IMG/VR virus record: IMGVR_UViG_3300045961_000035
Location: 1 to 54,307 of that record
DNA from: a virus
Lineage: Duplodnaviria > Caudoviricetes
Length of the DNA: 54,307 nucleotides
Direction: 5' to 3' (one strand)
Shown: positions 1 through 54,307 of the stretch, piece by piece
Numbering within the stretch: position 1 is the first letter of the stretch
How the letters are laid out: each line of letters starts with the position of its first letter
Notes under the pieces: generated by a model
The model's input: only the letters and a program-made list of their open reading frames with translations
Database searches by the model: none
What the model was told of the DNA's origin: nothing
Translations under genes and position numbers: made by a program

Positions 1-161
1 ATCTCCTCTACTGACTCGAGCATCCACTCCTTCTCATCGGGCATGTAGTGGCGCTCCTCAATTACTTGAGTCAGTGAGTCAGCCCTGCGCACGAACACGC
101 AACGCTTGAGGTTCTTGTTGTTCAAGAACGTGGGTACATAGGTAAGTTTAAACTGCTTCAT
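1..161 (-). CDS. hypothetical early protein, truncated by window edge
   Basis: Manual translation MKQFKLTYVPTFLNNKNLKRCVF... stays open to position 1; start overlaps the end of the upstream small ORF. Confidence 0.6.
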   Translation of the reverse strand, partial: MKQFKLTYVPTFLNNKNLKRCVFVRRADSLTQVIEERHYMPDEKEWMLESVEE

Positions 162-276
162 TTGATTTTCTTTTTAACCATTGAACATACATCCTGGCGG
201 CAACGGCCGTGCGTTGCGGCTTGAATGGGTAGGTGCTTTGCAACCTCGCCATTGCGATTCTCATGAACTGATTCAT
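148..276 (-). CDS. small hypothetical protein (42 aa)
   Basis: Manual translation MNQFMRIAMARLQSTYPFKPQRTAVAARMYVQWLKRKSNEAV; TAATG coupling to the upstream gene. Confidence 0.6.
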   Translation of the reverse strand: MNQFMRIAMARLQSTYPFKPQRTAVAARMYVQWLKRKSNEAV

Positions 277-842
277 TACTTCTCGCCCTCGTAGTATTTG
301 TCCATCATCCATGGCTCATCCCACTTTTTAATAAACTGACCAACGCCACTCTTGATGTGGTACTCCTCACCAAAGCCCTGCTCTTCTTCCCAAATGTACT
401 CACAATCTTGGATGTCATTGAACAAGGACTCAAGGATGTGGTCAGCGAGCGGACTCCACGCCGACTCGTACTGAATCAGGATGGTGCCGTCGCCGTTGTC
501 ATCCACCTTCAGTTCGTTGTCGCCCCACTTGGTGCCCCAGTTTCTTACGGCCCAGTCGTACCAGTCGCGCGCGCCGTACTTCTCAATGAGCGCATCCACT
601 TGCGCTTGCGTTTGGTAGTGGTGAATTAATCGACCATCGTACTTCTCCTCGCTTGTGGTGCCATTGGCAACGCGCTCGGCGTACTCCTCCTCGCTCACTA
701 TATTATTAGGCGAATTGGTTTTTTGGATTTCCTCCGGCATCGGGAGGTAGTGACGGCAGACGCCGCCGTTCTCTTTGATTTTTGCCATCAAGTCAAGGTG
801 CTTGTCGCTTGTCTTGATGAAAGACCATACATAGTTTGGCAT
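276..842 (-). CDS. DUF1281/YubB(Api92)-like ferredoxin-fold protein
   Basis: Signature DWYDWAVRNWGTKW and YESAWSP motifs. Confidence 0.7.
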   Translation of the reverse strand: MPNYVWSFIKTSDKHLDLMAKIKENGGVCRHYLPMPEEIQKTNSPNNIVSEEEYAERVANGTTSEEKYDGRLIHHYQTQAQVDALIEKYGARDWYDWAVRNWGTKWGDNELKVDDNGDGTILIQYESAWSPLADHILESLFNDIQDCEYIWEEEQGFGEEYHIKSGVGQFIKKWDEPWMMDKYYEGEK

Positions 843-854
843 GATTGAAATGTT

Positions 855-1403
855 TTATTGATTCATGATATGCTTCAGTTTGGAGATGTACTCCGGGTCT
901 TCAGCATAGTACCCACTTAATAACTCAAGAAACTGCTCGTTGTTACGGCAGTGGTTGGCGTATGCGGCGCACCACATCGCGTAGTCAAGTACACTATCCT
1001 CCCAATTTTTATAGTAGGCGTGTCCATATTGAGTGCCGCGCGCAAGGTTCACTCGCGTCTTGGCCTCCTTCATGCCGAATAGGTTGTGGTTCTCTCTGAA
1101 AATGCGAGACCTAAACCCACTCGTTTCAAGTTTCGCTTGAGCCATAGCCACGTCAGCGAACCTCACGTTCAACTCATCCAATCGTGAGCGCAGTCGCTCC
1201 TCACTGAACTCGTTGCCCTTGATGCGAACCTCAAGGATTCGCTCGTGCTCACTCGCCTCCACTATATTAATAGAGAGCAGTGCAACGACGGCCATTGAGG
1301 CCGCCGCTACCTTAAACACTGACCTTCCTATTGGCAACTTGCTGTATGTCAGCGTCTTATCGTTGAAAGTATAGATGCTCATCAGTCCTCGTAGTCGTTC
1401 CAC
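855..1403 (-). CDS. GH73 glucosaminidase-family peptidoglycan hydrolase with N-terminal hydrophobic segment (start probably 1382)
   Basis: AQAKLETS..NHNLFGMK and YAEDPEYISKL motifs; hydrophobic VAAASMAVVALLSI segment. Confidence 0.8.
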   Translation of the reverse strand: MERLRGLMSIYTFNDKTLTYSKLPIGRSVFKVAAASMAVVALLSINIVEASEHERILEVRIKGNEFSEERLRSRLDELNVRFADVAMAQAKLETSGFRSRIFRENHNLFGMKEAKTRVNLARGTQYGHAYYKNWEDSVLDYAMWCAAYANHCRNNEQFLELLSGYYAEDPEYISKLKHIMNQ

Positions 1404-1612
1404 TCATCGAGAATCTCAAGCACCTCGACCTCGTTCTTGTCGGCCAAGGACAGAGGGCTAATCTCAAACTCCTCCGACGCATCGTTGAGGTGGTGTTCGG
1501 CCTCCTCAAGGATGTAGTCCTTGTCGTTGATGTAGTCGGTGTCGACTCGCAGTTTGATGAGGTAGGTCTTGGTCACTTGAACCACTACCTCGCTGATAGA
1601 TACGTCTTTCAT
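1382..1612 (-). CDS. acidic hypothetical protein
   Basis: 76-aa ORF translationally coupled within the operon; very Asp/Glu-rich. Confidence 0.7.
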   Translation of the reverse strand: MKDVSISEVVVQVTKTYLIKLRVDTDYINDKDYILEEAEHHLNDASEEFEISPLSLADKNEVEVLEILDEWNDYED

Positions 1613-1752
1613 AGTTGAATTGGATTAATGATTCGTGTGTTGTTCGGGCAACGCTTCATGTTCAGACGCTTACGCATCTTCTCGCGGGCTTCTGCCTCGG
1701 TGTTGGCCTTGATGACAAAGAGTCGGCCGGTAGCATACAAATAAAAGGTCAT
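1609..1752 (-). CDS. small hypothetical protein (47 aa)
   Basis: Manual translation MTFYLYATGRLFVIKANTEAEAREKMRKRLNMKRCPNNTRIINPIQL; ATGA overlap with the next gene. Confidence 0.7.
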   Translation of the reverse strand: MTFYLYATGRLFVIKANTEAEAREKMRKRLNMKRCPNNTRIINPIQL

Positions 1753-1784
1753 AATAGATTAGGGGATTTAAATTAAACTGAACG

Positions 1785-1840
1785 TTGAGGAGTGGAGGGA
1801 ATCGAACCCTCTCCGCCCTAATTCGGACACCATGCACTCC
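1785..1840 (-). ncRNA. D-armless tRNA-like element (acceptor stem, hairpin, T arm)
   Basis: Minus strand GGAGTG...TGTCC-GAATTA-GGGCG..GAGGG-TTCGATT-CCCTC-CACTCC-TCAA: canonical T arm stacked on a 6-bp acceptor-like stem, only 56 nt. Confidence 0.6.
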
Positions 1841-1848
1841 AATGACCA

Positions 1849-1880
1849 CAAATGTGGTGGAAACCAACCAATCCACCAAA
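1849..1880 (-). promoter_or_regulatory. Bacteroidota sigma-70-type promoter (TTTG-N20-CACATTTG)
   Basis: -33 TTTG at 1877-1880 and -7 box at 1849-1856; predicted start falls just before the tRNA-like element; overlapped by inverted repeat TGGTGGA/TCCACCA. Confidence 0.55.
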
Positions 1881-1882
1881 TT

Positions 1883-2413
1883 TTATTGGGTCAAAACCTC
1901 ACCATAATGACTCATGTAGGTCACGGCCGACTCGCGTGCCGCCTCCATACCATAGAATCCGTACTGACAATCAAGCACCTCGCCGTCATCATCAAGAATC
2001 TGAACGCCGTAGCACTCATTGTTTACCCACATAGTGTACTCGGCGACCTCTTGCTCCAGGATTTTCATGAGACGCTCGTTCAGTTTGTTGGTGATGTACT
2101 TACGGCCGAACTCCTTGAGCATGCGCTCCCTACTTAATACGGCGAAGCCAACACGTCCGCTATCCCATGAGCAACCGAACGACTTGATTGAAAACGACAA
2201 GCCGCTATGGTCGTACATGTGAATCGGAACGACCAACGCGTACCTTGGCTTCAGGTACGACGCCATGTCCTCCCATGAATCAAACGCCTCGGCACGGATG
2301 CCTAACTCGTTTGGTAGGTTGTATTTAGTGTGGTGGAACGTGAACTCAAACACGTTCTCTTGAGTCTCGCGCGGACTATCCGCGAAGACGTCATGTACAA
2401 TTTCAAATTTCAT
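1883..2413 (-). CDS. conserved phage hypothetical protein
   Basis: 176 aa with PIHMYDHSGLS..WDSGRVG and CQYGFYG motifs typical of phage early genes. Confidence 0.8.
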   Translation of the reverse strand: MKFEIVHDVFADSPRETQENVFEFTFHHTKYNLPNELGIRAEAFDSWEDMASYLKPRYALVVPIHMYDHSGLSFSIKSFGCSWDSGRVGFAVLSRERMLKEFGRKYITNKLNERLMKILEQEVAEYTMWVNNECYGVQILDDDGEVLDCQYGFYGMEAARESAVTYMSHYGEVLTQ

Positions 2414-2706
2414 TTTACATCAATTATTTTTCCATCCCAACGCTCTCCATTTAGGTACCAATACCAATCCTTTTGGTACACACTCACGCCATCAATGGCG
2501 TTGAGTCGTTCCTTGGTAGTGTTGCTGAACCATCCGGCGTTGGTCACCGACAAGGTGCGCTCGGGGTCATTGTACCTGTAGGCAATCGCGTTGCCGAACA
2601 AGTACATAATAGTTACGTTCTCAAGTACCTCCACTCTCGTGTTGGTTCGGTTGAACGGCCGCGCTTCCATGAATGCGCGAGCCGCGTCTTGGCTTATCTT
2701 TTTCAT
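2410..2706 (-). CDS. conserved phage hypothetical protein
   Basis: 98 aa, LFGNAIA..GWFSNTTKERLNAI motif; coupled overlap. Confidence 0.8.
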   Translation of the reverse strand: MKKISQDAARAFMEARPFNRTNTRVEVLENVTIMYLFGNAIAYRYNDPERTLSVTNAGWFSNTTKERLNAIDGVSVYQKDWYWYLNGERWDGKIIDVK

Positions 2707-3101
2707 AGCAGTTCGTGGTGTCCTAAAAAGTCAGCGATGCAGTCCATCTCACTCTTGGAGTCCACGTTGAACTCGCTATCAAGAAATTCAAAGTAGAGGA
2801 CGGACGCCCTCGCCCATAGTTCATCAAGGTCGTAGTCGCAGTCAAAGTACTGAAGTCGGTCGGCAATCATGAAGACGCCGTAGGCGTCCGCGTACTTTGC
2901 CGCGCACTCTTCGCGCTCGACCTTCTTAATCTCACTATGCGCGGCCGCAAGGTGGTCGCCGAGGTCGGCGGTCATGTCCTCTATAATAGAGAACGCAATC
3001 AACTTTTCACGGACGCTATAATCAACGGCCTCACCGAATGCTTCAACACATTTAACGTACTCGCCGTAGGCCGCGAGCATGGCCTTCATTTCTTGTTTCA
3101 T
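2703..3101 (-). CDS. hypothetical protein
   Basis: 132-aa ORF coupled within the operon. Confidence 0.75.
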   Translation of the reverse strand: MKQEMKAMLAAYGEYVKCVEAFGEAVDYSVREKLIAFSIIEDMTADLGDHLAAAHSEIKKVEREECAAKYADAYGVFMIADRLQYFDCDYDLDELWARASVLYFEFLDSEFNVDSKSEMDCIADFLGHHELL

Positions 3102-3103
3102 GA

Positions 3104-3418
3104 TTAAATAATTGAATTGTTTTTAACTACAATGCGGTTGCCTTCGCTTCCATCCCAATCTACGGCAATGCCGAACGACTCAAGGACTCTGACAATCTCA
3201 TGGCCGTTGCCCGACCACGATAGGTAGAGGTCATCACCTCGTTGGTAGTCGGCGTGGTCTTGGGCGTGAGAGAACACGGCGCGGTCGGCCTTCTCTTCTC
3301 TTATGGCCGCCCATCCGCACGACTGACAACACATGAAGTTCTGCTTGGCGAAGTACCCTCGGTTGCGCAGTTCCTTGAACGCCAACGATAGGTTGGTTGG
3401 TTTACGTTTCATTTTCAT
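3104..3418 (-). CDS. DUF6891-like protein
   Basis: AFKELRNRGYFAKQNFMCCQSCG and VDWDGS..RI motifs. Confidence 0.65.
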   Translation of the reverse strand: MKMKRKPTNLSLAFKELRNRGYFAKQNFMCCQSCGWAAIREEKADRAVFSHAQDHADYQRGDDLYLSWSGNGHEIVRVLESFGIAVDWDGSEGNRIVVKNNSII

Positions 3419-3420
3419 GA

Positions 3421-3645
3421 CTATCCTTGGTATTGTCCATGTTTAGCAGTGAACACGGCGGTCATGGCACTGATGCGCGCCTCCTCTTTGGTGTGGAACA
3501 GGTTGCCCCACGGCTCAAAGTCAAAGGAGTCGGACCACACGTACCACTTGCATTGGCCCTCGACCAACGCGCCCATGTACTTAATAGAGAACACGATGCC
3601 GTCAACGCCGGAGTGCTCTTGGTAGATTTTAAATTGTCGTTTCAT
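3421..3645 (-). CDS. hypothetical protein
   Basis: ORF-track 3421..3687; likely start at MKRQFKIY, downstream of the upstream gene's stop. Confidence 0.6.
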   Translation of the reverse strand: MKRQFKIYQEHSGVDGIVFSIKYMGALVEGQCKWYVWSDSFDFEPWGNLFHTKEEARISAMTAVFTAKHGQYQG

Positions 3646-3649
3646 GATT

Positions 3650-3880
3650 TTAATTTGTTTTGTATGGCTTCCAACCAAGAGATTCATCGCTTGTCAAATC
3701 GCAAGCAATCTCAATGTTGTTTAAGTTAGTCCAACATTCATCCGCCGTTTCGCTTGGGCGTTCAAAAAAATGCTTTTCAAGTTGTTCTTGGTAGATGAAC
3801 TTTCGGATTATGTCAAGGTCATCTTTCACCATAGCAAGTCGGTGCTTCAGTGATTCCACTTCGGTTATGTTATTTTTCAT
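3650..3880 (-). CDS. hypothetical protein
   Basis: 76-aa ORF with AT-rich leader. Confidence 0.65.
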   Translation of the reverse strand: MKNNITEVESLKHRLAMVKDDLDIIRKFIYQEQLEKHFFERPSETADECWTNLNNIEIACDLTSDESLGWKPYKTN

Positions 3881-3901
3881 AAGTAAAAAGAATTAGAAAT
3901 T

Positions 3902-3932
3902 AAAAAAAGAGAGGAGGTCATGCGACCTCCCC
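3902..3932 (-). terminator. intrinsic terminator after ardC
   Basis: GGGGAGGTC-GCAT-GACCTCCTC followed by TCTTTTTTT on the minus strand, overlapping the stop codon. Confidence 0.75.
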
Positions 3933-4841
3933 TACTATCATGTCAACCGCCTTACTGCTCTGCGTGAGGGCACTCACGATGGCCTTGCTCGGCGTCTCCT
4001 TAATCTTCTTACACCACCCCTGAATGTAGGCGAGGGAATTGTCTCCGCCGTCCTTTGGATTCAGTCCGGCGATACCGGATATCATCATTGAGCCGCTCTC
4101 CGCGACCAACTCCTCCATCGCGTACTGCTCACTGCCGAACACATCAAACTCAACCACGCCCTTGCGCTTGAGACGGCTATCGTGACCGGTGCTATGCACC
4201 AACTCATGGAACAAGGTCTTGTAGTAAGAGTCAGAGTCAACGAACTGCTCGACCTTGGGCATCTGAACGTAGTCCGACGCCGGTGAATAGTAGGCACTAT
4301 TGCCGCCGTGCTTGATGGCCGGCTTGCCGTCCCACGCCGCAATGATGCGCTCGGCCTCCTCAACCGGATTGAACTCTGCCGGCTCCACGACAACGGCTCC
4401 GCCACGCGGCGCAATGTCCGTGCATTGGGCTATATTAAAGACCTTGTACATCTTCAACGTGAAGTACTTCTTGATATCCTTGGGATTCTCGCCGGCACTA
4501 ATTGCGGCGGCCTCGCTCGGGTAGGTCTTCTTCGTGTCGGCGTTCCAATATCCGATGTACCAAAAGTAGATGTCGGTGGCCTTTTCGCCCTTGTTGACGC
4601 GGCCCTTCAATTCAGTCACCTGCTTGAACGTGAGCCACTCGTTGTAGTCGTAGCCGAACTCACGCATGGCCGCCGAAAGGAGCCACACGTTCATGCCGTT
4701 GTAGGCGCGGCCGCTGACGCGGTTGACCGGCCGCCAATCGGAGCCGTTGGTGGACTTCCATGGCTTGAACCACTGCAGGCCCTCGCGCTCAACTCCGGCG
4801 AGGATGGTCTCTTTTACTTGTTCGAAGATGTCTTGCTTCAT
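3918..4841 (-). CDS. ardC: ArdC-family antirestriction protein (ssDNA-binding domain plus zincin-like MPTase)
   Basis: WFKPW, YNGMN..L, WLTFKQ, VNKGEK, VFNIAQ, AYYSP..D, HELVHSTGH..RL.R and YAMEELVAE motifs. Confidence 0.9.
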   Translation of the reverse strand: MKQDIFEQVKETILAGVEREGLQWFKPWKSTNGSDWRPVNRVSGRAYNGMNVWLLSAAMREFGYDYNEWLTFKQVTELKGRVNKGEKATDIYFWYIGYWNADTKKTYPSEAAAISAGENPKDIKKYFTLKMYKVFNIAQCTDIAPRGGAVVVEPAEFNPVEEAERIIAAWDGKPAIKHGGNSAYYSPASDYVQMPKVEQFVDSDSYYKTLFHELVHSTGHDSRLKRKGVVEFDVFGSEQYAMEELVAESGSMMISGIAGLNPKDGGDNSLAYIQGWCKKIKETPSKAIVSALTQSSKAVDMIVGEVA

Positions 4842-4857
4842 GGGGGATTTAATAGTT

Positions 4858-4908
4858 GGTTACGACGCCTCGCGGCGTTTCGGGTACTGAACCCATCATC
4901 AGGCAACC
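4858..4908 (-). ncRNA. type I hammerhead ribozyme
   Basis: Minus strand GGTTGC-CTGATGA-T-GGGT(TCAGT)ACCC-GAAA-CGCC(GCGA)GGCG-TC-GTAACC: full core, three stems, GUC cleavage triplet (cut between 4864 and 4863). Confidence 0.88.
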
Positions 4909-5546
4909 TATTTGCGTGCTTTGAACCGCAGTTTGAGACCGGTGATGTTCTCCTCGGTGCCGTCCTCACGAACCAAGACCGGAGTCCACTCATCTTCCTT
5001 CACGAAGCCAATCTCCTTGAACTCAAAGCCGTCCTCGGCGAGGCCGTTGTAGACCATGAGCGGGGTCAGGCGTCCATATGTATTGACCACGTTCTCATTG
5101 TGGTCAAACTCAAAGTACTCGGGCTTGGTCTCGAACTTGTATCCGGCGTTCTTGAGGACGTCCTCCACCACCGGACGCTGACTTGGCGTGGCGGCCTTGA
5201 GCATTTTCTCGGCCATTTCGAGACTGACCACGGCGTGGTCGGCGAACGGCTTAATCATGTCGGCAATCTTACGCTTCCAATCGCTGCAAGCCACGTCGTA
5301 GATGCGCTTAAGTTCAGCCGCCGGAACGATGTATTCAGAGCCGCCGAAGAGCGGCTTGAGGTCAGAGTCAGATTTGCCGATGTACCATAAGTTCTCGAGG
5401 TCATCATCCGACCAACCACCGAACTCGGGGTCATCGAATTGTACTTTGTAGTCTCCGTCTCGGTCTACGTTTACAATAGTTCCGGTAAAATCTTTGCCGT
5501 TGAAAGTGTAGAGGACGCGGTCGTTGAGTTTGAATGAAGTGTTCAT
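4908..5546 (-). CDS. hypothetical protein with N-terminal KOW/SH3-like beta domain; flanked by ribozymes
   Basis: 212 aa; FKLNDRV..GTIVNVD..YKVQFD; first gene of the early operon. Confidence 0.8.
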   Translation of the reverse strand: MNTSFKLNDRVLYTFNGKDFTGTIVNVDRDGDYKVQFDDPEFGGWSDDDLENLWYIGKSDSDLKPLFGGSEYIVPAAELKRIYDVACSDWKRKIADMIKPFADHAVVSLEMAEKMLKAATPSQRPVVEDVLKNAGYKFETKPEYFEFDHNENVVNTYGRLTPLMVYNGLAEDGFEFKEIGFVKEDEWTPVLVREDGTEENITGLKLRFKARK

Positions 5547-5571
5547 GAGTAAAATTAAATTAGGGGTTTTA

Positions 5572-5638
5572 TTTCCGCTCTGCGCTCACCGGACTATCCG
5601 GTGCCTACCCTTGCGAAGTAGGAATGGCGCATTAGAAA
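5572..5638 (-). ncRNA. twister ribozyme (P1 type with P5)
   Basis: Minus strand TTTC-TAA-TGC-G-CC-ATT-CCTAC(TTCGCAAGG)GTAGG-CACCGG(ATAGT)CCGGTG-AGC-GCA-GA-GCG-GAAA: P1, P2, P4, P5 and both pseudoknots (CGC/GCG, CC/GG) can form; cut U/A at 5634/5633. Confidence 0.82.
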
Positions 5639-5660
5639 GGAAGCGCAATACTGCGCCTCC
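5639..5660 (-). terminator. strong hairpin with weak U tail directly 5' of the twister
   Basis: GGAGGCGCA-GTAT-TGCGCTTCC followed by TTTCT. Confidence 0.45.
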
Positions 5661-6132
5661 CTCCCCAATTTTGTTTTTGTCGTTGGTCTACTTTGGTCGG
5701 GCGTTTGATATCGTTGGCATCGGTCTCGGTTTCGGGCTTCGGGCATTCCGTGGTCGGTCTGCTCTCGCCGGTTGTCGGCCTACATGAGGACTCGCGTCCT
5801 CACTCCCTCGTCTGCTTATTTTTTCTGCGCCTCTTCGGTTTTGACTGCATCCCCGCCGTACTATTCCGCAATTCCTCGCATCTTGGCCTACCTTTCGCTT
5901 CCCCTTGCGCCGTGGCGTCATTGTCTTGGCATTGTGTTGGACTCACCTACACTGCCTCCGTTTGGGGTTGGTACTTCTCTTGGCCTACTTGCGCTCACCT
6001 TGTGGCGTCGTGGCGTCGGGTTATGTGAAAGAACGTTGCAGGGATGTGGGGCGCAACCTAATCCGCCTCGTTGGGCGGCCTCCGGTCGGTTGGGCGAAGT
6101 CACATATGCAGAAGAACGTTGTCCCGTTGGAA
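5661..6132 (-). ncRNA. long non-coding early leader with periodic GTAGRCCRA repeats and boxA-like motifs
   Basis: No plausible ORF; U-poor; motif copies at 5683, 5775, 5883 and 5980; GNRA-capped hairpin TGAGGAC-GCGA-GTCCTCA. Confidence 0.5.
6022..6120 (-). promoter_or_regulatory. two boxA-like antitermination motifs
   Basis: AACGTTCTTCTGCATA (6105-6120) and AACGTTCTTTCACATA (6022-6037) resemble the rrn/nut boxA GYTCTTTnACA. Confidence 0.55.
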
Positions 6133-6137
6133 CGATG

Positions 6138-6168
6138 CAAACATGGGCAGAGGAAAAAATGAATCAAC
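6138..6168 (-). promoter_or_regulatory. early leftward promoter (GTTG-N19-CATGTTTG)
   Basis: Near-consensus Bacteroidota -33/-7 boxes immediately upstream of the first boxA-like motif. Confidence 0.55.
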
Positions 6169-6259
6169 TATTGCATATGAACTTTTTTTGATTCTGTAGC
6201 ACTGACGCGGGTTTCCGAGCGAAACTTTTTGATATGTGTGTTACAACATGTATGTATGA

Positions 6260-6525
6260 ATGGGTTAGTTTGCTGATTGTCAGACGTTTACGTTAACTCT
6301 TTAAGAGTCAACGAATTAGTAATCCATATTGATTCTAAATAAGTAAGTGTGCTGATAATCAAGCAATTGCAATGTGCTGATAATCAATGGATTGTCAGAT
6401 TTTGGTGGGTACACGTCGTGTACCTATCTATTTGGACAGAATCTAAATAGTGTAACTAACTGATATTCAGCATGTTCCATTGGATGAGATTGTTGTTGGG
6501 TCTTTTGTAACTGATTGAAAACGAG
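6260..6525. promoter_or_regulatory. cluster of IHF-like sites plus a Fur-box-like palindrome
   Basis: AATCAAGCAATTG and AATCAATGGATTG match WATCAANNNNTTR, with several near matches; palindrome CTATTTGGA-N5-TCTAAATAG at 6428-6450. Confidence 0.5.
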
Positions 6526-6869
6526 ATGTTTATGTTGGCGGTCGGTGGATGCATCCGCGTAGAAATTAGAGAAAACTGACGGGCGGGCGGGGCTTAACCG
6601 CCCTCTTCGGGCGTCTCTTTTGTAGTAAAAACGCGGGGCGGACGGGCGGAACGGGCGCGGTGACGGCGGCCGGACGGGGCGCGTGGCGCGACAGGTGCGC
6701 TGCCTGTACGACGATGTTGGAACATGCATGTTGCAACACGGAAACGGCAAAAAATCCGGACGGGGCTCGGCAAATCAGACCCCCCCTATCGAAAAAATAT
6801 CGGTTTCCGGAACGGGCGGTGTCGCGTAGGATGGCAGGGAACCCAAACCCTCTAAAAATCTGATGTCCG

Positions 6870-6877
6870 TATATTTG
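6870..6877 (+). promoter_or_regulatory. TAnnTTTG -7 promoter element, first rightward gene
   Basis: TATATTTG 3 nt before ATG 6881. Confidence 0.6.
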
Positions 6878-6880
6878 CTT

Positions 6881-7030
6881 ATGGACTGGTGGGCTATCGA
6901 GATAGAGAATCGTGTGATGACTGGCTTCGTTGTTGGTGTGGAGTTCTACCGTGCTGACGTGGAGTTGGAGGAGCCGGGTGAGTTTCGGTTACACTTGGGA
7001 CTGTTAAGTATAAATTTTCTGTGGTTATGA
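6881..7030 (+). CDS. small hypothetical protein (49 aa)
   Basis: Manual translation MDWWAIEIENRVMTGFVVGVEFY...LHLGLLSINFLWL; ATGA coupling to the next ORF. Confidence 0.65.
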   Translation: MDWWAIEIENRVMTGFVVGVEFYRADVELEEPGEFRLHLGLLSINFLWL

Positions 7031-7182
7031 AAAACGCAAAGATGATTCCGGACTCGAAGCCGGTTATGGTAGGTGAGACTGGTATCCAGGCTGCTCTCCG
7101 TGTCAAGAAGACGAAGGAGATGATGGGCGAGATGGCTGAGGCTATGATGGAGGCGCGTATTATGCGTGGTCGTCGTGGCTAA
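7027..7182 (+). CDS. small hypothetical protein (51 aa)
   Basis: Manual translation MKNAKMIPDSKPVMVGETGIQAALRVKK...RGRRG. Confidence 0.6.
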   Translation: MKNAKMIPDSKPVMVGETGIQAALRVKKTKEMMGEMAEAMMEARIMRGRRG

Positions 7183-7294
7183 GTCGAGCAAGAAGCGCAC
7201 GAACAAGGTAGTCGGTGTGAAGAAGGTGAGTGCTGACAGGGCACAGACCGGACGTCGGAACCTTGACGTGTTAGATGCCATAAAATCCCGGTAG
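7175..7294 (+). CDS. small basic protein (39 aa, GTG start)
   Basis: Manual translation MAKSSKKRTNKVVGVKKVSADRAQTGRRNLDVLDAIKSR, followed by a terminator. Confidence 0.5.
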   Translation: MAKSSKKRTNKVVGVKKVSADRAQTGRRNLDVLDAIKSR

Positions 7295-7312
7295 GTATCC
7301 TACCGTGATGTT

Positions 7313-7347
7313 AGAAGAGGAGGGCTTGGCTCTCCTTTTCTGCTTTT
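7313..7347 (+). terminator. intrinsic terminator
   Basis: AGAAGAGGAGGGC-TTG-GCTCTCCTTTTCT-GCTTTT. Confidence 0.6.
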
Positions 7348-7413
7348 ATAGAGTCTCTAGACTCTATCAATTTCAGTTCTCTAAGACTAAAAGAGTACTT
7401 AATCAGTACTCTT

Positions 7414-7725
7414 GTGTCGATTCTTATATAGTTAGTGTCGATTTAATGTCGATTTAGTGTCGATTTCTATTCTATTATATTATTGATTTTCAATTAGTTA
7501 TATATAAAATGTCGAAAATGTCGATTTTAAAGTCGATTTTCTCTGAGAAAAAATATTTTACAACCCTATATATATAGAGAGAGAATAGGAAACCCAAAAA
7601 AACCGACATTTTCGACACTTCACAGCTCAAAGAGCTGAGAACCAGCCGACTAAGTCGACACAAAACCGACACAGGTTAGTGTCGATTTCTTTAAGTTGCT
7701 GATTATCAGCATACATTTTCGACAT
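7414..7725. repeat. iteron-like (T)GTCGR array, putative replication origin or packaging signal
   Basis: About 14 copies; seven forward (7414-7536), mostly inverted CGACA copies after 7600, flanking an AT-rich core with the CTATATATATAG palindrome. Confidence 0.7.
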
Positions 7726-7791
7726 CGGTCGCTTCGCGAACTCATTTATTTGGTTTTTGTAACTTTGCGTAGAACTTAAAGAACACGAAAG

Positions 7792-8061
7792 ATGCCAGAC
7801 CCAAAGAAGAAGATTGTAGGTATGCAGCCCGGGCACGAGTACGCTTCAAGCCGGAAGTACATGCCCAAGAGCGATAGCTTTGAAGAGCGCGTTCAGTTCG
7901 AAGACGCCAGCAACAAGGGTAAGCTTCGCAACATTGACGTAGAGACAGGTCGTGTTTACGGCAGAAGAACGCTCATGGTGCCGCCATTACAAAGTAAGGG
8001 GCTTACTATGCCAAAGATGACGCCAAAGGGTAGAGACATTCCGCTCCCAAAGACAAAGTAG
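7792..8061 (+). CDS. basic hypothetical protein
   Basis: 89 aa; preceded by TAACTTTG (7760-7767) and followed by a terminator. Confidence 0.7.
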   Translation: MPDPKKKIVGMQPGHEYASSRKYMPKSDSFEERVQFEDASNKGKLRNIDVETGRVYGRRTLMVPPLQSKGLTMPKMTPKGRDIPLPKTK

Positions 8062-8084
8062 TAGTACTTAATATAGCAAAAAGT

Positions 8085-8126
8085 AGCCGGATGATTTGGT
8101 CACCCGGCTTTTTTATTTTACCTTTG
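8085..8126 (+). terminator. terminator followed directly by a TACCTTTG promoter
   Basis: AGCCGG...CCGGCT-TTTTT then the -7 box at 8119-8126. Confidence 0.7.
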
Positions 8127-8144
8127 GCATCAAATACGAATCGA

Positions 8145-9737
8145 ATGGACTACACACCTAAGAGTTTGACCTTTGACCAGGACGGTCGCGAGCGTTTGCT
8201 CAGTGGATTGGATAAGATGGCCAAGGCCGTCGGCAGTACGTTGGGGCCTAGGGGCAAGACGGTGCTGATTGAGAGCCAACACCACACGCACGGCATCACT
8301 GTAACCAAGGACGGGGTGACTGTCGCCAAGAGTATTGACCTGTTGGACCCGGTTGAGAACCTAGCGGTGCGCATGATGCGCGAGGCGGCGGAGCGCACGG
8401 CTACGAGTGCTGGTGACGGCACGACCACGGCGGTGGTGCTGACCCACGCGCTGGTGCGTACGGGCATGCAGCTCATCACCGACGAGTACAACGCCACTGA
8501 GGTGCTGCGTCACATGCACAGCCTGAGTGAGGAGGCCATTAAGAAGCTCGAGAAGATGTCGCGGAAGGTGACGCCGTCGAGGTTGAAGGACGTGGCGACT
8601 ATCTCCGCCAACAACGACCGCACGCTCGGTGAGCTCATCGCTAAGGTGTACGGACAGGTGGGGAAGAACGGGCTGGTAACGGTCGAGAAGGGCACCGGCG
8701 ACGAGACGACCTACGAGGTGACAAACGGGATACGCATCGACAGGGGGTACAGCACCAAGCTGTTCGTGAACGACCAGAAGAAGGACGAGTGTGTGCTCGA
8801 GGACGTGTACATCCTGATGACGGACCACGAGATAAGTAACATCTTACAGATTGAGACGGTGCTCAAGCCCATCGTGGCTGGTGGGCATAAGCTGCTCATC
8901 ATCGCTCCGTGCAGTAACCAGGTCACAACGACGCTGGCCGCCAACGTCATTAAGAACGGGCTGAAGCTGTGCGCCATCGCGCCACCTCAGTTCGGCTACA
9001 AGCAGCACGAGCTGATGGGTGACATCGCCGCTAGCGTCGGCGGTCGGTTCATAAGCGAGGGGATGGGCGACGAGCTCAGCCTGGTGACCATGGCCGACCT
9101 GGGTCATGCCGCTAAGGTCATCGTCGGTAAGGACTCGACGGTCATCGTCCGTAAGGAAGGGACGAGCGCAGAGGTGAACGCCAGGGTGAATGAGCTGTGG
9201 AGCGCCCACGACCAGGCCAGTAAGAAGGGCGACCGTGACTTCATCAAGCAGCGCATCGCCAGCCTGACTGGTGGGGTTGGTATTATCTACGTTGGGGGCA
9301 GCTCGGACGTGGAGCAGAAGGAGACCTACGACCGGGTAGAGGACGCGGTGCAGGCCGTGCGCTCGGCGCTCGAGGAGGGTATACTGCCGGGTGGTGGCGT
9401 AGCGCTGCACAGCGTGTCGCACTGGATGGACGACAACATCACAGCCACGTCTGAGGAGATGAGGCTGGCGCACCGCATCATGTCGCTGGCGATGATTGAG
9501 CCTGCCGCGCGCATCGTCGAGAACGCCGGCCTTGAGTTCATCGAGATAGCTGGCGGCATGGATGGTGACAATGGGCTCAACGTGAAGACTATGACGTACG
9601 GTGACATGTACGACATGGGCGTCATCGACCCACTGAAGGTAACTAAGAACGCGCTGCGTAACGCGGTGAGCGTGGCCACGACGATACTGAGCACCAACGC
9701 CATCATCACGCTGGCTAGAAGCTACGAGGACAGTTGA
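8145..9737 (+). CDS. groL: phage-encoded chaperonin GroEL
   Basis: TLGPRG, TKDGVTVAK, AGDGTTTA, DRVEDA, GILPGGG and GVIDPLKV motifs; likely start MDYTPK. Confidence 0.97.
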   Translation: MDYTPKSLTFDQDGRERLLSGLDKMAKAVGSTLGPRGKTVLIESQHHTHGITVTKDGVTVAKSIDLLDPVENLAVRMMREAAERTATSAGDGTTTAVVLTHALVRTGMQLITDEYNATEVLRHMHSLSEEAIKKLEKMSRKVTPSRLKDVATISANNDRTLGELIAKVYGQVGKNGLVTVEKGTGDETTYEVTNGIRIDRGYSTKLFVNDQKKDECVLEDVYILMTDHEISNILQIETVLKPIVAGGHKLLIIAPCSNQVTTTLAANVIKNGLKLCAIAPPQFGYKQHELMGDIAASVGGRFISEGMGDELSLVTMADLGHAAKVIVGKDSTVIVRKEGTSAEVNARVNELWSAHDQASKKGDRDFIKQRIASLTGGVGIIYVGGSSDVEQKETYDRVEDAVQAVRSALEEGILPGGGVALHSVSHWMDDNITATSEEMRLAHRIMSLAMIEPAARIVENAGLEFIEIAGGMDGDNGLNVKTMTYGDMYDMGVIDPLKVTKNALRNAVSVATTILSTNAIITLARSYEDS

Positions 9738-9880
9738 GACGCTGCGCCTACTGCCGCCAGCAGCCAGGTCACAAGATGAGCTGCCCGACACTTAAGACGG
9801 TGGTGCACATGGACATGATACAGGACGAGCTCCTGAGTGAGGTGATTAAAATAAAGAAAGAGAATGAAACCAATAGGTAA
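9734..9880 (+). CDS. small zinc-finger protein (48 aa, TTG start)
   Basis: Manual translation MRRCAYCRQQPGHKMSCPTLK...; overlaps the groL stop and the groS start. Confidence 0.55.
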   Translation: MRRCAYCRQQPGHKMSCPTLKTVVHMDMIQDELLSEVIKIKKENETNR

Positions 9881-10118
9881 GTACTTGATTATCAAGCAGA
9901 TTGAGGAGCAGCACAAGACCGAGAGCGGTCTGCTGCTGGGTGACGACCAGGTGAGTATCCGCTACAAGCGCGCCACGGTGGTGGCTGCGGGCACAGACGT
10001 GAGCACTATGGCTGCTGGGGACCTGATTCAGTTTGACCGTTCCGCTGGGCATACAATGATTCTCGGCGGCGAAGCTTATACCGTGATACTCGAGCGTGAC
10101 GTTGTTCTTGTCGAATAG
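9864..10118 (+). CDS. groS: co-chaperonin GroES
   Basis: MKPIGKYLII..KTESGLLL mobile loop, VVAAG, ILERDV. Confidence 0.93.
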   Translation: MKPIGKYLIIKQIEEQHKTESGLLLGDDQVSIRYKRATVVAAGTDVSTMAAGDLIQFDRSAGHTMILGGEAYTVILERDVVLVE

Positions 10119-10635
10119 ACTTGTTCAGCTTCTTGATGTAGTTACGGTGCACCTTCTCGGTGTAGGTAGCGTCCTTCCTGAACATGGGGTTGAGCTTCTC
10201 GGTCTCTGAGATGATTTCGCCGTTGAGCTTCTTGTACATGTTCTTAATCATCTGGTGCGCCTCTGGCGTGATTTCGTAGAGTGCGATGCGCCCTGGTGCT
10301 GGCTTGCGCCACATGTGCACCCAGCCGCGCTGCATCAGTCGAGAGAAGCGTTTCTTATCCCACGGGAAGATGGAGTCGAACTCCTTGATGTCGGACTTCT
10401 TGAAGTACCCCTCGCTGTACAGGAACAGGAGCATCTCCAGGTCGGCGAGCCTGATGTCGTACTTGTACTGCATCCAGTAGCGCACCACTCTCCAGTACTT
10501 CATAAAGTCGTCGCGGTATGTCGCCTTGACGTATCGGCCGTTACGGTGCTTGGTTGGTGGCAGGTTCTTCTGCGCCTTCCGCTTTTCTACCTTGGCCTTT
10601 AGGCGCTCCTCGGCAGGAGTAAGTGGATATTTCAT
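10006..10635 (-). CDS. winged-helix (MarR-like) DNA-binding protein
   Basis: LADLEMLLFLYSE..RFSRLMQRGWV..LYEIT pattern; the only leftward gene in the late arm. Confidence 0.65.
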   Translation of the reverse strand: MKYPLTPAEERLKAKVEKRKAQKNLPPTKHRNGRYVKATYRDDFMKYWRVVRYWMQYKYDIRLADLEMLLFLYSEGYFKKSDIKEFDSIFPWDKKRFSRLMQRGWVHMWRKPAPGRIALYEITPEAHQMIKNMYKKLNGEIISETEKLNPMFRKDATYTEKVHRNYIKKLNKSIRQEQRHARVSRYKLRRRESLYAQRNGQTESGPQQP

Positions 10636-10666
10636 GTGGAGTATATTTGTGTAAAATTACTAACTA

Positions 10667-10768
10667 ATGAGTTGCGGTTGCGCCATAAAAGGAAAGAAAG
10701 ACACCCCCTGCACGATGAAGGCAAAGGGCGGAAAGCCTATGTCTAAGCCTTACAGCAGTAAGAAGTAG
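10667..10768 (+). CDS. small basic protein (33 aa)
   Basis: Manual translation MSCGCAIKGKKDTPCTMKAKGGKPMSKPYSSKK; promoter TATATTTG at 10642-10649. Confidence 0.5.
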   Translation: MSCGCAIKGKKDTPCTMKAKGGKPMSKPYSSKK

Positions 10769-11118
10769 TGCCAAAGGACGCCTGCTACAAGAAGGTCAAG
10801 GCGCAGTACGACGTGTTTCCGAGCGCTCGTGCCAGCCAGGCTATTGCCAAGTGCCGTAAGGCCAGCGGCTCTGTTCGCAAGACGGAGGCGGGCAGCAGCC
10901 TGAAGCGGTGGGAGAAGGAGAAGTGGGTCGACACCAAGAGCGGTAAGGCGTGTGGCGCCGGAGGCTCGAACGAGTACTGCCGTCCAAGTAAGCGGGTGTC
11001 GGGTAAGACACCGGTCACTAAGAGTGAGATGTCCGGCTCTACGCTCGCCAAGAAGAAGGCGGAGAAGTCTAGGGTAGGGATGGGCTCACGAGTAAAGCCA
11101 GTGCGCCGTGGCAAATAA
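10768..11118 (+). CDS. basic phage protein (DUF5872-like)
   Basis: KDACYKKVK..FPSA, LKRWEKEKWVD, YCRPSKRVS..TP motifs. Confidence 0.75.
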   Translation: MPKDACYKKVKAQYDVFPSARASQAIAKCRKASGSVRKTEAGSSLKRWEKEKWVDTKSGKACGAGGSNEYCRPSKRVSGKTPVTKSEMSGSTLAKKKAEKSRVGMGSRVKPVRRGK

Positions 11119-11398
11119 AAGCAAGATGGCCTGCAACAGGCCGACCAAGTCAGACCGTCCCGGTAAGAAGAAGATGGTCAAGGCGTGCTCGGGTGGCAAG
11201 GAGAAGCTCCTTCACTTCGGAGACTCATCATACGGCCACAACTACAGCAAGGAGGCACGCAGTAGCTTCAGAGCCAGACACAAGTGTGACTCAGCTACCG
11301 ACAAACTCACCCCGCGCTACTGGGCGTGCAAGCACCTGTGGGCTGGACCAGGTGGGAGCACCCAAGCGTCGCCGAAGGGCCGTAAGGCAAAAGGCTGA
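11108..11398 (+). CDS. basic phage protein
   Basis: HFGD, RSSFRARHKC and PRYWAC motifs. Confidence 0.75.
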   Translation: MANKSKMACNRPTKSDRPGKKKMVKACSGGKEKLLHFGDSSYGHNYSKEARSSFRARHKCDSATDKLTPRYWACKHLWAGPGGSTQASPKGRKAKG

Positions 11399-11420
11399 TA
11401 ATCAATAAATTACATACGCG

Positions 11421-11460
11421 AAGGCCGCTAAAGCGGCCTTTTTTAGTTGCAGTATATTTG
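11421..11460 (+). terminator. terminator plus TATATTTG promoter
   Basis: AAGGCCGC-TAAA-GCGGCCTT-TTTT; -7 box at 11453-11460. Confidence 0.75.
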
Positions 11461-11497
11461 TAGTGCGTTTAGGTTTAACAATTTAAAAATTTCCATC

Positions 11498-11770
11498 ATG
11501 GGTTACGCAAACGTAAACAACCCCGCCAACTACCAGCTCGCTATGCTGGGACAGTTCGGCTTCAGAATTAAGACCAACACATCTACCCCGGTTGCTGGTG
11601 AGTACTACCGCATACTTGAGGTAGTTAGCGACAACGCAACGATTACGGCCACGTCTGCCGTCGGTGGAGACAACCTGTCGGCAAACTCATTCGTTCGCGG
11701 AACCAAAATCTACGGGCTGTTCAGCTCTGTAGAGGTGGTAGCTGGTGAGGTAATCGCATACATTGCATAG
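11498..11770 (+). CDS. hypothetical, possibly structural, protein
   Basis: Likely start MGYANVNN; beta-rich. Confidence 0.7.
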   Translation: MGYANVNNPANYQLAMLGQFGFRIKTNTSTPVAGEYYRILEVVSDNATITATSAVGGDNLSANSFVRGTKIYGLFSSVEVVAGEVIAYIA

Positions 11771-11773
11771 GGC

Positions 11774-11998
11774 ATGAAGTTCTGGGACATCTTCAAGGAC
11801 AACAACGACTACAACGAGAAGACGATAATCGGTTTCTTGTCGTTTGCGGTGATGGCAATCTTCGCGGGTGCCGACATCGTGACTGGTATTATGGGTAAGA
11901 ACCTGGTCATCCAGGACACCATCTTCAATTCTTTTGTTATCATCACCATCGGCGCGCTCGGTATTGCTGAGGCCGGTAAAATCTTTGTGAAGAAGTGA
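11774..11998 (+). CDS. putative holin (two TM helices)
   Basis: 74 aa with two hydrophobic segments, upstream of the endolysin. Confidence 0.55.
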   Translation: MKFWDIFKDNNDYNEKTIIGFLSFAVMAIFAGADIVTGIMGKNLVIQDTIFNSFVIITIGALGIAEAGKIFVKK

Positions 11999-12249
11999 TT
12001 AAAATGCCCGTGTCTTTTGACCAGTTTCAAAAGAATCCAGTTGGAGCCCTCGCATTTATTTTCATGGTAGTTATCGGCTACCTGTACATCGACCAGAAGA
12101 TTAACTACGGCAAGGTGGACGACCGCTGTCAGACTCGGGTGACCGAGCTGGAGGTGAAGGTCGAGGCCTACACGCAACACATACGTCGACTCGACTCAGC
12201 GTTGGCGTACACTAGTGCTAAAAACGAAATGCTACTACAGACACGATGA
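11995..12249 (+). CDS. membrane-anchored coiled-coil protein (lysis cluster)
   Basis: One TM segment (GALAFIFMVVIGYLYI) plus coiled coil. Confidence 0.65.
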   Translation: MIKMPVSFDQFQKNPVGALAFIFMVVIGYLYIDQKINYGKVDDRCQTRVTELEVKVEAYTQHIRRLDSALAYTSAKNEMLLQTR

Positions 12250-12581
12250 GACACACGTTCCTACTTTTGACAATGGGCATCGTTATCGGTGTCGCCATCG
12301 CCAGCAGAAAGCAGCCAGAGGCTAAGGTAGACCCCGCGGAGCTGGCAATCGAGAAGTCAATGCAGACCATGAAGATGGCAGCGTCCGTATCGCAGCGAGC
12401 CGACCAGGCCGTCGTCAGCCGGGTGTCTGAAATGAAGCAGGCCATCGAGGTGTTGGAGCAAGAGAAGGAGGCGCTCGTCGAACAAGTAACTGAAATGAAG
12501 CATGAGATTACTACTATTAAGTCTGCTCCTGTGCAGCCTTTCGATGTACTCGCAATCGGCGTACCCGATACAGCGCGTTGA
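12246..12581 (+). CDS. membrane-anchored coiled-coil protein
   Basis: N-terminal hydrophobic helix followed by heptad-like region. Confidence 0.65.
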   Translation: MRHTFLLLTMGIVIGVAIASRKQPEAKVDPAELAIEKSMQTMKMAASVSQRADQAVVSRVSEMKQAIEVLEQEKEALVEQVTEMKHEITTIKSAPVQPFDVLAIGVPDTAR

Positions 12582-12867
12582 AGGTAAGGACACTGTGGTG
12601 GTCATGACCAGAGCGCAGGCTATGGCCATGAACAAGAAGTTCATTGACATGGACAGCACCATCAAGAGTTATGACGAAGCCTACAAGTTTAAGTACTTCC
12701 AGCTTCACCAGGCGCGTCAGACGATGATGTTTCAGGACTCGGTGATTATGGACATGGAGTCAGCGCTCAAGGCCAAGCCTAAGTTCAAGCCGATGACGCA
12801 AACTGACGTGTTTATGTCAGCGTATTTCGTTCTGTTCTCAACAATAATCTTTACACTGACATACTAA
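12502..12867 (+). CDS. exported protein with C-terminal TM
   Basis: Signal-peptide-like N-terminus and hydrophobic C-terminus. Confidence 0.6.
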   Translation: MRLLLLSLLLCSLSMYSQSAYPIQRVEGKDTVVVMTRAQAMAMNKKFIDMDSTIKSYDEAYKFKYFQLHQARQTMMFQDSVIMDMESALKAKPKFKPMTQTDVFMSAYFVLFSTIIFTLTY

Positions 12868-13004
12868 TGGCAGGGAAATTGAAGGCTCAAACTGCTAGCA
12901 GCTACGTTAGCAAGAGCAAGAAGCGTGGCAAACACTCCAAGAAGGAGAGCAACAACAAGGCCAGTAAGAAATATTCTAAACCTTACAAATCTCAGGGACG
13001 ATGA
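12867..13004 (+). CDS. small very basic protein (45 aa)
   Basis: Manual translation MAGKLKAQTASSYVSKSKKRGKHSKK...KPYKSQGR; coupled at both ends. Confidence 0.7.
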   Translation: MAGKLKAQTASSYVSKSKKRGKHSKKESNNKASKKYSKPYKSQGR

Positions 13005-13615
13005 GCTTAAAGCATCTACAGGAAAAGATTGGCGTAACTGCCGATGGAGCGTTTGGTCCGGGCACGCTAAAGGCCGGGCAAGAATTTTACAAATTGACAG
13101 ATGAACAAGCTGCTCACTTCTTTGCCCAGACTGCTCACGAGACTGGAGGCTTTAAGGCCTTTAGTGAAAACCTTAACTACTCAGCTGACGGGCTTCTTAA
13201 AATCTTTAAGAAGTACTTCCCAGACGCTGCAACAGCTGCGAAGTACGCTCGTAAGCCAGAGCAAATCGCTAACAGAGTCTATGCGTCTCGCATGGGTAAT
13301 GCTGATGAAGCCAGTGGAGACGGCTGGAAGTACCGAGGAAGAGGAGCGCTCCAGCTCACGGGAAAAGGAAACTATGTAGCGTTCGCTACGTACCTTGGCA
13401 ACGACGAGGTCGTGAAGGACCCCGACACGGTGGCCACCAAGTACGCGTTCGAGAGCGCTAAGTTCTTCTTTGACAAGAACAAGCTGTGGGACATCGCCAA
13501 CAAGGGCGTCACAAAGGAGACCATCCTTGCTATGACTAAGCGCATCAACGGCGGAACGCACGGTCTTGCCGACCGTGAGGAGAAGACGATGAAGTACTAC
13601 GGATGGCTAAAATGA
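13001..13615 (+). CDS. GH19 (chitinase/lysozyme-like) endolysin
   Basis: FFAQTAHETGGF, ENLNYS, DGWKYRGRGALQLTGK.NY and RINGG motifs; N-terminal GVTADGAFGPGT PG-binding-like motif. Confidence 0.92.
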   Translation: MSLKHLQEKIGVTADGAFGPGTLKAGQEFYKLTDEQAAHFFAQTAHETGGFKAFSENLNYSADGLLKIFKKYFPDAATAAKYARKPEQIANRVYASRMGNADEASGDGWKYRGRGALQLTGKGNYVAFATYLGNDEVVKDPDTVATKYAFESAKFFFDKNKLWDIANKGVTKETILAMTKRINGGTHGLADREEKTMKYYGWLK

Positions 13616-14001
13616 AATGGGTAGCTGTCATATTAACAGCACTGATTGTTAGCGCGTGCGGTGGTGCGAAAAAAGTCCAGTCGAGTGTGACTGTGACGGA
13701 GTACGTAATAAAGGAGCGTGTGGTTCACGACACCGTGCCGATAATGAAGGACACGGTAATCTACAAGGACTCGGTTCAGATTCAGATTCAGTACATAAGG
13801 GACGCAGCAGGAAACGTTACTAGCGTGGCGGTCAAGGCCGAGTGCCCTCCGTCCATGTTGCGTGTTGTAACACAGACCGTAACGGTTGAGCGCGAGAAGA
13901 AGCAGCGTGCTTCGTGGTGGAACAGATTCATCTGGCCGCTTGCGTTCATTGTTTCGTTTGTTTCGATTGTGAGCATCTGGCTGAAAAGGCTCATGAAGTA
14001 A
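13612..14001 (+). CDS. lipoprotein with C-terminal TM, candidate unimolecular spanin
   Basis: Lipobox-like IVSA-C, beta-rich middle, C-terminal FIWPLAFIVSFVSIVSIWL; directly after the endolysin. Confidence 0.6.
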   Translation: MKWVAVILTALIVSACGGAKKVQSSVTVTEYVIKERVVHDTVPIMKDTVIYKDSVQIQIQYIRDAAGNVTSVAVKAECPPSMLRVVTQTVTVEREKKQRASWWNRFIWPLAFIVSFVSIVSIWLKRLMK

Positions 14002-14022
14002 TTAAGTACCTTTGTAGGTAGC

Positions 14023-14745
14023 ATGGCAAAAATCAGTACATACGCGCTGGACTCCGACATTCGCGGTGGTGACAAACTCATTGGCACCGACGGCGGAGCA
14101 GCGAATGCTACTAAGAACTTTACGCTCGATAAGGTTGCGGACTTCCTCAACACTACTAAGATTGAGAGCGCATCGATTCGTTACCGTTACCAGGACGTAG
14201 GTCCTTACGACGTGCGTGAGTTTGGAACGATATCATTCATTCCGAGTCCGGGGCCTAACGTTCCGTTCAACTCGTTCAACAATATGATTCTTAGCGGTCA
14301 GACGCAGCAGGGTATACAGGTGGCTGACTACTACACGGCTCCACTCATTGGCTCTATTGTGCTGATGTCGAATGCGCTGAACCCTAGCAACTGGGCGGTA
14401 TACAAGTGGATTAACTCGGTAGAGAACCTAGAGGCGGGAGACGACTTCTACACTATCACATTGGAATACGTCAACGGCGTAGGTCAGTTGCAAAAAAACA
14501 AAGACTACTTCATCACCATGCTGCTGTACGACTACGGCGAGTTTGGTGGCGACAAGACGTATGCGTACCCTCAGGACATTCCGTCTGCATCGTGGGTTGT
14601 GACGCACAATATGAATAAGTACCCGTCGGTGTCTGTGGTGGACTCGGCTGGTTCTGCTGTCGTTGGAGAGGTACTCTACGATAGTGTTAACCAAGTAACC
14701 ATTAACTTTAGCGCGCCGTTCTCCGGTAAAGCTTTCTTTAACTAA
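14023..14745 (+). CDS. tail/fibre-associated structural protein
   Basis: MAKISTY..DKLIGTD N-terminus; C-terminal WVVTHNMNKYPSVSVVD domain. Confidence 0.7.
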   Translation: MAKISTYALDSDIRGGDKLIGTDGGAANATKNFTLDKVADFLNTTKIESASIRYRYQDVGPYDVREFGTISFIPSPGPNVPFNSFNNMILSGQTQQGIQVADYYTAPLIGSIVLMSNALNPSNWAVYKWINSVENLEAGDDFYTITLEYVNGVGQLQKNKDYFITMLLYDYGEFGGDKTYAYPQDIPSASWVVTHNMNKYPSVSVVDSAGSAVVGEVLYDSVNQVTINFSAPFSGKAFFN

Positions 14746-14750
14746 AAGCC

Positions 14751-16241
14751 ATGGCAATACGTTATCTAAACAACATCTCGCTGGAGGGCAACCAGATTCA
14801 AAACGTTCGCCTCCAGAACCTTGGCAGTGACCCGACCGCGTTGGGTGCTGGCCAGATTATCTACAACACCGCGACAAACAGTCTGAAGTACTGGAACGGA
14901 AGCGTGTGGGTTAACCTCGACGGAACTGGTGACATATCCGCCGTAATCGCTGGAGCTGGTCTTACCGGTGGCGGTGATATCGGTGCGGTTACCCTTAACG
15001 TCGGAGCCGGAACGGGTATCGCCGTAGGTACGGACACCGTATCTCTTAGCCACCTTGGACTTGAGAACCTCACGGACCCGGGTGCTGACCGTATCTTCTT
15101 CTGGGACGAGTCGGCTAATGCATCGGCTTGGCTTGAGGTGTCTACCGCTACGGGTATCACAATCAGCGGAACCACGCTTCAGCTCGCCTCTATCCCCAAC
15201 AGCTCACTGACCAACAGCAGCGTAACGGTTACGGCTGGTGCTGGTCTCACTAACGGCGGGACGGTAGCGCTTGGTGCTAGCATCACACTCAACGTAGGTG
15301 CTGGTGAGGGTATCACGGTCAACGCCGACGACATCGCCCTTAAGAACGGTACGAACCTGACGAACAATGCTGTTCTAAAGTGGGACAATACCAACAACCA
15401 GCTCACCAACTCCATCATCACTGACGATGGCACCACGGTAACTATTGCTGGTAACCTTGACGTAAACGGAACCACGACGACTATCGACAGCACTATTGTA
15501 TCTATTGGTGACAATATGATGCAGTACGCCAACGCTAACGTAGCGAACAGCGTCGACATCGGTTTCTACGGAAACTACGTCAACAGCGGAACCAAGTACG
15601 CATCGTTCTTCTACGACGCGTCTGCGAGCTCTGTAAGCGAGGCTGTCTTCACTTTGGGGCACACTATTACCGAGCCAGGTTCAACGGTCTCAGGACTCAC
15701 CGTAGGCCGTCTTGTTGCCAACGTAACGGGTGCTCTTACTGGTAACGCCTCTACAGCTACTACGCTTCAGACTGCCCGCACGATTAGCATCACTGGAGAT
15801 GCAAGCTGGACGGTAACGTTCAACGGCAGTGCTAACGTAAGCTCTGCGCTTACGCTCGCCAACAGCGGTGTTACGGCAGGAACCTACGGCAGTGCTTCTA
15901 GCGTTGCTCAGGTAACGTTTGACGCCAAGGGTCGTGCTACTTCTGCAAGCTCAGTTACGATTGCTATCACTGCATCGCAGGTCACTGACTTCACTAGTGC
16001 TGTTCAGGCCATTATTGATGGTAGCGGAGCTGTTGCTAACGTAGGTGACGGAACTAATACTGCATACACGATTACCCACAACCTTAACAGTCGTGACGTA
16101 ATTGTTCAGGTGTACGACAACGCTACGTATGAAAATGTGTTCGTGGACACAGCCAGACCTACCGTGAATACTGTTACTCTAACTTTTGCTACTGCTCCTG
16201 CGCTCAACTCCTATAGAGTCATTATCCAAAGGGTTTCGTAG
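14751..16241 (+). CDS. tail fibre protein
   Basis: G/T/A/S-rich with AGAGLTGGG repeats, GNASTATTLQTARTI and C-terminal THNLNSRDVIVQVYD. Confidence 0.8.
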   Translation: MAIRYLNNISLEGNQIQNVRLQNLGSDPTALGAGQIIYNTATNSLKYWNGSVWVNLDGTGDISAVIAGAGLTGGGDIGAVTLNVGAGTGIAVGTDTVSLSHLGLENLTDPGADRIFFWDESANASAWLEVSTATGITISGTTLQLASIPNSSLTNSSVTVTAGAGLTNGGTVALGASITLNVGAGEGITVNADDIALKNGTNLTNNAVLKWDNTNNQLTNSIITDDGTTVTIAGNLDVNGTTTTIDSTIVSIGDNMMQYANANVANSVDIGFYGNYVNSGTKYASFFYDASASSVSEAVFTLGHTITEPGSTVSGLTVGRLVANVTGALTGNASTATTLQTARTISITGDASWTVTFNGSANVSSALTLANSGVTAGTYGSASSVAQVTFDAKGRATSASSVTIAITASQVTDFTSAVQAIIDGSGAVANVGDGTNTAYTITHNLNSRDVIVQVYDNATYENVFVDTARPTVNTVTLTFATAPALNSYRVIIQRVS

Positions 16242-16262
16242 ACACGTATAACACATTTGAGC

Positions 16263-16306
16263 AGCGGTGGTTGGCGCAAGCTTTCCACCGCTTTTCTTTA
16301 TCTTTG
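16263..16306 (+). terminator. terminator plus TATCTTTG promoter
   Basis: AGCGGTGG...CCACCGCT-TTTC; -7 box at 16299-16306. Confidence 0.65.
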
Positions 16307-16310
16307 TACT

Positions 16311-17027
16311 ATGAAGACCTGCAGTACTTGTAGAATAGAAAAGACACTTTTGGATTTTTCTAAAAACAAATCCACAAAAGACGGACTGCAATATAGATGC
16401 AAGCAGTGCGAAAAAAATTATTATTGGAGTAATAGGGACAGCATAATAAGCAAAAGAAAAGAGTCTTTTGAAGAGAATAAGGATTTAGTCCTAACCAAAA
16501 GAGCTGAGTATTACAAAAAACACCAAGACAAAAAGATAGCATATTCAAGAACCTATAGGGAGATAAACAAAGAAAAAGACCTGGCTTACAAAAAGGAGCA
16601 TTACCACAACAATAAGGAATATTATGCCAATAAGCACAGGGAGTATTATGAAAAAAACAAAGAACACCTTAGGGCTTATCATACAAAGTATTGTGCAAAG
16701 AGAAGGAGTTCTGACCCTATGTATAGGTTAGTTTCTGGTATTCGTTCTAGAATTTCAACTATGTGTTATTCATTAAAGATGAATAAGAATTGGAAAACAT
16801 TTGATGCCATAGGCTGTTCACGTGAAGATTTTAAAGCATATATTGAGTCACACTTTGCTCAAGGTATGAGTTGGGATAATTATGGTGAATGGCATATCGA
16901 CCACACAAAGCCCCTTTGCACAGCAAAGACAGAAGAAGACGTTTTCACACTGAATCACTACACTAATCTCCGGCCGATGTGGTGGTTTGACAATTTAGCT
17001 AAAGGCGGTAAATACCAAGAATTATGA
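16311..17027 (+). CDS. free-standing HNH homing endonuclease
   Basis: KTCSTC..CKQC zinc ribbon, GMSWDNYGEWHIDHTKPL..NHYTNLRPMW..NL.KG; markedly AT-rich. Confidence 0.88.
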   Translation: MKTCSTCRIEKTLLDFSKNKSTKDGLQYRCKQCEKNYYWSNRDSIISKRKESFEENKDLVLTKRAEYYKKHQDKKIAYSRTYREINKEKDLAYKKEHYHNNKEYYANKHREYYEKNKEHLRAYHTKYCAKRRSSDPMYRLVSGIRSRISTMCYSLKMNKNWKTFDAIGCSREDFKAYIESHFAQGMSWDNYGEWHIDHTKPLCTAKTEEDVFTLNHYTNLRPMWWFDNLAKGGKYQEL

Positions 17028-19045
17028 GTTTGAAATTTCTATCCGGGATTACAGTTGACTCGACTGTCTTAGTTGTTGATTCCGCAAATGACCGTGTAGG
17101 TATTGGTACGGCGAGTCCCAATTCTGCTTTACACGTTGTTGGTGAAGTTCCGGGTTCTCCTTCAAGTGCTGGTGTTCACATTGGACAAACCCCAGATTCA
17201 CTATATGGAGTAATTCAGCTTGTTGGAACTACGGGTGGATACATAGATTTCTCAGCAGCAGGAGAGGATAGAGACGGTAGAATTCTTTACCAGAATTCTA
17301 CAAACACTATGCAGTTCCAAACGGGCTCCAACACAAAGATGATTATTGTAGGGGACAACGTCGGCATTGGCACCACTAATCCGGCTGCGACACTTCACGT
17401 TCAGTCGGCATCCACAAAACTATTCTTATCAAATACTGATTTTGTTGCTGGAACCACTGGTAGTGGATTAATTCTTCATACCGGAGCTCAGTCTGGGAAC
17501 ACGTATTCTCAGATTTATGCTTTTCAGGCCGGGAATACTTCTTATGCGAACCTTGTAGTAACTGGAGGAAACTTAGGCATTGGAACTACTAGCCCTACTG
17601 AAAAGCTTCACGTAGCTGGAAACGGTTTGTTTACTGGTGGTGTATATGTAAATAATACATCTGCATATCTTTGGAATACCACAAATGGAGTTATTCGTTT
17701 TGGAACGAATAATACAGAACGTGCTCGACTTGATGCTGCTGGAAATTTTGGCATTGGTACGACGAGTCCGGAGGCTAAGCTTGATGTTGTTGGCACTGCA
17801 AGCGGTACTGCTGGAGTAATTCAAGCTAGGTCTGCATATACATCGTCAAGCTTTTTCAGCGCATTTAGGTCTGCGCCATCAGATGGTAGCACCACTGCAA
17901 ATAGTGGACTTTGGATGGGTGCAATTTCTGACGATAATGCCACAATATCATCTGGGGCTATATATCGTTCAGCTGGACAATGGAGACCAGCGGGTACTAC
18001 TGCGTCTGTTATATCAATGTCTGCTGGAGCAATCACATTTAGCACAAATTCTGGGCTTACGGCTAATACAGATTTCCAGCCCAGCGCTAGGATGACAATC
18101 ACCAGCGGCGGCAACGTCGGTGTTGGTACGACGAGTCCTGGATACAAGCTACACGTTGATAATAACGCAACCGGTTACATTGTTAGGATACAAGGTGATA
18201 CTAATAATATATCTTTTTATGATGGCGGCTCAGGAGGCATTGGTATTGGAACTGATGCAAACCAAGATTTAAAGCTATATACAAATGACTCCTTAAATAA
18301 TGGATTGATAATTAAGTCAAGTGGCAACGTCGGCATTGGAACGACGAGTCCGAGCTACAAGCTAGACGTCACCGGCTCGGCAAGAGTAAACAGCACTAGC
18401 AACCTCGCAATGTTTATCAAAACGAGTTCTTCGTTTGGTGCTGGTATATCGTTTGAGGACTCAACAACCGGTGGCAATGATGTCGTGCACGCTGGAGCTA
18501 TTGGCAGTGGTTTCTACATTACAACTGGATTCTCTGAGAGATTCCGAATTGACTCAAGTGGTTTCGTAGGCATAGCAGCTACACCATCCTCTTCTTGGAC
18601 GCTGGCAATAGATTCTCTTTTTGGAGCAGACGGAGCCCTGAAGACTACAGGTAGCGTGAACATCAACAGCGGGGCTCTTGGTGTCAACGTAGCGCCATCA
18701 TCAACAGCCGGTCGTATCGACGCATCCAATGACATCGTAGCGTTCTCTACCTCTGACAAGCGCCTCAAGGAAAACATCACCCCGATTACCAACGCACTCG
18801 ATAAGGTGAAGTCTCTCACTGGTGTGGAGTTTGACTGGAAAGAGGAAACCAAGCACGTTCACGGATACGAAGGCCACGACGTGGGGGTAATCGCTCAGGA
18901 TGTTCAGGCTGTTCTTCCCGAGGCCATCCGAACCAACGACAGCGGGTACCTATCAGTACGCTACGAGAAGATGATTGCGCTATTGATTGAGGCAAACAAG
19001 GAACTCGCTGCTCGTGTTGAGGAGCTTGAAAAGAAACTTAAGTAA
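17024..19045 (+). CDS. tail fibre with C-terminal peptidase S74 intramolecular chaperone
   Basis: Repeated GNVGIGTTSP units; SDKRLKENI..GVIAQDV..VRYEKMIALLIEA..EL. Confidence 0.9.
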   Translation: MSLKFLSGITVDSTVLVVDSANDRVGIGTASPNSALHVVGEVPGSPSSAGVHIGQTPDSLYGVIQLVGTTGGYIDFSAAGEDRDGRILYQNSTNTMQFQTGSNTKMIIVGDNVGIGTTNPAATLHVQSASTKLFLSNTDFVAGTTGSGLILHTGAQSGNTYSQIYAFQAGNTSYANLVVTGGNLGIGTTSPTEKLHVAGNGLFTGGVYVNNTSAYLWNTTNGVIRFGTNNTERARLDAAGNFGIGTTSPEAKLDVVGTASGTAGVIQARSAYTSSSFFSAFRSAPSDGSTTANSGLWMGAISDDNATISSGAIYRSAGQWRPAGTTASVISMSAGAITFSTNSGLTANTDFQPSARMTITSGGNVGVGTTSPGYKLHVDNNATGYIVRIQGDTNNISFYDGGSGGIGIGTDANQDLKLYTNDSLNNGLIIKSSGNVGIGTTSPSYKLDVTGSARVNSTSNLAMFIKTSSSFGAGISFEDSTTGGNDVVHAGAIGSGFYITTGFSERFRIDSSGFVGIAATPSSSWTLAIDSLFGADGALKTTGSVNINSGALGVNVAPSSTAGRIDASNDIVAFSTSDKRLKENITPITNALDKVKSLTGVEFDWKEETKHVHGYEGHDVGVIAQDVQAVLPEAIRTNDSGYLSVRYEKMIALLIEANKELAARVEELEKKLK

Positions 19046-19452
19046 TGGCACCACTTCCAAGTAGCGGACCTTTAAGCATCAACGACATCAGAGTAGAGCT
19101 TGGCCAATCACAGGCCAACAGCTCTCTCCGGTCGTTGTCTAGCCTCGCTGGGTTCTCAAGTCCAGATTCGATATCTGAGTTCTACGGATACTCTCCAGTG
19201 ACGGCAACATCTGTATACTTGGTAGAGCCAGGTGTGTCAGACTCTGCCGAGGCTTGTTCCGTTGATGGTGGGGAATTTGAACTGTGGTGGTCTGGAACCG
19301 GGTGTCCTGGTCTTGGTGACACCCTGTATACTGACCAAGGTCTTACCACGCCATTCGACGGTAAGTATCTTTGGTGGAAGTCTTTCCAGTGCAATGCTAT
19401 ATACTACGTAATGGACAATGGCTTCATCGAAGGATACGGACCTTGCGGATAA
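19045..19452 (+). CDS. tail-fibre-associated protein
   Basis: LPSSGPLSINDIRVELG..ISEFYG N-terminal motif typical of genes following S74 fibres. Confidence 0.7.
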   Translation: MAPLPSSGPLSINDIRVELGQSQANSSLRSLSSLAGFSSPDSISEFYGYSPVTATSVYLVEPGVSDSAEACSVDGGEFELWWSGTGCPGLGDTLYTDQGLTTPFDGKYLWWKSFQCNAIYYVMDNGFIEGYGPCG

Positions 19453-19485
19453 TTCGTATATTTGCCTCACTAATTAGTACACAAA

Positions 19486-19872
19486 ATGAGTAACATTATC
19501 TACACTTGGGACTGCCGCACCGTCGACTGCTACCCAACTAAAGATGAGCAAGGCGTAGAGCTGGATGACGTTGTATACAACATCCACTGGCGCCTGACAG
19601 GAACAGAAGAAGCTAACGGAATCACCTACGCTGCTACCGTTATCGGTACGCAGATGGTATCGGCTGACGACATCGACCCAGCTACCTTCGTTCCATTCGA
19701 ACAACTTACCAACGAGATTGCCACCGGATGGTGCACTTCAGCAATGGGTGCCGAGCAGGTAGCTAACCTCGAGACCTCTGTTGCCAATCAGATTGCTTCA
19801 CAAATCAATCCGACCAGCATCACCCTCGTTATCGGAGAGCCAGTACCAGTACCTCCAGCTCCCGTAGCTTAA
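19486..19872 (+). CDS. tail-fibre-associated conserved protein
   Basis: DVVYNIHWRL..FVPFEQLT motif. Confidence 0.7.
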   Translation: MSNIIYTWDCRTVDCYPTKDEQGVELDDVVYNIHWRLTGTEEANGITYAATVIGTQMVSADDIDPATFVPFEQLTNEIATGWCTSAMGAEQVANLETSVANQIASQINPTSITLVIGEPVPVPPAPVA

Positions 19873-19900
19873 TAATCAATAACCTCAAACTTTAATTCAA

Positions 19901-20158
19901 ATGGCGAAAGTCAATCAAGAACTGCTTGACGCAGTAAAGGAAGCCCAGAAGAACCTTCAGGCTATCCAAATGGAACTAGGTGCAATCGCTCTCGTTGAGC
20001 TTCGTAAGTCTGCCTTGATTAGGGCATACGAAGAGCAGCAGGCTAAAATCAAGGAGGCCACTGAAGCCATTCAGGCAGAGTACGGCGACGGCAACGTCGA
20101 CCTTGAGACCGGCGAGTTCACTCCTGCTCCTGCTCCAGAGGCAGAGGTTGTAGAATAA
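19901..20158 (+). CDS. conserved coiled-coil phage protein
   Basis: Ends in EYGDGNVDLETGE. Confidence 0.75.
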   Translation: MAKVNQELLDAVKEAQKNLQAIQMELGAIALVELRKSALIRAYEEQQAKIKEATEAIQAEYGDGNVDLETGEFTPAPAPEAEVVE

Positions 20159-20180
20159 AGTAATTAGCCATTACTTCATT

Positions 20181-20217
20181 AGCCCCGAAAGGGGCTTTTC
20201 TTTTTGTATTAAATTTG
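20181..20217 (+). terminator. terminator plus TAAATTTG promoter
   Basis: AGCCCC-GAAA-GGGGCT-TTTCTTTTT; -7 box at 20210-20217. Confidence 0.8.
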
Positions 20218-20224
20218 TACTACG

Positions 20225-21676
20225 ATGGCAAAGATTAGCACATACCCAGTAGACGGGCTTATTTCTACGGACGACTTTATTATCGGCTCTGACGCCGAGA
20301 ACGTAAACATTACAAAGAACTTCACCGTAGGTGGCATCCTGTCTCTTGCCAACCTCCAGGCGGTGCTCGACAACGGCAACAGCGCCACGCAAAACATCAC
20401 GCTGGTTGGTAATGTGGCTGCTACCAACGTGTCTGCCACGACGCTGTTGTCCGCCCCCACGGCCAACGTAACTAATGCCAACGTAACTGGCTCACTTACA
20501 GTCAATGACCTAGAGGTGTCTGGCCTGTTCTACGACTCAACTGCGTCGGAGGGTACCAACGGACAGATTCTTAAGTCGACTGGTTCCGGCGTAGAATGGT
20601 TCACTCTTGCTGAGACGCAGAACCTACAAGCCGTTCTTGCTAGCGGAAACACCACGTCGTTGAACATCGTTTCAACTGGAGACATCACGGTTGACGGCTT
20701 CACCGTAAACTCACAGCTCAGCATCACTGGTACCATTGAGGCCAACAGCTCGATAGGTACCGCCGGCCAGGTTCTTGTCTCCCAGGGAGGCGCTGGCTCT
20801 GTTCAGTGGGCAACCATCACTGAAACGCAAGACCTTCAGTCAGTACTTGACAACGGCAACAGTGCCACTGAAGACATCGTTCTAACGGGAACAATTGAGG
20901 CTATTACTCTGACTGTTAACTCATCAACGCCAGGTACTATCGACGGCAAGGGTGACATTGTGTGGAGCGAAGAGCGTGGAACGCTAGAGGTCGGCCTTGT
21001 TGACAACAACACGATGAACGTTGGGCAAGACAATATATGGCTTGTCAGAGCAAACAGCGCAATCACAAAGGGACAGGTTGTATATGCGTACGGAACCGTC
21101 GGTGCGTCTGGTAAGATTGTAGTAGAGAAGTACTTGGCAGACGGAAGCATCCCGTCTCGATACATTATCGGTATAGCAATCGCTGACATTAACGTATCCG
21201 AAGAAGGATACGTGATGTCTCTTGGTAAAATCAAGGGAATAAACACCAGCACGTACACCGAGGGTGACGTTCTATGGTGCGACCCAGCTGTAGCCGGCGG
21301 CCTCACCAACGTAGAGCCAACCGCTCCAGACATTAAGTCGGCCATGGCCTTTGTAATCAGCGCCGACAACAACGGAACGATTGCCGTTAGAACAGACAGC
21401 GGATTCGTAATCTCTGACGCTAGTGATGTGAACTTCACTGGCGTTGCTGACGGAGACGTAATCCTAAGAGCCGGTGGTGTATGGACAAACATCACCCCAT
21501 CTGCCGACCTCATCGCTACCACTGGTGGAGCTGTTGACCCACTACTTACTCAAACCGCAGCCATCACTGACGTGATAGGTCTCGACGCAGGTCAAGCTCT
21601 GTCGACCCCATCTCAGTGGCTGACTATCACTATAAATTCAGTAGATTACGTAATCCCTGCGTATCTTTCAGCGTAA
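20225..21676 (+). CDS. fibre/spike-like structural protein
   Basis: MAKISTY N-terminus shared with the 14023 gene; three LQ.VL..GN repeats; GQ.L.S.G repeats. Confidence 0.75.
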   Translation: MAKISTYPVDGLISTDDFIIGSDAENVNITKNFTVGGILSLANLQAVLDNGNSATQNITLVGNVAATNVSATTLLSAPTANVTNANVTGSLTVNDLEVSGLFYDSTASEGTNGQILKSTGSGVEWFTLAETQNLQAVLASGNTTSLNIVSTGDITVDGFTVNSQLSITGTIEANSSIGTAGQVLVSQGGAGSVQWATITETQDLQSVLDNGNSATEDIVLTGTIEAITLTVNSSTPGTIDGKGDIVWSEERGTLEVGLVDNNTMNVGQDNIWLVRANSAITKGQVVYAYGTVGASGKIVVEKYLADGSIPSRYIIGIAIADINVSEEGYVMSLGKIKGINTSTYTEGDVLWCDPAVAGGLTNVEPTAPDIKSAMAFVISADNNGTIAVRTDSGFVISDASDVNFTGVADGDVILRAGGVWTNITPSADLIATTGGAVDPLLTQTAAITDVIGLDAGQALSTPSQWLTITINSVDYVIPAYLSA

Positions 21677-21898
21677 ATGGAAATCAGAAAAATCTCGATT
21701 GGTGCTGACTATAAGTCTGGCGCCATGCACTACATCGTCGAGCAAGAAGTCCTCGGCGGTTCGTACAAGATACACCTCATTCAGAGGGACAAAGACACGG
21801 GGAACTTCCTTGTGTGGGTAGAGGCGGAGAGCGAAATCTTCCTTTGGAAGGAGTTCGTGAACATGCCGGTATCCGTAGAGTATAACATCAATTTTTAA
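21677..21898 (+). CDS. conserved phage protein
   Basis: IRKISIGADYK..AMHY..WKEF..MPVSVEYN motif. Confidence 0.8.
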   Translation: MEIRKISIGADYKSGAMHYIVEQEVLGGSYKIHLIQRDKDTGNFLVWVEAESEIFLWKEFVNMPVSVEYNINF

Positions 21899-21902
21899 GA
21901 CC

Positions 21903-22007
21903 ATGAGCGATTCGTTCGACAACTGGCTCAACGAGCTGGAACAAGCCCCCGTTGCCCCTACGTGCAGTATTGACAACCCTGAAGGATGTGACTCGTGCGG
22001 TAGCTGA
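21903..22007 (+). CDS. small acidic Cys-containing peptide (34 aa)
   Basis: Manual translation MSDSFDNWLNELEQAPVAPTCSIDNPEGCDSCGS; TGATG coupling. Confidence 0.65.
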   Translation: MSDSFDNWLNELEQAPVAPTCSIDNPEGCDSCGS

Positions 22008-22573
22008 TGCGTTCTCCATTCTACTTTATTGTAAAACCGCAGGGCGGTCGCAGGTACGATAACGTACGCGACTACGGCGGAATCGAATTCATAATCAGCT
22101 CATCCAAGGAGGACCACACCGCATCAAACCGCTTTGCGGAGGTGGTGTCTACTCCGTCTGGATACACTGGCGACATCAAGCCGGGAGATACTCTATTGGT
22201 TCACCACAACGTGTTCAAGTACTACAACGACATGAGGGGTCGTGAGCGCAGCAGCTTCAGCTTCCTGCGTGACGACCTCTTCATCGTTGAGCCAGACCAG
22301 TTCTTCATGTACAACGACGGCAGCGGATGGAAGTCCACTGGCAAGTACTGCTTCCTCAAGCCGGCCGAGAAGAAGGACAACTACTACATCACCAAGCCCG
22401 GCACTGAGGAGCCACTGGTAGGTACGATTAAGTACATCACCGACGACATGGTCGATGCTGGCCTAAAGGTCGGCGACGAGGTGGTGTACACTCCAGGTAC
22501 GGAGTACGAGTTCACCGTAGAGGGTGAGCGACTGTACCGCATGAATAGCAAAAACATTTGTATCTTGCTGTAA
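22007..22573 (+). CDS. GroES-fold-like tandem-domain protein
   Basis: Two units FIVKP..AEVVSTP..IKPGDTL and FLKP..GTIKY..LKVGDEVVY..YEFTVEGERLYRM recall cpn10. Confidence 0.55.
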   Translation: MRSPFYFIVKPQGGRRYDNVRDYGGIEFIISSSKEDHTASNRFAEVVSTPSGYTGDIKPGDTLLVHHNVFKYYNDMRGRERSSFSFLRDDLFIVEPDQFFMYNDGSGWKSTGKYCFLKPAEKKDNYYITKPGTEEPLVGTIKYITDDMVDAGLKVGDEVVYTPGTEYEFTVEGERLYRMNSKNICILL

Positions 22574-22857
22574 TGGACTCGACTGAAATCAAACATAGAA
22601 TCATACGTGCAGGCCAACGTGCTGTAGAAGAGCTCATTAAGGTGGCGGAGGAGAGCATCATTGTTCACGACGACCCAGAGAATGAGCTGGCAGCAGACCG
22701 CCTTAAGAACGCGGCGGCCACTAAGAAGCTTGCTATATTTGATGCGTTTGACATAATGTCGAGGATAGAGGCAGAGAAGAACGCGCTTGAGGGCAACGTC
22801 ACGGCGGACACTCAGGCACCAAGTAAGCAGGGCTTTGCAGAACGAAGAGCAAAATAG
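22573..22857 (+). CDS. putative terminase small subunit
   Basis: Helical 94-aa protein immediately upstream of, and overlapping, terL. Confidence 0.5.
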   Translation: MDSTEIKHRIIRAGQRAVEELIKVAEESIIVHDDPENELAADRLKNAAATKKLAIFDAFDIMSRIEAEKNALEGNVTADTQAPSKQGFAERRAK

Positions 22858-25084
22858 CATCTACCACATACTCGACGAGTACGTGCCAGAGCACGTGCGT
22901 AAGTCGAAGAACAAGGCGAGGTCTTGGAAGTACGGCTATGACGACAAGTACGACATGGTCATCATCTCCAAGGACGGCACCATTGGTGAGATATACAAGA
23001 TATCGAACCTAATCGTGGCGCTGCCAGACGAGCCTGCTAAGGTACACGCACGAAGCCGCAAGATAGAGGACCAGTACTGGGAGCCGTTCGAGTACCCAAA
23101 GGAGCTGGGCAGAATCAAGTCCATCTTTCAGTGGCACGAGATGTCTAACGAATTCAAGAACAAGTGGGTAGACTACATCGAGACGGAGTTCGACAGGCGC
23201 GACGAGGGCTTCTGGTTTATGAACGGCGGCATGCCCACCTACATCACTGGCTCGCATTACATGTACCTGCAGTGGTCTAAGATTGACGTGGGCCTGCCTG
23301 ACTTCCGAGAAGCAAATAGAATACTTTTTATATTTTGGGAGGCCGCAAAGGCCGACGTGAGGTCTTTTGGAATATGCTACCTAAAGATTCGTCGCTCTGG
23401 ATTTTCTTTTATGGCTTCGTCTGAGGCTGTAAATATAGCAACTGTTGCAAAAGACGCAAGGGTTGGCATCCTGTCCAAGACGGGTGCTGACGCCAAAAAG
23501 ATGTTCACCGACAAGGTCGTGCCCATCAACAGCAACCTGCCGTTTTTCTTAAGGCCAATTATGGACGGAATGGACAAGCCAAAGACCGAGCTTGCCTACC
23601 GCGTACCGGCCTCTAAGATTACTAAGAAGAACATGTCCAACACCGAGACGGACGACGTGGATGGTCTTAACACCACCATCGACTGGAGAAACACCGGAGA
23701 CAATAGTTATGACGGCGAGAAGCTTTTATTTTTGGCTCAAGATGAATCTGCCAAATGGTTAAAGCCAGATAACATCCTGAATAACTGGAGAGTAACTAAG
23801 ACATGTCTTCGGTTGGGCTCTAAGATTATCGGCAAGTGCATGATGGGCTCAACGTCCAACGCACTGGACAAGGGTGGCGCTAATTATAAAAAGCTGTACT
23901 ATGACTCCGACGTTACAAACAGGAGTTCAAACGGGCAGACCAAGAGTGGCCTTTACTCGCTGTTTATCCCGATGGAGTGGAACTTCGAGGGATACATCGA
24001 CAAGTACGGCATGCCCGTGCTGTACACGCCTGAGAAGCCAGTGGTTGGTATCGATGGCAATCTCATTAAGATTGGTGCTATTGAGTACTGGGAGAACGAG
24101 GTGGCGTCACTCAAGTCGGACCCCGACGCGCTGAACGAATTCTACCGCCAGTTCCCACGCACCGAGTCGCATGCGTTCCGTGACGAGAGTAAGTCTGCGC
24201 TGTTCAATCTGACGAAGATATACCAGCAGATTGACTACAACGACTCTATGATTAAGGAGCACTTCATGACTACGGGTGCGTTCCACTGGCGCGATGGCGT
24301 CAAGGACAGTACGGTGGTGTGGGTGCCAGACCAGCGTGGCAGGTTCCGCGTATCGTGGACGCCGCCTGCAAGACTGCAAAATAACGTAATAAAAAGAAAT
24401 GGTTTATTCTATCCAGGCAATGAGCACATGGGTTCGTTTGGCTGCGACCCATACGACATATCTGGAGTCGTCGGTGGTGGCGGCTCTAATGGCTCCCTAC
24501 ATGGGATGACGAAGTTCCACATGGACGACGCACCCGTCAACGAGTTCTTCCTTGAGTACGTCGCCCGCCCACAGACGGCTGAGATATTCTTCGAGGACGT
24601 GCTGATGGCGTGCGTGTTCTATGGCATGCCGGTGCTGGCGGAGAACAACAAGCCACGCCTGCTGTACCACTTCAAGAACAGAGGCTACCGTGCGTTCAGT
24701 ATGAACAGGCCGGATAAGCCGTCTGCGAACCTATCTAAGACAGAGAGAGAGTTGGGTGGTATCCCGAACTCAAGCGAAGAAGTTAAGCAAGCACACGCTA
24801 CCGCAATCGAGTCGTATATTGAGAAGTACGTAGGGTTTGATGTGGAGGGTACGTACAGAGACTCAGATGAGATTGGCGCCATGTGGTTCAACAGAACACT
24901 GGAGGACTGGGCTCGATTCGATATCAACAACCGTACGAAGTTTGACGCCACCATCAGTTCGGGGCTGGCTATCATGGCTAATCAAAAACACTTGTATCAG
25001 CCTGAGAAAAAGCAAACTAAAATAAGCATTAAATTTGCTAAATATAACAACAAGGGCTTTAATAGTGAGCTCCTAAACAAATAA
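22835..25084 (+). CDS. terL: terminase large subunit
   Basis: YLKIRRSGFS Walker A, LAQDESAKW Walker B, MGST coupling motif, FGCDPYD nuclease, FDATISSGLA; start uncertain (TTG 22835 or 22787). Confidence 0.92.
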   Translation: MQNEEQNSIYHILDEYVPEHVRKSKNKARSWKYGYDDKYDMVIISKDGTIGEIYKISNLIVALPDEPAKVHARSRKIEDQYWEPFEYPKELGRIKSIFQWHEMSNEFKNKWVDYIETEFDRRDEGFWFMNGGMPTYITGSHYMYLQWSKIDVGLPDFREANRILFIFWEAAKADVRSFGICYLKIRRSGFSFMASSEAVNIATVAKDARVGILSKTGADAKKMFTDKVVPINSNLPFFLRPIMDGMDKPKTELAYRVPASKITKKNMSNTETDDVDGLNTTIDWRNTGDNSYDGEKLLFLAQDESAKWLKPDNILNNWRVTKTCLRLGSKIIGKCMMGSTSNALDKGGANYKKLYYDSDVTNRSSNGQTKSGLYSLFIPMEWNFEGYIDKYGMPVLYTPEKPVVGIDGNLIKIGAIEYWENEVASLKSDPDALNEFYRQFPRTESHAFRDESKSALFNLTKIYQQIDYNDSMIKEHFMTTGAFHWRDGVKDSTVVWVPDQRGRFRVSWTPPARLQNNVIKRNGLFYPGNEHMGSFGCDPYDISGVVGGGGSNGSLHGMTKFHMDDAPVNEFFLEYVARPQTAEIFFEDVLMACVFYGMPVLAENNKPRLLYHFKNRGYRAFSMNRPDKPSANLSKTERELGGIPNSSEEVKQAHATAIESYIEKYVGFDVEGTYRDSDEIGAMWFNRTLEDWARFDINNRTKFDATISSGLAIMANQKHLYQPEKKQTKISIKFAKYNNKGFNSELLNK

Positions 25085-25755
25085 TGGCTTACGTATACAG
25101 GCACATAAGACTTGACAACAACTGCCCCTTCTATGTAGGGATTGGCAGTGATGCCACGTATGCAAGAGCAAATAGCGTTAGGAACAGGAATAAGTTTTGG
25201 AAAAACATAGTCGGAAAGACTGAGTATCGTGTGGACATCATGATGGACGACATCACCTATGAGTCGGCAAAAGCCAAGGAGATTGAGTTCATATCTATTT
25301 ATGGCAAGGAAGTAGATGGCACGGGTACGCTTGTAAACATCACGAACGGAGGAGACGGATGCAAGGGACTTGTTCACAGTAGTGAGTCGAGAGAGAAGAT
25401 GGGCATGCCAAACAGAGGGAAGAAGATTTCCGAATGGCATAAGTCAAGGATATCTGAATCTCATTCTGGTAAGGTGGTGTCTGAAGTAACTAGAGAACTA
25501 ATCTCGATGGCTGTGTCTGGAGATAACAACCCAATGTATGGGAAGAAAAGGAGCGAGGAAGCAAAGATGATTACATCTATTGCTAGTCGCGGAAGTAAAA
25601 ACAAAAGTTCAAAACTAACTGAAAGCGAAGTACTTAAGATTAGAAGTGTTAAAGATGAAACGGGCGTATCTTCGAGCAAGATTGCAGACATGTTTAATGT
25701 TTCTAAATCAACAGTAAAGGGTATACTCGCTAGACAAACCTGGAAGCATATTTAA
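25084..25755 (+). CDS. GIY-YIG-like homing endonuclease with NUMOD3 repeats and HTH
   Basis: YVYRH..FYVGIG..R, E..FI, LVNITNGGDG, HSSESREKM, NPMYGKKRSEE and C-terminal HTH. Confidence 0.85.
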   Translation: MAYVYRHIRLDNNCPFYVGIGSDATYARANSVRNRNKFWKNIVGKTEYRVDIMMDDITYESAKAKEIEFISIYGKEVDGTGTLVNITNGGDGCKGLVHSSESREKMGMPNRGKKISEWHKSRISESHSGKVVSEVTRELISMAVSGDNNPMYGKKRSEEAKMITSIASRGSKNKSSKLTESEVLKIRSVKDETGVSSSKIADMFNVSKSTVKGILARQTWKHI

Positions 25756-25756
25756 C

Positions 25757-28189
25757 ATGGATGAGGTCCAACTAAACATTTTATCGGCTGGCTTTCCAAA
25801 CCAGTTTGCAACCGAAGCCGAGAAGGCAAGCAAGGAGTATGGCCTAAAAGTTGGTCAGGGAATACAAGCCGAGTGGTTCCGCAAGGACGGAACGTCCAGG
25901 TATTATGACCAGTGGCGTGACTTCAATCGACTTAGACTCTACGCGAGAGGCGAGCAGTCGGTCGCCAAATACAAGAGCGAGCTCGCCATTGACGGAGACC
26001 TTAGCTACCTTAACCTTGACTGGACGCCGGTTCCCATCATCCCTAAGTTTGTTGATATTGTTGTTAACGGGATGAACGACCGGCTCTTTAGTGTCCGTGC
26101 CTACGCGCAGGACGCGATGTCTGCCGAGAAGCGCAACCAGTACCAGGACATGATTGAGGGCGATATGGTCGCTAAGGATGTGCTGACGAAGATGTCGGAG
26201 AACTTTGGCATCGACCCGTTCGTCGTCAACCCCAACGAGCTGCCGGAGGACGACGAGGAGTTGAACCTGCACATGCAGCTCAAGTACAAGCCCGCTATAG
26301 AAATTGCGGAAGAAGAGGCAATTAATACCATCCTCGCTGAGAACCACTTCCAAGACACGCGTAAGCGTGTAGAGTACGACATCACCACGGTGGGTATTGG
26401 TATTGTGAAGCACGAGTTCCTGCCCGGAGCTGGCGTACAGATTTCGTACGTAGACCCAGCCAACGTGGTGTACAGCTACACGGAAGACCCATACTTTAAG
26501 GACTGCTTCTACTGGGGCGAGGTCAAGACCGTGCCCATCAATGAGCTCTTGAAGATTGACCCCACGCTGACTAAGGACCAGCTGGAGGAGATTTCGAAGT
26601 ACTCACAAAGTTGGTACAATTACTACAACGTAGGTCAGTTCTACGAGAACGATATGTTCTACCGCGACACGGCTACGGTGATGTACTTCAACTACAAGAC
26701 CACGAAGAAGTTCGTATACAAGAAGAAGATTACGGAGAACGGTGGCGCTCGTGTTATCGAGAAGGACGACACGTTCAACCCGCCTGTTGAGATGATGCAG
26801 GAGGCTGGCTTCGAGAAGATTGAGAAGACCATCGACGTATGGTACGAGGGCGTAATGGTCATGGGAACCAACATCGTCCTTAAGTGGCAGATGATGGAGA
26901 ACATGGTTCGTCCTAAGTCGTCTTCACAGAACGCCATGCCGAACTACATTGCCGTAGCTCCTCGCATGTACAAGGGTAACATCGAGTCGCTGGTGCGCCG
27001 CATGGTACCTTTCGCTGACCTCATCCAGATTACGCACCTCAAGCTCCAGCAGGTTATTGCCCGCGTGGTGCCAGACGGTGTGTTCATTGACGCCGATGGC
27101 CTCAACGAGGTCGACCTCGGTACTGGCGCAGCATACAACCCAGAGGACGCACTGCGTCTGTACTTCCAGACCGGTAGTGTCGTAGGCCGCAGCTACACCG
27201 GCGACGGTGAGTTCAACAACGCCCGAGTACCCATCCAGCAGCTGACGTCCAACTCAGGACAGTCTAAGATGGCTGCACTGATTGGGAACTACAACCACTA
27301 CATGGACATGCTTCGCACGGTGACTGGCCTCAACGAAGCGCGTGACGCATCTACGCCTGACCCCAACGCACTTGTTGGCGTTCAGAAGCTGGCTGCCCTT
27401 AACTCAAACACGGCGACCCGTCACATCCTTGACGGAGTTCTGTTCTTGACCCGTACGCTGGCTGAGGCGCTGTCTTGCCGCGTGTCGGACATCCTTGAGT
27501 ACGCTGACTTCCGTGACGAGTTCGCCATGCAGATTGGCAAGTACAACGTGAGACTGCTTGACGAAATCAAGCACCTGTACCTGCACGACTTCGGCATCTT
27601 CATCGACGTGGCTCCAGACCTGGAGGAGCGTGCTCAGCTTGAGGCCAACATCCAGATGGCGTTGTCGAAGGGCGACATCAACCTAGAGGATGCCATTGAC
27701 GTGCGTGAGATTAAGAACATCAAGATGGCTAACCAGCTGCTCAAGGTGAAGCGTAAGAAGAACTTCGACCAGATGCAGATGGCTCAGATGCAGCAGCAGC
27801 AGATGCAGGCGCAGCTCAACATGCAGTCACAGCAGATGGCAGCGCAGACTGCAGCCCAAAAGATTCAGCTCGAGGCCCAGGCCGAGATGCAGGTCAAGCA
27901 GGCGCAGGTGGCGTTCGACATCGAGCGAGCTAAGGCTGAGGCTATGCTCAAGAAGGAGCTGATGGCTGAGGAGTTTATGTACCAGATGCGAATCAAAGGC
28001 ATTGAGGTAGAGGGACTTAAGGGTCGCGAGAAGATGAAGGAGGACGAGAAGGCCAAGCGCATTGACCGCCAAAACACTCAGCAGTCCAAGCTCATCGAGC
28101 AGCGTCAGAAGAACCTTCCGTCGATAAGCTTTGAGTCTAACGAAGACTCACTGGATGGCTTTGACTTCGCCGAGTTCGAGCCGAGATAA
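25757..28189 (+). CDS. portal protein
   Basis: 810 aa after terL; LRLYARGEQS..YLNLDWTPVPIIPKFVDIVVNG; Gln-rich C-terminal coiled coil. Confidence 0.88.
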   Translation: MDEVQLNILSAGFPNQFATEAEKASKEYGLKVGQGIQAEWFRKDGTSRYYDQWRDFNRLRLYARGEQSVAKYKSELAIDGDLSYLNLDWTPVPIIPKFVDIVVNGMNDRLFSVRAYAQDAMSAEKRNQYQDMIEGDMVAKDVLTKMSENFGIDPFVVNPNELPEDDEELNLHMQLKYKPAIEIAEEEAINTILAENHFQDTRKRVEYDITTVGIGIVKHEFLPGAGVQISYVDPANVVYSYTEDPYFKDCFYWGEVKTVPINELLKIDPTLTKDQLEEISKYSQSWYNYYNVGQFYENDMFYRDTATVMYFNYKTTKKFVYKKKITENGGARVIEKDDTFNPPVEMMQEAGFEKIEKTIDVWYEGVMVMGTNIVLKWQMMENMVRPKSSSQNAMPNYIAVAPRMYKGNIESLVRRMVPFADLIQITHLKLQQVIARVVPDGVFIDADGLNEVDLGTGAAYNPEDALRLYFQTGSVVGRSYTGDGEFNNARVPIQQLTSNSGQSKMAALIGNYNHYMDMLRTVTGLNEARDASTPDPNALVGVQKLAALNSNTATRHILDGVLFLTRTLAEALSCRVSDILEYADFRDEFAMQIGKYNVRLLDEIKHLYLHDFGIFIDVAPDLEERAQLEANIQMALSKGDINLEDAIDVREIKNIKMANQLLKVKRKKNFDQMQMAQMQQQQMQAQLNMQSQQMAAQTAAQKIQLEAQAEMQVKQAQVAFDIERAKAEAMLKKELMAEEFMYQMRIKGIEVEGLKGREKMKEDEKAKRIDRQNTQQSKLIEQRQKNLPSISFESNEDSLDGFDFAEFEPR

Positions 28190-28242
28190 TGTGTTCAAAC
28201 ACATTTTCTTTTTTATTATAACTTTGTAACAAACTCAAATCT

Positions 28243-29331
28243 ATGGAATTTACAGTAAAAGAAGTAGCAGCTGTTGAGTCGAAGTCCGTTCAAGAGATTG
28301 AAAAGGAGCTTCTCGAGAAGCACGAACAGCAGCTGCAAGAGCAGAGCGGGGCGACGGACACGTCACTCCAAGACACCGGAGCACAGGGCGGTGGAGAAAT
28401 CCCTGAGCTAAAAGAGGAAGAGGTTCTTTCATATATTGGAAAAAGGTTCGGCAAGGAGATTAGCTCCTTTGACGATTTAGTCAAGGAGCGCGAACAGTCT
28501 GAGCAACTTCCCGAGGACGTTGCCGCTTACCTGAAGTACAAAAAAGAAACGGGTCGTGGAATCAAAGACTTCTTGAAAGTAAACGAGAGCTTTGATGACA
28601 AAGACCCAGACAAGCTTTTGGTTGAGTACTATGCAGAGACGCAGGAGGACTTGGACCAGGACGACATCAACTTCCTGCTGCGTGAGCAGTTTGGTTACGA
28701 TGAAGACCTGGACGAGGAGTCTGAAGTTAAGCGTAGAAAGCTCGCCAAGAAAAAGGAACTCGCGAAGGCGAAGAAATACTTCGAGGAGCAACGAGAGAAA
28801 TATAAGGCACCGCTTGAGTCAAGTGGCGTGCCTTCTTCTGGAGTTGACCAAGAAGCATTACGCTCTTACCAAGAGTATCTCGCTAGTGCCAAGACCGCCC
28901 AGGACGAAAACCAGAAACGGTATGAGTGGTTTCAAAAGAAGACTGACGAGGTCTTCTCCAACGAATTCAAAGGTTTTGAATTCAACGTTGGTGATAAGTC
29001 TCTCGTCTTTACTCCGGCTGAAGCTGCGGAAATCAAGAAGACACAGTCAGACATCACGAACTTCATTGGTAAGTACGTTGGTAAAGACGGTCTGCTTGAG
29101 GACGCCAAAGGGTATCACAAAGCACTGGCTGTCGCCATGAACTCCGAACGCTTTGCTAAGTTCTTCTACGAACAAGGCATGGCTGACGCCGTGGACGACT
29201 TGTCGAGGAAGTCTAAGAATATCAATATGGATATGCGACAGGCTCCTCAGCAAGTAGGAAAGGGTGGAGTAAAGGTGGCTGCTGTGAACCAGGACTCCGG
29301 TTCTGGTCTCAGAATAAGAAGCAAAAAATAA
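28243..29331 (+). CDS. putative capsid scaffolding protein
   Basis: Acidic and helical, between portal and capsid; preceded by TAACTTTG. Confidence 0.65.
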   Translation: MEFTVKEVAAVESKSVQEIEKELLEKHEQQLQEQSGATDTSLQDTGAQGGGEIPELKEEEVLSYIGKRFGKEISSFDDLVKEREQSEQLPEDVAAYLKYKKETGRGIKDFLKVNESFDDKDPDKLLVEYYAETQEDLDQDDINFLLREQFGYDEDLDEESEVKRRKLAKKKELAKAKKYFEEQREKYKAPLESSGVPSSGVDQEALRSYQEYLASAKTAQDENQKRYEWFQKKTDEVFSNEFKGFEFNVGDKSLVFTPAEAAEIKKTQSDITNFIGKYVGKDGLLEDAKGYHKALAVAMNSERFAKFFYEQGMADAVDDLSRKSKNINMDMRQAPQQVGKGGVKVAAVNQDSGSGLRIRSKK

Positions 29332-29352
29332 ACCCATTAAAACCTTTCAACA

Positions 29353-30768
29353 ATGGCAGGTTCAGTTCAAGCCGTACCCGGCTTCGATTTACAACCCAGT
29401 GCAGAGCGCGTAGCGCTTAGCACTAACTACATCACGAACTTCGACTTCTTGAATCAGTATCTTCCCGATACGTACGAGAAGGAGTTCGAGCGCTACGGAA
29501 ACCGTTCTGTAGCTTCTTTCTTGCGCATGGTAGGTGCCGAGATGCCTTCTAACTCTGACCTCATCAAGTGGGCAGAGCAGGGCCGTCTGCACACCAAGTA
29601 CACGAACGTCACTTCAGCTGCTGCAGCTGGTTCTGACACCGCTACCCTTACTGTTAACGACACGCTCGTTCCAGGTTCAGGTGGCATCGCTGTACGCGTA
29701 GGACAGACCATCATGATTTCTCAGAACACCGCTGGTTCTTCTAACTTCAACAAGGCCATCGTAACTGCAGTTAACTACACTGCCGGTACGCTTGACGTTG
29801 CTTTCTACGAGGCTGGAGGCCAGACCTTCGCTGCTGCCGCCGTATGTAGCATGTTCATCTACGGTTCTGAGTTCAAGAAGGGTACCGAGGGAATGTTGGA
29901 AAGCCTTGAGGCTGACGACGAAATCTTCGAGAACAGCCCCATCATCATCAAGGACAAGTACGCAGTTAGCGGTTCTGACATGGCTCAGATTGGCTGGATT
30001 GAGGTTACTACCGAGAATGGTGCTAGCGGATACCTGTGGTACTTGAAGTCTGAGCACGAGACTCGTCTCCGCTTCGAAGACTACCTTGAGACCGCAATGG
30101 TTGAAGCAGTTCCTGCTGAAGCTAACTCTGGTGCAGTTGCTGCTACCGGCGCCGTTGGTAACAAGGGCTCTGAGGGTATCTTCTACGTTGTAGGACAGCG
30201 TGGTAACGTATGGGCTGGCGGTAACCCCACGACTCTTGGCGAATTCGATGACATCATCGAGCGTCTTGACAAGCAGGGAGCTATCCAGGAGAACGTTATC
30301 TTCTTGAACCGTCAGTTCGGATTCGACATCGACGATATGCTTGCCGCCCAGAACAGCTACGGCGCTGGTGGTACTTCATACGGTCTGTTCGACAACGACA
30401 AGGACATGGCTTTGAACCTCGGCTTCACTGGCTTCCGCCGTGGATACGACTTCTACAAGACCGACTGGAAATACTTGAACGACCCCACCATGCGTGGCGG
30501 AATCGTTGCTGGTAAAATCAACGGTATGTTGGTTCCTGCTGGTTCTACGACTGTATACGACCAAATCCTTGGTAAGAATGCCAAGCGTCCGTTCTTGCAC
30601 GTTCGCTACCGCGCTTCTGAAACAGAGGACCGTCGTTACAAGACTTGGGTTACTGGTTCTGCCGGTGGTGCTGCTACGTCTAGCCTCGACGCTATGGAAG
30701 TTCACTTCTTGTCTGAGCGTGCCGTTTGCACCCTGGGTGCCAACAACTTCTTCATCTTCGAAGACTAA
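29353..30768 (+). CDS. major capsid protein
   Basis: QYLPDTYEKEFERYGNR, WAEQGRLH, GFRRGYDFYKTDWKYLND; strongly biased codons; followed by a strong terminator. Confidence 0.88.
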   Translation: MAGSVQAVPGFDLQPSAERVALSTNYITNFDFLNQYLPDTYEKEFERYGNRSVASFLRMVGAEMPSNSDLIKWAEQGRLHTKYTNVTSAAAAGSDTATLTVNDTLVPGSGGIAVRVGQTIMISQNTAGSSNFNKAIVTAVNYTAGTLDVAFYEAGGQTFAAAAVCSMFIYGSEFKKGTEGMLESLEADDEIFENSPIIIKDKYAVSGSDMAQIGWIEVTTENGASGYLWYLKSEHETRLRFEDYLETAMVEAVPAEANSGAVAATGAVGNKGSEGIFYVVGQRGNVWAGGNPTTLGEFDDIIERLDKQGAIQENVIFLNRQFGFDIDDMLAAQNSYGAGGTSYGLFDNDKDMALNLGFTGFRRGYDFYKTDWKYLNDPTMRGGIVAGKINGMLVPAGSTTVYDQILGKNAKRPFLHVRYRASETEDRRYKTWVTGSAGGAATSSLDAMEVHFLSERAVCTLGANNFFIFED

Positions 30769-30774
30769 TCCCCT

Positions 30775-30810
30775 GAGGGGAGGGGGCAACCCCTCCCTTC
30801 TTTTTTTCTT
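30775..30810 (+). terminator. intrinsic terminator after the capsid gene
   Basis: GAGGGGAGGGG-GCAA-CCCCTCCCTTC-TTTTTTT. Confidence 0.85.
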
Positions 30811-30832
30811 TTAACTTCAAATCGTATCTAAT

Positions 30833-31582
30833 ATGTCTACAGAGTTTGTAGCGACCGAGGATAAAACTTACGTCCTCCGTCGGAACCACGCCCCCCTGAG
30901 CTTTATGCTCGCATCCCGTAACTCGCGACGCAAGCCGTTGCTTTACTTCGACGGGAAAACCAACAGAGCACTTCGTTATGCGCGCAACCAGCGCTCTCCT
31001 TTTGAGGATGAGCAGGATGGTAACGCTATCCTTGAGCCCATCATCTTTGAGGATGGCTTCTTGTTTGTGCCCAAAACCAACCCAGTGCTTCAGCACTTTA
31101 TGTCTATCCACCCCGGACACGGCAGCATCTTCGTTGAGCTGAACCCAGAGAAGGACGCGATGGAAGAAGTCGAGAAGCTTAACGCTGAAGTCGAGGCACT
31201 CGTCAAGGCACGTGAGCTTGACATCGACATGCTTGAGACCGTAGCCCGCGTAATGCTTGGCGCTAAGGTTGACAAGATGACCAGCGCAGAGCTCAAGCGT
31301 GATGTGCTTGTGTACGCCAAGAAGAACCCGATTGGCTTCCTTGAGATGCTGGCCGACCCAATGCTGAAGCTGCAGTCTACTGTTGCTAAGTTCTTTGACG
31401 AGGGTCTGTTGCGCACAAGAAACAACGCTCGCGACATTTACTTCAACCTGCCTGGCAACAAGAGCAAGATGCTCACGGTGCCTTACGGAGAGAACCCAAC
31501 GTTTATCGTGACGTCATACCTTCAGAGTGATGAGGGCATCGAAACGTACAAACTGTTGGAGCGTAACTTGCCGGGAGAGTAA
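30833..31582 (+). CDS. conserved phage protein
   Basis: 249 aa; RALRYARNQRSPFEDEQ motif; position after the MCP. Confidence 0.8.
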   Translation: MSTEFVATEDKTYVLRRNHAPLSFMLASRNSRRKPLLYFDGKTNRALRYARNQRSPFEDEQDGNAILEPIIFEDGFLFVPKTNPVLQHFMSIHPGHGSIFVELNPEKDAMEEVEKLNAEVEALVKARELDIDMLETVARVMLGAKVDKMTSAELKRDVLVYAKKNPIGFLEMLADPMLKLQSTVAKFFDEGLLRTRNNARDIYFNLPGNKSKMLTVPYGENPTFIVTSYLQSDEGIETYKLLERNLPGE

Positions 31583-31601
31583 TTTACCCTTCCTTTATGT
31601 T

Positions 31602-31646
31602 GGAGGTCTCCAGAAATGGGGGCCTCTTTTTTTTACTTTATCTTTG
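31602..31646 (+). terminator. terminator plus TATCTTTG promoter
   Basis: GAGGTCTCCA-GAAA-TGGGGGCCTC-TTTTTTTT; -7 box at 31639-31646. Confidence 0.75.
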
Positions 31647-31661
31647 TGAAAATGTTCACGC

Positions 31662-32360
31662 ATGATAAACTCAGTACGAAATACTGTACTAGCGGTAATA
31701 AATAAAAACAACTACGGCTACATATCGCCTTCGGACTTTAATTTGTTCGCAAAGCAGGCGCAGCTGGACCTATTTGAGAAGTACTTCCAGAAGTATAACA
31801 ATCAGATAAACAAGGAGAATGGCCGCGTGTCGGGCACTGGGCTTGCGCACATTAGCAAGCAGTACGAGGAGGTAATCTCCACGTTCTCTACGTCCGCTAC
31901 ACTAACGCAGGTCGCAGCCAATAAGTACACGCTGCCGGCCGACTACTACATGCTTGACGTCATCCAGTACAATGTGACTGGCACTGAGATTGAGCCCATC
32001 GCAGAGAGCAAGCTGCGCTACATGTCGTCTACCTTGATGTCGCCAACGTCAGCGTTCCCGCTGTACGTGCAGCGTGGCGAGGACATCGACATCTACCCGA
32101 CCACCATCACTGGCGCAAACGACGTGTCAGCATACTACATCAGAATGCCACGTGACCCGAAGTGGACGTACGTGTCGCTGTCTGGTGGAGAGCCACTGTT
32201 CAACCAGTCGGCCCTCGACTATCAAGACTTTGAGTTGCCGCTCTCCGACGAGCCGGAACTCGTTAACCTTATCTTGCAGTACGCTGGCATCTCAGTCCGT
32301 GAGGGCGACGTCTACACATTCAGCGACAGAGAAGAACAAAAAGAAGACGCAAGCGAATAA
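31662..32360 (+). CDS. tail adaptor/ring protein
   Basis: VLAVINKNNYGYISP.DFNLFAKQAQ..DFELP; position and size. Confidence 0.7.
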   Translation: MINSVRNTVLAVINKNNYGYISPSDFNLFAKQAQLDLFEKYFQKYNNQINKENGRVSGTGLAHISKQYEEVISTFSTSATLTQVAANKYTLPADYYMLDVIQYNVTGTEIEPIAESKLRYMSSTLMSPTSAFPLYVQRGEDIDIYPTTITGANDVSAYYIRMPRDPKWTYVSLSGGEPLFNQSALDYQDFELPLSDEPELVNLILQYAGISVREGDVYTFSDREEQKEDASE

Positions 32361-32365
32361 TAGAC

Positions 32366-33289
32366 ATGGCATACATAACTCAGTTTCAATACTATACGAA
32401 CAATGGCAATACGCCAGAGAACGTCAACTGGGGCTCGTATCAGTACGTTAGCCTTGCGGACATCGTCAACAATTTCATGTTGATTTACGCAGGCAACCAC
32501 GAGCTCGTCAACAACGCTAATCGGTATCAGGTACTGTTCCACGCTAAGCGTGCCATACAGGAGCTGAACTACGACGCATTTAAGGAGATTAAGGTGCTAG
32601 AGCTTAGCGTCGATAGTCAGCTTCGCTTCGTGCTTCCGAGTGATTATGTTAACTGGGTGCGCATCTCAATGTACAACGACGGATACATATTCCCGTTGAC
32701 TGAGAACATTCAGGTAAATAGTGCTGAGGCTTATTTGCAGGACAACTCAGGTAGAATTTTGTTTGACCAGAACGGAAACATTCTGAGACCACAATACTCA
32801 GACCTTGACTACGACCGCATCACCGGTATGCAGAAGAGTATCTACATGAACCCTGGAAGCCAGTTCAATGGGCAGGAAGGATGGAACTACGACGGCACGT
32901 GGTACTTTGAGTACAGCATTGGCGCTCGATTTGGATTAAACACCGAGACGGCTAACCGCAATCCTACGTTCCGTATCGACAAGAAGACTGGAGTTATTAA
33001 CTTCAGCTCTGAGATGATGGATAAACTTTGTATCCTAGAGTACGTGGCAGATGGCATGGAGGGCGGAGACGCATCGCTAATCACCGTGAACAAGCTGTTC
33101 GAGGACTACGTATACGCATACATCCGCTATGCCATCCTGTCGTCTAAGATTGGCGTTCAGGAATACATCGTCAACCGCGCAAGAAAAGAGAAGACCGCGC
33201 TGCTGCGCAACGCAAGAATCCGTATTAGCAACATGCACCCAGGTCGCCTGCTTATGAACTTGCGCGGTCAGGATAAGTGGCTGAAGTAA
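32366..33289 (+). CDS. tail adaptor/ring protein
   Basis: AKRAIQELNYD, LPSDYVNWVRIS, ILEYVADG motifs. Confidence 0.7.
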   Translation: MAYITQFQYYTNNGNTPENVNWGSYQYVSLADIVNNFMLIYAGNHELVNNANRYQVLFHAKRAIQELNYDAFKEIKVLELSVDSQLRFVLPSDYVNWVRISMYNDGYIFPLTENIQVNSAEAYLQDNSGRILFDQNGNILRPQYSDLDYDRITGMQKSIYMNPGSQFNGQEGWNYDGTWYFEYSIGARFGLNTETANRNPTFRIDKKTGVINFSSEMMDKLCILEYVADGMEGGDASLITVNKLFEDYVYAYIRYAILSSKIGVQEYIVNRARKEKTALLRNARIRISNMHPGRLLMNLRGQDKWLK

Positions 33290-33290
33290 T

Positions 33291-36200
33291 ATGAATATAC
33301 AGAACAACTTCCTCAGGGGTCGAATGAATAAGAGTCTCGACGAGAGACTTATGCCTCCGGGAGAATACCGGAACGCACTGAACATTGAGGTGTCTTCAGT
33401 AGAGGGCACTAATGTTGGCGCTGTTCATAATGTGCAGGGCAATACTCAGCTGACTACGCTTGAATATGATGGCGAAACTCTTGCTGATGCTGTATGCATT
33501 GGTGCCATAGCCAACGAGCCAAAGGGTATAATGTATTGGTTTGTACACGCTCCGGCAAATGGAGTGGATATGATTGTATCATACAACGAAAAGATTGAAG
33601 CACTCACATATCACGTGATATCATTAAGTGTTCTGAACTTCAATCCTCAGTACCTAATTACGGGTGTCAACATTATTGACGACCTACTTATCTGGACCGA
33701 TAACTACAATCAGCCGAGAAAAATAAACGTAAACCGTTCATACCCGGTTCCGCTGCTTGGAAACGATGCTATTACCGAAGCAGATATTGCGTTGATTCAA
33801 GCTCCGCCGGTGTCGGCTCCGACGACTTTGCTTACTAATGCGTCAGGGTTTGAAAATTATATTGACACAAGATTTGTATGTTTTGCGTACAGATATAAGT
33901 ACCTTGACGGAGAATACAGCGCGTTGTCTCAATTCTCAAATGCAGCATTTATACCGAGTGAGTTTCAACTAAATGAGAACACGTTCACTAATAGTGGAAT
34001 GACCAGCGTATTCAATGCTGTAGACGTATCGTTCAATACGGGCAGTAATAACGTCGCTGGCATTGACTTGTGCTTCAAATTAAACGACTCAAACGTAATA
34101 AACGTAATTGAGAAGTTTGATAAATATGAGCAAGGGTGGACTGATTACATTGATGTATCGGTTAAGTTCTCGTCAAACAAAATATACACCACGCTACCCG
34201 AGAGTGAGTTATTGCGTGTGTATGATAATGTACCGAGAAAGGCTAAGGCTCAAACATTGATGGGTAACCGAATTATGTTCGGCAACTATGTTGACGGTTA
34301 TGACATCACGTCTAGTACTAATCAACCCATATTGATTGATTACTTGACTGAAGCAGTCAGCGAGCCGTTAGCGCAGGACCAAGTTGCAGATACGACTACG
34401 TCTACGCTGCTTGAACCATACTTCGAGACACCTATTTTAAGCCCCACGTCGGTAATAAATCTTGATTTTGCTGATGTTCAGATAAGCGAGGGTGATGTTC
34501 TTACTATGAACTTCAACTTTGATATATCATCAACAAAAACAGTAGGCACGTCGGTAACTCTTTTGCCGCCAAACTTCCAAAACCTAAGACTTAGTGTTGC
34601 AGCCGATGCCAACTACGCAACGGCTTACGACTTTTGGAATTCTGCACACTTCCAAAACACGATAGGAACGGCACTCAACATACAGCCGGCAAACAATGTG
34701 TGCAATGGCTCTACGTGGACAGACATGTTTGTTTGCGCATTCCCTACTCCAATAGATACAGGCCCATCTCCATCTGGACAATGGGTGAAGTACGAGTATG
34801 GGGTGGCTGCCACTGGAACACCCATACTTAGTGAGTCAACAGTTGGTAGTGACATCATATCGCTTCAGTTCCCGGCGGTTCAGTTTGTTCGCAGTAACGA
34901 TACCGAGCCATATACTAGATACATCGTTCAATACTATAGCATTGACTCTGTTGTTGTTGAGTATATTCAGGCTGATGGATACAAGAACAGCTTGCACAGC
35001 AATAGGGGGTATGAAGTTGGAATTGTGTACATGGATGACTTTGGTAGAAATACTACTGCACTCATTTGCGAAACAAACTCTACGTTCTTTGATGCTGGCG
35101 CGTCAGACACGCGCAACTACATAAAGACTACTATAAATAGTATAGCGCCAAGCTGGGCTAGCAGATACAAATTTGTGGTAAAGCCATCAAAGGGGGCATA
35201 TAACATTATCTATAGTAGTGAATTCTACACGAATGTATCCTTAAATGGAGACTATTGGTTTAAGCTCGAGGGACAAAATCAATTGATTCCTCAGGTTGGA
35301 AGTCGGCTAGTGGTTAAAGCTGATACAGTATCTGCACTATCTACTTTGATTCAGGTTGACGTTCTTGATATTCAATCTCAAGCCGCTGGATTTATAGGTA
35401 GCGCAACAGCTGGACTGTACATGAGGGTTAGTGCAAATAACTTCTCGGTGTCAGGAACTCAAAACAATTTTGTTGTATTTGAGACTCAACCAGATGAGGT
35501 CAATGATGGCATTTATTATGAAGGCTCACAGAGTTTTCAGATTGTCAATGGATACCACTTTGGCAATGTTCAAAACCAAACTTCGCTGCAGCCAGCGATA
35601 GTAAACCTCAACTTCTACAACTGCTTCTGCTTTGGTAATGGTGTTGAGGGATACAGGGTTAATGATGGAATCACATCTCGCTCGCTGGTGATTGGAAACA
35701 GATTTAGCGCAGTGGCTAATGAAGATTACAAAGAGGCTAGAAGATTCGCGTCTATAACGTACAGTGGTGTTTATAGGGAGCAGAGTAACATTAACAAACT
35801 CAATGAGTTTAATTTGGCCTTAGCAAACTATAAGGACATCGAACAAATTTTTGGCTCGATACAAGTATTGTTTGGCCGACAAACGGATGTACTAACGCTG
35901 CAAGAGGACAAAATATCCTATGTGCTGGCCGGTAAGAATTTGCTGTCTGACGCTGCAGCTGGTGGCTCTATCACTTCAGTTCCTGAGGTACTCGGAACGC
36001 AGATTGCTCGCCTTGAGGACTATGGAATTGGACTGAACCCGGAGAGCTTTGCCTCATATGGATATGACAAGTACTTCACTGACGCCAAGCGTGGTGCGGT
36101 CCTTAAGATTACTGGTTCGAGTTACAGCAACGACCAGATGGAAGTTATATCTGAATATGGTATGGCATCATGGTTCCGCGATAGATTCATTGAGACCGCG

Positions 36201-36581
36201 GACAAGCAGAAGCTTGGTGCATATGACCCATTCATGGACCAGTATATATTGGCTATTAAGGACGACGAGGTTGAATCTCCTGAAATTGTGGTTTCATGCG
36301 GTACGTTTATTGACTCAAGCGTAACGACTGAACCAAAAGTATTCTACATTGACGCTGGAATGCAGACTGGTATTATCCAGTTGGCATATACAATAGGACT
36401 TATCGCTGGTTCTATTAACTTCAGAGCGACGTTCAATGGCGTTCAGGTGTCTAGCGGTCCAGTGACCAGCTCGGGCTTCTTAAACGTCAACAAAACAACT
36501 GCGTTCCCGAATAGAGTGATGGTCGAGGTAATACCAATATCTGGTGGCGGTAACTTTGAACTGCAAATAAACTGTCCATGA
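33291..36581 (+). CDS. tail nozzle/stabilization protein
   Basis: GRMNKSLDERL.P.GEYRNALN N-terminus, WTDNYNQPRKIN, FAYRYKY.DGEYS, YGI..NPESFA motifs. Confidence 0.8.
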   Translation: MNIQNNFLRGRMNKSLDERLMPPGEYRNALNIEVSSVEGTNVGAVHNVQGNTQLTTLEYDGETLADAVCIGAIANEPKGIMYWFVHAPANGVDMIVSYNEKIEALTYHVISLSVLNFNPQYLITGVNIIDDLLIWTDNYNQPRKINVNRSYPVPLLGNDAITEADIALIQAPPVSAPTTLLTNASGFENYIDTRFVCFAYRYKYLDGEYSALSQFSNAAFIPSEFQLNENTFTNSGMTSVFNAVDVSFNTGSNNVAGIDLCFKLNDSNVINVIEKFDKYEQGWTDYIDVSVKFSSNKIYTTLPESELLRVYDNVPRKAKAQTLMGNRIMFGNYVDGYDITSSTNQPILIDYLTEAVSEPLAQDQVADTTTSTLLEPYFETPILSPTSVINLDFADVQISEGDVLTMNFNFDISSTKTVGTSVTLLPPNFQNLRLSVAADANYATAYDFWNSAHFQNTIGTALNIQPANNVCNGSTWTDMFVCAFPTPIDTGPSPSGQWVKYEYGVAATGTPILSESTVGSDIISLQFPAVQFVRSNDTEPYTRYIVQYYSIDSVVVEYIQADGYKNSLHSNRGYEVGIVYMDDFGRNTTALICETNSTFFDAGASDTRNYIKTTINSIAPSWASRYKFVVKPSKGAYNIIYSSEFYTNVSLNGDYWFKLEGQNQLIPQVGSRLVVKADTVSALSTLIQVDVLDIQSQAAGFIGSATAGLYMRVSANNFSVSGTQNNFVVFETQPDEVNDGIYYEGSQSFQIVNGYHFGNVQNQTSLQPAIVNLNFYNCFCFGNGVEGYRVNDGITSRSLVIGNRFSAVANEDYKEARRFASITYSGVYREQSNINKLNEFNLALANYKDIEQIFGSIQVLFGRQTDVLTLQEDKISYVLAGKNLLSDAAAGGSITSVPEVLGTQIARLEDYGIGLNPESFASYGYDKYFTDAKRGAVLKITGSSYSNDQMEVISEYGMASWFRDRFIETADKQKLGAYDPFMDQYILAIKDDEVESPEIVVSCGTFIDSSVTTEPKVFYIDAGMQTGIIQLAYTIGLIAGSINFRATFNGVQVSSGPVTSSGFLNVNKTTAFPNRVMVEVIPISGGGNFELQINCP

Positions 36582-37318
36582 GTAATTACACCATAGCATA
36601 TGATGAGGACGTAAAGGGATTTCCAACCTTTTACTCGTTTGTGCCCGACTACATGCGCGGCATGAATAACTACTTCTATTCATTTAGCGGAGGCAATTTA
36701 TACAGACACAATACGGGTAGTATTGGCCAGTACTATGGCGTAAACTACCCGTGCTCTATCACATCAGTACTTAACGCCTCTCCCACGGAGGTAAAGGTGT
36801 TTAAGACATTGTCGATTGAGTCAGATGCTGCATGGTCAGCTACGCTTGTGAGCGACCTTCAGACTGGCCTCATTCAAGAGGACTGGTTCGAGGACAAGGA
36901 GGGCAGCTGGTTTGCATTCATTAGGGCCAACACGGCTCCCGACAATTTCAAGATGCGCTCTGCCAATGGCATTGGTAACCTTGTGAGTATCACCAACGTG
37001 AGTGGTACGCTGTACGAGCTTGAGTTTGCGGACGGAGTCGGTAGCATTATCAGCATTGGTGATGCCATATACTTCAACTCTGCGCCACAGCCTCTGCTTG
37101 TGGGTGCCGTCACGCTGGTGGAAGACAACGTTATCACGGTCAACGCTACCGCAGGACCGCTGCCGTCAGCTGGCCTTTTTATCTTTTACGTCAAGAACCA
37201 GCAGGCAGAGTCGCACGGAGTGCTTGGCTACTACTGTGAGTTCACGCTTTCGAATAACAGCACTAGCCCCGTGGAATTGTTCCACGTTGAAAGTAGCGTA
37301 TTTAAGTCGTATCCTTAA
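36578..37318 (+). CDS. tail structural protein (resembles a nozzle C-terminal part)
   Basis: GFPTFYSFVP..GGNLYRHN..VKVFKTLSIE..KEGSWF motifs. Confidence 0.65.
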   Translation: MSNYTIAYDEDVKGFPTFYSFVPDYMRGMNNYFYSFSGGNLYRHNTGSIGQYYGVNYPCSITSVLNASPTEVKVFKTLSIESDAAWSATLVSDLQTGLIQEDWFEDKEGSWFAFIRANTAPDNFKMRSANGIGNLVSITNVSGTLYELEFADGVGSIISIGDAIYFNSAPQPLLVGAVTLVEDNVITVNATAGPLPSAGLFIFYVKNQQAESHGVLGYYCEFTLSNNSTSPVELFHVESSVFKSYP

Positions 37319-37335
37319 ACTATCTTTGTAACAAT

Positions 37336-38079
37336 ATGATTCCCATTCCCCCACAGTTCCTTCTTGCTCTAGGCACCAAGGTGTTGCCTCAGGTGCTTGG
37401 CTCGGTTGGTAGCTTCGCTACTGCCGCCATGCAGAAGAAGGCCATGGACGAAGCAGAACAGGCTGCAGCTAAGGCTGTTGCTGACGCTAGAGCTAAACTT
37501 ATGCAGGCCCCCCTCGAGGAGGTTCAGGTACCGACCGAGGCATACCAAAACGCTATGCGTGAAATCACCGCACAGTCTATGCAGTTGACCGAGGCCGCCA
37601 GAGAGTCTGGCGCTCGTGAGCTTGCAGCAAGCGTAGGTCGTATCGGGGCCGCTGGACTACAGGCTACGGAGCAGCAGAGAGAATCAATGGCTGACCGCAT
37701 CTACGCAAGAGACATGACAGTAGCTCAGGACGAGGCAAGACGGCTTGGCGCGCTTTCGCAGTTGGACGTCATGGAAGCACAGGGCGCTCAGCTCGCCGAA
37801 GCACAGGCGGCAGAGCAGCGTGGTGCTGCGCTGTCCGCTGGTATCAGTGGGCTTGGGTCTGCAGTTGGCGGGGTGTTTGAATCACTTCCGCTGTATGGCT
37901 TTGGTGCCAACCCAAACTCGGGGCGAGCTATACGTAGAGACCTACTCGGTAGAGGCGGCTCACTGAATCAGTATCAGATTGATAATCAATTGTCTGGATT
38001 TGGAGCCCAATTAGGCGCTACTCAAGACGAGTTGGATTTATTTAATCTCGGTCAAGTACCACTGCTAGGAGCGCGATAA
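37336..38079 (+). CDS. putative internal virion/ejection protein
   Basis: Ala/Gln/Gly-rich and helical; first of three genes after the nozzle. Confidence 0.6.
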   Translation: MIPIPPQFLLALGTKVLPQVLGSVGSFATAAMQKKAMDEAEQAAAKAVADARAKLMQAPLEEVQVPTEAYQNAMREITAQSMQLTEAARESGARELAASVGRIGAAGLQATEQQRESMADRIYARDMTVAQDEARRLGALSQLDVMEAQGAQLAEAQAAEQRGAALSAGISGLGSAVGGVFESLPLYGFGANPNSGRAIRRDLLGRGGSLNQYQIDNQLSGFGAQLGATQDELDLFNLGQVPLLGAR

Positions 38080-39728
38080 TGGCTAAGAGTTATTTAGGAT
38101 ATGTAGAGAAGGACCAGCAGGCGTTTGTCGACTGGGGTGCGATTGGTTCGCAGATATCTCAAGACCTTGACAAGATTCGTGTTAATCGTCAAGAGCAAAG
38201 AGATGAGCTTGACCGTGTTACCAACGAGGCTGTCACTACCATCAATGAGCTCACCGCCAACCAGCCTAAGCTGGTCAGTGAGTTCTACATGGACGGCGCC
38301 AACGACATGCGTCAGTACCTACTCATGCTCAATAAGGAGATGAAGGCCGGACGCCTCAACCCAGCGGAGTACATGAAGAAGAAGCAGGTGCTTATGGATG
38401 GCGTTACCCAGCTTGGTGATGCGTCTAAGGCGTTTGCTGAGGACTATGAGAACGCCATGAAGCGCCTGCAAAACGGAGAGTCTGCGGCACAGGAGATATT
38501 TCAGAACGAGATGTACGATGCGTTCCGTACCACAGAAGACAAGGGCATCTACGTTAACCCGGCAGATGGCCGTGTCTACATTGCCAAGCGTAATGCTGAC
38601 GGAACGATTAACAGAAACCAGTCCGACCTACTAAGCGTCAACAAACTGTACGCTCGTCGCAAGGACCAGATTAATAAGTTCGACGTTATTGGCGAGACAA
38701 GTAAGAAGGTTGGCGTGCTTGGCGACGTGGTTAAGTCCATGCGCCGTGGCAACGTGCTCACGCTAAAGGACGTGATGCAGAACCCGCAGTACAAGAAGGC
38801 GGAGGGAGACATCATCAACTCTATGATGGCATCACCACGTAATGCCGCAAGTGTATTGTCAGACTACGTTGGTGGATACCAGTTTACTCAGGACCCCGCT
38901 GTTGCGTCAAGCACCCCGAATACGATTCTCCTCAAGGAGGATGGCATGGGACTGCTTATGCCTGAGCTTACTGCCGAGCAGCGCAAGAAAGCTGAAGAGG
39001 CTCTGCGTGCTCAGATTCGTGTTCAGCTTGACAAGGTCGAGACACCGATGCCAGTGTACGCTCCAGACCGCCAGTTCAACTTTGGAATTGGTGAGCGCAA
39101 GAGAAAGAACGCAGAGAACATTGAGCTTCTGCGTAAGGTTTACGTTGGTGATGCAGAGGCACAGGTCGCTGTTGATGCCATTCGTGCGGCCAATCCTAAT
39201 ATCATGAAGATAGACCGCCAGCCGGACAACCTCATCATCACGTTTAATGATGGTAAGATTGAGCGACTTCCCATACCAAAAACTGCGGCAGGCGCATCGT
39301 CTGGATTCGAGCAGTTTGTCAGCCGTTCTGGTGGTTTCTTGTTAAATATCGAGCCGCAGCAGGCGTTTGTTGACTATCGTGAAAGCGACTACTTCGGTCG
39401 TCCTACACGCTTTGGAGAGGCTACGTTTACCAGAGGACAAGAGCTTTCGCCGGAGGCCAAGGCCAAGTCTATCGCTGATAAGATTGGAGCCGAGACATTC
39501 ACCATGAAAGAAGAAGATGCTGTGCCTGTCATACAGGCTCAGTTGCCGTCTGGATTTGTGGCAGAAGAAAGTGGATTTGGTAACAATGTAACAGTTACTG
39601 CTCCGAACGGAAAGTCTATTGAGATATCTACAAAAAGAGACGACGGAGCCGCTGGGCTTAAGGCGCTTCAATCGTTCTTGGCGACCAATGGCGGTGGCGC
39701 AAACTCTGGCGCAGGCATTCTAGATTAA
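38079..39728 (+). CDS. putative internal virion/ejection protein
   Basis: 549-aa helical protein coupled to the preceding gene. Confidence 0.6.
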   Translation: MAKSYLGYVEKDQQAFVDWGAIGSQISQDLDKIRVNRQEQRDELDRVTNEAVTTINELTANQPKLVSEFYMDGANDMRQYLLMLNKEMKAGRLNPAEYMKKKQVLMDGVTQLGDASKAFAEDYENAMKRLQNGESAAQEIFQNEMYDAFRTTEDKGIYVNPADGRVYIAKRNADGTINRNQSDLLSVNKLYARRKDQINKFDVIGETSKKVGVLGDVVKSMRRGNVLTLKDVMQNPQYKKAEGDIINSMMASPRNAASVLSDYVGGYQFTQDPAVASSTPNTILLKEDGMGLLMPELTAEQRKKAEEALRAQIRVQLDKVETPMPVYAPDRQFNFGIGERKRKNAENIELLRKVYVGDAEAQVAVDAIRAANPNIMKIDRQPDNLIITFNDGKIERLPIPKTAAGASSGFEQFVSRSGGFLLNIEPQQAFVDYRESDYFGRPTRFGEATFTRGQELSPEAKAKSIADKIGAETFTMKEEDAVPVIQAQLPSGFVAEESGFGNNVTVTAPNGKSIEISTKRDDGAAGLKALQSFLATNGGGANSGAGILD

Positions 39729-39745
39729 TTCATTAAATTTGCTCT

Positions 39746-42700
39746 ATGAACGAAGAGCTTAAGAAGCTATACGATGCAATCGTATCTAAAGGTTTCTATA
39801 CCAAGTCGTATGACGATTTTGTAAATCAGTACCAAGACCCCGCATACCGCGACAAGGTATTTGATGTTGTAACTCGTGAAGGTCTATACACTAGGGGGCG
39901 CGAAGAGTTCGATACAAAGTATGCAGCGACTGGTTTAAAAAAAAAAGAACCTTCAGTTTCTACTTCTCAAGAGGCCGCTATGGAGCAGCCTATGGAGACT
40001 GGTTCTTCGGAGTTGCCAAAGTCCGCAGGCGTTAAGGTAACTACTCCTACGGGACAACAGGCCACTGTTCAGTGGGGGCCTACAGAATTTAAGGCTTCAC
40101 AAGATGCTCCCATGTACGACATGGCGAGTCTGTCTGATATTGTTGGAAATGTTGACGTTACGATTGATGAGGCTACCAAGCAAAAGATAAGCAATGTTGT
40201 AGGCATCACTGGCGCCGTATTTAACAAGATTGTAAACCCGCAGTCCAACGCTGCCCAGGCATTGGCTGATGCAAAAAAGTTTGCCGACAACACTCAGACC
40301 GCATACAATGTTGGAGCCCTGAGTGCGCAGATTAGCAACAACATGGCTGATGAAGTTCCTGACTATGAGCGAGTTGCAAAACTCAAGCAGCAACTGAAAA
40401 ACGAGCAGCCCAAACTTTTGTCATCGCAGCTTGGTGCTGAAGCAGGTGACTTCTTTGATATGCTTGCGGCCAACCCGGTTACATTCCTTACTGAGGTATT
40501 GACTACGTCTGCAACTCAGATGACCGGTGGAGCTGGCGCAATGACACCAGAGGACCTATTGTACGCCACAGCGCTCGGCCTTCCTACCGCTGGAGCTGGA
40601 GCAACCGCCTACATGGCAGGGAAAAACTCACTTAATGCGGAGATGTCTTCTCGCATTCTTGACGCCCTCGAGGAGCGTGGTGTTGATGTAACAAATGCTG
40701 AGCAGCTTCGAACAGCTATGACCAATCCAGAATTAATGATGGATGTCAAAAGCGAAATTCAGGCTCCCGCTACAATTGTTGCTGCACTCGACGCCGTAAG
40801 TGGCGGTCTTGCTGGACGAGTTGGTAAGCCACTAGTTGAACTTGCCATTCAGGCTGGGTCTGGTGCCGTAGGTGAGGCTGGTGCTCAGATTGCCGCAGAT
40901 GGACGTATTACTTCGCCGTCAGCTATCCTTACTGAGATGGTGGCAGAGATTCCAGGTGGCCTTATTGAGACGGCGTTTGGTGCTAAGACGAAAGACATTG
41001 CTCGCAAGACAAAGGTCAATCAGGAAATCAATGAGCTTGAGACTGAGCTTTCTGCGACTGATGACCCAGAGGTTAGAGGGGTACTTGAGACTGCGCTCAA
41101 TGCCAAGAGAAACGAGAAGAATAAGATATTCACTGACTACGCAGACTTTGTGAACTCACTGCCCGAAGAAGAGGTGGCGAGGCTCAATGCGTTAAATGAG
41201 GAGATAGTAAAAGTTAGCAACGCAATCAATACAGTGACCAGCGATATAGCTGGAAAGGCACTGAGAGACCGGAGACAGTCTCTGCTTGATGAGGTTGCAA
41301 AGATTGAAGAAACCGCAACACCAACACAAGATGCCGTTCAAGAGCAAGCAACAGATGAAGGCGTGCTACGCCCAGAACAACCCGAAGTGGGACTGCAAGA
41401 AATGGTCGAAGGAGACCAAGAACCTGAAGTCGTTGCCGAAGCGGGTGAAGAAGTAGTTCCTCAGGCTGTAGAAGAACAAGAGCTGTCTGACCTTAGAGCA
41501 ATTATAGGTGAGCCAGATGGTGGTGAACCAAGATTCAGGCTTTCCGATAGTGAGACTATTGTGAACGAGGCTGATGTCGAGGGGATTACCGATGTGATGA
41601 ACAAGATGCCAGCTGTTCAGCTGGAATTTCAGGAGCCAACTGGCGTTGAGACATCTATCGTATCTCCAATCGAGCAGTCGAAATCGACTGTAAAGGACAT
41701 CACGGAAGAGCAAGCCAGTGCACTTACTGGTAGAATCGAAGATTACAATGGCCTACCTATGGTCACTGGAATGTCTGACATATTGGCATCTGGCGTAGTA
41801 AAGGACTCAATGGGTAATGACATGCAGGTAGACGGTGGTCTTCTGTTCAATGTCCTAGGCTCTAATAAGGACCTCGCTTGGGCTGGCGTAAACGAAGGTG
41901 GAGCTCAGGCTCAGTATGACGCAGCGGTGCGTCTATATCAGTCTAATAAGCCACTGTTCGATAAGGCTTGGACTGACGGAAAGCTGCCTAATGGTCATGT
42001 TCCGATGGCCATTATGCGAATGTCAAATGGTGCAATCAATTCCAACGAGGCTGTGTTCCGCTGGATACTTCCAACGGTAGAATCACTTCCGGAAAAGAAC
42101 AGAGTTAACGCAATGACTCCATTGATTGAGGCTATTGATGCGAAGACAAAAGTTTCCGACGATAAGATTAGAGCGGCAGCCAATGCGCTTAAGAGCGATA
42201 TCGAAGCCAATAACATTAAATCAGTTGATGAGTTACTTAAGTATGTAATTGAGCAGGCTAAGCAGCGTGCTGCTGGCAATGAGGATACATTTACTCTACC
42301 TGAGCGCTCTCTTCTTTATGAGGTTATGTTCTCTGCTGAGGGCGTAAAGAAACCAAATTCAAAATACATCAAGACGTTATTTGATGGCGTCGATGCCACT
42401 AACGCAAAGAACTTCACCTCTGATGCTATCTATGATGCAATTGGCGAGGAGTCAATGAAGAGCTTAAAGCAGGGAAGTGTTGTTGCCATCATGGGTATTG
42501 ACGTACTAAATGGCGGCATTCAGAAAGCGCAGCACAACAACTATGGATTCGGCCCAAAGGGGCAGGCAATTGCTATTTTGCAAAACCCCACGCATGGCAT
42601 TGATGTATTCCCGGAGTGGAAGGCCAAGGCTTCGCGAGTGTTCAAGGAAAAAGTAAAGAAGACCGGAGAGGTTGTGGCTCCGGACATGGAGTCGATACCA

Positions 42701-45700
42701 ACACAAGTTGGTGGTGCCTTCTTTGCTGATGGCGCATTTATTGGCGCAAGACCAATGGTGAATGCCATCGGTGACATAGAGATGCTGATGGGCAAGCTTC
42801 GGTTTGCGTTCCCATCCGTTCAAGCTACGGCTACACAGGAGGAGTTTGATGCCATCATGCAGGACCCAGAGGTAAGAACCAGAGAGGTCAACGGCATGAA
42901 GATTCTTGGCTTGACCAAGGACGGCAATATATACATCAACCCCAGCGAGGCTTCGCTGGCTACGCCAATCCACGAGTTTGGTCACATCTGGATTGACTTC
43001 CTGCGCTCTAAGGAATCAGGCAAGAAGGGCACTGAGCTGCTTAATAAGGGGCTTGAGCTTGTCGAAGGAACGATGGAGCTTGATACGGCCAAGGCGAAGT
43101 ATGGAGACACGGAGCTAGCTAGAGAAGAAGCGCTTGTTGAATTGATGGCCACCAAGGGTGAGACCATCATCAATGCATCTAAGCGTTCCAAGTTTAAGTC
43201 TTGGCTTAATGGCGTGTTCAAGTACATCAAAGAAAGATTCACTACATCTAAGGACCTAAAGGTAGACGGCATCAAAGACCTTACGCTTGACGAGTTCATT
43301 GGCGTAGCTCTAGCTGACCTGTTCTCTGGCCAGCCAATCAACAACAAGTTCAGCCCGAGAAAGGCTGCCGAGTCTATGCGTGCTAGATACAGCGCGCAAG
43401 AGGACAACATCTACGACATAGTTGGAAAGGCAAGGGCTGAAGGTTTCAGGGATGTAACTATCGAAGCGTTTCTAAAGGAGCGTGGATACACGTCTGAAGA
43501 AATCAAGGGAGCCATGGAGATTCCGCTCGATGTGCTCGGCAACGTGCTTCCTGATGCGTTTAAAAACCTTGAGGGCGGGGCGGTAGTTGGTCAGAATTTA
43601 TTTAACAACATCAAAGAAAAGTTAAATAAGCTTGCTGCCAAGAAGAATAAAATCACCAAGAAGCCTGTATACAATAAGTTACAGCTTCGTGAAGAGACAA
43701 AGAATCTTCTGACTGCTACCGAAGAGTTCAAGGCTCAGACGGATGAGGTGAAGGCTAAGCTGATGCTTGACCTCGACAAGGCAATTGGCATCAAGTCAAG
43801 TAACGCAGCAATGCGTGAAGAGTTCAAGTCGCTGAGAGCTATGCTCTTGGACCGCAAGAAGACCAGAGATAATCTCGAGGCCATCAAACGTAAGGTGCGT
43901 GGCTTCATTCGCAAGTCATTGCCGCAGGGTGAGTACACCAAGGCTGATGTACTTAAGTTAATCCAGGCCGTTACCGACGCCAACTACGACAACCTGCCCG
44001 CAATAATGCAGCGCGTTGAGGGATACGTTAACGAGTACAACGTAGCCAAGGTAGAGCGAGACATCAAGAAACTTCTTGAGACCAAGACCACTAAGGTTGA
44101 GAGCGGTAGAAGAATGGGCACTACGACTATCCAGGTTCAGGATGCCATTGCTTCTATTAATGAGGAGCTTGTGAGTCCAGACATGGCGCCAGATAAGATA
44201 GCCGAAACCATGGAGCGCCAGCTTAAGGAGTTCGATGAATTGACTTCTGAATTCTCTCTCGACGAAGAGGATATAATGCGTGCTCAGGTTCTACAGATAG
44301 CCATGCTGTACAACGAGGCATCGCTGATGGAGAACAACGACCCGAACAAACTGGATACGTTGACGCAGGCTAAGACGCAGCTGGCTCAGCTCGTACTTGA
44401 GGGACGCTCAGCGTTTAAGGATGCGCTGTCTCGTCAGCATGAGATGTACAGACAGAACGTGAAGGACCTCATCGAATCTATCACGGGCAAGGTAGTTGAT
44501 GACGACATCACTACCAACGATGGGGCTGAGGAGTTTGTTAGAACGTCAGAGATTGAGCGAGCAAACGAGGAGGCCACTAAGTCAAGAGTCGCAAAGGCGT
44601 GGTCTTCATTTGTTGGCCAGCCGTTCACTAACTACTTTGATAAGACTGGTTCACTTCACACGCTGTTGTCGCGCATAACGGAGAACCTTACTGACCAGTT
44701 TGGCGGAAGAGTTCACGATATGGTATACGACAGACTCAAGCAATCAAGCATTGAGTTCGAGGGCAGGATGCAGAAGATGAACGCCATGATTGACAAGGCA
44801 GCCATCGACATCTTTGGAGAGAAGTACGACAGCGTTGTAAAGAACAACAAGGTAAAAGCTCCAGTCGACATCTTTAAGGATGAGGCAGCTGCCAAGAAGA
44901 TTATGGATGAGATGAAGACGGCAAGCTCAAAGCGTAAGACTGAGCTGAATGCTGAGCTTAACAAACTCCGTGTGTTCGAGCCGATGAGTCAAAACCAAAT
45001 CTACTACCTGTACAACCAATACAAAGACCCGGCTAACAGAACTGGCTTCGAGTCTAAGTTTGGAGACAACTACGTAGAGCTTATGGACAGGCTATTCAAC
45101 GAGGCTCTTGACCCAAGGGTAAAAGAATGGGCTGACTGGCAGGTAAACGTTTTGTACCCATCACTTTACCAGGACTACAACCCAGTATATCAGAATATAT
45201 TCCGCACCAATATGCCGTGGAATCCGAACTACGCTGGACGGATGTATCGTGAGTTTGAGGCTGACGATACCATGGCAATCACGCTGATGAATGATAAGGG
45301 CGAGTTCTCAAACATCCAGACGCCATCGTCTACGAAGCTTCGCAAGAAGAATAAGAATGCCATCAAGCTGATGGATGGTGATGGTGTGCTATCATCATAC
45401 CTTGGCGACATGGAATACTTCCGTGCATACGCGGAGAGTATCCGTGACATTGATAAGATGTTCAAGAACAAGGCTGTTCGCGAGTCAATCAAGAGGACTA
45501 CCGGGGAAGATGTGCTCAAGCTTATCGACAACAACATTAAGCTTGTTGGAACGAGAGGGATGAGTGCCGGAGAGGGCATGAAGCAAACTATGCTTGATAA
45601 TATATCAGCCAGATTCTCTAAGGCTGTGCTCATGGCTAACCCATCTCAGTTTGTCAAGCAGGCAACGTCTTTGTTTGCGTTCGCTAACCGCATTGGCTTT

Positions 45701-46777
45701 GAGAACTGGGCTAAGTACACAGCCAAGGCAACGCCAGACATGAAGAATCTTTGGAATGAGTTCATCGAGAATGCGCCACGCATTCAGAAGCGCTACAACC
45801 CGAAGGAGCTGACGGCCATCATTGGAACGTACAAGCAGGGACGAACTACGGACATAATGCCAAAGGATAAAGAAGGTAATCCAATCCTTAGAACGGCTGG
45901 AGAAGTATACGACAAGATGCTTGATGCCATGATGTGGCCTGTAATTCAGGGTGATAAGTTCTCGGCTATGGCTGGAGCAATGGGCAACTACCTGTACTAC
46001 AAGGAGTCGTTCTTTGCTTCCAATCCCAAGGCCACGGAACAAGAGGCCATCAAGTATGCGGCCGATAAGGTCAGCACCGAGATTGAGCAGACGCTTGGCT
46101 CATCCGATATTATCGACAAGGACTACTATCAAAACTCTGGCAACGCATTGTACCGTGCGTTCTCTGTACTTCAGAATGCGCCAAAGGCTATGATTCGTCA
46201 GATTGTTCCAGCGTACAGCGGCTTCTTTAAGAAGCTGGCAAAGATGGATAAAACGGCAGGACAGGGAACGCTCAAGCAAAACATTGAGACCATCTTCCTA
46301 TACCAATTCTTGGTACCCATGCTGTTCCAGTACGCGGTACTCGGATTTCCAGGTCTGCTTAGAGAGTGGAGAGAAGATGAGGACGATTACGAAATGGGTA
46401 TGGCCGCTCTGCTCGGACCGTTCACTGCGCTGTTCTTTGTTGGAGATATGCTTACCGCCGCACGCGACCTATTGCTTGACAAGCCGTGGGCTACAGATGC
46501 ACGCACTGCTCCGGGATGGGATATTCTATCTGATGCAACTAAGTCTGCTCAGAAGATAATGAATGCCAAGAGTGATGACGATGTATACGAGGCTATTGCA
46601 GACATGGGTTACGCAGCGTCAGCTGCCGCAGGACTTGGCCTCAAGAACATAAGCAGAATGGCTCAGAACATGGCTGAGGTAATCGACAGCGGTGCTAACG
46701 ATGCAGGAGAAGCGGTTCTAAGGTTGCTAAACTATTCAGACTACACCATTGAGGGACCAGACAGGAAAAAGAAGTAG
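39746..46777 (+). CDS. giant virion (ejection/polyvalent-type) protein with zincin-like HExxH motif
   Basis: 2343 aa; IYINP..LATPIHEFGHIW..EEALVE; hydrophobic Gly/Ala segments near both ends. Confidence 0.8.
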   Translation: MNEELKKLYDAIVSKGFYTKSYDDFVNQYQDPAYRDKVFDVVTREGLYTRGREEFDTKYAATGLKKKEPSVSTSQEAAMEQPMETGSSELPKSAGVKVTTPTGQQATVQWGPTEFKASQDAPMYDMASLSDIVGNVDVTIDEATKQKISNVVGITGAVFNKIVNPQSNAAQALADAKKFADNTQTAYNVGALSAQISNNMADEVPDYERVAKLKQQLKNEQPKLLSSQLGAEAGDFFDMLAANPVTFLTEVLTTSATQMTGGAGAMTPEDLLYATALGLPTAGAGATAYMAGKNSLNAEMSSRILDALEERGVDVTNAEQLRTAMTNPELMMDVKSEIQAPATIVAALDAVSGGLAGRVGKPLVELAIQAGSGAVGEAGAQIAADGRITSPSAILTEMVAEIPGGLIETAFGAKTKDIARKTKVNQEINELETELSATDDPEVRGVLETALNAKRNEKNKIFTDYADFVNSLPEEEVARLNALNEEIVKVSNAINTVTSDIAGKALRDRRQSLLDEVAKIEETATPTQDAVQEQATDEGVLRPEQPEVGLQEMVEGDQEPEVVAEAGEEVVPQAVEEQELSDLRAIIGEPDGGEPRFRLSDSETIVNEADVEGITDVMNKMPAVQLEFQEPTGVETSIVSPIEQSKSTVKDITEEQASALTGRIEDYNGLPMVTGMSDILASGVVKDSMGNDMQVDGGLLFNVLGSNKDLAWAGVNEGGAQAQYDAAVRLYQSNKPLFDKAWTDGKLPNGHVPMAIMRMSNGAINSNEAVFRWILPTVESLPEKNRVNAMTPLIEAIDAKTKVSDDKIRAAANALKSDIEANNIKSVDELLKYVIEQAKQRAAGNEDTFTLPERSLLYEVMFSAEGVKKPNSKYIKTLFDGVDATNAKNFTSDAIYDAIGEESMKSLKQGSVVAIMGIDVLNGGIQKAQHNNYGFGPKGQAIAILQNPTHGIDVFPEWKAKASRVFKEKVKKTGEVVAPDMESIPTQVGGAFFADGAFIGARPMVNAIGDIEMLMGKLRFAFPSVQATATQEEFDAIMQDPEVRTREVNGMKILGLTKDGNIYINPSEASLATPIHEFGHIWIDFLRSKESGKKGTELLNKGLELVEGTMELDTAKAKYGDTELAREEALVELMATKGETIINASKRSKFKSWLNGVFKYIKERFTTSKDLKVDGIKDLTLDEFIGVALADLFSGQPINNKFSPRKAAESMRARYSAQEDNIYDIVGKARAEGFRDVTIEAFLKERGYTSEEIKGAMEIPLDVLGNVLPDAFKNLEGGAVVGQNLFNNIKEKLNKLAAKKNKITKKPVYNKLQLREETKNLLTATEEFKAQTDEVKAKLMLDLDKAIGIKSSNAAMREEFKSLRAMLLDRKKTRDNLEAIKRKVRGFIRKSLPQGEYTKADVLKLIQAVTDANYDNLPAIMQRVEGYVNEYNVAKVERDIKKLLETKTTKVESGRRMGTTTIQVQDAIASINEELVSPDMAPDKIAETMERQLKEFDELTSEFSLDEEDIMRAQVLQIAMLYNEASLMENNDPNKLDTLTQAKTQLAQLVLEGRSAFKDALSRQHEMYRQNVKDLIESITGKVVDDDITTNDGAEEFVRTSEIERANEEATKSRVAKAWSSFVGQPFTNYFDKTGSLHTLLSRITENLTDQFGGRVHDMVYDRLKQSSIEFEGRMQKMNAMIDKAAIDIFGEKYDSVVKNNKVKAPVDIFKDEAAAKKIMDEMKTASSKRKTELNAELNKLRVFEPMSQNQIYYLYNQYKDPANRTGFESKFGDNYVELMDRLFNEALDPRVKEWADWQVNVLYPSLYQDYNPVYQNIFRTNMPWNPNYAGRMYREFEADDTMAITLMNDKGEFSNIQTPSSTKLRKKNKNAIKLMDGDGVLSSYLGDMEYFRAYAESIRDIDKMFKNKAVRESIKRTTGEDVLKLIDNNIKLVGTRGMSAGEGMKQTMLDNISARFSKAVLMANPSQFVKQATSLFAFANRIGFENWAKYTAKATPDMKNLWNEFIENAPRIQKRYNPKELTAIIGTYKQGRTTDIMPKDKEGNPILRTAGEVYDKMLDAMMWPVIQGDKFSAMAGAMGNYLYYKESFFASNPKATEQEAIKYAADKVSTEIEQTLGSSDIIDKDYYQNSGNALYRAFSVLQNAPKAMIRQIVPAYSGFFKKLAKMDKTAGQGTLKQNIETIFLYQFLVPMLFQYAVLGFPGLLREWREDEDDYEMGMAALLGPFTALFFVGDMLTAARDLLLDKPWATDARTAPGWDILSDATKSAQKIMNAKSDDDVYEAIADMGYAASAAAGLGLKNISRMAQNMAEVIDSGANDAGEAVLRLLNYSDYTIEGPDRKKK
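41331..41456 (+). CDS. nested +1-frame small basic protein (41 aa)
   Basis: MPFKSKQQMKACYAQNNPKWDCKKWSKETKNLKSLPKRVKK lies inside an acidic linker of the giant gene. Confidence 0.6.
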   Translation: MPFKSKQQMKACYAQNNPKWDCKKWSKETKNLKSLPKRVKK

Positions 46778-46850
<73 letters not shown>

Positions 46851-46857
46851 TTGGCGG

Positions 46858-47229
46858 TTATTCCTTGATGAAGACGCCGTTGACGGTCTTACCCTTACGG
46901 TTCTTAATCTCGTCGTATGCTGCGTCCAAGCACTCACGTGCACTGAACCCGCACTGCATGGCTAGGATGATGAGGGTGACCAGTGAGTCACCAATGCCAT
47001 CCTTGATGGCGTCCTTCTTGCCGCGAGCGATGGCGGCCATGGTCTCACCGACCTCCTCCATAACCTTGAGAGCCTGAGCGTTTACGTTACCAGCTCCGTC
47101 GATGCCACGGTGGATAGCCCACTGCTCAACGTGAGCAACGAGCTCCGTCATTGATGGCTTAATCGGCTGTACTGTCTTTTTGATTTGCGGGTGCTCCCCG
47201 ATGTAGCTTAGGTGGTCTGCTGGTTTCAT
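46858..47229 (-). CDS. MazG-like nucleotide pyrophosphohydrolase
   Basis: QALKVMEEVGE..DGIGDSLVTLIIL..AYDEIKNRKGK..NGVFIKE. Confidence 0.85.
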   Translation of the reverse strand: MKPADHLSYIGEHPQIKKTVQPIKPSMTELVAHVEQWAIHRGIDGAGNVNAQALKVMEEVGETMAAIARGKKDAIKDGIGDSLVTLIILAMQCGFSARECLDAAYDEIKNRKGKTVNGVFIKE

Positions 47230-47510
47230 TTGATTTCGTAGTGTGAATTGTAGGCGTCACCGAAGTCGGCGTAGTAGTCGGTGCCCTCGTACTTAGACGG
47301 AGCATTGTTGACGCGGTCGAACGGCATGCGGTAGTGCACTCCGGTCTCGAGGTCTTTAATCAGGTAGTAGGAGAAGTCGTCTACGACGAAGCCATCTCCA
47401 GATAGGACGAGCTGCTCGTCTACTACAATGTACACACGTCCGTCGACGGAGAACTTCTCTTTCTTTTGGTACTTTACCCTTGGCTCTCTAGCCCTCTGAC
47501 TCAAGTTCAT
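47226..47510 (-). CDS. hypothetical protein
   Basis: 94-aa coupled ORF. Confidence 0.7.
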   Translation of the reverse strand: MNLSQRAREPRVKYQKKEKFSVDGRVYIVVDEQLVLSGDGFVVDDFSYYLIKDLETGVHYRMPFDRVNNAPSKYEGTDYYADFGDAYNSHYEIK

Positions 47511-47610
47511 TGATGATGTCTTCTATATCTTGTTGTGTGATGTATCCCTTGCTCATAGCAATGTCCTTGGCCATGGCCAACGCCTTCTCAATCTTTTGTC
47601 TCGAGGTCAT
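47488..47610 (-). CDS. small hypothetical protein (40 aa)
   Basis: Manual translation MTSRQKIEKALAMAKDIAMSKGYITQQDIEDIINELESEG. Confidence 0.55.
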   Translation of the reverse strand: MTSRQKIEKALAMAKDIAMSKGYITQQDIEDIINELESEG

Positions 47611-48262
47611 ATTTGCTTCCTTTAATTAAATTATCAATCCACCAAAGCGGCTGTAAATTTTTGTAATTATTCAATGCCATCACATCATCTAATGTTTTGG
47701 CAGTGCTTATTGGGATTATATGGTCGATGTGCCAATCCCCGTAGTTGTCCCACGTCATGCCGTCCACAAACTTAGACTCAATATATTTTTTAAATTCGTC
47801 TCTAGAAATACCTATTGCCTTTGTTACGCTCTGGTTTTTAACAACATTTATATTTTTACAAATACAGCTAACTCTTGAGCGTATTGAACAGATTGCTCTA
47901 TAAACAGGGTCTTGCTGCTTCCGAATTCGCTCCGATTCATTTTTACGATTCCTATTCTTTATCCTATACTTCCTTGCATATTGCTTTATTTTTTCACAAT
48001 TTGCAATCTACCACTTCTTTCTAACTTGCTTTTCGTTTTCGGTCAATTCACGATTGCGTTTATATTCCTTAATTCTGTCGACGTTTGCTTCTTTCCATCT
48101 TTTTATTCTGTCCTTGTTTTTCTGCGAGTTTTTTTGCCTCCACTCTTTATTCTTCTGATTGGAGCATGCCCTGCAGTAAGAATGTTTACCGTCATGGCTT
48201 TTTGTGTTATTGGGGAATTCAATAAATGCTTTTTCAATTTTACAACTTACGCAGGTTTTCAT
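47588..48262 (-). pseudogene. HNH endonuclease interrupted by an in-frame TAG (48008-48010)
   Basis: Reading through the TAG continues in frame to GMTWDNYGDWHIDHIIPI..NNYKNLQPLWWIDNLIKG and a TGA at 47588. Confidence 0.85.
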
Positions 48263-48448
48263 GTACCCTTCGGCAGTTGCTCCGTTCTGGCCAATGATAT
48301 CCATTCGCCTGTTCATTTCTTCCTCATTCTCCTCCCACTCTTGTTGCCGAGCGTGGGCAGAGCAAGCACTTAACTTGCTGATTCTCTGGTCGACATGCTC
48401 TTGGCTATCGCCGAGGTCGTCCCAGTAAATAAATTTTTGGTCGTTCAT
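48008..48448 (-). CDS. phage protein fused in frame to the HNH N-terminal zinc ribbon
   Basis: MNDQKFIYWDD..RMDIIGQNG runs without a stop into MKTCVSC. Confidence 0.55.
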   Translation of the reverse strand: MNDQKFIYWDDLGDSQEHVDQRISKLSACSAHARQQEWEENEEEMNRRMDIIGQNGATAEGYMKTCVSCKIEKAFIEFPNNTKSHDGKHSYCRACSNQKNKEWRQKNSQKNKDRIKRWKEANVDRIKEYKRNRELTENEKQVRKKW

Positions 48449-48537
48449 TGGATGACTCTGTAAATCGTCAGCCAAATTAGAACATTAATACCAATTATCA
48501 AAATTAAGTTGAGCCGTTCTTGCTTTTCTTCAGACAT
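48445..48537 (-). CDS. small membrane peptide (30 aa)
   Basis: MSEEKQERLNLILIIGINVLIWLTIYRVIQ; coupled at both ends. Confidence 0.5.
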   Translation of the reverse strand: MSEEKQERLNLILIIGINVLIWLTIYRVIQ

Positions 48538-49568
48538 CAGAATATGTGTGTTAGTCGTGCAATCTGGCCGTGCTCCGGGTGGTGGATGTACCCCTCGATA
48601 GCCTTCGGATTGTGTTGGTATCCATTGCGGTGGTGCCACGAGTCGGTGCCGCTTGGGCTTCGTAAGCTTTCAACGGTGACCCCGATGTAATCCTTTGATG
48701 TCTTGTGGTGCACGTGGTGCGTGTACACGTACCTGTGCTTGGTGCTAGCCCAAGACACTGCCGCCTCCTGAGCCATCAGAAGCGGCAGGTCTTGAGACTT
48801 GGCGCCGTCACCGTGCGTGGTTCCAATTAAGTTGCTTCCGTATTGGAAGTACTTACGATGACTGATTGAACAGTCAAAGGTGACATTGGGGAGGGAGCGG
48901 AACCACGTCTTGATGACGTCTGCCAAGAAGAATCCGTTTGTGTAGTCGTGATTGGACGGGTTGTAGATGAAGTGTACGTCTGCTACCTGCACCAACTTCT
49001 CTATGATGTCAACATATAACTGCTTAGCAAACAGGAAGTTGTCGTACCACATGCCGTCTGTATCCTGTGGTGTGCCTGAGGTTGTAGTCCTACGTGGCGT
49101 GTCAATGTGCAGGATGTCGTTGCCGCCGACCAGTACAATCTTATCGATGTTGAATCCGCTGGCCTTCTCAAGGATACCTTCGACGCCCTCGATTACACGC
49201 TGCACTGCTATCTGAGAGTTGTACTCCTCGCCGGTCTCGAATGACGTGCTGAGCTTTCCTATGTGCACGTCGGCCGGGTCTATGACCAGGCAGTGCTTGT
49301 CGCCCTTCGTGCTTTCCCTTTTAATCGGCTCATACTTGGGAGCGTATTGGCTCATTTCTTCTATGAGCGTATCCTTAATGTCGTGCCAAGTGAGCTGAAC
49401 GCTCTCGTTCTTGACGTGCATGGAGAAGTTCTTCCCCTTATGCCAGTAGTGGTTTACGCTTTCGAATGGGACACCCTTGGCATCGCACTCCTCTTTCAGC
49501 GCCCTGTGTTGCTGTACTAAGTCGTACTCTTCTTTCTTTAGCCTTAGCCTAACTGTGTTTCTCGACAT
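48537..49568 (-). CDS. calcineurin-like metallophosphoesterase
   Basis: DVHIGK, GNDILH, SNHD, HGD and HHVHH motifs. Confidence 0.85.
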   Translation of the reverse strand: MSRNTVRLRLKKEEYDLVQQHRALKEECDAKGVPFESVNHYWHKGKNFSMHVKNESVQLTWHDIKDTLIEEMSQYAPKYEPIKRESTKGDKHCLVIDPADVHIGKLSTSFETGEEYNSQIAVQRVIEGVEGILEKASGFNIDKIVLVGGNDILHIDTPRRTTTSGTPQDTDGMWYDNFLFAKQLYVDIIEKLVQVADVHFIYNPSNHDYTNGFFLADVIKTWFRSLPNVTFDCSISHRKYFQYGSNLIGTTHGDGAKSQDLPLLMAQEAAVSWASTKHRYVYTHHVHHKTSKDYIGVTVESLRSPSGTDSWHHRNGYQHNPKAIEGYIHHPEHGQIARLTHIF

Positions 49569-49740
49569 CTTCTAGCGTTTCAAGTAGGTCGGACAACCTG
49601 ACGCAGATGTCCTCTATTGCGGCCACTGCGTCTTGTGTTTCTCCGTCCATTAACGCCTCATATAAATCATCAGTCATCGAGTTTATCTCGTGCATCAGAT
49701 AATTTATGCTTACAACTCTTTGACTTTTAAGCGGGTGCAT
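49549..49740 (-). CDS. hypothetical protein
   Basis: 63-aa acidic helical ORF in the operon. Confidence 0.65.
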   Translation of the reverse strand: MHPLKSQRVVSINYLMHEINSMTDDLYEALMDGETQDAVAAIEDICVRLSDLLETLEDVEKHS

Positions 49741-49751
49741 GGGGCGTAGTT

Positions 49752-49982
49752 TTATTGGTCCATCGAAGATAGTAATCTATCTCCAATTTCTGAATCAATT
49801 TTCTTTATGTATGTGTAAATCTTTTTAGACTTGGACTTGACTTCTTGCTTTTCCTTCTTAGTGGAGTTCACTCCCATCCTTGTGTAGAGCATGCAGTCAA
49901 TCTGCAGAAGCTTGCTAATCTTACAGCGGTCGCACAGCTTGGCTGACATCAGCTTGTCAATTTGTTCAAAGTTGTAGTCCAT
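49752..49982 (-). CDS. hypothetical protein
   Basis: 76-aa ORF in the operon. Confidence 0.7.
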   Translation of the reverse strand: MDYNFEQIDKLMSAKLCDRCKISKLLQIDCMLYTRMGVNSTKKEKQEVKSKSKKIYTYIKKIDSEIGDRLLSSMDQ

Positions 49983-50496
49983 TCATGAATCGATTTAGTT
50001 TCTCTTCGAATATACTAATCTTGCTTACTGGCACCTGCTGCTTCATTCTTTCCAGTACGTTATGAAACAATTCATAGTTTTCTGCCTGACGCTCAATTAG
50101 TTTCAGTTGCAAAGATAGTGAAGATACTTTATCGGAAAGCATTTCGTTTTCTGATTTGAGGATGGCATTGTCGGCGATGATGTCATCAGCAATCTCAGTT
50201 GTCATGTGCCCGGACTCAATCTTTTCCTTGAAGTACTTTACCACTCGCTCGTATTTCTCCTTGAACATCTTGTCGCTAGACAGCCACCCCTCTACGTTGC
50301 GAAGTCCGTGCATCACGGTAGCGTGGTCTCTGTTTACCTCCTCGCCAATCCTTGAAAGCGAGTAGTGGTAAGTGTCCTTAGCTATCTTGTAGTATATGTA
50401 CCTAGCCTCAACGTACTCTTTTCTCCTTGTCTTTAATCTTATGTCGAACTGAGTGATGTTAGTGACCATGTCAGCTAGTAATCTCAAGTGATTCAT
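49966..50496 (-). CDS. DnaA C-terminal-like HTH DNA-binding protein
   Basis: KTRRKEYVEAR..YSLSRIGEEVNRDHATVMHG matches the DnaA domain IV signature. Confidence 0.75.
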   Translation of the reverse strand: MNHLRLLADMVTNITQFDIRLKTRRKEYVEARYIYYKIAKDTYHYSLSRIGEEVNRDHATVMHGLRNVEGWLSSDKMFKEKYERVVKYFKEKIESGHMTTEIADDIIADNAILKSENEMLSDKVSSLSLQLKLIERQAENYELFHNVLERMKQQVPVSKISIFEEKLNRFMNGLQL

Positions 50497-50815
50497 TGAG
50501 TTGTCTATTTAAATTTATTAGGTCAAGATACTGGTCGACGTCAATGTATTTGATGTCAATAAAGCCAACCATGTTAGGGTCTATCCTGTCTATGAGCAGG
50601 CAAAAATAATATGTATCACCCCTATAATCTATGTGGATACCCCACTCTTTTGTGCCGTACTCCTCGTAGCCTATCTGGTAAATGGTGTTGTCTATCGACT
50701 CGCCGAGTGATTCGGCCAGCTCGTATGGAATGCCTCGCACAAACTCATTGAACTCGTCAGTGAGGAAGTACTCGTTATCCTCTAAAAACTTCTGTCTTGC
50801 ATCCATGTTCTTCAA
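50471..50815 (-). CDS. hypothetical protein
   Basis: 114-aa ORF in the operon. Confidence 0.65.
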   Translation of the reverse strand: MKNMDARQKFLEDNEYFLTDEFNEFVRGIPYELAESLGESIDNTIYQIGYEEYGTKEWGIHIDYRGDTYYFCLLIDRIDPNMVGFIDIKYIDVDQYLDLINLNRQLNESLEITS

Positions 50816-51014
50816 GCTCTTTTAATCTGTATTTCTGAAGCTCAGAAACTTTCCCGTCCGGGCGCTTCACTTCAGAGAACAGAACGCCAGAGCCTGGTGG
50901 TATAGCAACAAGGTCAGGGATGCCGTTCTTATTTGTCTTAATAAGTTTAATGACGTAGTATCCTTCAGCTTCAAGCTGTTTGATTCTCTTGGCTTGTATC
51001 TGTTGCTCCGTCAT
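50775..51014 (-). CDS. VRR-NUC nuclease
   Basis: TEQQIQ..GIPDL..FSEVK..GKVSELQ. Confidence 0.85.
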   Translation of the reverse strand: MTEQQIQAKRIKQLEAEGYYVIKLIKTNKNGIPDLVAIPPGSGVLFSEVKRPDGKVSELQKYRLKELEEHGCKTEVFRG

Positions 51015-52255
51015 TCTTCGATTAAAGTTACGAGGTCTCGGCGAAAGTGGTTCAGGGTGTAGTCCTTCTTTTTTGTTACGGTCTTATATATCTGACGCTC
51101 AATACCTTTGCTTGCGAATATCCAGTACACGTCGTTCTTCAGGCGGTCCATCGTGGTCATCCTGTCCTTCGATTGCCAGTAACTCGTGGCGCTGAAGTCG
51201 ATGTTGTAGTACACCAACGCGTCGGCGTCACGCAGTGAGATACCCTCACGGCCGCTAACAATCTGCAGGGCTATGATTCGTTTACCATTGGTGAACTCCT
51301 CGAGGCTGTCGGTGATTTCATCCTTGCCGAACACCTGCTTGAGTGCGGCCAGCTCCTCCTTGAACTTGTAGAAGATGCCAATCTTCATGCCAGCAAAGCG
51401 CTCCTTGATGAACTCAGCCTTGCTCGTGTCGAGCACCATTGAGTTACCGCTCTCGAACTTCACCGTGCCGGAGTACAGCTGGTGCATCTTACTCATCAGC
51501 TTGACGGCCGTGTCGGCGAGGATGACCTCGTCCTTGCCCTCCACCACGAGGTCCTTCTGAAGCTTCTTGATGAGCTTGTAGGTCTCGGGCTTGAGCTCTA
51601 CCTCGAGCACGTTCTCGGTGGTCTCCACCACGAAGCCTGCCTCCTTCTGCGTGTACGATATGGTGTACGGTGCCATCACGTCGAGGATGTGCTGAACGCC
51701 ACCGCCGTAGTCCTTGATGTCGTAGCCGTTGATTCGCTTGGACGAGATGTTCACATAGTCCCGGGCAAAGTCATAGAAGTTACGATACTTTTTGAATGGG
51801 TTGGTGGGGATGCCATACACCTGGTGGTACATCTGGCTGTACGACTCCGGCGTTGGCGTGCCCGAGAGCAGGATGACCTTGCTCTTGTGCTTGTAGATTA
51901 GAGATGCCACGTCCTTCGCCCGCTTGCTAGGCTTGGGGAACGCACCCATGGAGTGCGCCTCATCGCACACGATGATGTCCCACTTGACGCTCGGCAGCTT
52001 GTGCATGCTCTCGTAGTTGGTCACGAAGATGGCGTAGCTCGGGCACATCTTGTCGAGGTCACCGGTGATGGATGAGATGGCCTTCTTCTTGGTGAGGAAC
52101 AGCACGTTGTTGACGCCAGCCTTCTCGCAGATGCCAAGTGAGGTCAGGGTCTTGCCCGTTCTCACCTCCATGGCCAGGTAAAGGAACCCGTTCTCTTGGA
52201 GAATAGATGTCCCTCGCTCGATGATGTCGAGCTGATAGTCACGGTATGTAAGCAT
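51011..52255 (-). CDS. SF2 (SNF2-like) helicase
   Basis: RDYQ, MEVRTGKT, DEAH, SGTP, GREGISL and QSKDR motifs. Confidence 0.88.
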   Translation of the reverse strand: MLTYRDYQLDIIERGTSILQENGFLYLAMEVRTGKTLTSLGICEKAGVNNVLFLTKKKAISSITGDLDKMCPSYAIFVTNYESMHKLPSVKWDIIVCDEAHSMGAFPKPSKRAKDVASLIYKHKSKVILLSGTPTPESYSQMYHQVYGIPTNPFKKYRNFYDFARDYVNISSKRINGYDIKDYGGGVQHILDVMAPYTISYTQKEAGFVVETTENVLEVELKPETYKLIKKLQKDLVVEGKDEVILADTAVKLMSKMHQLYSGTVKFESGNSMVLDTSKAEFIKERFAGMKIGIFYKFKEELAALKQVFGKDEITDSLEEFTNGKRIIALQIVSGREGISLRDADALVYYNIDFSATSYWQSKDRMTTMDRLKNDVYWIFASKGIERQIYKTVTKKKDYTLNHFRRDLVTLIEE

Positions 52256-52257
52256 TG

Positions 52258-52551
52258 CTATTCGGTTCTTCCGGACGCCACGTATATGTCCTCAAGGGTA
52301 GCATCGATGATTGCTCTTACGCCCTGCTGCAGTGCAGTGAACGACTCCTCGTTCTCTGGGTTTGTGTCGATGCGCTGATTGATTGGCGTCTCAACGTACT
52401 TCTCCATGGCCTCCTCAAGCTTCTTCATGTAGAACTTAATGTCCCTGCTGTACAGCTTGGTACCCTTGAAGTCATCCATAAGTTCAAGCTGTGTCTGCAT
52501 CAGTATTAGTAGCTTGGTGTAGCTGACCTCGAGTTCTTGTCTTGTTTTCAT
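52258..52551 (-). CDS. hypothetical protein
   Basis: 97-aa ORF in the operon. Confidence 0.7.
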   Translation of the reverse strand: MKTRQELEVSYTKLLILMQTQLELMDDFKGTKLYSRDIKFYMKKLEEAMEKYVETPINQRIDTNPENEESFTALQQGVRAIIDATLEDIYVASGRTE

Positions 52552-52694
52552 TGTTGTGTTTCTATGATTAAACTTAGTGCTTGAATGTACCCGTTCCAGT
52601 ACGCTGTCTCTTCAGCTCTTCCGGCGTACTTGCAGACTGACCTGTTGTAGGTGGCCTTCTTAAGCTGCTCAGATATTAGTCTCTGATTCTTCAT
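52548..52694 (-). CDS. small hypothetical protein (48 aa)
   Basis: Manual translation MKNQRLISEQLKKATYNRSVCKY...YWNGYIQALSLIIETQQ; ATGA overlap. Confidence 0.6.
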   Translation of the reverse strand: MKNQRLISEQLKKATYNRSVCKYAGRAEETAYWNGYIQALSLIIETQQ

Positions 52695-52986
52695 TTCCAA
52701 GGTTGTTCATGTAGTCCTCGTATCGTAGGCACTCAGCGCATACCAATTCAGATTTCAACTCCTCGTTGATATGATGGTACACGTCATTCGGTGAACCACA
52801 TCTATCGCACACGAGTGTGTTCGCTAGTCCGTATGGATTCCAATCCACATTGTCCTTGAAGTCGCTTGATACTTCTACGTACCATAGACCGAAGTCAAAG
52901 ATTATAGACCACGTTACGTTTGGGTAGCGCAACCACGTTACACCGATGGCGAACTGGTCAACGTATTTTCCTGTGCTGATTTTCAT
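52669..52986 (-). CDS. hypothetical protein with CxxC pairs
   Basis: CDRC...CAEC. Confidence 0.65.
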   Translation of the reverse strand: MKISTGKYVDQFAIGVTWLRYPNVTWSIIFDFGLWYVEVSSDFKDNVDWNPYGLANTLVCDRCGSPNDVYHHINEELKSELVCAECLRYEDYMNNLGNEESETNI

Positions 52987-53224
52987 TGTCTTGGATATTA
53001 AAGATTTGATTTACTTGTTTATCTGTCCACCCACAGGCTTTGGCTGCATACATAAGCATATCGCCGAACTCTTCGGTGTCTAGGTCGCTATGGTCTGTCT
53101 CAACTGATACCTTCATATCGTGATGCTCAATCGTGATACGGAGTGGTTTGTGGTACGTTGCTATGCTGTCTTTCATTGTTAGGTTTTGTTTAGTTATTCG
53201 GATATTCTCCGAGTTGGGTTTCAT
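52958..53224 (-). CDS. hypothetical protein
   Basis: 88-aa ORF; start may be 53176. Confidence 0.65.
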   Translation of the reverse strand: MKPNSENIRITKQNLTMKDSIATYHKPLRITIEHHDMKVSVETDHSDLDTEEFGDMLMYAAKACGWTDKQVNQIFNIQDNENQHRKIR

Positions 53225-53230
53225 TTTTTG

Positions 53231-53464
53231 TCATCTGTACTTGCGTATAAGCTCAAATGTTTTCTTGACATCAGCCAGCTTGTAGGTTTCTCCGACACGC
53301 ACCGGATACCAAGCAATGGTGAAGCCGTAGTTGGCATCCCAGTCCTCTTCCTGTAGTCTATTGCCGTTTACTGAGACAAGGTATATCCAAGGGACGTTAC
53401 CCATCAGCTCAATCTTAATACCGATACGCTTCATACGATTGATGAAGATGTCAACCTCATTCAT
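53231..53464 (-). CDS. hypothetical protein
   Basis: Likely start MNEVDIF via ATGA overlap; GNVPWIYL..VNG motif. Confidence 0.7.
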   Translation of the reverse strand: MNEVDIFINRMKRIGIKIELMGNVPWIYLVSVNGNRLQEEDWDANYGFTIAWYPVRVGETYKLADVKKTFELIRKYR

Positions 53465-53619
53465 TTCTCTTTCATTATAAACGAACCAAACTGCTTTTCG
53501 CAATCATCACACTCCCATTCATCATTGTATTCAGGGTCGCCTATCATTGTGATGTTTTCACTGTCGCAATGGGGGCAATGCTCTGTGTAAATAGTAACAG
53601 TAAATTCTTCTTCTCTCAT
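53461..53619 (-). CDS. zinc-ribbon protein (52 aa)
   Basis: Manual translation ..HCPHCDSENI..WECDDCEKQF..; ATGA overlaps at both ends. Confidence 0.7.
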   Translation of the reverse strand: MREEEFTVTIYTEHCPHCDSENITMIGDPEYNDEWECDDCEKQFGSFIMKEK

Positions 53620-53849
53620 TTCTTGTTGGTGTCAAATGTTTCGTTGTACTGCTTTGCTTCATCTAAGTACGATACAATGTGTTTGGTGTCGTGGTGGTTT
53701 ATTTCCCCCATCTCCCCAGCTTTAAAAACGTCTTCTTTTGTGTACCCCATCTGCACCTTCTCCATTTCTCTGGCTTGTTGCCATTCTTCTATGGTGATTG
53801 CACGAGATTTGTCTATCTCCATCAACCATTCTACTGCTGTCTGTTTCAT
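53616..53849 (-). CDS. MKQTAVEWL-type phage protein
   Basis: KQTAVEWL..QAREMEK..YNETF. Confidence 0.75.
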   Translation of the reverse strand: MKQTAVEWLMEIDKSRAITIEEWQQAREMEKVQMGYTKEDVFKAGEMGEINHHDTKHIVSYLDEAKQYNETFDTNKK

Positions 53850-53861
53850 TTCTCGTTGGTG

Positions 53862-54119
53862 TTAAAGATTTTTAATTTCTTGTTTTACTTGATTCCAGTA
53901 TGTCCTTTGTCTATTTTCAATAGTATTACCTACGTCTTCAAGATATTCTGATGTTGGTAATATCTGTATAATCTCATCCACTGCAATCAATGCACATTGT
54001 TTAGCGTTAAACATTTGCATTTCATCAGAATAAATAAACCCATCTTCAGTTGTTCCCTCGTTTGACGCAAAAAAAATAAACATTTCTATTAGTTCTTTTG
54101 CTTTCTCTTTAGGTGTCAT
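53862..54119 (-). CDS. MTPKEKAKEL-type phage protein
   Basis: AKQCALIAVDEII..YWNQVKQEI motif. Confidence 0.75.
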   Translation of the reverse strand: MTPKEKAKELIEMFIFFASNEGTTEDGFIYSDEMQMFNAKQCALIAVDEIIQILPTSEYLEDVGNTIENRQRTYWNQVKQEIKNL

Positions 54120-54307
54120 TTCTCTTTGGTGTTAAAGGTTTCATTGTAGTAATCTCTTGGTGAATGAGTCATACCATCAATCAATCCTTGTTGATAGGCT
54201 CTTCCAATCTGCTCCTTCTCTTTGTTAAGCAATGATTCAGCTAGTGCAATAGTTGTTTCTAAACCAATTTTTACACCTCTCCAATAAGTATCATAACTTA
54301 CTTCAAT
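54116..54307 (-). CDS. hypothetical protein, 5' end outside the window
   Basis: Open frame ending ..KEKEQIGRAY..DYYNETFNTKEK-stop. Confidence 0.65.
   Translation of the reverse strand: MEVSYDTYWRGVKIGLETTIALAESLLNKEKEQIGRAYQQGLIDGMTHSPRDYYNETFNTKEK

What the first reader, a model, noticed from the sequence alone, without database searches (positions are those of the whole stretch)
1785..1880. Minimal D-armless tRNA mimic placed at a promoter, ahead of an early gene
Seen: a 56-nt element with a perfect T arm (GAGGG-TTCGATT-CCCTC), a 6-bp acceptor-like stem, one weak middle hairpin, no D arm and a TCAA tail. It starts ~3 nt after the predicted TSS of a TTTG-N20-CACATTTG promoter. Known: RNase P and RNase Z recognise mainly the acceptor/T-arm half. 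Inference: it could be a third RNA-processing device in the same operon, or a decoy RNA for host anticodon nucleases or tRNA-binding defence proteins.
Basis: partly seen in the sequence, partly recalled or inferred. Interest (0 to 1): 0.72.

Follow-up and report, generated by a model that had tools for sequence, protein, structure and literature searches.

The report
Half-tRNA element between phage early genes
A 54-base remnant of a transfer-RNA gene that keeps only the upper half of the tRNA shape sits between two early genes of an uncultured freshwater phage; it may serve as a cutting signal for host RNA-processing enzymes or be a harmless relic.

Summary
The element is real. It lies on the minus strand at 1841-1788, with a tail to 1785. 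It has a 6-bp Watson-Crick acceptor stem, a perfect T arm (GAGGG-TTCGATT-CCCTC), one weak middle hairpin, and no D or anticodon arm. ARAGORN and Rfam do not call it a tRNA; the best Rfam hit is mascRNA, far below threshold.

It lies in a 65-nt block absent from 3 of 3 gene-level relatives (L163-L165). Contigs from three DNA runs cover it without indels. One RNA-library fragment runs from the upstream gene through the element and stops at 1785.

The TTTG-N20-CACATTTG motif exists and is kept in L163, but it is not enriched in the window, and the sigma-70 consensus scan found no site there.

Non-orthologous "top-half" tRNA-like elements of 42-58 nt occur in other phages (E2, E3, E6, E7). In the DNA surveyed they are about as frequent as canonical tRNAs.

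Best reading: a tRNA-derived top half, closest to a tRNA-Lys, that host RNase P and 3' trimming enzymes can still recognise, like plant mitochondrial t-elements. A neutral relic is nearly as likely. A decoy role is unsupported. No covariation test was possible. Interest is moderate.

The parts
1788..1841 (-). 54-nt tRNA-derived 'top-half' element (E1): U1841, 5' acceptor strand 1840-1835, connector 1834-1830, weak hairpin 1829-1812, T arm 1811-1795, 3' acceptor strand 1794-1789, U1788
   Evidence: Sequence; RNAfold fold; strict structural scan, 2 sites in the window against 0 in 20 shuffles; weak full-length match to Rfam mascRNA-menRNA, 18.5 bits against a gathering score of 42.5, E 0.33; not called by ARAGORN or Rfam tRNA
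1795..1811 (-). T arm GAGGG-TTCGATT-CCCTC with canonical T-loop
   Evidence: Sequence. The 23-mer of T arm plus 3' acceptor is identical in 1 IMG/VR contig (a tRNA-Lys(UUU)) and in 10 bacterial loci, where it lies in tRNA Tyr, Trp, Pro and Leu genes
1785..1787 (-). CAA tail; with U1788 it reads UCAA where a tRNA has N73-CCA
   Evidence: Sequence. RNA-library contig X19 record 1 covers 1785-1935 with 0 differences and ends at 1785. This is a weak hint only
1782..1846 (-). 65-nt block that holds the element and is absent from relative L163
   Evidence: Pairwise alignment A3. L164 and L165 have almost no spacer at this point
1849..1880 (-).
   Evidence: Found; not enriched; both end motifs kept in L163 while the spacer has diverged
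1855..1878 (-). 7-bp hairpin UGGUGGA-N10-UCCACCA inside that motif, starting 5 nt after the upstream stop codon
   Evidence: RNAfold of 1780-1882; absent from L163
1765..1776 (-). AT-rich leader TTAATTTAAATC, 13 nt before the next start codon
   Evidence: The same 12-mer follows element E2 in relative G011, and similar strings follow E3, E4 and a tRNA-Trp
1883..2413 (-). Upstream 176-aa gene (phrog_6186, function unknown)
   Evidence: AlphaFold model with pLDDT 92 and no PDB match at E <= 0.001
1609..1752 (-). Downstream 47-aa ORF, kept in L163, L164 and L165
   Evidence: 88.9% nt identity to L163

Best explanation
E1 is a tRNA-derived 'top half'. It is what remains of a phage tRNA gene after loss of the D arm and anticodon arm. 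The 3' part is closest to a tRNA-Lys(UUU). It sits in a 65-nt lineage-specific block between two co-oriented early genes.

Transcribed as part of the early polycistronic RNA, it folds into the coaxial acceptor/T-arm helix with a canonical T-loop. That helix is what host tRNA-maturation enzymes recognise. The expected outcome is RNase P cleavage at or next to U1841/G1840 and 3' trimming to about 1785-1788. This would punctuate the transcript between the 176-aa gene and the 47-aa gene, or leave the upstream mRNA with a nuclease-resistant tRNA-like 3' end. It would work as t-elements do in plant mitochondria.

Shown: the anatomy, the tRNA origin, the insertion, its persistence in several haplotypes, and the recurrence of such elements in other phages. 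Inferred: transcription, cleavage and any selective benefit.
For: 1. The structure is present and non-random: 2 sites in the window against 0 in 20 shuffles.

2. tRNA origin. The 23-mer of T arm plus 3' acceptor is identical to real tRNAs. The phage tRNA-Lys in L002 also shares 6 of 7 bases of the 5' acceptor strand and the AGGGC just before the T arm.

3. RNase P binds the T-stem-loop/acceptor stack and measures from the elbow, and the D-loop appears dispensable (passages of PMC4919913). Plant t-elements were found with the same GGTTCRANYCC scan, and their ends coincide with mRNA ends (passages of PMC1920247).

4. Persistence. DNA contigs cover 1785-1841 with no indel there: X2 (1300-2469) and X3 (1300-2426), each with 72 differences and the same 2 one-base gaps at 1532/1534, and X4 (1485-2038, 21 differences, 0 gaps). 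With the window this makes three haplotypes.

5. An RNA-library contig (X19, 151 nt, 0 differences) spans 1935-1785 and ends at the predicted 3' end.

6. Recurrence:
- E2: G011 24632-24591, 42 nt, 7 Watson-Crick acceptor pairs, fold z -2.61.
- E3: G018 1312-1363, 52 nt, same three-helix layout as E1.
- E6: L085 and L086 850-907, 58 nt.
- E7: G009 5331-5288, 44 nt, T-loop TTCGTTA.

The four whose flanks were listed (E1-E3, E6) lie between ORFs of the same strand; E7's flanks were not examined. In the roughly 769 kb scanned in both, these five mini elements compare with 3 canonical tRNAs.
Against: - The element is absent from 3 of 3 relatives found through the upstream gene: L163 (93.4% nt identity in that gene), L164 and L165. 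The operon works without it.
- The five mini elements share no flanking genes or sequence. E2 and E3 were found only in one further, near-identical contig each. No element shows long-term conservation, and no compensatory change could be scored.
- Fold energies are unremarkable for E1 (z -1.3 to -1.6) and E3 (z -1.29).
- The bare T-loop 11-mer is hardly above chance in the relatives: 5 hits against 3 for the reversed control. All scans required a T arm and an acceptor, so the survival of the 'top half' is partly built into the search.
- The RNA-library fragment is continuous across the predicted RNase P site. It is effectively one fragment of a contig data set that cannot establish RNA ends, and DNA can be present in RNA libraries.
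- The first acceptor position is a U-U mismatch and no CCA is encoded.
Confidence: 0.45

Rival explanations
1. Neutral relic. E1 is a recently truncated tRNA pseudogene with no selected role. Its intact stems reflect only its young age, and any cleavage by tRNA enzymes is incidental.
For: - Missing from L163, L164 and L165.
- No orthologous conservation of any mini element.
- A U-U mismatch at the first acceptor position, no CCA, and a non-canonical middle region.
- tRNA gene fragments are a common by-product of genome flux (passages of PMC9897764).
- Bacterial MAG loci L205 and L206 hold the exact T-arm-plus-3'-acceptor 23-mer of E2 with no tRNA call and no 5' acceptor strand within the 90 bases upstream.
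- E7 has a degenerate T-loop, as expected of decay.
Against: - An internal loss that removes only the D and anticodon arms while keeping both acceptor strands was seen in five unrelated elements, which equals or exceeds the number of canonical tRNAs in the same DNA. The searches could not detect other kinds of fragment, so this point is weak.
- E1 is kept without indels in haplotypes that differ by about 4-15% in the flanking genes.
Confidence: 0.38
2. Decoy or sponge. The small RNA mimics the acceptor/elbow half of tRNA to occupy a host defence effector or tRNA-binding protein.
For: - The patchy, fast-turnover distribution across phages resembles that of anti-defence genes.
- It lies in an early-gene block that also has an ArdC-like anti-restriction gene at 3918-4841.
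Against: - It has no anticodon loop, so it cannot mimic the target of anticodon nucleases.
- No free small RNA has been shown; the only RNA-library fragment is joined to the upstream gene.
- Four of the five literature searches used terms that would catch a phage tRNA-like or tRNA-mimic RNA, with the word decoy; none returned a paper on a phage top-half tRNA decoy.
Confidence: 0.08
3. A longer, decayed class-II tRNA. The true unit is 1879-1787 (93 nt), and the middle hairpin is a long variable arm.
For: - ARAGORN at an 80% threshold calls a 93-nt 'tRNA-Asp(gtc)' there.
- A Streptomyces tRNA-Leu(CAA) shares GGTGTCC at the junction of anticodon stem and variable arm.
Against: - There is no call at default, -ps or -ps90.
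- That model needs 2 mismatches in the acceptor, a 3-bp D stem, an anticodon stem made mostly of G-U pairs, and G in place of U33.
- It competes with the perfect 6-bp stem GGAGTG/CACTCC.
- In the alignment with L163, the 5' part of that model (1879-1847) lies outside the 65-nt block that L163 lacks and aligns to L163's own spacer.
Confidence: 0.03
4. Attachment-site remnant. E1 is a tRNA 3' fragment used for, or left by, site-specific integration.
For: Integrative elements commonly carry or leave tRNA 3' fragments (passages of PMC9897764).
Against: - No tyrosine integrase or serine recombinase domain in the window (the record is 89% complete).
- No tyrosine integrase in 0 of 5 TerL relatives, 4 of them complete.
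- E1 also keeps the 5' acceptor strand, which att fragments lack.
Confidence: 0.02
5. A working D-armless decoding tRNA of the kind found in animal mitochondria.
For: Its size of 54 nt falls in the range of mitochondrial minimal tRNAs, which I know only from the search listing.
Against: - There is no 5-bp stem with a 7-nt U33-containing loop between the acceptor and the T arm.
- ARAGORN in mitochondrial modes finds nothing at default. At -ps90 it finds only poor calls, and the only one that coincides with the element (bases 120-172 of the stretch) lies on the opposite strand with a two-base 'anticodon'.
Confidence: 0.01

Closest known systems
Plant mitochondrial t-elements (Hanic-Joyce 1990, cited in Forner et al. 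2007; passages of PMC1920247 read)
   Same: - tRNA-like sequences with non-canonical cloverleaves that keep the GGTTCRANYCC T-arm motif and an acceptor stem.
- They lie between or next to protein genes in long transcripts.
- They are proposed or shown to direct RNase P and RNase Z cuts that make mRNA ends.
- They were found by the same motif scan used here.
   Different: - A phage of bacteria, not an organelle.
- No mapped RNA ends beyond one RNA-library fragment.
- E1 is shorter, and its middle region is reduced to one weak hairpin.
- No cleavage data.
mascRNA / MEN-beta tRNA-like RNAs (Rfam RF01684)
   Same: - About 56-60 nt.
- Acceptor, reduced D region, one middle stem and a T arm.
- They sit at the 3' end of a longer transcript.
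- The Rfam model aligns end to end with E1.
   Different: - The score of 18.5 bits is far below the gathering score of 42.5, with E 0.33.
- The family is mammalian and nuclear, so there is no homology.
tRNA gene fragments and pseudogenes in prokaryotic genomes (passages of PMC9897764)
   Same: A partial tRNA sequence that tRNA finders reject or flag. Such fragments are expected where genomes are mosaic.
   Different: Those fragments are 5' or 3' pieces made by integration or CRISPR uptake. E1 is an internal loss that keeps both acceptor strands and the T arm.
tRNA-like module of bacterial and phage YrlA (Y) RNAs (passages of PMC4201824)
   Same: A non-decoding RNA with a T arm and an acceptor-like stem. 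One member is cut by RNase P and receives CCA. Members occur in 22 phages.
   Different: - YrlA lies within 4 kb of a Ro60 (TROVE) gene and carries a Ro-binding stem and a GNCGAA motif.
- The window has no TROVE domain, and Rfam gave no Y RNA match.
tRNA punctuation of mitochondrial polycistronic transcripts
   Same: tRNA-shaped units between cistrons are cut out by RNase P and RNase Z, which frees the mRNAs.
   Different: There the units are working tRNAs and the arrangement is genome-wide. Here there is a single non-decoding element in one spacer.

Membership tests
Canonical tRNA (Rfam RF00005 / ARAGORN) | Score at or above the gathering threshold, or a default ARAGORN call | tested here: not met
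   No call at 1785-1880. In E-value mode the tRNA hit fell below the 11.7-bit tmRNA fragment of the same clan. ARAGORN gave 0 genes at default, -ps and -ps90
Canonical tRNA (Rfam RF00005 / ARAGORN) | D arm, and an anticodon arm with a 7-nt loop | tested here: not met
   Only 23 nt lie between the acceptor and the T arm. They hold one hairpin with a 6- or 8-nt loop and no U33 context
Canonical tRNA (Rfam RF00005 / ARAGORN) | T arm with a T54-psi55-C56-R57-A58-type loop, abutting a 7-bp acceptor | tested here: met
   GAGGG-TTCGATT-CCCTC is directly followed by CACTCC(U). There are 6 Watson-Crick pairs plus U-U
t-element-like processing signal | GGTTCRANYCC motif within a foldable acceptor/T-arm structure outside a canonical tRNA | tested here: met
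   GGTTCGATTCC at 1808-1798; fold; criterion taken from PMC1920247
t-element-like processing signal | Ends of the element coincide with transcript ends | tested here: inconclusive
   One RNA-library contig ends at 1785 but runs through 1841/1840. Contigs cannot establish RNA ends
t-element-like processing signal | Cleavage by RNase P and/or RNase Z | not testable with these tools
   Needs an in vitro or in vivo assay
mascRNA-menRNA (RF01684) | Score at or above the gathering threshold of 42.5 bits | tested here: not met
   18.5 bits, E 0.33
YrlA / bacterial Y RNA | A neighbouring Ro60 (TROVE) gene on the same strand | tested here: not met
   No TROVE match in the window at E <= 0.1
Phage attP / att remnant in a tRNA gene | An integrase in the genome | tested here: not met
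   PF00589 and PF00239 gave 0 matches in the window. PF00589 matched 0 of 5 relatives
Promoter of the TTTG / TAnnTTTG type (consensus recalled, from no call) | The motif recurs upstream of genes in the same genome | tested here: not met
   TTTG-N17-21-TANNTTTG occurs 2 times against 0.74 expected, and neither site is here. The relaxed form occurs 3 times against 2.32
Promoter of the TTTG / TAnnTTTG type (consensus recalled, from no call) | Conserved boxes around a diverged spacer in relatives | tested here: met
   AATTTGGT and ACACATTTG are identical in L163, while the 18 nt between match at 7 positions. This rests on a single relative

The most novel reading that the evidence does not exclude
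Phages carry a recurrent, so far undescribed class of 42-58-nt 'top-half' tRNA mimics: acceptor plus T arm, with the D and anticodon arms replaced by an 11-27-nt connector. E1, E2, E3, E6 and E7 would be members. Selection would keep them in early operons, either as punctuation read by host RNase P and 3' processing enzymes, or as sponges for host factors that grip the tRNA acceptor or elbow.
Probability: 0.2. Interest if true: 0.75.

Novelty: new variant of a known kind. Interest (0 to 1): 0.42.

Why it matters
If these half-tRNAs are processed, phages would be using the host's tRNA-maturation machinery to cut and stabilise early messages. That strategy is documented for plant mitochondria and for a few mammalian long non-coding RNAs, but not for phage operons.

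It would also mean that tRNA finders systematically miss a class of phage RNA elements. In the DNA surveyed here they are about as frequent as canonical tRNAs.

If they are only relics, they still mark rapid gain and decay of tRNA genes in the accessory early regions of these phages.

Tried and rejected
- **Relatives of the locus.**
  - blastn of 1400-2500 against GenBank phages found no match.
  - The upstream 176-aa protein alone found no relative in IMG/VR.
  - With an alignment of homologues, only relatives at 42% identity or less were found. ARAGORN found 0 tRNAs in the 60 of those 80 loci that I gave it.
  - 0 of 20 TerL relatives carry the 176-aa gene, so synteny could not be used in that family.
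- **Covariation.**
  - No sequence-variable copies of E1 could be obtained.
  - The IMG/VR pattern for the E1 junction gave 0 hits.
  - A search for a spuriously called ORF across the element in the protein collection found nothing.
  - E2 and E3 each have one further copy with 0 changes in near-identical flanks, which is uninformative.
- **RNA runs.** RNA run X19 covers only 8 of 30 bins. Parts without cover say nothing.
- **Upstream 176-aa protein.** The model has pLDDT 92 but no PDB match at E <= 0.001. The Atlas gave only unnamed viral clusters. This gives no link to RNA biology.
- **tRNA-handling enzymes.** No CCA-adding or poly(A) polymerase domain in the window.
- **Element E5.** E5 (G011 13298-13206, 93 nt) has an acceptor no better than chance by my own estimate, so I dropped it from the counts.
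- Two folds (L179, L180) used wrong coordinates and are disregarded. They were redone.
- **MAFFT alignment.** The alignment of E1, E2, E3 and E6 misplaced the 5' strands, and my E6 coordinates were wrong. No covariance model was built.

Full report
**What is there.**
The window is an IMG/VR virus record of 54,307 bp, 89% complete. It encodes a GroEL-like protein, a large terminase, a portal and tail fibres. Small early genes lie on the minus strand at both ends of the record.

The finding lies on the minus strand, between a 176-aa gene (1883-2413, phrog_6186) and a 47-aa ORF (1609-1752). Read 5' to 3' on that strand, the element is:
- U1841
- GGAGUG (1840-1835)
- CAUGG
- a weak hairpin (1829-1812)
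- GAGGG-UUCGAUU-CCCUC (1811-1795)
- CACUCC (1794-1789)
- U
- CAA (to 1785)

. The energy is not exceptional: z -1.3 to -1.6, with 17 to 23 of 200 shuffles folding as well. The combination of T-loop, T stem and abutting six-pair acceptor is not a chance event. A strict scan found 2 sites in the window, the tRNA-Met and this element, and none in 20 shuffles.

**Not a tRNA by the standard tools.**
- ARAGORN at default finds only tRNA-Met at 46777-46850.
- Rfam at gathering scores finds the same tRNA and nothing else.
- In E-value mode the best hit over the element is mascRNA-menRNA. It aligns end to end but scores 18.5 bits against a threshold of 42.5 (E 0.33). The tRNA model scored below an 11.7-bit tmRNA T-arm fragment.
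- ARAGORN gave nothing at -ps or -ps90. At -ps80 it drew a 93-nt 'tRNA-Asp(gtc)' over 1879-1787, with two acceptor mismatches, a 3-bp D stem and a G-U anticodon stem. I reject that model. In the alignment with L163, its 5' part (1879-1847) lies outside the 65-nt block that L163 lacks.
- Mitochondrial modes gave nothing at default.

**Origin.**
The 23-mer of T arm plus 3' acceptor strand is identical in one other IMG/VR contig, where it belongs to a tRNA-Lys(UUU). It is also identical in 10 bacterial loci, where it belongs to tRNA-Tyr (3), Trp (3), Leu-CAA (3) and Pro (1).

The phage tRNA-Lys also shares 6 of 7 bases of the 5' acceptor strand and the AGGGC just before the T arm. So the element is tRNA-derived. 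A Lys-type parent is the best guess, and it remains an inference.

**Relatives.**
The upstream gene has close homologues only in metagenomes. The one metagenome scan returned three loci.
- L163 is 93.4% identical in nucleotides in the 176-aa gene and 88.9% in the 47-aa ORF. Its spacer is about 56 nt instead of 130 nt. Alignment shows a 65-nt block (1846-1782) that holds the element and is missing there.
- L164 and L165 (66% amino-acid identity) have one base between the stop and the next start.
- So 0 of 3 gene-level relatives have the element, although all keep the 47-aa ORF.

By contrast, Logan contigs from three DNA runs cover 1785-1841 with no indel there:
- X2 and X3 each show 72 differences and the same two one-base gaps at 1532/1534.
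- X4 shows 21 differences and no gaps over 1485-2038.

With the window this gives three haplotypes that keep the element. They differ from the window by about 4% across the 176-aa gene and up to 15% in the 76-aa ORF. I could not see which differences fall inside the element, because the table was cut at 1561.

**RNA.**
Run X19 is a metatranscriptome held as contigs. It gave a 151-nt contig with 0 differences covering 1785-1935, and a second covering 1908-2053. Together these are most simply one fragment of about 274 nt.

The same fragment is continuous across 1841/1840 and begins inside the upstream gene. It therefore shows neither a start site just upstream of the element nor RNase P cleavage. 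The tool warns that contigs cannot show RNA ends and that DNA can be present in RNA libraries. I count this as a weak hint only.

**The promoter claim.**
TTTG-N20-CACATTTG is at 1880-1849. It is not enriched:
- CACATTTG occurs 2 times against 2.16 expected.
- The strict form occurs 2 times against 0.74, at other places.
- The relaxed form occurs 3 times against 2.32.
- The sigma-70 consensus scan found no site between the stop codon and the element.

In its favour, both boxes are identical in L163 while the spacer has diverged. The spacer in the window forms a 7-bp hairpin (1878-1855) that L163 lacks. The promoter is possible but not shown.

**A wider pattern.**
Among 20 larger contigs related by terminase (72-80% identity):
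- Rfam tRNA found one canonical tRNA (G018, Trp) and one sub-threshold 43-nt hit.
- A T-loop pattern found 5 sites in 3 of 20 records, against 3 sites for the reversed control.
- The same pattern found none in 50 short contigs.

Adding the stem requirements leaves elements that neither ARAGORN nor Rfam calls as tRNAs:
- E2: 42 nt, 7 Watson-Crick acceptor pairs, an 11-nt connector, z -2.61.
- E3: 52 nt, the same layout as E1.
- E4: 82 nt.

Two more elements, which were not run through Rfam, are E6 (58 nt), in two near-identical contigs of unrelated phages, and E7 (44 nt, T-loop TTCGTTA). ARAGORN did not call a tRNA at E6.

The strict scan gave 5 hits in 307 kb of five relatives, four distinct elements, against 0.65 in shuffles. 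The five elements whose flanks were listed (E1-E4, E6) lie between small ORFs of the same strand; E7's flanks were not examined. E1 to E4 and the tRNA-Trp are followed by C and an AT-rich leader. The 12-mer TTAATTTAAATC follows both E1 and E2.

Their flanking genes are unrelated, so they are not orthologues. E2 and E3 recur only in one near-identical contig each. My scans could only find units with a T arm and an acceptor, so they cannot show that top halves outnumber other kinds of tRNA debris.

**Other readings tested.**
- No integrase or resolvase in the window, and no integrase in 0 of 5 relatives. An attachment site is therefore unlikely.
- No TROVE (Ro60) gene, so it is not a YrlA.
- No CCA-adding enzyme gene.
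- The upstream 176-aa protein folds confidently (pLDDT 92) but matches nothing solved or named. It gives no clue.

**Comparison with what is known.**
RNase P binds the T-stem-loop/acceptor stack and measures from the elbow, and the D-loop appears dispensable (passages of PMC4919913).

Plant mitochondrial t-elements are non-canonical tRNA-like units found with the same GGTTCRANYCC scan. Their ends match mRNA ends, and they are cut by RNase P and RNase Z (passages of PMC1920247). That is the closest functional analogue.

tRNA gene fragments are common by-products of integration (passages of PMC9897764). Y RNAs of bacteria and 22 phages carry a tRNA-like module next to Ro60 (passages of PMC4201824).

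Five full-text searches returned no paper describing acceptor/T-arm-only tRNA-like elements in phage genomes. Supplements were closed and most subscription journals are not in the library, so absence from print is not established.

**Verdict.**
The most likely mechanism is that host tRNA-maturation enzymes recognise the surviving top half and so shape the ends of the neighbouring messages (0.45). A neutral, recently truncated tRNA gene is almost as likely (0.38). The promoter-coupled and decoy ideas remain unsupported. The recurrence of similar mini elements in other phages is the most interesting lead and deserves a collection-wide test.

Noticed in passing
window 7431-7468, 7517-7539, 7676-7688 (+): An iteron-like array of (A/T)(A/G)TGTCGATTT at 11-nt spacing, in the gene-poor stretch between the divergent gene blocks. 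A protein with a DnaA C-terminal HTH domain lies at 49966-50496. This could be an origin or an operator region.
   Followed up: no
window 6578-6680 (+): GC-rich direct repeats of the type GACGGGCGGGCGGGGC.
   Followed up: no
G011 24632-24591 (-) = L182 1490-1531; identical copy in L202: E2 is a 42-nt minimal tRNA-like unit with 7 Watson-Crick acceptor pairs, an 11-nt connector and a T arm. It is followed by UCAA and the same TTAATTTAAATC leader as in the window.
   Followed up: partly
G018 1312-1363 (+) = L178; identical copy in L204: E3 is a 52-nt unit with the same three-helix layout as the window element. It is preceded by a CCACC-type hairpin, as the window element is.
   Followed up: partly
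L085 and L086 850-907 (+): E6 is a 58-nt acceptor/T-arm unit in a phage unrelated by terminase, 1.6 kb upstream of a homologue of the 176-aa gene. By eye it is followed by an AT-rich hairpin and a T run; the terminator scan did not call it.
   Followed up: partly
G009 5331-5288 (-) and 3851-3770 (-): E7 is 44 nt with T-loop TTCGTTA. E4 is 82 nt with 7 Watson-Crick acceptor pairs; neither ARAGORN nor Rfam calls E4 a tRNA. The two lie 1.5 kb apart in a complete relative.
   Followed up: no
L108 252, 500, 773, 1619 (+): Four T-loop motifs within 1.4 kb of a 251-kb phage contig, none called a tRNA by ARAGORN. One is a 112-nt unit with a D arm but an aberrant anticodon region, and it shares its 3' end with E5 of G011.
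   Followed up: no
L205 2056-2078 (+), L206 5242-5264 (-): Two bacterial MAG contigs (Myxococcales and Flavipsychrobacter) carry the exact T-arm-plus-3'-acceptor 23-mer of E2. Neither has a tRNA call or a 5' acceptor strand within the 90 bases upstream. They are probably tRNA 3' fragments.
   Followed up: partly
window 1883-2413 (-): The 176-aa protein (phrog_6186) gives a confident model (pLDDT 92) with no PDB match at E <= 0.001. Its invariant residues include H28, Y31, M66, Y67, H69, W83, D84 and D148. The family is widespread in phages and unnamed.
   Followed up: partly
L164 810-1110 (+): A DUF6891-like ORF is inserted between the homologues of the 47-aa and 76-aa ORFs. In the window the DUF6891 gene sits upstream at 3104-3418. 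This shows module shuffling in the early region.
   Followed up: no
window 39746-46777 (+): A 2343-aa ORF at the end of the structural block has no PHROG match at E <= 0.001. The tRNA-Met gene overlaps its last base on the opposite strand.
   Followed up: no

Follow-up and report, generated by a model that had tools for sequence, protein, structure and literature searches.

The locus and its leader

The stretch of DNA analysed here (hereafter the window) is an IMG/VR virus record at its full length of 54,307 bp, and it encodes portal, tail-fibre and virion proteins, the content expected of a tailed phage. Minus-strand genes run leftward from the ATG at 5546 and plus-strand genes run rightward from approximately position 7800. 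On the coding strand of the leftward operon, 25 nt upstream of ATG 5546, lies a 67-base element (5638..5572, minus strand) which has all the consensus features of a type-P1 twister in canonical order, and which is preceded by a leader. The features of this neighbourhood are as follows.

3918-4841, minus strand: anti-restriction-like protein gene
4908-5546, minus strand: first gene downstream of the element, 212 aa, starting at ATG 5546 (from the ORF list)
5661-6236, minus strand: upstream leader, with a provisional 5' limit (from composition, strain indels and RNA-library contigs)
8091-9737, plus strand: GroEL-like chaperonin gene

The first gene has no PHROG match and no Pfam match, and relatives of its protein were not found in viral contigs. 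Searches for DNA homologues of the region were negative in GenBank phages, in viral contigs (exact 31-mer) and in the 81 first GroEL relatives (blastn).

Strain variation was followed by placing contigs, rather than reads, of the DNA runs X2, X6 and X10 and of the RNA-library run X23 on 4900-6400; such contigs cannot show RNA ends. The strains are 3-4% diverged in the flanks and keep the element. Over 4900-6028, X2 has 40 letter differences and 8 gaps relative to the window, the single listed strain difference inside 5572-5638 falls at 5595, in the middle of the P5 loop (X2 and X23), and the spacer at 5548-5556 is an indel hot spot, with several small indels in X2, X6 and X10.

The leader is U-poor and rich in A, C and G over 5650-6030 (minus strand; approximately 8-11% U, and down to 2% in 50-nt windows). 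Because the strain contigs carry a 1-nt deletion at 5864 (X2, X6) and an 83-nt skip at 6029-6111 (X2, X6, X23), its sequence suggests, by the indirect route of these indels, that it is non-coding. The 83-nt segment is flanked by 17-nt direct repeats (6022-6038 and 6105-6121), and is either a duplication in the window or a deletion in X2, X6 and X23. The leader shows no unusual degree of structure (z -0.64), nor any enrichment of GGA (14 seen, 13.3 expected). A promoter search found no Bacteroidota-type TAnnTTTG motif, and no sigma-70-like minus-strand site between the element and 7159. RNA-library (X23) contigs cover 5590-5740, 5761-5911 and 6007-6236; the first of these, 151 nt long, bridges the predicted cleavage site, which means that uncleaved RNA, or DNA in that library, exists. 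On 4900-5589 X23 has no contig, an absence that carries no information on how abundant leader and mRNA are relative to each other.

Several repeats lie further upstream. An AT-rich array of GTGTCGATTT / AAATCGACA repeats in both orientations occupies 7414-7725, upstream of the GroEL gene, and the same motif is found in the related phage L086 (3100-3290); the related phages with a canonical twister also have the AAATCGACA iterons of the window upstream of GroEL. These arrays look like the iterons of an origin, or like operator sites. Copies of the near-palindrome TGCTGATAATCAGCA at 6265-6394 and 7691-7714 stand at both edges of the central non-coding region and may be operator sites of the divergent transcription units, while G+C-rich direct repeats (GACGGGCGGGCGGGGC and variants; 6578-6683, plus strand) lie within a central region of otherwise moderate GC. 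Elsewhere in the window, a tRNA gene (46778-46850, minus strand; Rfam 72.5 bits; anticodon loop CUCAUAA, giving the anticodon CAU) sits where the genes switch from the plus to the minus strand. An ORF of 2343 aa (39746-46777, plus strand) is without a PHROG family match.

Architecture of the element

We searched the window with a descriptor of our own, which requires P1 of at least 3 pairs, N-AA, P2 of 3-5 pairs, NC, P4 of 4-6 pairs, an L4 composed of 1-3 nt, XXX, AAG and N', then P2', GA and YYY complementary to XXX, with loops of at most 45 nt. Its sole match on both strands is 5638..5572. Dinucleotide-preserving shuffles of the whole window gave at least one match in 19 of 1000 cases, so this result is suggestive and not enough by itself when many windows are scanned. 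Written 5' to 3' on the minus strand, the element reads UUUC U AA UGCG CC AUU CCUAC UUCGCAAGG GUAGG CACCGGAUAGUCCGGUG AG CGCA GA GCG GAAA. Its parts, with the helices that surround it, are listed below in transcript order; R1 is a covariance model and L340 a homologue in another viral contig, both of which are described in the next section.

5663-5670, minus strand: 5' strand of a predicted outer helix (AAUUGGGG) enclosing P0 and the twister (minimum free energy (MFE) fold of 5670..5547)
5639-5660, minus strand: P0 hairpin, 9 bp (GGAGGCGCA GUAU UGCGCUUCC), abutting the 5' end of the ribozyme (folds)
5635-5638, minus strand: P1 5' strand UUUC, partner of GAAA 5575-5572 (descriptor parse)
5632-5634, minus strand: U-A-A, with predicted cleavage between U5634 and A5633 and with A5633 at the general acid position (sequence and consensus positions)
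5628-5631, minus strand: P2 5' strand UGCG (descriptor, R1)
5626-5627, minus strand: PK1/T2 5' strand CC (complementary to G5610 and G5609)
5623-5625, minus strand: L2 5' linker AUU, with no P3 (descriptor; L340 has AUC)
5618-5622, minus strand: P4 5' strand CCUAC (descriptor, fold)
5609-5617, minus strand: L4, 9 nt, UU CGC AA GG, comprising the PK2/T1 5' strand CGC, the invariant AAG and the PK1/T2 3' strand GG (sequence, descriptor, L340 comparison)
5604-5608, minus strand: P4 3' strand GUAGG (descriptor, fold)
5587-5603, minus strand: P5 hairpin CACCGGA UAG UCCGGUG, 7 bp, loop UAG (folds)
5585-5586, minus strand: AG linker between P5 and P2' (identical in L340)
5581-5584, minus strand: P2 3' strand CGCA (descriptor, R1)
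5576-5580, minus strand: G5580 (general base position), A5579 and the PK2/T1 3' strand GCG 5578-5576 (sequence, descriptor, R1)
5572-5575, minus strand: P1 3' strand GAAA (descriptor)
5558-5565, minus strand: 3' strand of the predicted outer helix (CCCUAAUU), 12-19 nt upstream of the start codon (MFE fold)

The positions of the cleavage site and the general acid were taken from the consensus in the accessible part of PMC11662667 and from the Rfam alignment. A preliminary description of this DNA, made from the letters alone, had proposed P1 UUUC/GAAA, a UAA loop, P4 CCUAC/GUAGG and the P5 hairpin, and each of these is found on the minus strand. The P2 that it proposed is there as well, and the three pairs given for it (UGC/GCA) are better read as four (UGCG/CGCA), a reading by which CC stands directly after P2, as in the consensus. 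P1, P2 and P4 thus have 4, 4 and 5 Watson-Crick pairs in the descriptor parse, and P2, P4 and P5 are also present in the MFE folds. The T1 pairing described as CGC/GCG could be located as CGC 5615-5613 with GCG 5578-5576, with the flanking A5612 and A5579 both there, and the conserved A5612, A5611 and G5610 in L4, together with the catalytic-position G5580 right after P2', are all intact. The L4 loop is indeed one nucleotide longer than usual, with 9 nt against 8 nt in all 27 aligned phage twisters and in the Rfam consensus, and L340 shares this length.

Two features complicate the picture. The base before P2' is G5585, with A5586 one position earlier, where at least 90% of the 27 aligned phage twisters have A; this A is frequent, and the accessible part of PMC11662667 does not state it as defining. 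Furthermore, C5627 has an alternative partner in the MFE folds, G5585, a pairing which extends P2 and competes with PK1.

P0 and the outer helix both lie outside 5572-5638, the extent originally described. The outer helix is predicted to have 8 bp (5670-5663 with 5565-5558), and the 124-nt region 5670..5547 folds better than its shuffles (z = -4.71; 0 of 200 shuffles as good).

Twister models, a homologue and related phages

The preliminary description had proposed a search with twister models. The twister reading held in every computational test that was run, among them the descriptor, R1 and the comparison with L340, except against Rfam's own models. The Rfam twister models gave nothing at gathering and nothing at E<=10 on 5400-5800, and RF03160 had no match at E<=10 in the whole record. 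The gathering threshold of RF03160 is 67.2 bits, and even the canonical twister of the related phage L071 falls below it, at 52 bits. The RF03160 consensus includes a P3 stem, which has a closing C-G pair, as well as a UAAA linker and a loop of 8 nt (UCCCAAGC), and it lacks P5. Rfam misses the element of the window because the latter has no P3, an inserted 17-nt P5, an extra L4 nucleotide and other pseudoknot letters; the letters of a pseudoknot cannot be scored as pairs by a covariance model.

For a model independent of this sequence, phage twisters were gathered by a 14-base P4/L4 motif, which gave 116 stretches and, from these, 28 unique type-P1 descriptor matches. One of these (L189; 114 nt, with long loops) was left out as probably spurious. 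The remaining 27 phage twisters make up alignment A1, from which R1 was built with the window sequence excluded. With filters off, the best match of R1 in the window is exactly 5572-5638 on the minus strand (18.1 bits, E ~0.006), the next scores 10.9 bits, and the maximum on a control of 92.9 kb of twister-free relatives is 12.2 bits. The R1 alignment scores the outer shell only (P1, UAA, P2, P2', GAGNG), with a local end that skips the inner 36 model positions, and the inner part of the reading therefore rests on the descriptor and on L340. Several phage twisters of A1 also have the P2 sequence UGCG/CGCA.

A further feature of the preliminary description was a compensatory change in T2, with CC/GG in place of GC/GC. 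This change is real: A1 has GC/GC in 27 of 27 sequences, 9 of which were not constrained to GC by the search pattern. When viral contigs were scanned with a pattern barring G at the variable PK1 position, N and N' were complementary in all 35 of the unique twister-like sequences recovered (33 A-U, 1 C-G and 1 U-G). The PK1 pair thus covaries in nature, and CC/GG is a legitimate, rare state; it falls inside the known consensus, in which McKinley et al. 2024 write this strand as 'NC' (PMC11662667, accessible part).

The sole C-G case is L340, at 6521-6583 (plus strand) of its viral contig, which reads CCGU U AA UGCA CC AUC UGACC UU-CCC-AA-GG GGUCA CCGC-ACGAA-GCGG AG UGCA G A GGG GCGG. It scores 19.4 bits with R1 and has no match in Rfam. 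The two elements were compared part by part through the descriptor parse, as MAFFT misaligned the 3' half. All 18 pairs of P1, P2, PK1, P4 and PK2 are standard in both. This single, partly pattern-selected homologue departs from the window on both sides of 9 pairs and on one side of 1 pair, and agrees with it in the other 8; in P4, 4 of the 5 pairs have changed on both sides. The unpaired core is identical (U, AA, AU[U/C], UU, AA, AG, GA), and the two share a P5 directly after P4, an abutting upstream hairpin (P0), the AG linker, a 9-nt L4 starting with UU, the CC/GG PK1 and a place ahead of a start codon (~20 nt in L340). L340 differs from the window in its phage context, as it sits between two co-oriented ORFs, and in the sequences of P1, P4, P5, one P2 pair and one PK2 pair. 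Part of the likeness was imposed by the search pattern, namely P2 except for its fourth pair, the CCC/GGG pseudoknot and the conserved AA, AAG and GAG; independent of the pattern are P1, the 5-bp P4, the fourth P2 pair, PK1 complementarity, the 3-nt L2, the UU start of L4, P5, the AG linker and P0. Strains of the window phage, being near-identical, add only a loop change to the covariation.

Searches for a third CC/GG member were negative in viral contigs, where none of 33 partial-pattern matches passed the descriptor, and in genome contigs, where the strict subtype pattern had 0 matches and none of the 16 matches to a looser pattern passed the descriptor. Across 360 loci (3.16 Mb), C stands at the variable PK1 position in one of 51 unique descriptor matches, which is L340. 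The same loci hold a sizeable group of viral twisters with A-U at this pair (L314-L360; 33 unique sequences), of which many come from a single sample's ~100 kb contigs and several belong to a giant-virus bin. Five loci (L166, L192, L230, L233 and L238) have two type-P1 twisters each with differing PK2 (CCC/GGG, CAC/GUG, UCC/GGA), which is natural PK2 covariation within one genome.

Phages related through GroEL (57-71% identity) supplied 80 loci, and the GroEL of L071 as a second query added 79 more, with L080 found again. In 1.42 Mb of these loci the strict descriptor matched canonical twisters only; a relaxed descriptor was uninformative (9 real matches, 20 in three simulated sets). Three distinct contigs (L071, which is the same as L086, together with L088 and L089) carry a canonical minimal twister, which scores 52.0 bits with RF03160 (E 1.3e-10) and 61.5-62.3 bits with R1. 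Its relative place is that of the element of the window: it lies on the strand opposite to GroEL and follows a non-coding leader, and the first leftward gene, which differs between carriers, starts ~30 nt further downstream. Unlike the element of the window, the canonical twister is 52-54 nt long, with GC/GC PK1, CUA/UAG PK2, an 8-nt L4 and no P5, and no DNA similarity to the window's element or leader was detectable. A twister is missing at this place in 157 of ~160 relative loci; L087, with a GroEL 99% identical, has a different leftward module and no twister. No other ribozyme family was found at this place at Rfam gathering in the loci of 28 relatives. Over the full records of 81 relatives, RF03160 gave only weak matches (13.1-13.8 bits), in three of them; these fall elsewhere, in sequence that looks coding, and were taken as chance.

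L086 and L088 have homologous twisters and leaders but differ in the gene right after the twister. In the population of the window phage, breaks or divergence of X6 contigs occur at 5547, 5554, 5558 and 5573, at the 3' edge of the ribozyme. Together, these breaks and the gene swap indicate that the ribozyme marks a mosaic junction. Two further observations were made in these phages. Approximately nine spaced, tandem short inverted repeats lie on the minus strand upstream of the leader in which the canonical twister lies (L086 2380-2620, AGTCTACC..GATGGACT; L088 2700-3000, AGTCCAC..GTGGACT). The spacers from ribozyme to start codon are A/U-rich and have no Shine-Dalgarno-like purine run (window 5547-5571; L086 1823-1853; L088 2161-2191), which would fit hosts initiating without one, e.g., Bacteroidota.

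Class, predicted function and known systems

On this sequence evidence, 5638..5572 is very probably a genuine type-P1 twister self-cleaving ribozyme of rare architecture, with self-cleavage predicted. The architecture, as read from the letters and folds, combines an upstream P0, no P3, a 3-nt L2, a 5-bp P4, a 9-nt L4, CC/GG with CGC/GCG pseudoknots, a P5 abutting P4 and an AG linker. The element agrees with the class in every structural respect tested and departs from it in the Rfam score and in one frequent nucleotide. Deviations reported as tolerated include the N in 'NC', an insertion at L4 position 1, a variable L2 and a P5 stem, and P0 has been described as an auxiliary twister stem (PMC11662667, accessible part).

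A different outcome of the same ancestry would be a degenerate or regulated relic, i.e., an RNA of twister descent with little or no cleavage that serves as a structured 5'-UTR element, stabilising the mRNA or masking the translation start region. Possible causes would be the lack of an A ahead of P2', the shortness of L2, the extension of P2 by G5585, or an inhibitory P0. In vitro, P0-bearing twisters cleaved much less (mean 0.40 vs 0.85; PMC11662667, accessible part), and the competing G5585/C5627 pairing of the MFE folds, the G before P2' where the consensus is at least 90% A, and the RNA-library contig across the cleavage site would all fit such a relic. We consider it distinctly unlikely, since the catalytic and pseudoknot positions are all intact and L340 keeps the same deviations with compensatory changes elsewhere, which argues for selection on the whole twister fold; moreover, the same source reports activity for ~94% of the natural candidates that it tested, and cleavage >0.80 for all of those with a P5. 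Very unlikely, in our view, is a chance look-alike, in which ordinary hairpins (P4 and P5 in a structured 5' UTR, or P0 with a U-rich tail as a leader terminator) are flanked by twister-like short motifs: the shuffle matches imply that chance matches would turn up if very many windows were scanned, Rfam gives no match and the partial-pattern matches elsewhere (33 of 33 in viral contigs, 16 of 16 in genomes) are all chance, but the independent R1 score of 18.1 bits stands against at most 12.2 bits for chance, L340 shares the architecture and shows compensatory changes in 9 pairs, the coding-strand site 25 nt before a start codon is where related phages have a bona fide twister, and the element is conserved across strains next to an indel hot spot.

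As a self-cleaving twister, the element would be transcribed within the 5' untranslated region of the leftward operon, fold co-transcriptionally and then be cut between U5634 and A5633. By the established twister mechanism (PMC11662667, accessible part), A5633 would act as general acid and G5580 as general base, and the cut would be expected to leave U5634 with a 2',3'-cyclic phosphate and A5633 with a 5'-OH. The upstream product would be a long, U-poor non-coding leader ending in the P0 hairpin and UUUCU with the 2',3'-cyclic phosphate, and the downstream product an mRNA with the 5'-OH, headed by the folded ribozyme body, which stops 25 nt short of ATG 5546. Cleavage may thereby insulate the operon mRNA from its leader and leave both fragments with ends that are defined and protected. 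From its position 25 nt before ATG 5546, the most likely function of the ribozyme would be to separate the long non-coding leader from the operon mRNA. As the predicted outer helix covers the bases 12-19 nt upstream of the start codon, a cleavage-dependent unmasking is also possible.

A more far-reaching proposal is that the window and L340 represent a distinct, unmodelled twister subtype (P0 and P5, CC/GG, 9-nt L4, AG linker) that serves as a portable junction module at the mosaic boundaries of phage operons. Cleavage would then release a ~0.4-0.6-kb U-poor leader as a stand-alone, P0-capped RNA and free the start-codon region from the outer helix (5670-5663/5565-5558), switching on translation of the first gene. 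We regard this proposal, taken as a whole, as unlikely.

Although thousands of twisters are known, what they do in bacteria and phages is described as undefined in the accessible part of PMC6765202, and our literature search found no paper on twisters in phage leaders. Against this background, the element is a concrete twister form which is invisible to the Rfam models and has a second member in L340, which implies that censuses may undercount P5-bearing, P3-less twisters. The setting is repeated in GroEL-encoding phages, where a ribozyme separates the first operon gene from a long non-coding leader, and it coincides with the point where downstream genes are exchanged between strains. It could serve as a testable model of natural ribozymes as insulators between mRNA and leader. 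As an added example of a known and well-studied class, it is an ordinary member and will be a modest surprise to the specialist; the supplementary lists of PMC11662667 may hold P5-bearing or CC/GG members.

Compared with the type-P1 twister (RF03160, with rice Osa-1-4 as the studied example), the element has the same order of P1, U-A-A, P2, 'NC', P4, L4 XXX-AAG-N, P2', G-A, YYY and P1', the two pseudoknots and a P2 of UGCG/CGCA as in several phage members. It differs by the absence of P3 and of a closing C-G pair, and in having a 3-nt L2, a 17-nt P5 before P2', an L4 of 9 nt where RF03160 has 8, CC/GG rather than GC/GC as PK1, CGC/GCG as PK2, and G rather than A before P2'. The type-P5 twister (RF02684) resembles it in the use of a P5 stem, the absence of P3 and an A after the PK1 strand (consensus GCAagac), but is circularly permuted, with its two ends in P5 and P1 closed, whereas in the window P1 is open and P5 closed. 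A parallel in function may be drawn with the ribozyme 5'-UTR insulators of synthetic biology, such as RiboJ, in which a self-cleaving ribozyme between a promoter-proximal leader and the ribosome-binding region gives the mRNA a defined 5'-OH end with a hairpin. Unlike the element described here, these insulators are engineered and hammerhead-based, and we infer that the natural element serves the same purpose.

Follow-up and report, generated by a model that had tools for sequence, protein, structure and literature searches.

Within the spanin genes of phage lambda, Rz1 lies inside Rz as a short +1-frame gene that has a start of its own; both proteins are produced, and Rz1, a lipoprotein, acts with Rz in lysis. 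Internal proteins of phage T4 carry capsid-targeting N-terminal sequences. Overprinted genes of small phages (phiX174 type) and of RNA viruses are covered in the portions of two reviews drawn on here (PMC8227390, PMC3494269). The locus described below resembles Rz1/Rz in that a short gene would lie wholly inside a longer dsDNA-phage gene in its +1 frame, and it resembles phiX174-type overprinting, as portrayed in those portions, in that one stretch of DNA would encode two proteins with synonymous sites frozen.

The window analyzed is an entire 54,307-nt IMG/VR virus record (IMGVR_UViG_3300045961_000035), estimated to be 89% complete, from a phage whose cultured relatives infect Flavobacterium. 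Comparative analysis indicates, with a probability of about 0.86, that a 126-base stretch is a genuine nested gene, coding for a protein in the +1 frame of a giant virion-protein gene (Table 1). In the mechanism that we propose, these bases would be read twice: ribosomes translating the giant ORF would read them as an acidic linker, and an independent start at AUG 41331, behind an A-rich, unstructured leader that lacks a Shine-Dalgarno sequence and is of the type used by Bacteroidota ribosomes, would yield a 41-residue, lysine-rich, two-helix protein of the MPFKSKxQ family. The nested gene is unannotated in GenBank, where the host CDS alone lies under the match (two feature tables; 30 of the 70 matches listed), and no description of it was found in the main texts of literature on the motif, phrog_1375, the elemo phages, or nested and overprinted phage genes.

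Table 1 Features of the nested locus and of the related host gene (window coordinates).
Feature	Position	Strand	Remarks
Post-portal gene, 362 aa, phrog_16786	28243..29331	+	Cassette-free here; orthologue in related phages carries the cassette near its 5′ end
Host gene, giant virion-type protein, 2343 aa	39746..46777	+	End of the structural block; open across the nested gene
Likely initiation region of the nested gene	41307..41330	+	A-rich, G-poor, without a Shine-Dalgarno site, unstructured
Host codons 529–571, acidic linker	41330..41458	+	Sequence dictated by the nested gene
Nested gene (probable)	41331..41456	+	41 codons + TAG; sequence, family profile, frame of selection

Results

A 41-codon ORF within a giant structural gene

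The nested ORF runs from an ATG at 41331 to a TAG at 41454–41456 and translates to MPFKSKQQMKACYAQNNPKWDCKKWSKETKNLKSLPKRVKK* (41 aa), a product of 4.96 kDa with a pI of 10.2 that contains 12 lysines and one arginine. Its start lies at an offset of 1585 nt (3 × 528 + 1) from the start of the ORF at 39746–46777, which places it in the +1 frame of that ORF. Lysine is encoded by AAG 11 times and by AAA once, as compared with 154 and 34 times in the host gene. Over the same bases, host residues 529–571 read DAVQEQATDEGVLRPEQPEVGLQEMVEGDQEPEVVAEAGEEVV, with a pI of 4.05. The initial annotation, made without database searches, had described a clean ATG-to-TAG ORF of 41 codons in the +1 frame that uses the preferred AAG codons and faces an acidic linker in the host frame, and each of these features is present as described. 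An upstream in-frame ATG at 41289 would lengthen the ORF to 55 codons; the family profile alignment described below begins at the methionine of 41331, not at the 41289 ATG.

The host gene is the final gene of the structural block, and its relatives in Flavobacterium elemo phages are annotated “structural protein”. The giant ORFs of two relatives, L005 and L022, share 43–49% identity with the host protein over 857–1122 aa. ORF length proved uninformative as evidence for a nested gene and was set aside, since 47 ATG-started ORFs occur in the host gene's +1 frame, and four of them, at 84, 62, 60, and 59 codons, exceed the nested ORF. It is conservation, not length, that raises the nested ORF above chance.

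Conservation begins at the nested start codon

A blastn search with a 1201-nt query (40800–42000) matched 69 of 50,697 phage records, and all 69 matches are confined to query positions 529–653, corresponding to 41328–41452 in the window, at 80–82% identity. Searching with the nested peptide (tblastn) returned 70 records, 69 of which cover at least 80% of the peptide at 80–83% identity; these comprise 68 records of Flavobacterium “elemo” phages and one uncultured podovirus. In a three-way DNA alignment the conserved island starts at the ATG and weakens toward the stop, between flanks that cannot be aligned.

An IMG/VR scan for the close subfamily yielded at least 262 confirmed relatives among the 600 pattern matches listed, and 80 loci were kept. 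Together with the window and two further sources (L001 and L002), these loci form a close set of 83. The compared sequences are mutually related, and counts over them are not counts of independent events. An ATG-started ORF of 41–52 codons with a stop is found in 83/83 close sources, in each case wholly within a longer same-strand ORF and in its +1 frame. Conservation of start and stop was a check that had been proposed for this ORF at the outset, and neither the ATG nor the stop is lost in any of the 83.

Metagenome contigs show the same island. Contigs from four runs matching 40800–42000 have summed depths that peak at 41333–41373 (144.7, 57.9, 33, and 15.1, compared with single-digit flanks), and many match just from ~41320–41331 to ~41354–41360 and then diverge, with mostly A-rich sequence upstream. 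Among the eight in-ORF differences listed for these contigs, five are silent in the nested frame, including a change from TAG to TAA, and all five are non-synonymous in the host frame; the remaining three yield Y13F and Q15A, residues that are found elsewhere in the family.

Both reading frames are under selection

Over codons 1–29, the first and second positions of the nested frame show zero or almost zero entropy at most codons in a set of 71 unique sequences, with codons 7, 14, 15, and 26 as the few that vary; for most codons the third position has clearly more entropy, with values up to ~1.7. Upstream of the nested ATG, entropy is ~1.5 at all positions, and conservation begins exactly at the ATG. 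Nei-Gojobori proportions over codons 2–29 (72 unique sequences, 2556 pairs) give a pN/pS of 0.19 in the nested frame and of 1.01 in the host frame, where pS is lowered to 0.17. In codon alignments of the host gene with L022 and L005, third-position identity averages 0.30 across the whole gene (345 and 365 sliding windows), rises to 0.85–0.95 over the nested ORF, and is at least 0.8 in just seven sliding windows, all of them over the nested ORF. The nested frame bears the purifying selection, and this freezes the synonymous sites of the host linker. Conservation at host synonymous sites had likewise been suggested as a check, and its jump over the nested ORF alone, along with the nested-frame pN/pS, supports the original proposal of a real nested gene that constrains the linker.

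Codon choice in the nested copies bears on the host frame as well. T-ending synonymous codons that would create a host-frame TAA, TAG, or TGA are used at 0/944 sites in nested copies, as compared with 205/1112 for T-ending codons at harmless sites; the zero follows in part from the criterion for nested copies, an open host frame. Stand-alone copies use T alike at stop-type and harmless sites (88/294 vs. 129/418) and average 3.26 stops in the frame equivalent to the host frame. The codon for Phe3 is TTC in 84/84 nested copies, whereas stand-alone copies have TTT in 15 and TTC in 12. Definition does not account for the shift in codon choice, nor for the open flanking codons, which number in the thousands. 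Both signs of dual selection were found, namely the low pN/pS of the nested frame and a host frame that is kept free of stops and is coding upstream of the overlap; the host frame, too, is under selection.

An A-rich leader precedes the nested ORF

A makes up 50% of the 30 nt that precede the nested ATG, and the leader has a predicted minimum free energy of −2.2 kcal/mol (60 nt, z = +1.05). Among 72 unique relatives, A occupies position −13 in 0.97 of sequences, at −12 in 0.88, at −11 in 0.88, at −8 in 0.89, at −6 in 0.88, and at −3 in 0.72, against a background of 0.42. According to the part of a study of F. johnsoniae drawn on here, A−3, A−6, A−12, and A−13 are experimentally positive initiation determinants (PMC6847099). 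The window leader has A at two of these four positions (−3 and −13, not −6 or −12). A Shine-Dalgarno-like 4-mer is found upstream of only 4 of the 38 window genes. Judging from its composition and predicted folding, the leader, A-rich and unstructured, is consistent with Shine-Dalgarno-independent initiation of the Bacteroidota type. At many loci the nested frame has a stop 0–2 codons upstream of the ATG, which excludes entry by upstream frameshifting.

The nested peptide matches a family of small basic proteins

A word-indexed search recovered 56 called small proteins of 40–76 aa, and the family pattern reads MPFKSKxQ-(helix)-W.KET(P)-..K.LP-K-rich tail. A 57-sequence profile run against 1.84 billion representatives gave 3331 matches at E ≤ 1e-3 and 456 at E ≤ 1e-10; among the 150 of the 3331 matches listed, the module lies mostly at residue 1 and is often the N-terminus of proteins of 100–980 aa. 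M1, P2, F3, K4, and L35 are invariant in the 57 aligned sequences, and T29 and P36 are at least 90% conserved. The window peptide starts MPFKSKQQ, so the invariant N-terminus M-P-F-K-S/N-K-x-Q is present, and it continues with the central motifs W25-S-K-E-T29 and L35-P36 and a KRVKK tail.

Profile A3, built from wider members only, matches the nested ORF at E = 9.4e-20. In a six-frame scan of the window (1941 pieces) with profile A4, the nested ORF scores E = 2.4e-24 and the runner-up 0.4; the nested ORF is the sole significant family match in the record, which holds exactly one family copy. Nine of 23 wider members match phrog_1375, a group without an assigned function in PHROGs. The nested peptide itself has no Pfam match at E ≤ 1 and no phrog_1375 match in PHROGs v4, where phrog_5320 alone was returned (E = 0.22), so its assignment to the family depends on profiles constructed in this analysis. 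An atlas neighbor search and cluster look-up gave names no better than “hypothetical protein”. Pfam DUF3008 (PF11450) also comprises small basic proteins and is found on 18% of the members of one atlas neighbor cluster; this family is a lead at most, as the window peptide has no match at E ≤ 1 and the 23 wider members have none at E ≤ 0.1.

A second IMG/VR scan yielded at least 415 confirmed relatives among the 600 matches listed, and 80 loci were again kept. The 160 ORFs classed over all sources comprise 104 nested ORFs, all with the same relative frame, 37 that stand free, and 19 with a partial overlap. The initial annotation had noted a likeness to stand-alone small basic phage proteins and had called for profile and BLAST searches for such relatives; the free-standing copies, the wider members that match phrog_1375, and the profile scores all bear this out. 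Many of the small overlapping ORFs sit in GC-rich loci and are probably due to chance. Overlapping ORFs of 100–200 codons in 27 GC-rich loci (GC 0.56–0.64) were dismissed as probable chance open frames.

Predicted structure and genomic setting of the product

AlphaFold2, given a 57-row alignment, returned a model with a mean pLDDT of 84.1 that consists of a helix at residues 6–14, a loop, a helix at residues 22–28, and an extended basic tail. The positions of C12 and C22, which are M/F and A elsewhere, would fit a contact between the two helices of this model. Searching PDB sequences with the peptide returned a spurious LRR match alone (E = 0.36), and a Foldseek search of the PDB returned 0 matches.

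Free-standing copies place the small gene near head genes at a few loci. At locus L134 the order is a portal-type gene (phrog_449), a 101-aa ORF, the small gene, a head-assembly/scaffold gene (phrog_1052), and the major head protein; at L128 and L154 the major head protein lies two genes downstream of the free-standing copy. Among ten fused relatives, one carries a YkuD L,D-transpeptidase domain and one Phage_lysozyme2, and no recognized Pfam domain was found in the other 8/10. In the PHROGs and Pfam scans that also covered the ~380–405-aa host proteins described below, three fused relatives matched phrog_1375 only, plus one sub-threshold Pfam match. Placement in the head module and the lytic-domain fusions favor a head-internal or procapsid-targeting role. 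From these few loci and two of ten fusions we propose, with low confidence, that the nested gene encodes a basic protein internal to the head, or a module for procapsid targeting, which would be made alongside the virion proteins.

Related phages carry the cassette in a different host gene

At ~50 AT-rich loci the host ORF is about 380–408 aa long, and the peptide starts 35–57 codons past the host ATG. This short host ORF comes after an ~800-aa ORF with 50% identity to the window portal protein (phrog_6547, E = 9e-146) and before an ~480-aa ORF with 51% identity to the product of window positions 29353–30768. Over residues ~110–390, the short hosts are 32–38% identical to the window post-portal gene; they match the window giant gene by residues ~20–100 only (41270–41530). 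Their N-terminus, MSEQVKQEGDFK..., is conserved. The third codon position of the host frame is the most variable upstream of the overlap, and the order is reversed within it. A single family copy was counted in each of five short-host records, of which one is 100% complete, and these records match the window giant protein at the cassette only.

The giant gene of the window and, in these other phages, the orthologue of its post-portal gene both hold the cassette, so related phages carry it in non-homologous genes. These comparisons suggest that a ready-made cassette was relocated between two different host genes. A relic of the cassette in the post-portal gene of the window itself was also considered and is not supported by the family profile. 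PHROGs and Pfam scans of five host proteins of ~380–405 aa returned only a weak match to phrog_33243 (function not assigned; E = 0.0095) for L041. When parts of the giant and ~390-aa hosts were compared by tblastn with the stand-alone loci, no shared neighbors were found at E ≤ 1e-5, and the only matches were incomplete contigs of the nested type.

Alternative readings of the conserved island

The best-surviving alternative, still improbable, is that AUG 41331 serves mainly as an internal start for a longer product: ribosomes would slip by −1 within the lysine tail, continue in the host frame, and yield a fusion of the module with the C-terminal part of the host protein, resembling the relatives in which the module is fused in frame. 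The frequent position of the module as the N-terminus of proteins of 100–980 aa is in keeping with such a product, as are the host frame being −1 relative to the peptide and the capacity of lysine tails to hold A-runs. However, a canonical X_XXY_YYZ heptamer is present in 8/84 unique nested copies as compared with 6/27 stand-alone copies, and there is none in the tails of the window, L001, L002, L005, or L022. The stop is also conserved, with one contig switching from TAG to TAA. A programmed −1 frameshift cassette was rejected for lack of a conserved slippery heptamer.

Somewhat less probable again is an engulfed relic, a once free-standing gene that was swallowed by the large ORF and now decays untranslated. 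Stand-alone relatives do exist and the overlap looks secondary, but decay is at odds with a pN/pS of 0.19 and with an invariant ATG, stop, and A-rich leader that are kept at 43–49% host identity; the copy is, moreover, the sole one in each of six records checked. The nested-frame entropy and pN/pS already contradict this reading.

It is very unlikely that the island is an RNA or DNA element (structural, regulatory, or a recombination site) with no second coding frame. A sharp nucleotide island in a diverged gene would be equally expected of such an element, but the variation is strictly three-base periodic in the nested frame and stand-alone protein homologues exist, and the island has no Rfam match at E ≤ 1 and an ordinary folding energy (z = 0.11 over 146 nt and 1.05 for the leader). 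Least probable of all, to the point of being negligible, is a +1 frame merely left open for 41 codons in a low-complexity stretch rich in lysine codons: the four longer ORFs in the same frame and the 100–200-codon chance open frames over the family in GC-rich relatives make such a frame conceivable, but it is contradicted by a start, stop, and amino acid sequence kept in 83/83 sources between unalignable flanks, by the nested-frame entropy, the frozen host third positions, and the pN/pS of 0.19, and by the profile match at E = 2.4e-24.

Discussion

The reading retained is that the giant virion-protein gene contains a nested coding gene, which the initial annotation had called overprinted. Two-frame coding, the first part of that label, stands; its direction probably runs the other way, because the small gene is far more widely distributed than the overlap. 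On sequence distribution, the nested gene is probably the older partner, and the acidic linker would be the younger reading, acquired when the large ORF later came to read across the small gene.

An ancient small gene whose −1 frame yields no more than a harmless acidic linker could be carried within different large structural genes. This leads to a broader proposal, which we put forward tentatively and at less than even odds: a portable two-frame cassette of 130–170 nt, derived from an ancient head-module gene, would have moved between large structural genes, namely the post-portal gene in one group of phages and the giant virion-protein gene in another, and its internal product would act in procapsid targeting or DNA binding. 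Were this proposal true, it would reveal a novel route by which a small essential gene can persist and spread while concealed inside ORFs.

Annotation routinely misses nested genes, and at this locus the comparative evidence that a large dsDNA phage codes in two frames is unusually clean. The usual order is probably reversed here, with an old small gene overlaid by a younger large-ORF reading, and the same cassette is found in two unrelated host genes of related phages. Annotators gain a family to seek in Bacteroidota phages (at least 262 and at least 415 IMG/VR relatives among the matches listed in the two scans). The locus could also serve as a natural system for testing Shine-Dalgarno-independent internal initiation inside a translated ORF.

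Compared with known systems, the window peptide shares with phrog_1375 and the wider MPFKSKxQ family the N-terminal MPFKSKxQ, the W.KET(P) and LP motifs, and the K-rich tail. It differs from them in that its subfamily has C12 and C22 where others have M/F and A, and in that its gene is nested rather than free-standing; its link to phrog_1375 is indirect. The likeness to the capsid-targeting sequences of T4 is a functional analogy, in which a short N-terminal module is placed on different proteins of the head locus, with fusions to lytic cargo in some relatives here; no sequence relation is claimed. In contrast to Rz1, the predicted nested product is soluble and very basic and lacks a signal or lipobox, and its gene has many stand-alone homologues and two non-homologous host genes in related phages. 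Whereas in phiX174-type overprinting, as treated in the portions of the reviews cited above, the nested frame is a de novo newcomer, the nested frame of this phage is widely spread and is probably the older of the two.

Family members in other contexts

The MPFKSKxQ module also occurs N-terminal to recognised domains: among the matches to the family profile, which was built from MPFKSKxQ sequences, P0065 joins it to a YkuD L,D-transpeptidase domain and P0202 to a Phage_lysozyme2 domain. A fused form was likewise found in six IMG/VR loci, at 192 aa in L091, L102, L119, L130, and L132 and at 198 aa in L110. In L083, L085, L092, L097, L139, L140, L143, L144, and similar loci, family copies are overlapped by ORFs of 150–190 codons in the same relative frame; these loci are GC-rich (56–64%), and the long ORFs are probably chance open frames.

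The cassette, in which a small basic MPFKSKxQ-family peptide overlaps the acidic linker of a host ORF, lies 400–1220 codons into the giant ORF, depending on which giant ORF carries it. The giant host proteins of the window and of MW202828 (L002) share the same domain order but are very elastic: the domain C-terminal to the cassette is ~25 residues beyond it in the window vs. ~1100 residues in MW202828.

Variation and possible traces in the window

Contigs from four metagenomes were compared over the nested gene and its flanks. Many unrelated contigs match only its first ~30 bases, and summed depth is raised over a short interval there (see table). One contig carries an insertion that leaves the register of both frames unchanged, adding four codons each to the peptide tail and to the host linker.

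The start of the cassette shares an 11-base string, CCGTTCAAGAG, with the 5′ part of the post-portal gene, at the place occupied by the cassette in related phages. The +1 frame there reads SPFKRLK... A cassette once present here and since lost may have left this trace, but the family profile did not detect the site.

Features discussed in this section, in window coordinates
Feature	Position	Detail
Region with CCGTTCAAGAG, post-portal gene	28285-28300	gene 28243-29331 (+)
CCGTTCAAGAG, cassette	41334-41344	cassette start
Raised contig depth	41333-41373	5-20 times flanks
12-base insertion	41447	nested-ORF tail; run X2
HEFGH	42971-42985	giant-protein residues 1076-1080

Possible signals upstream of genes and a metallopeptidase-like motif

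Several starts in the window, including those at 28243, 31662, and 37336, are preceded at 10–20 nt by TTTG-containing motifs such as CTTTGTAACAA. Hardly any gene (4 of 38) has a Shine-Dalgarno site. These features resemble Bacteroidota promoter and initiation signals, and are consistent with a Bacteroidota host.

The giant protein also contains an HExxH motif, HEFGH, at which neither Pfam nor PHROGs recognised a domain. This motif is common to the giant protein and zinc metallopeptidases.
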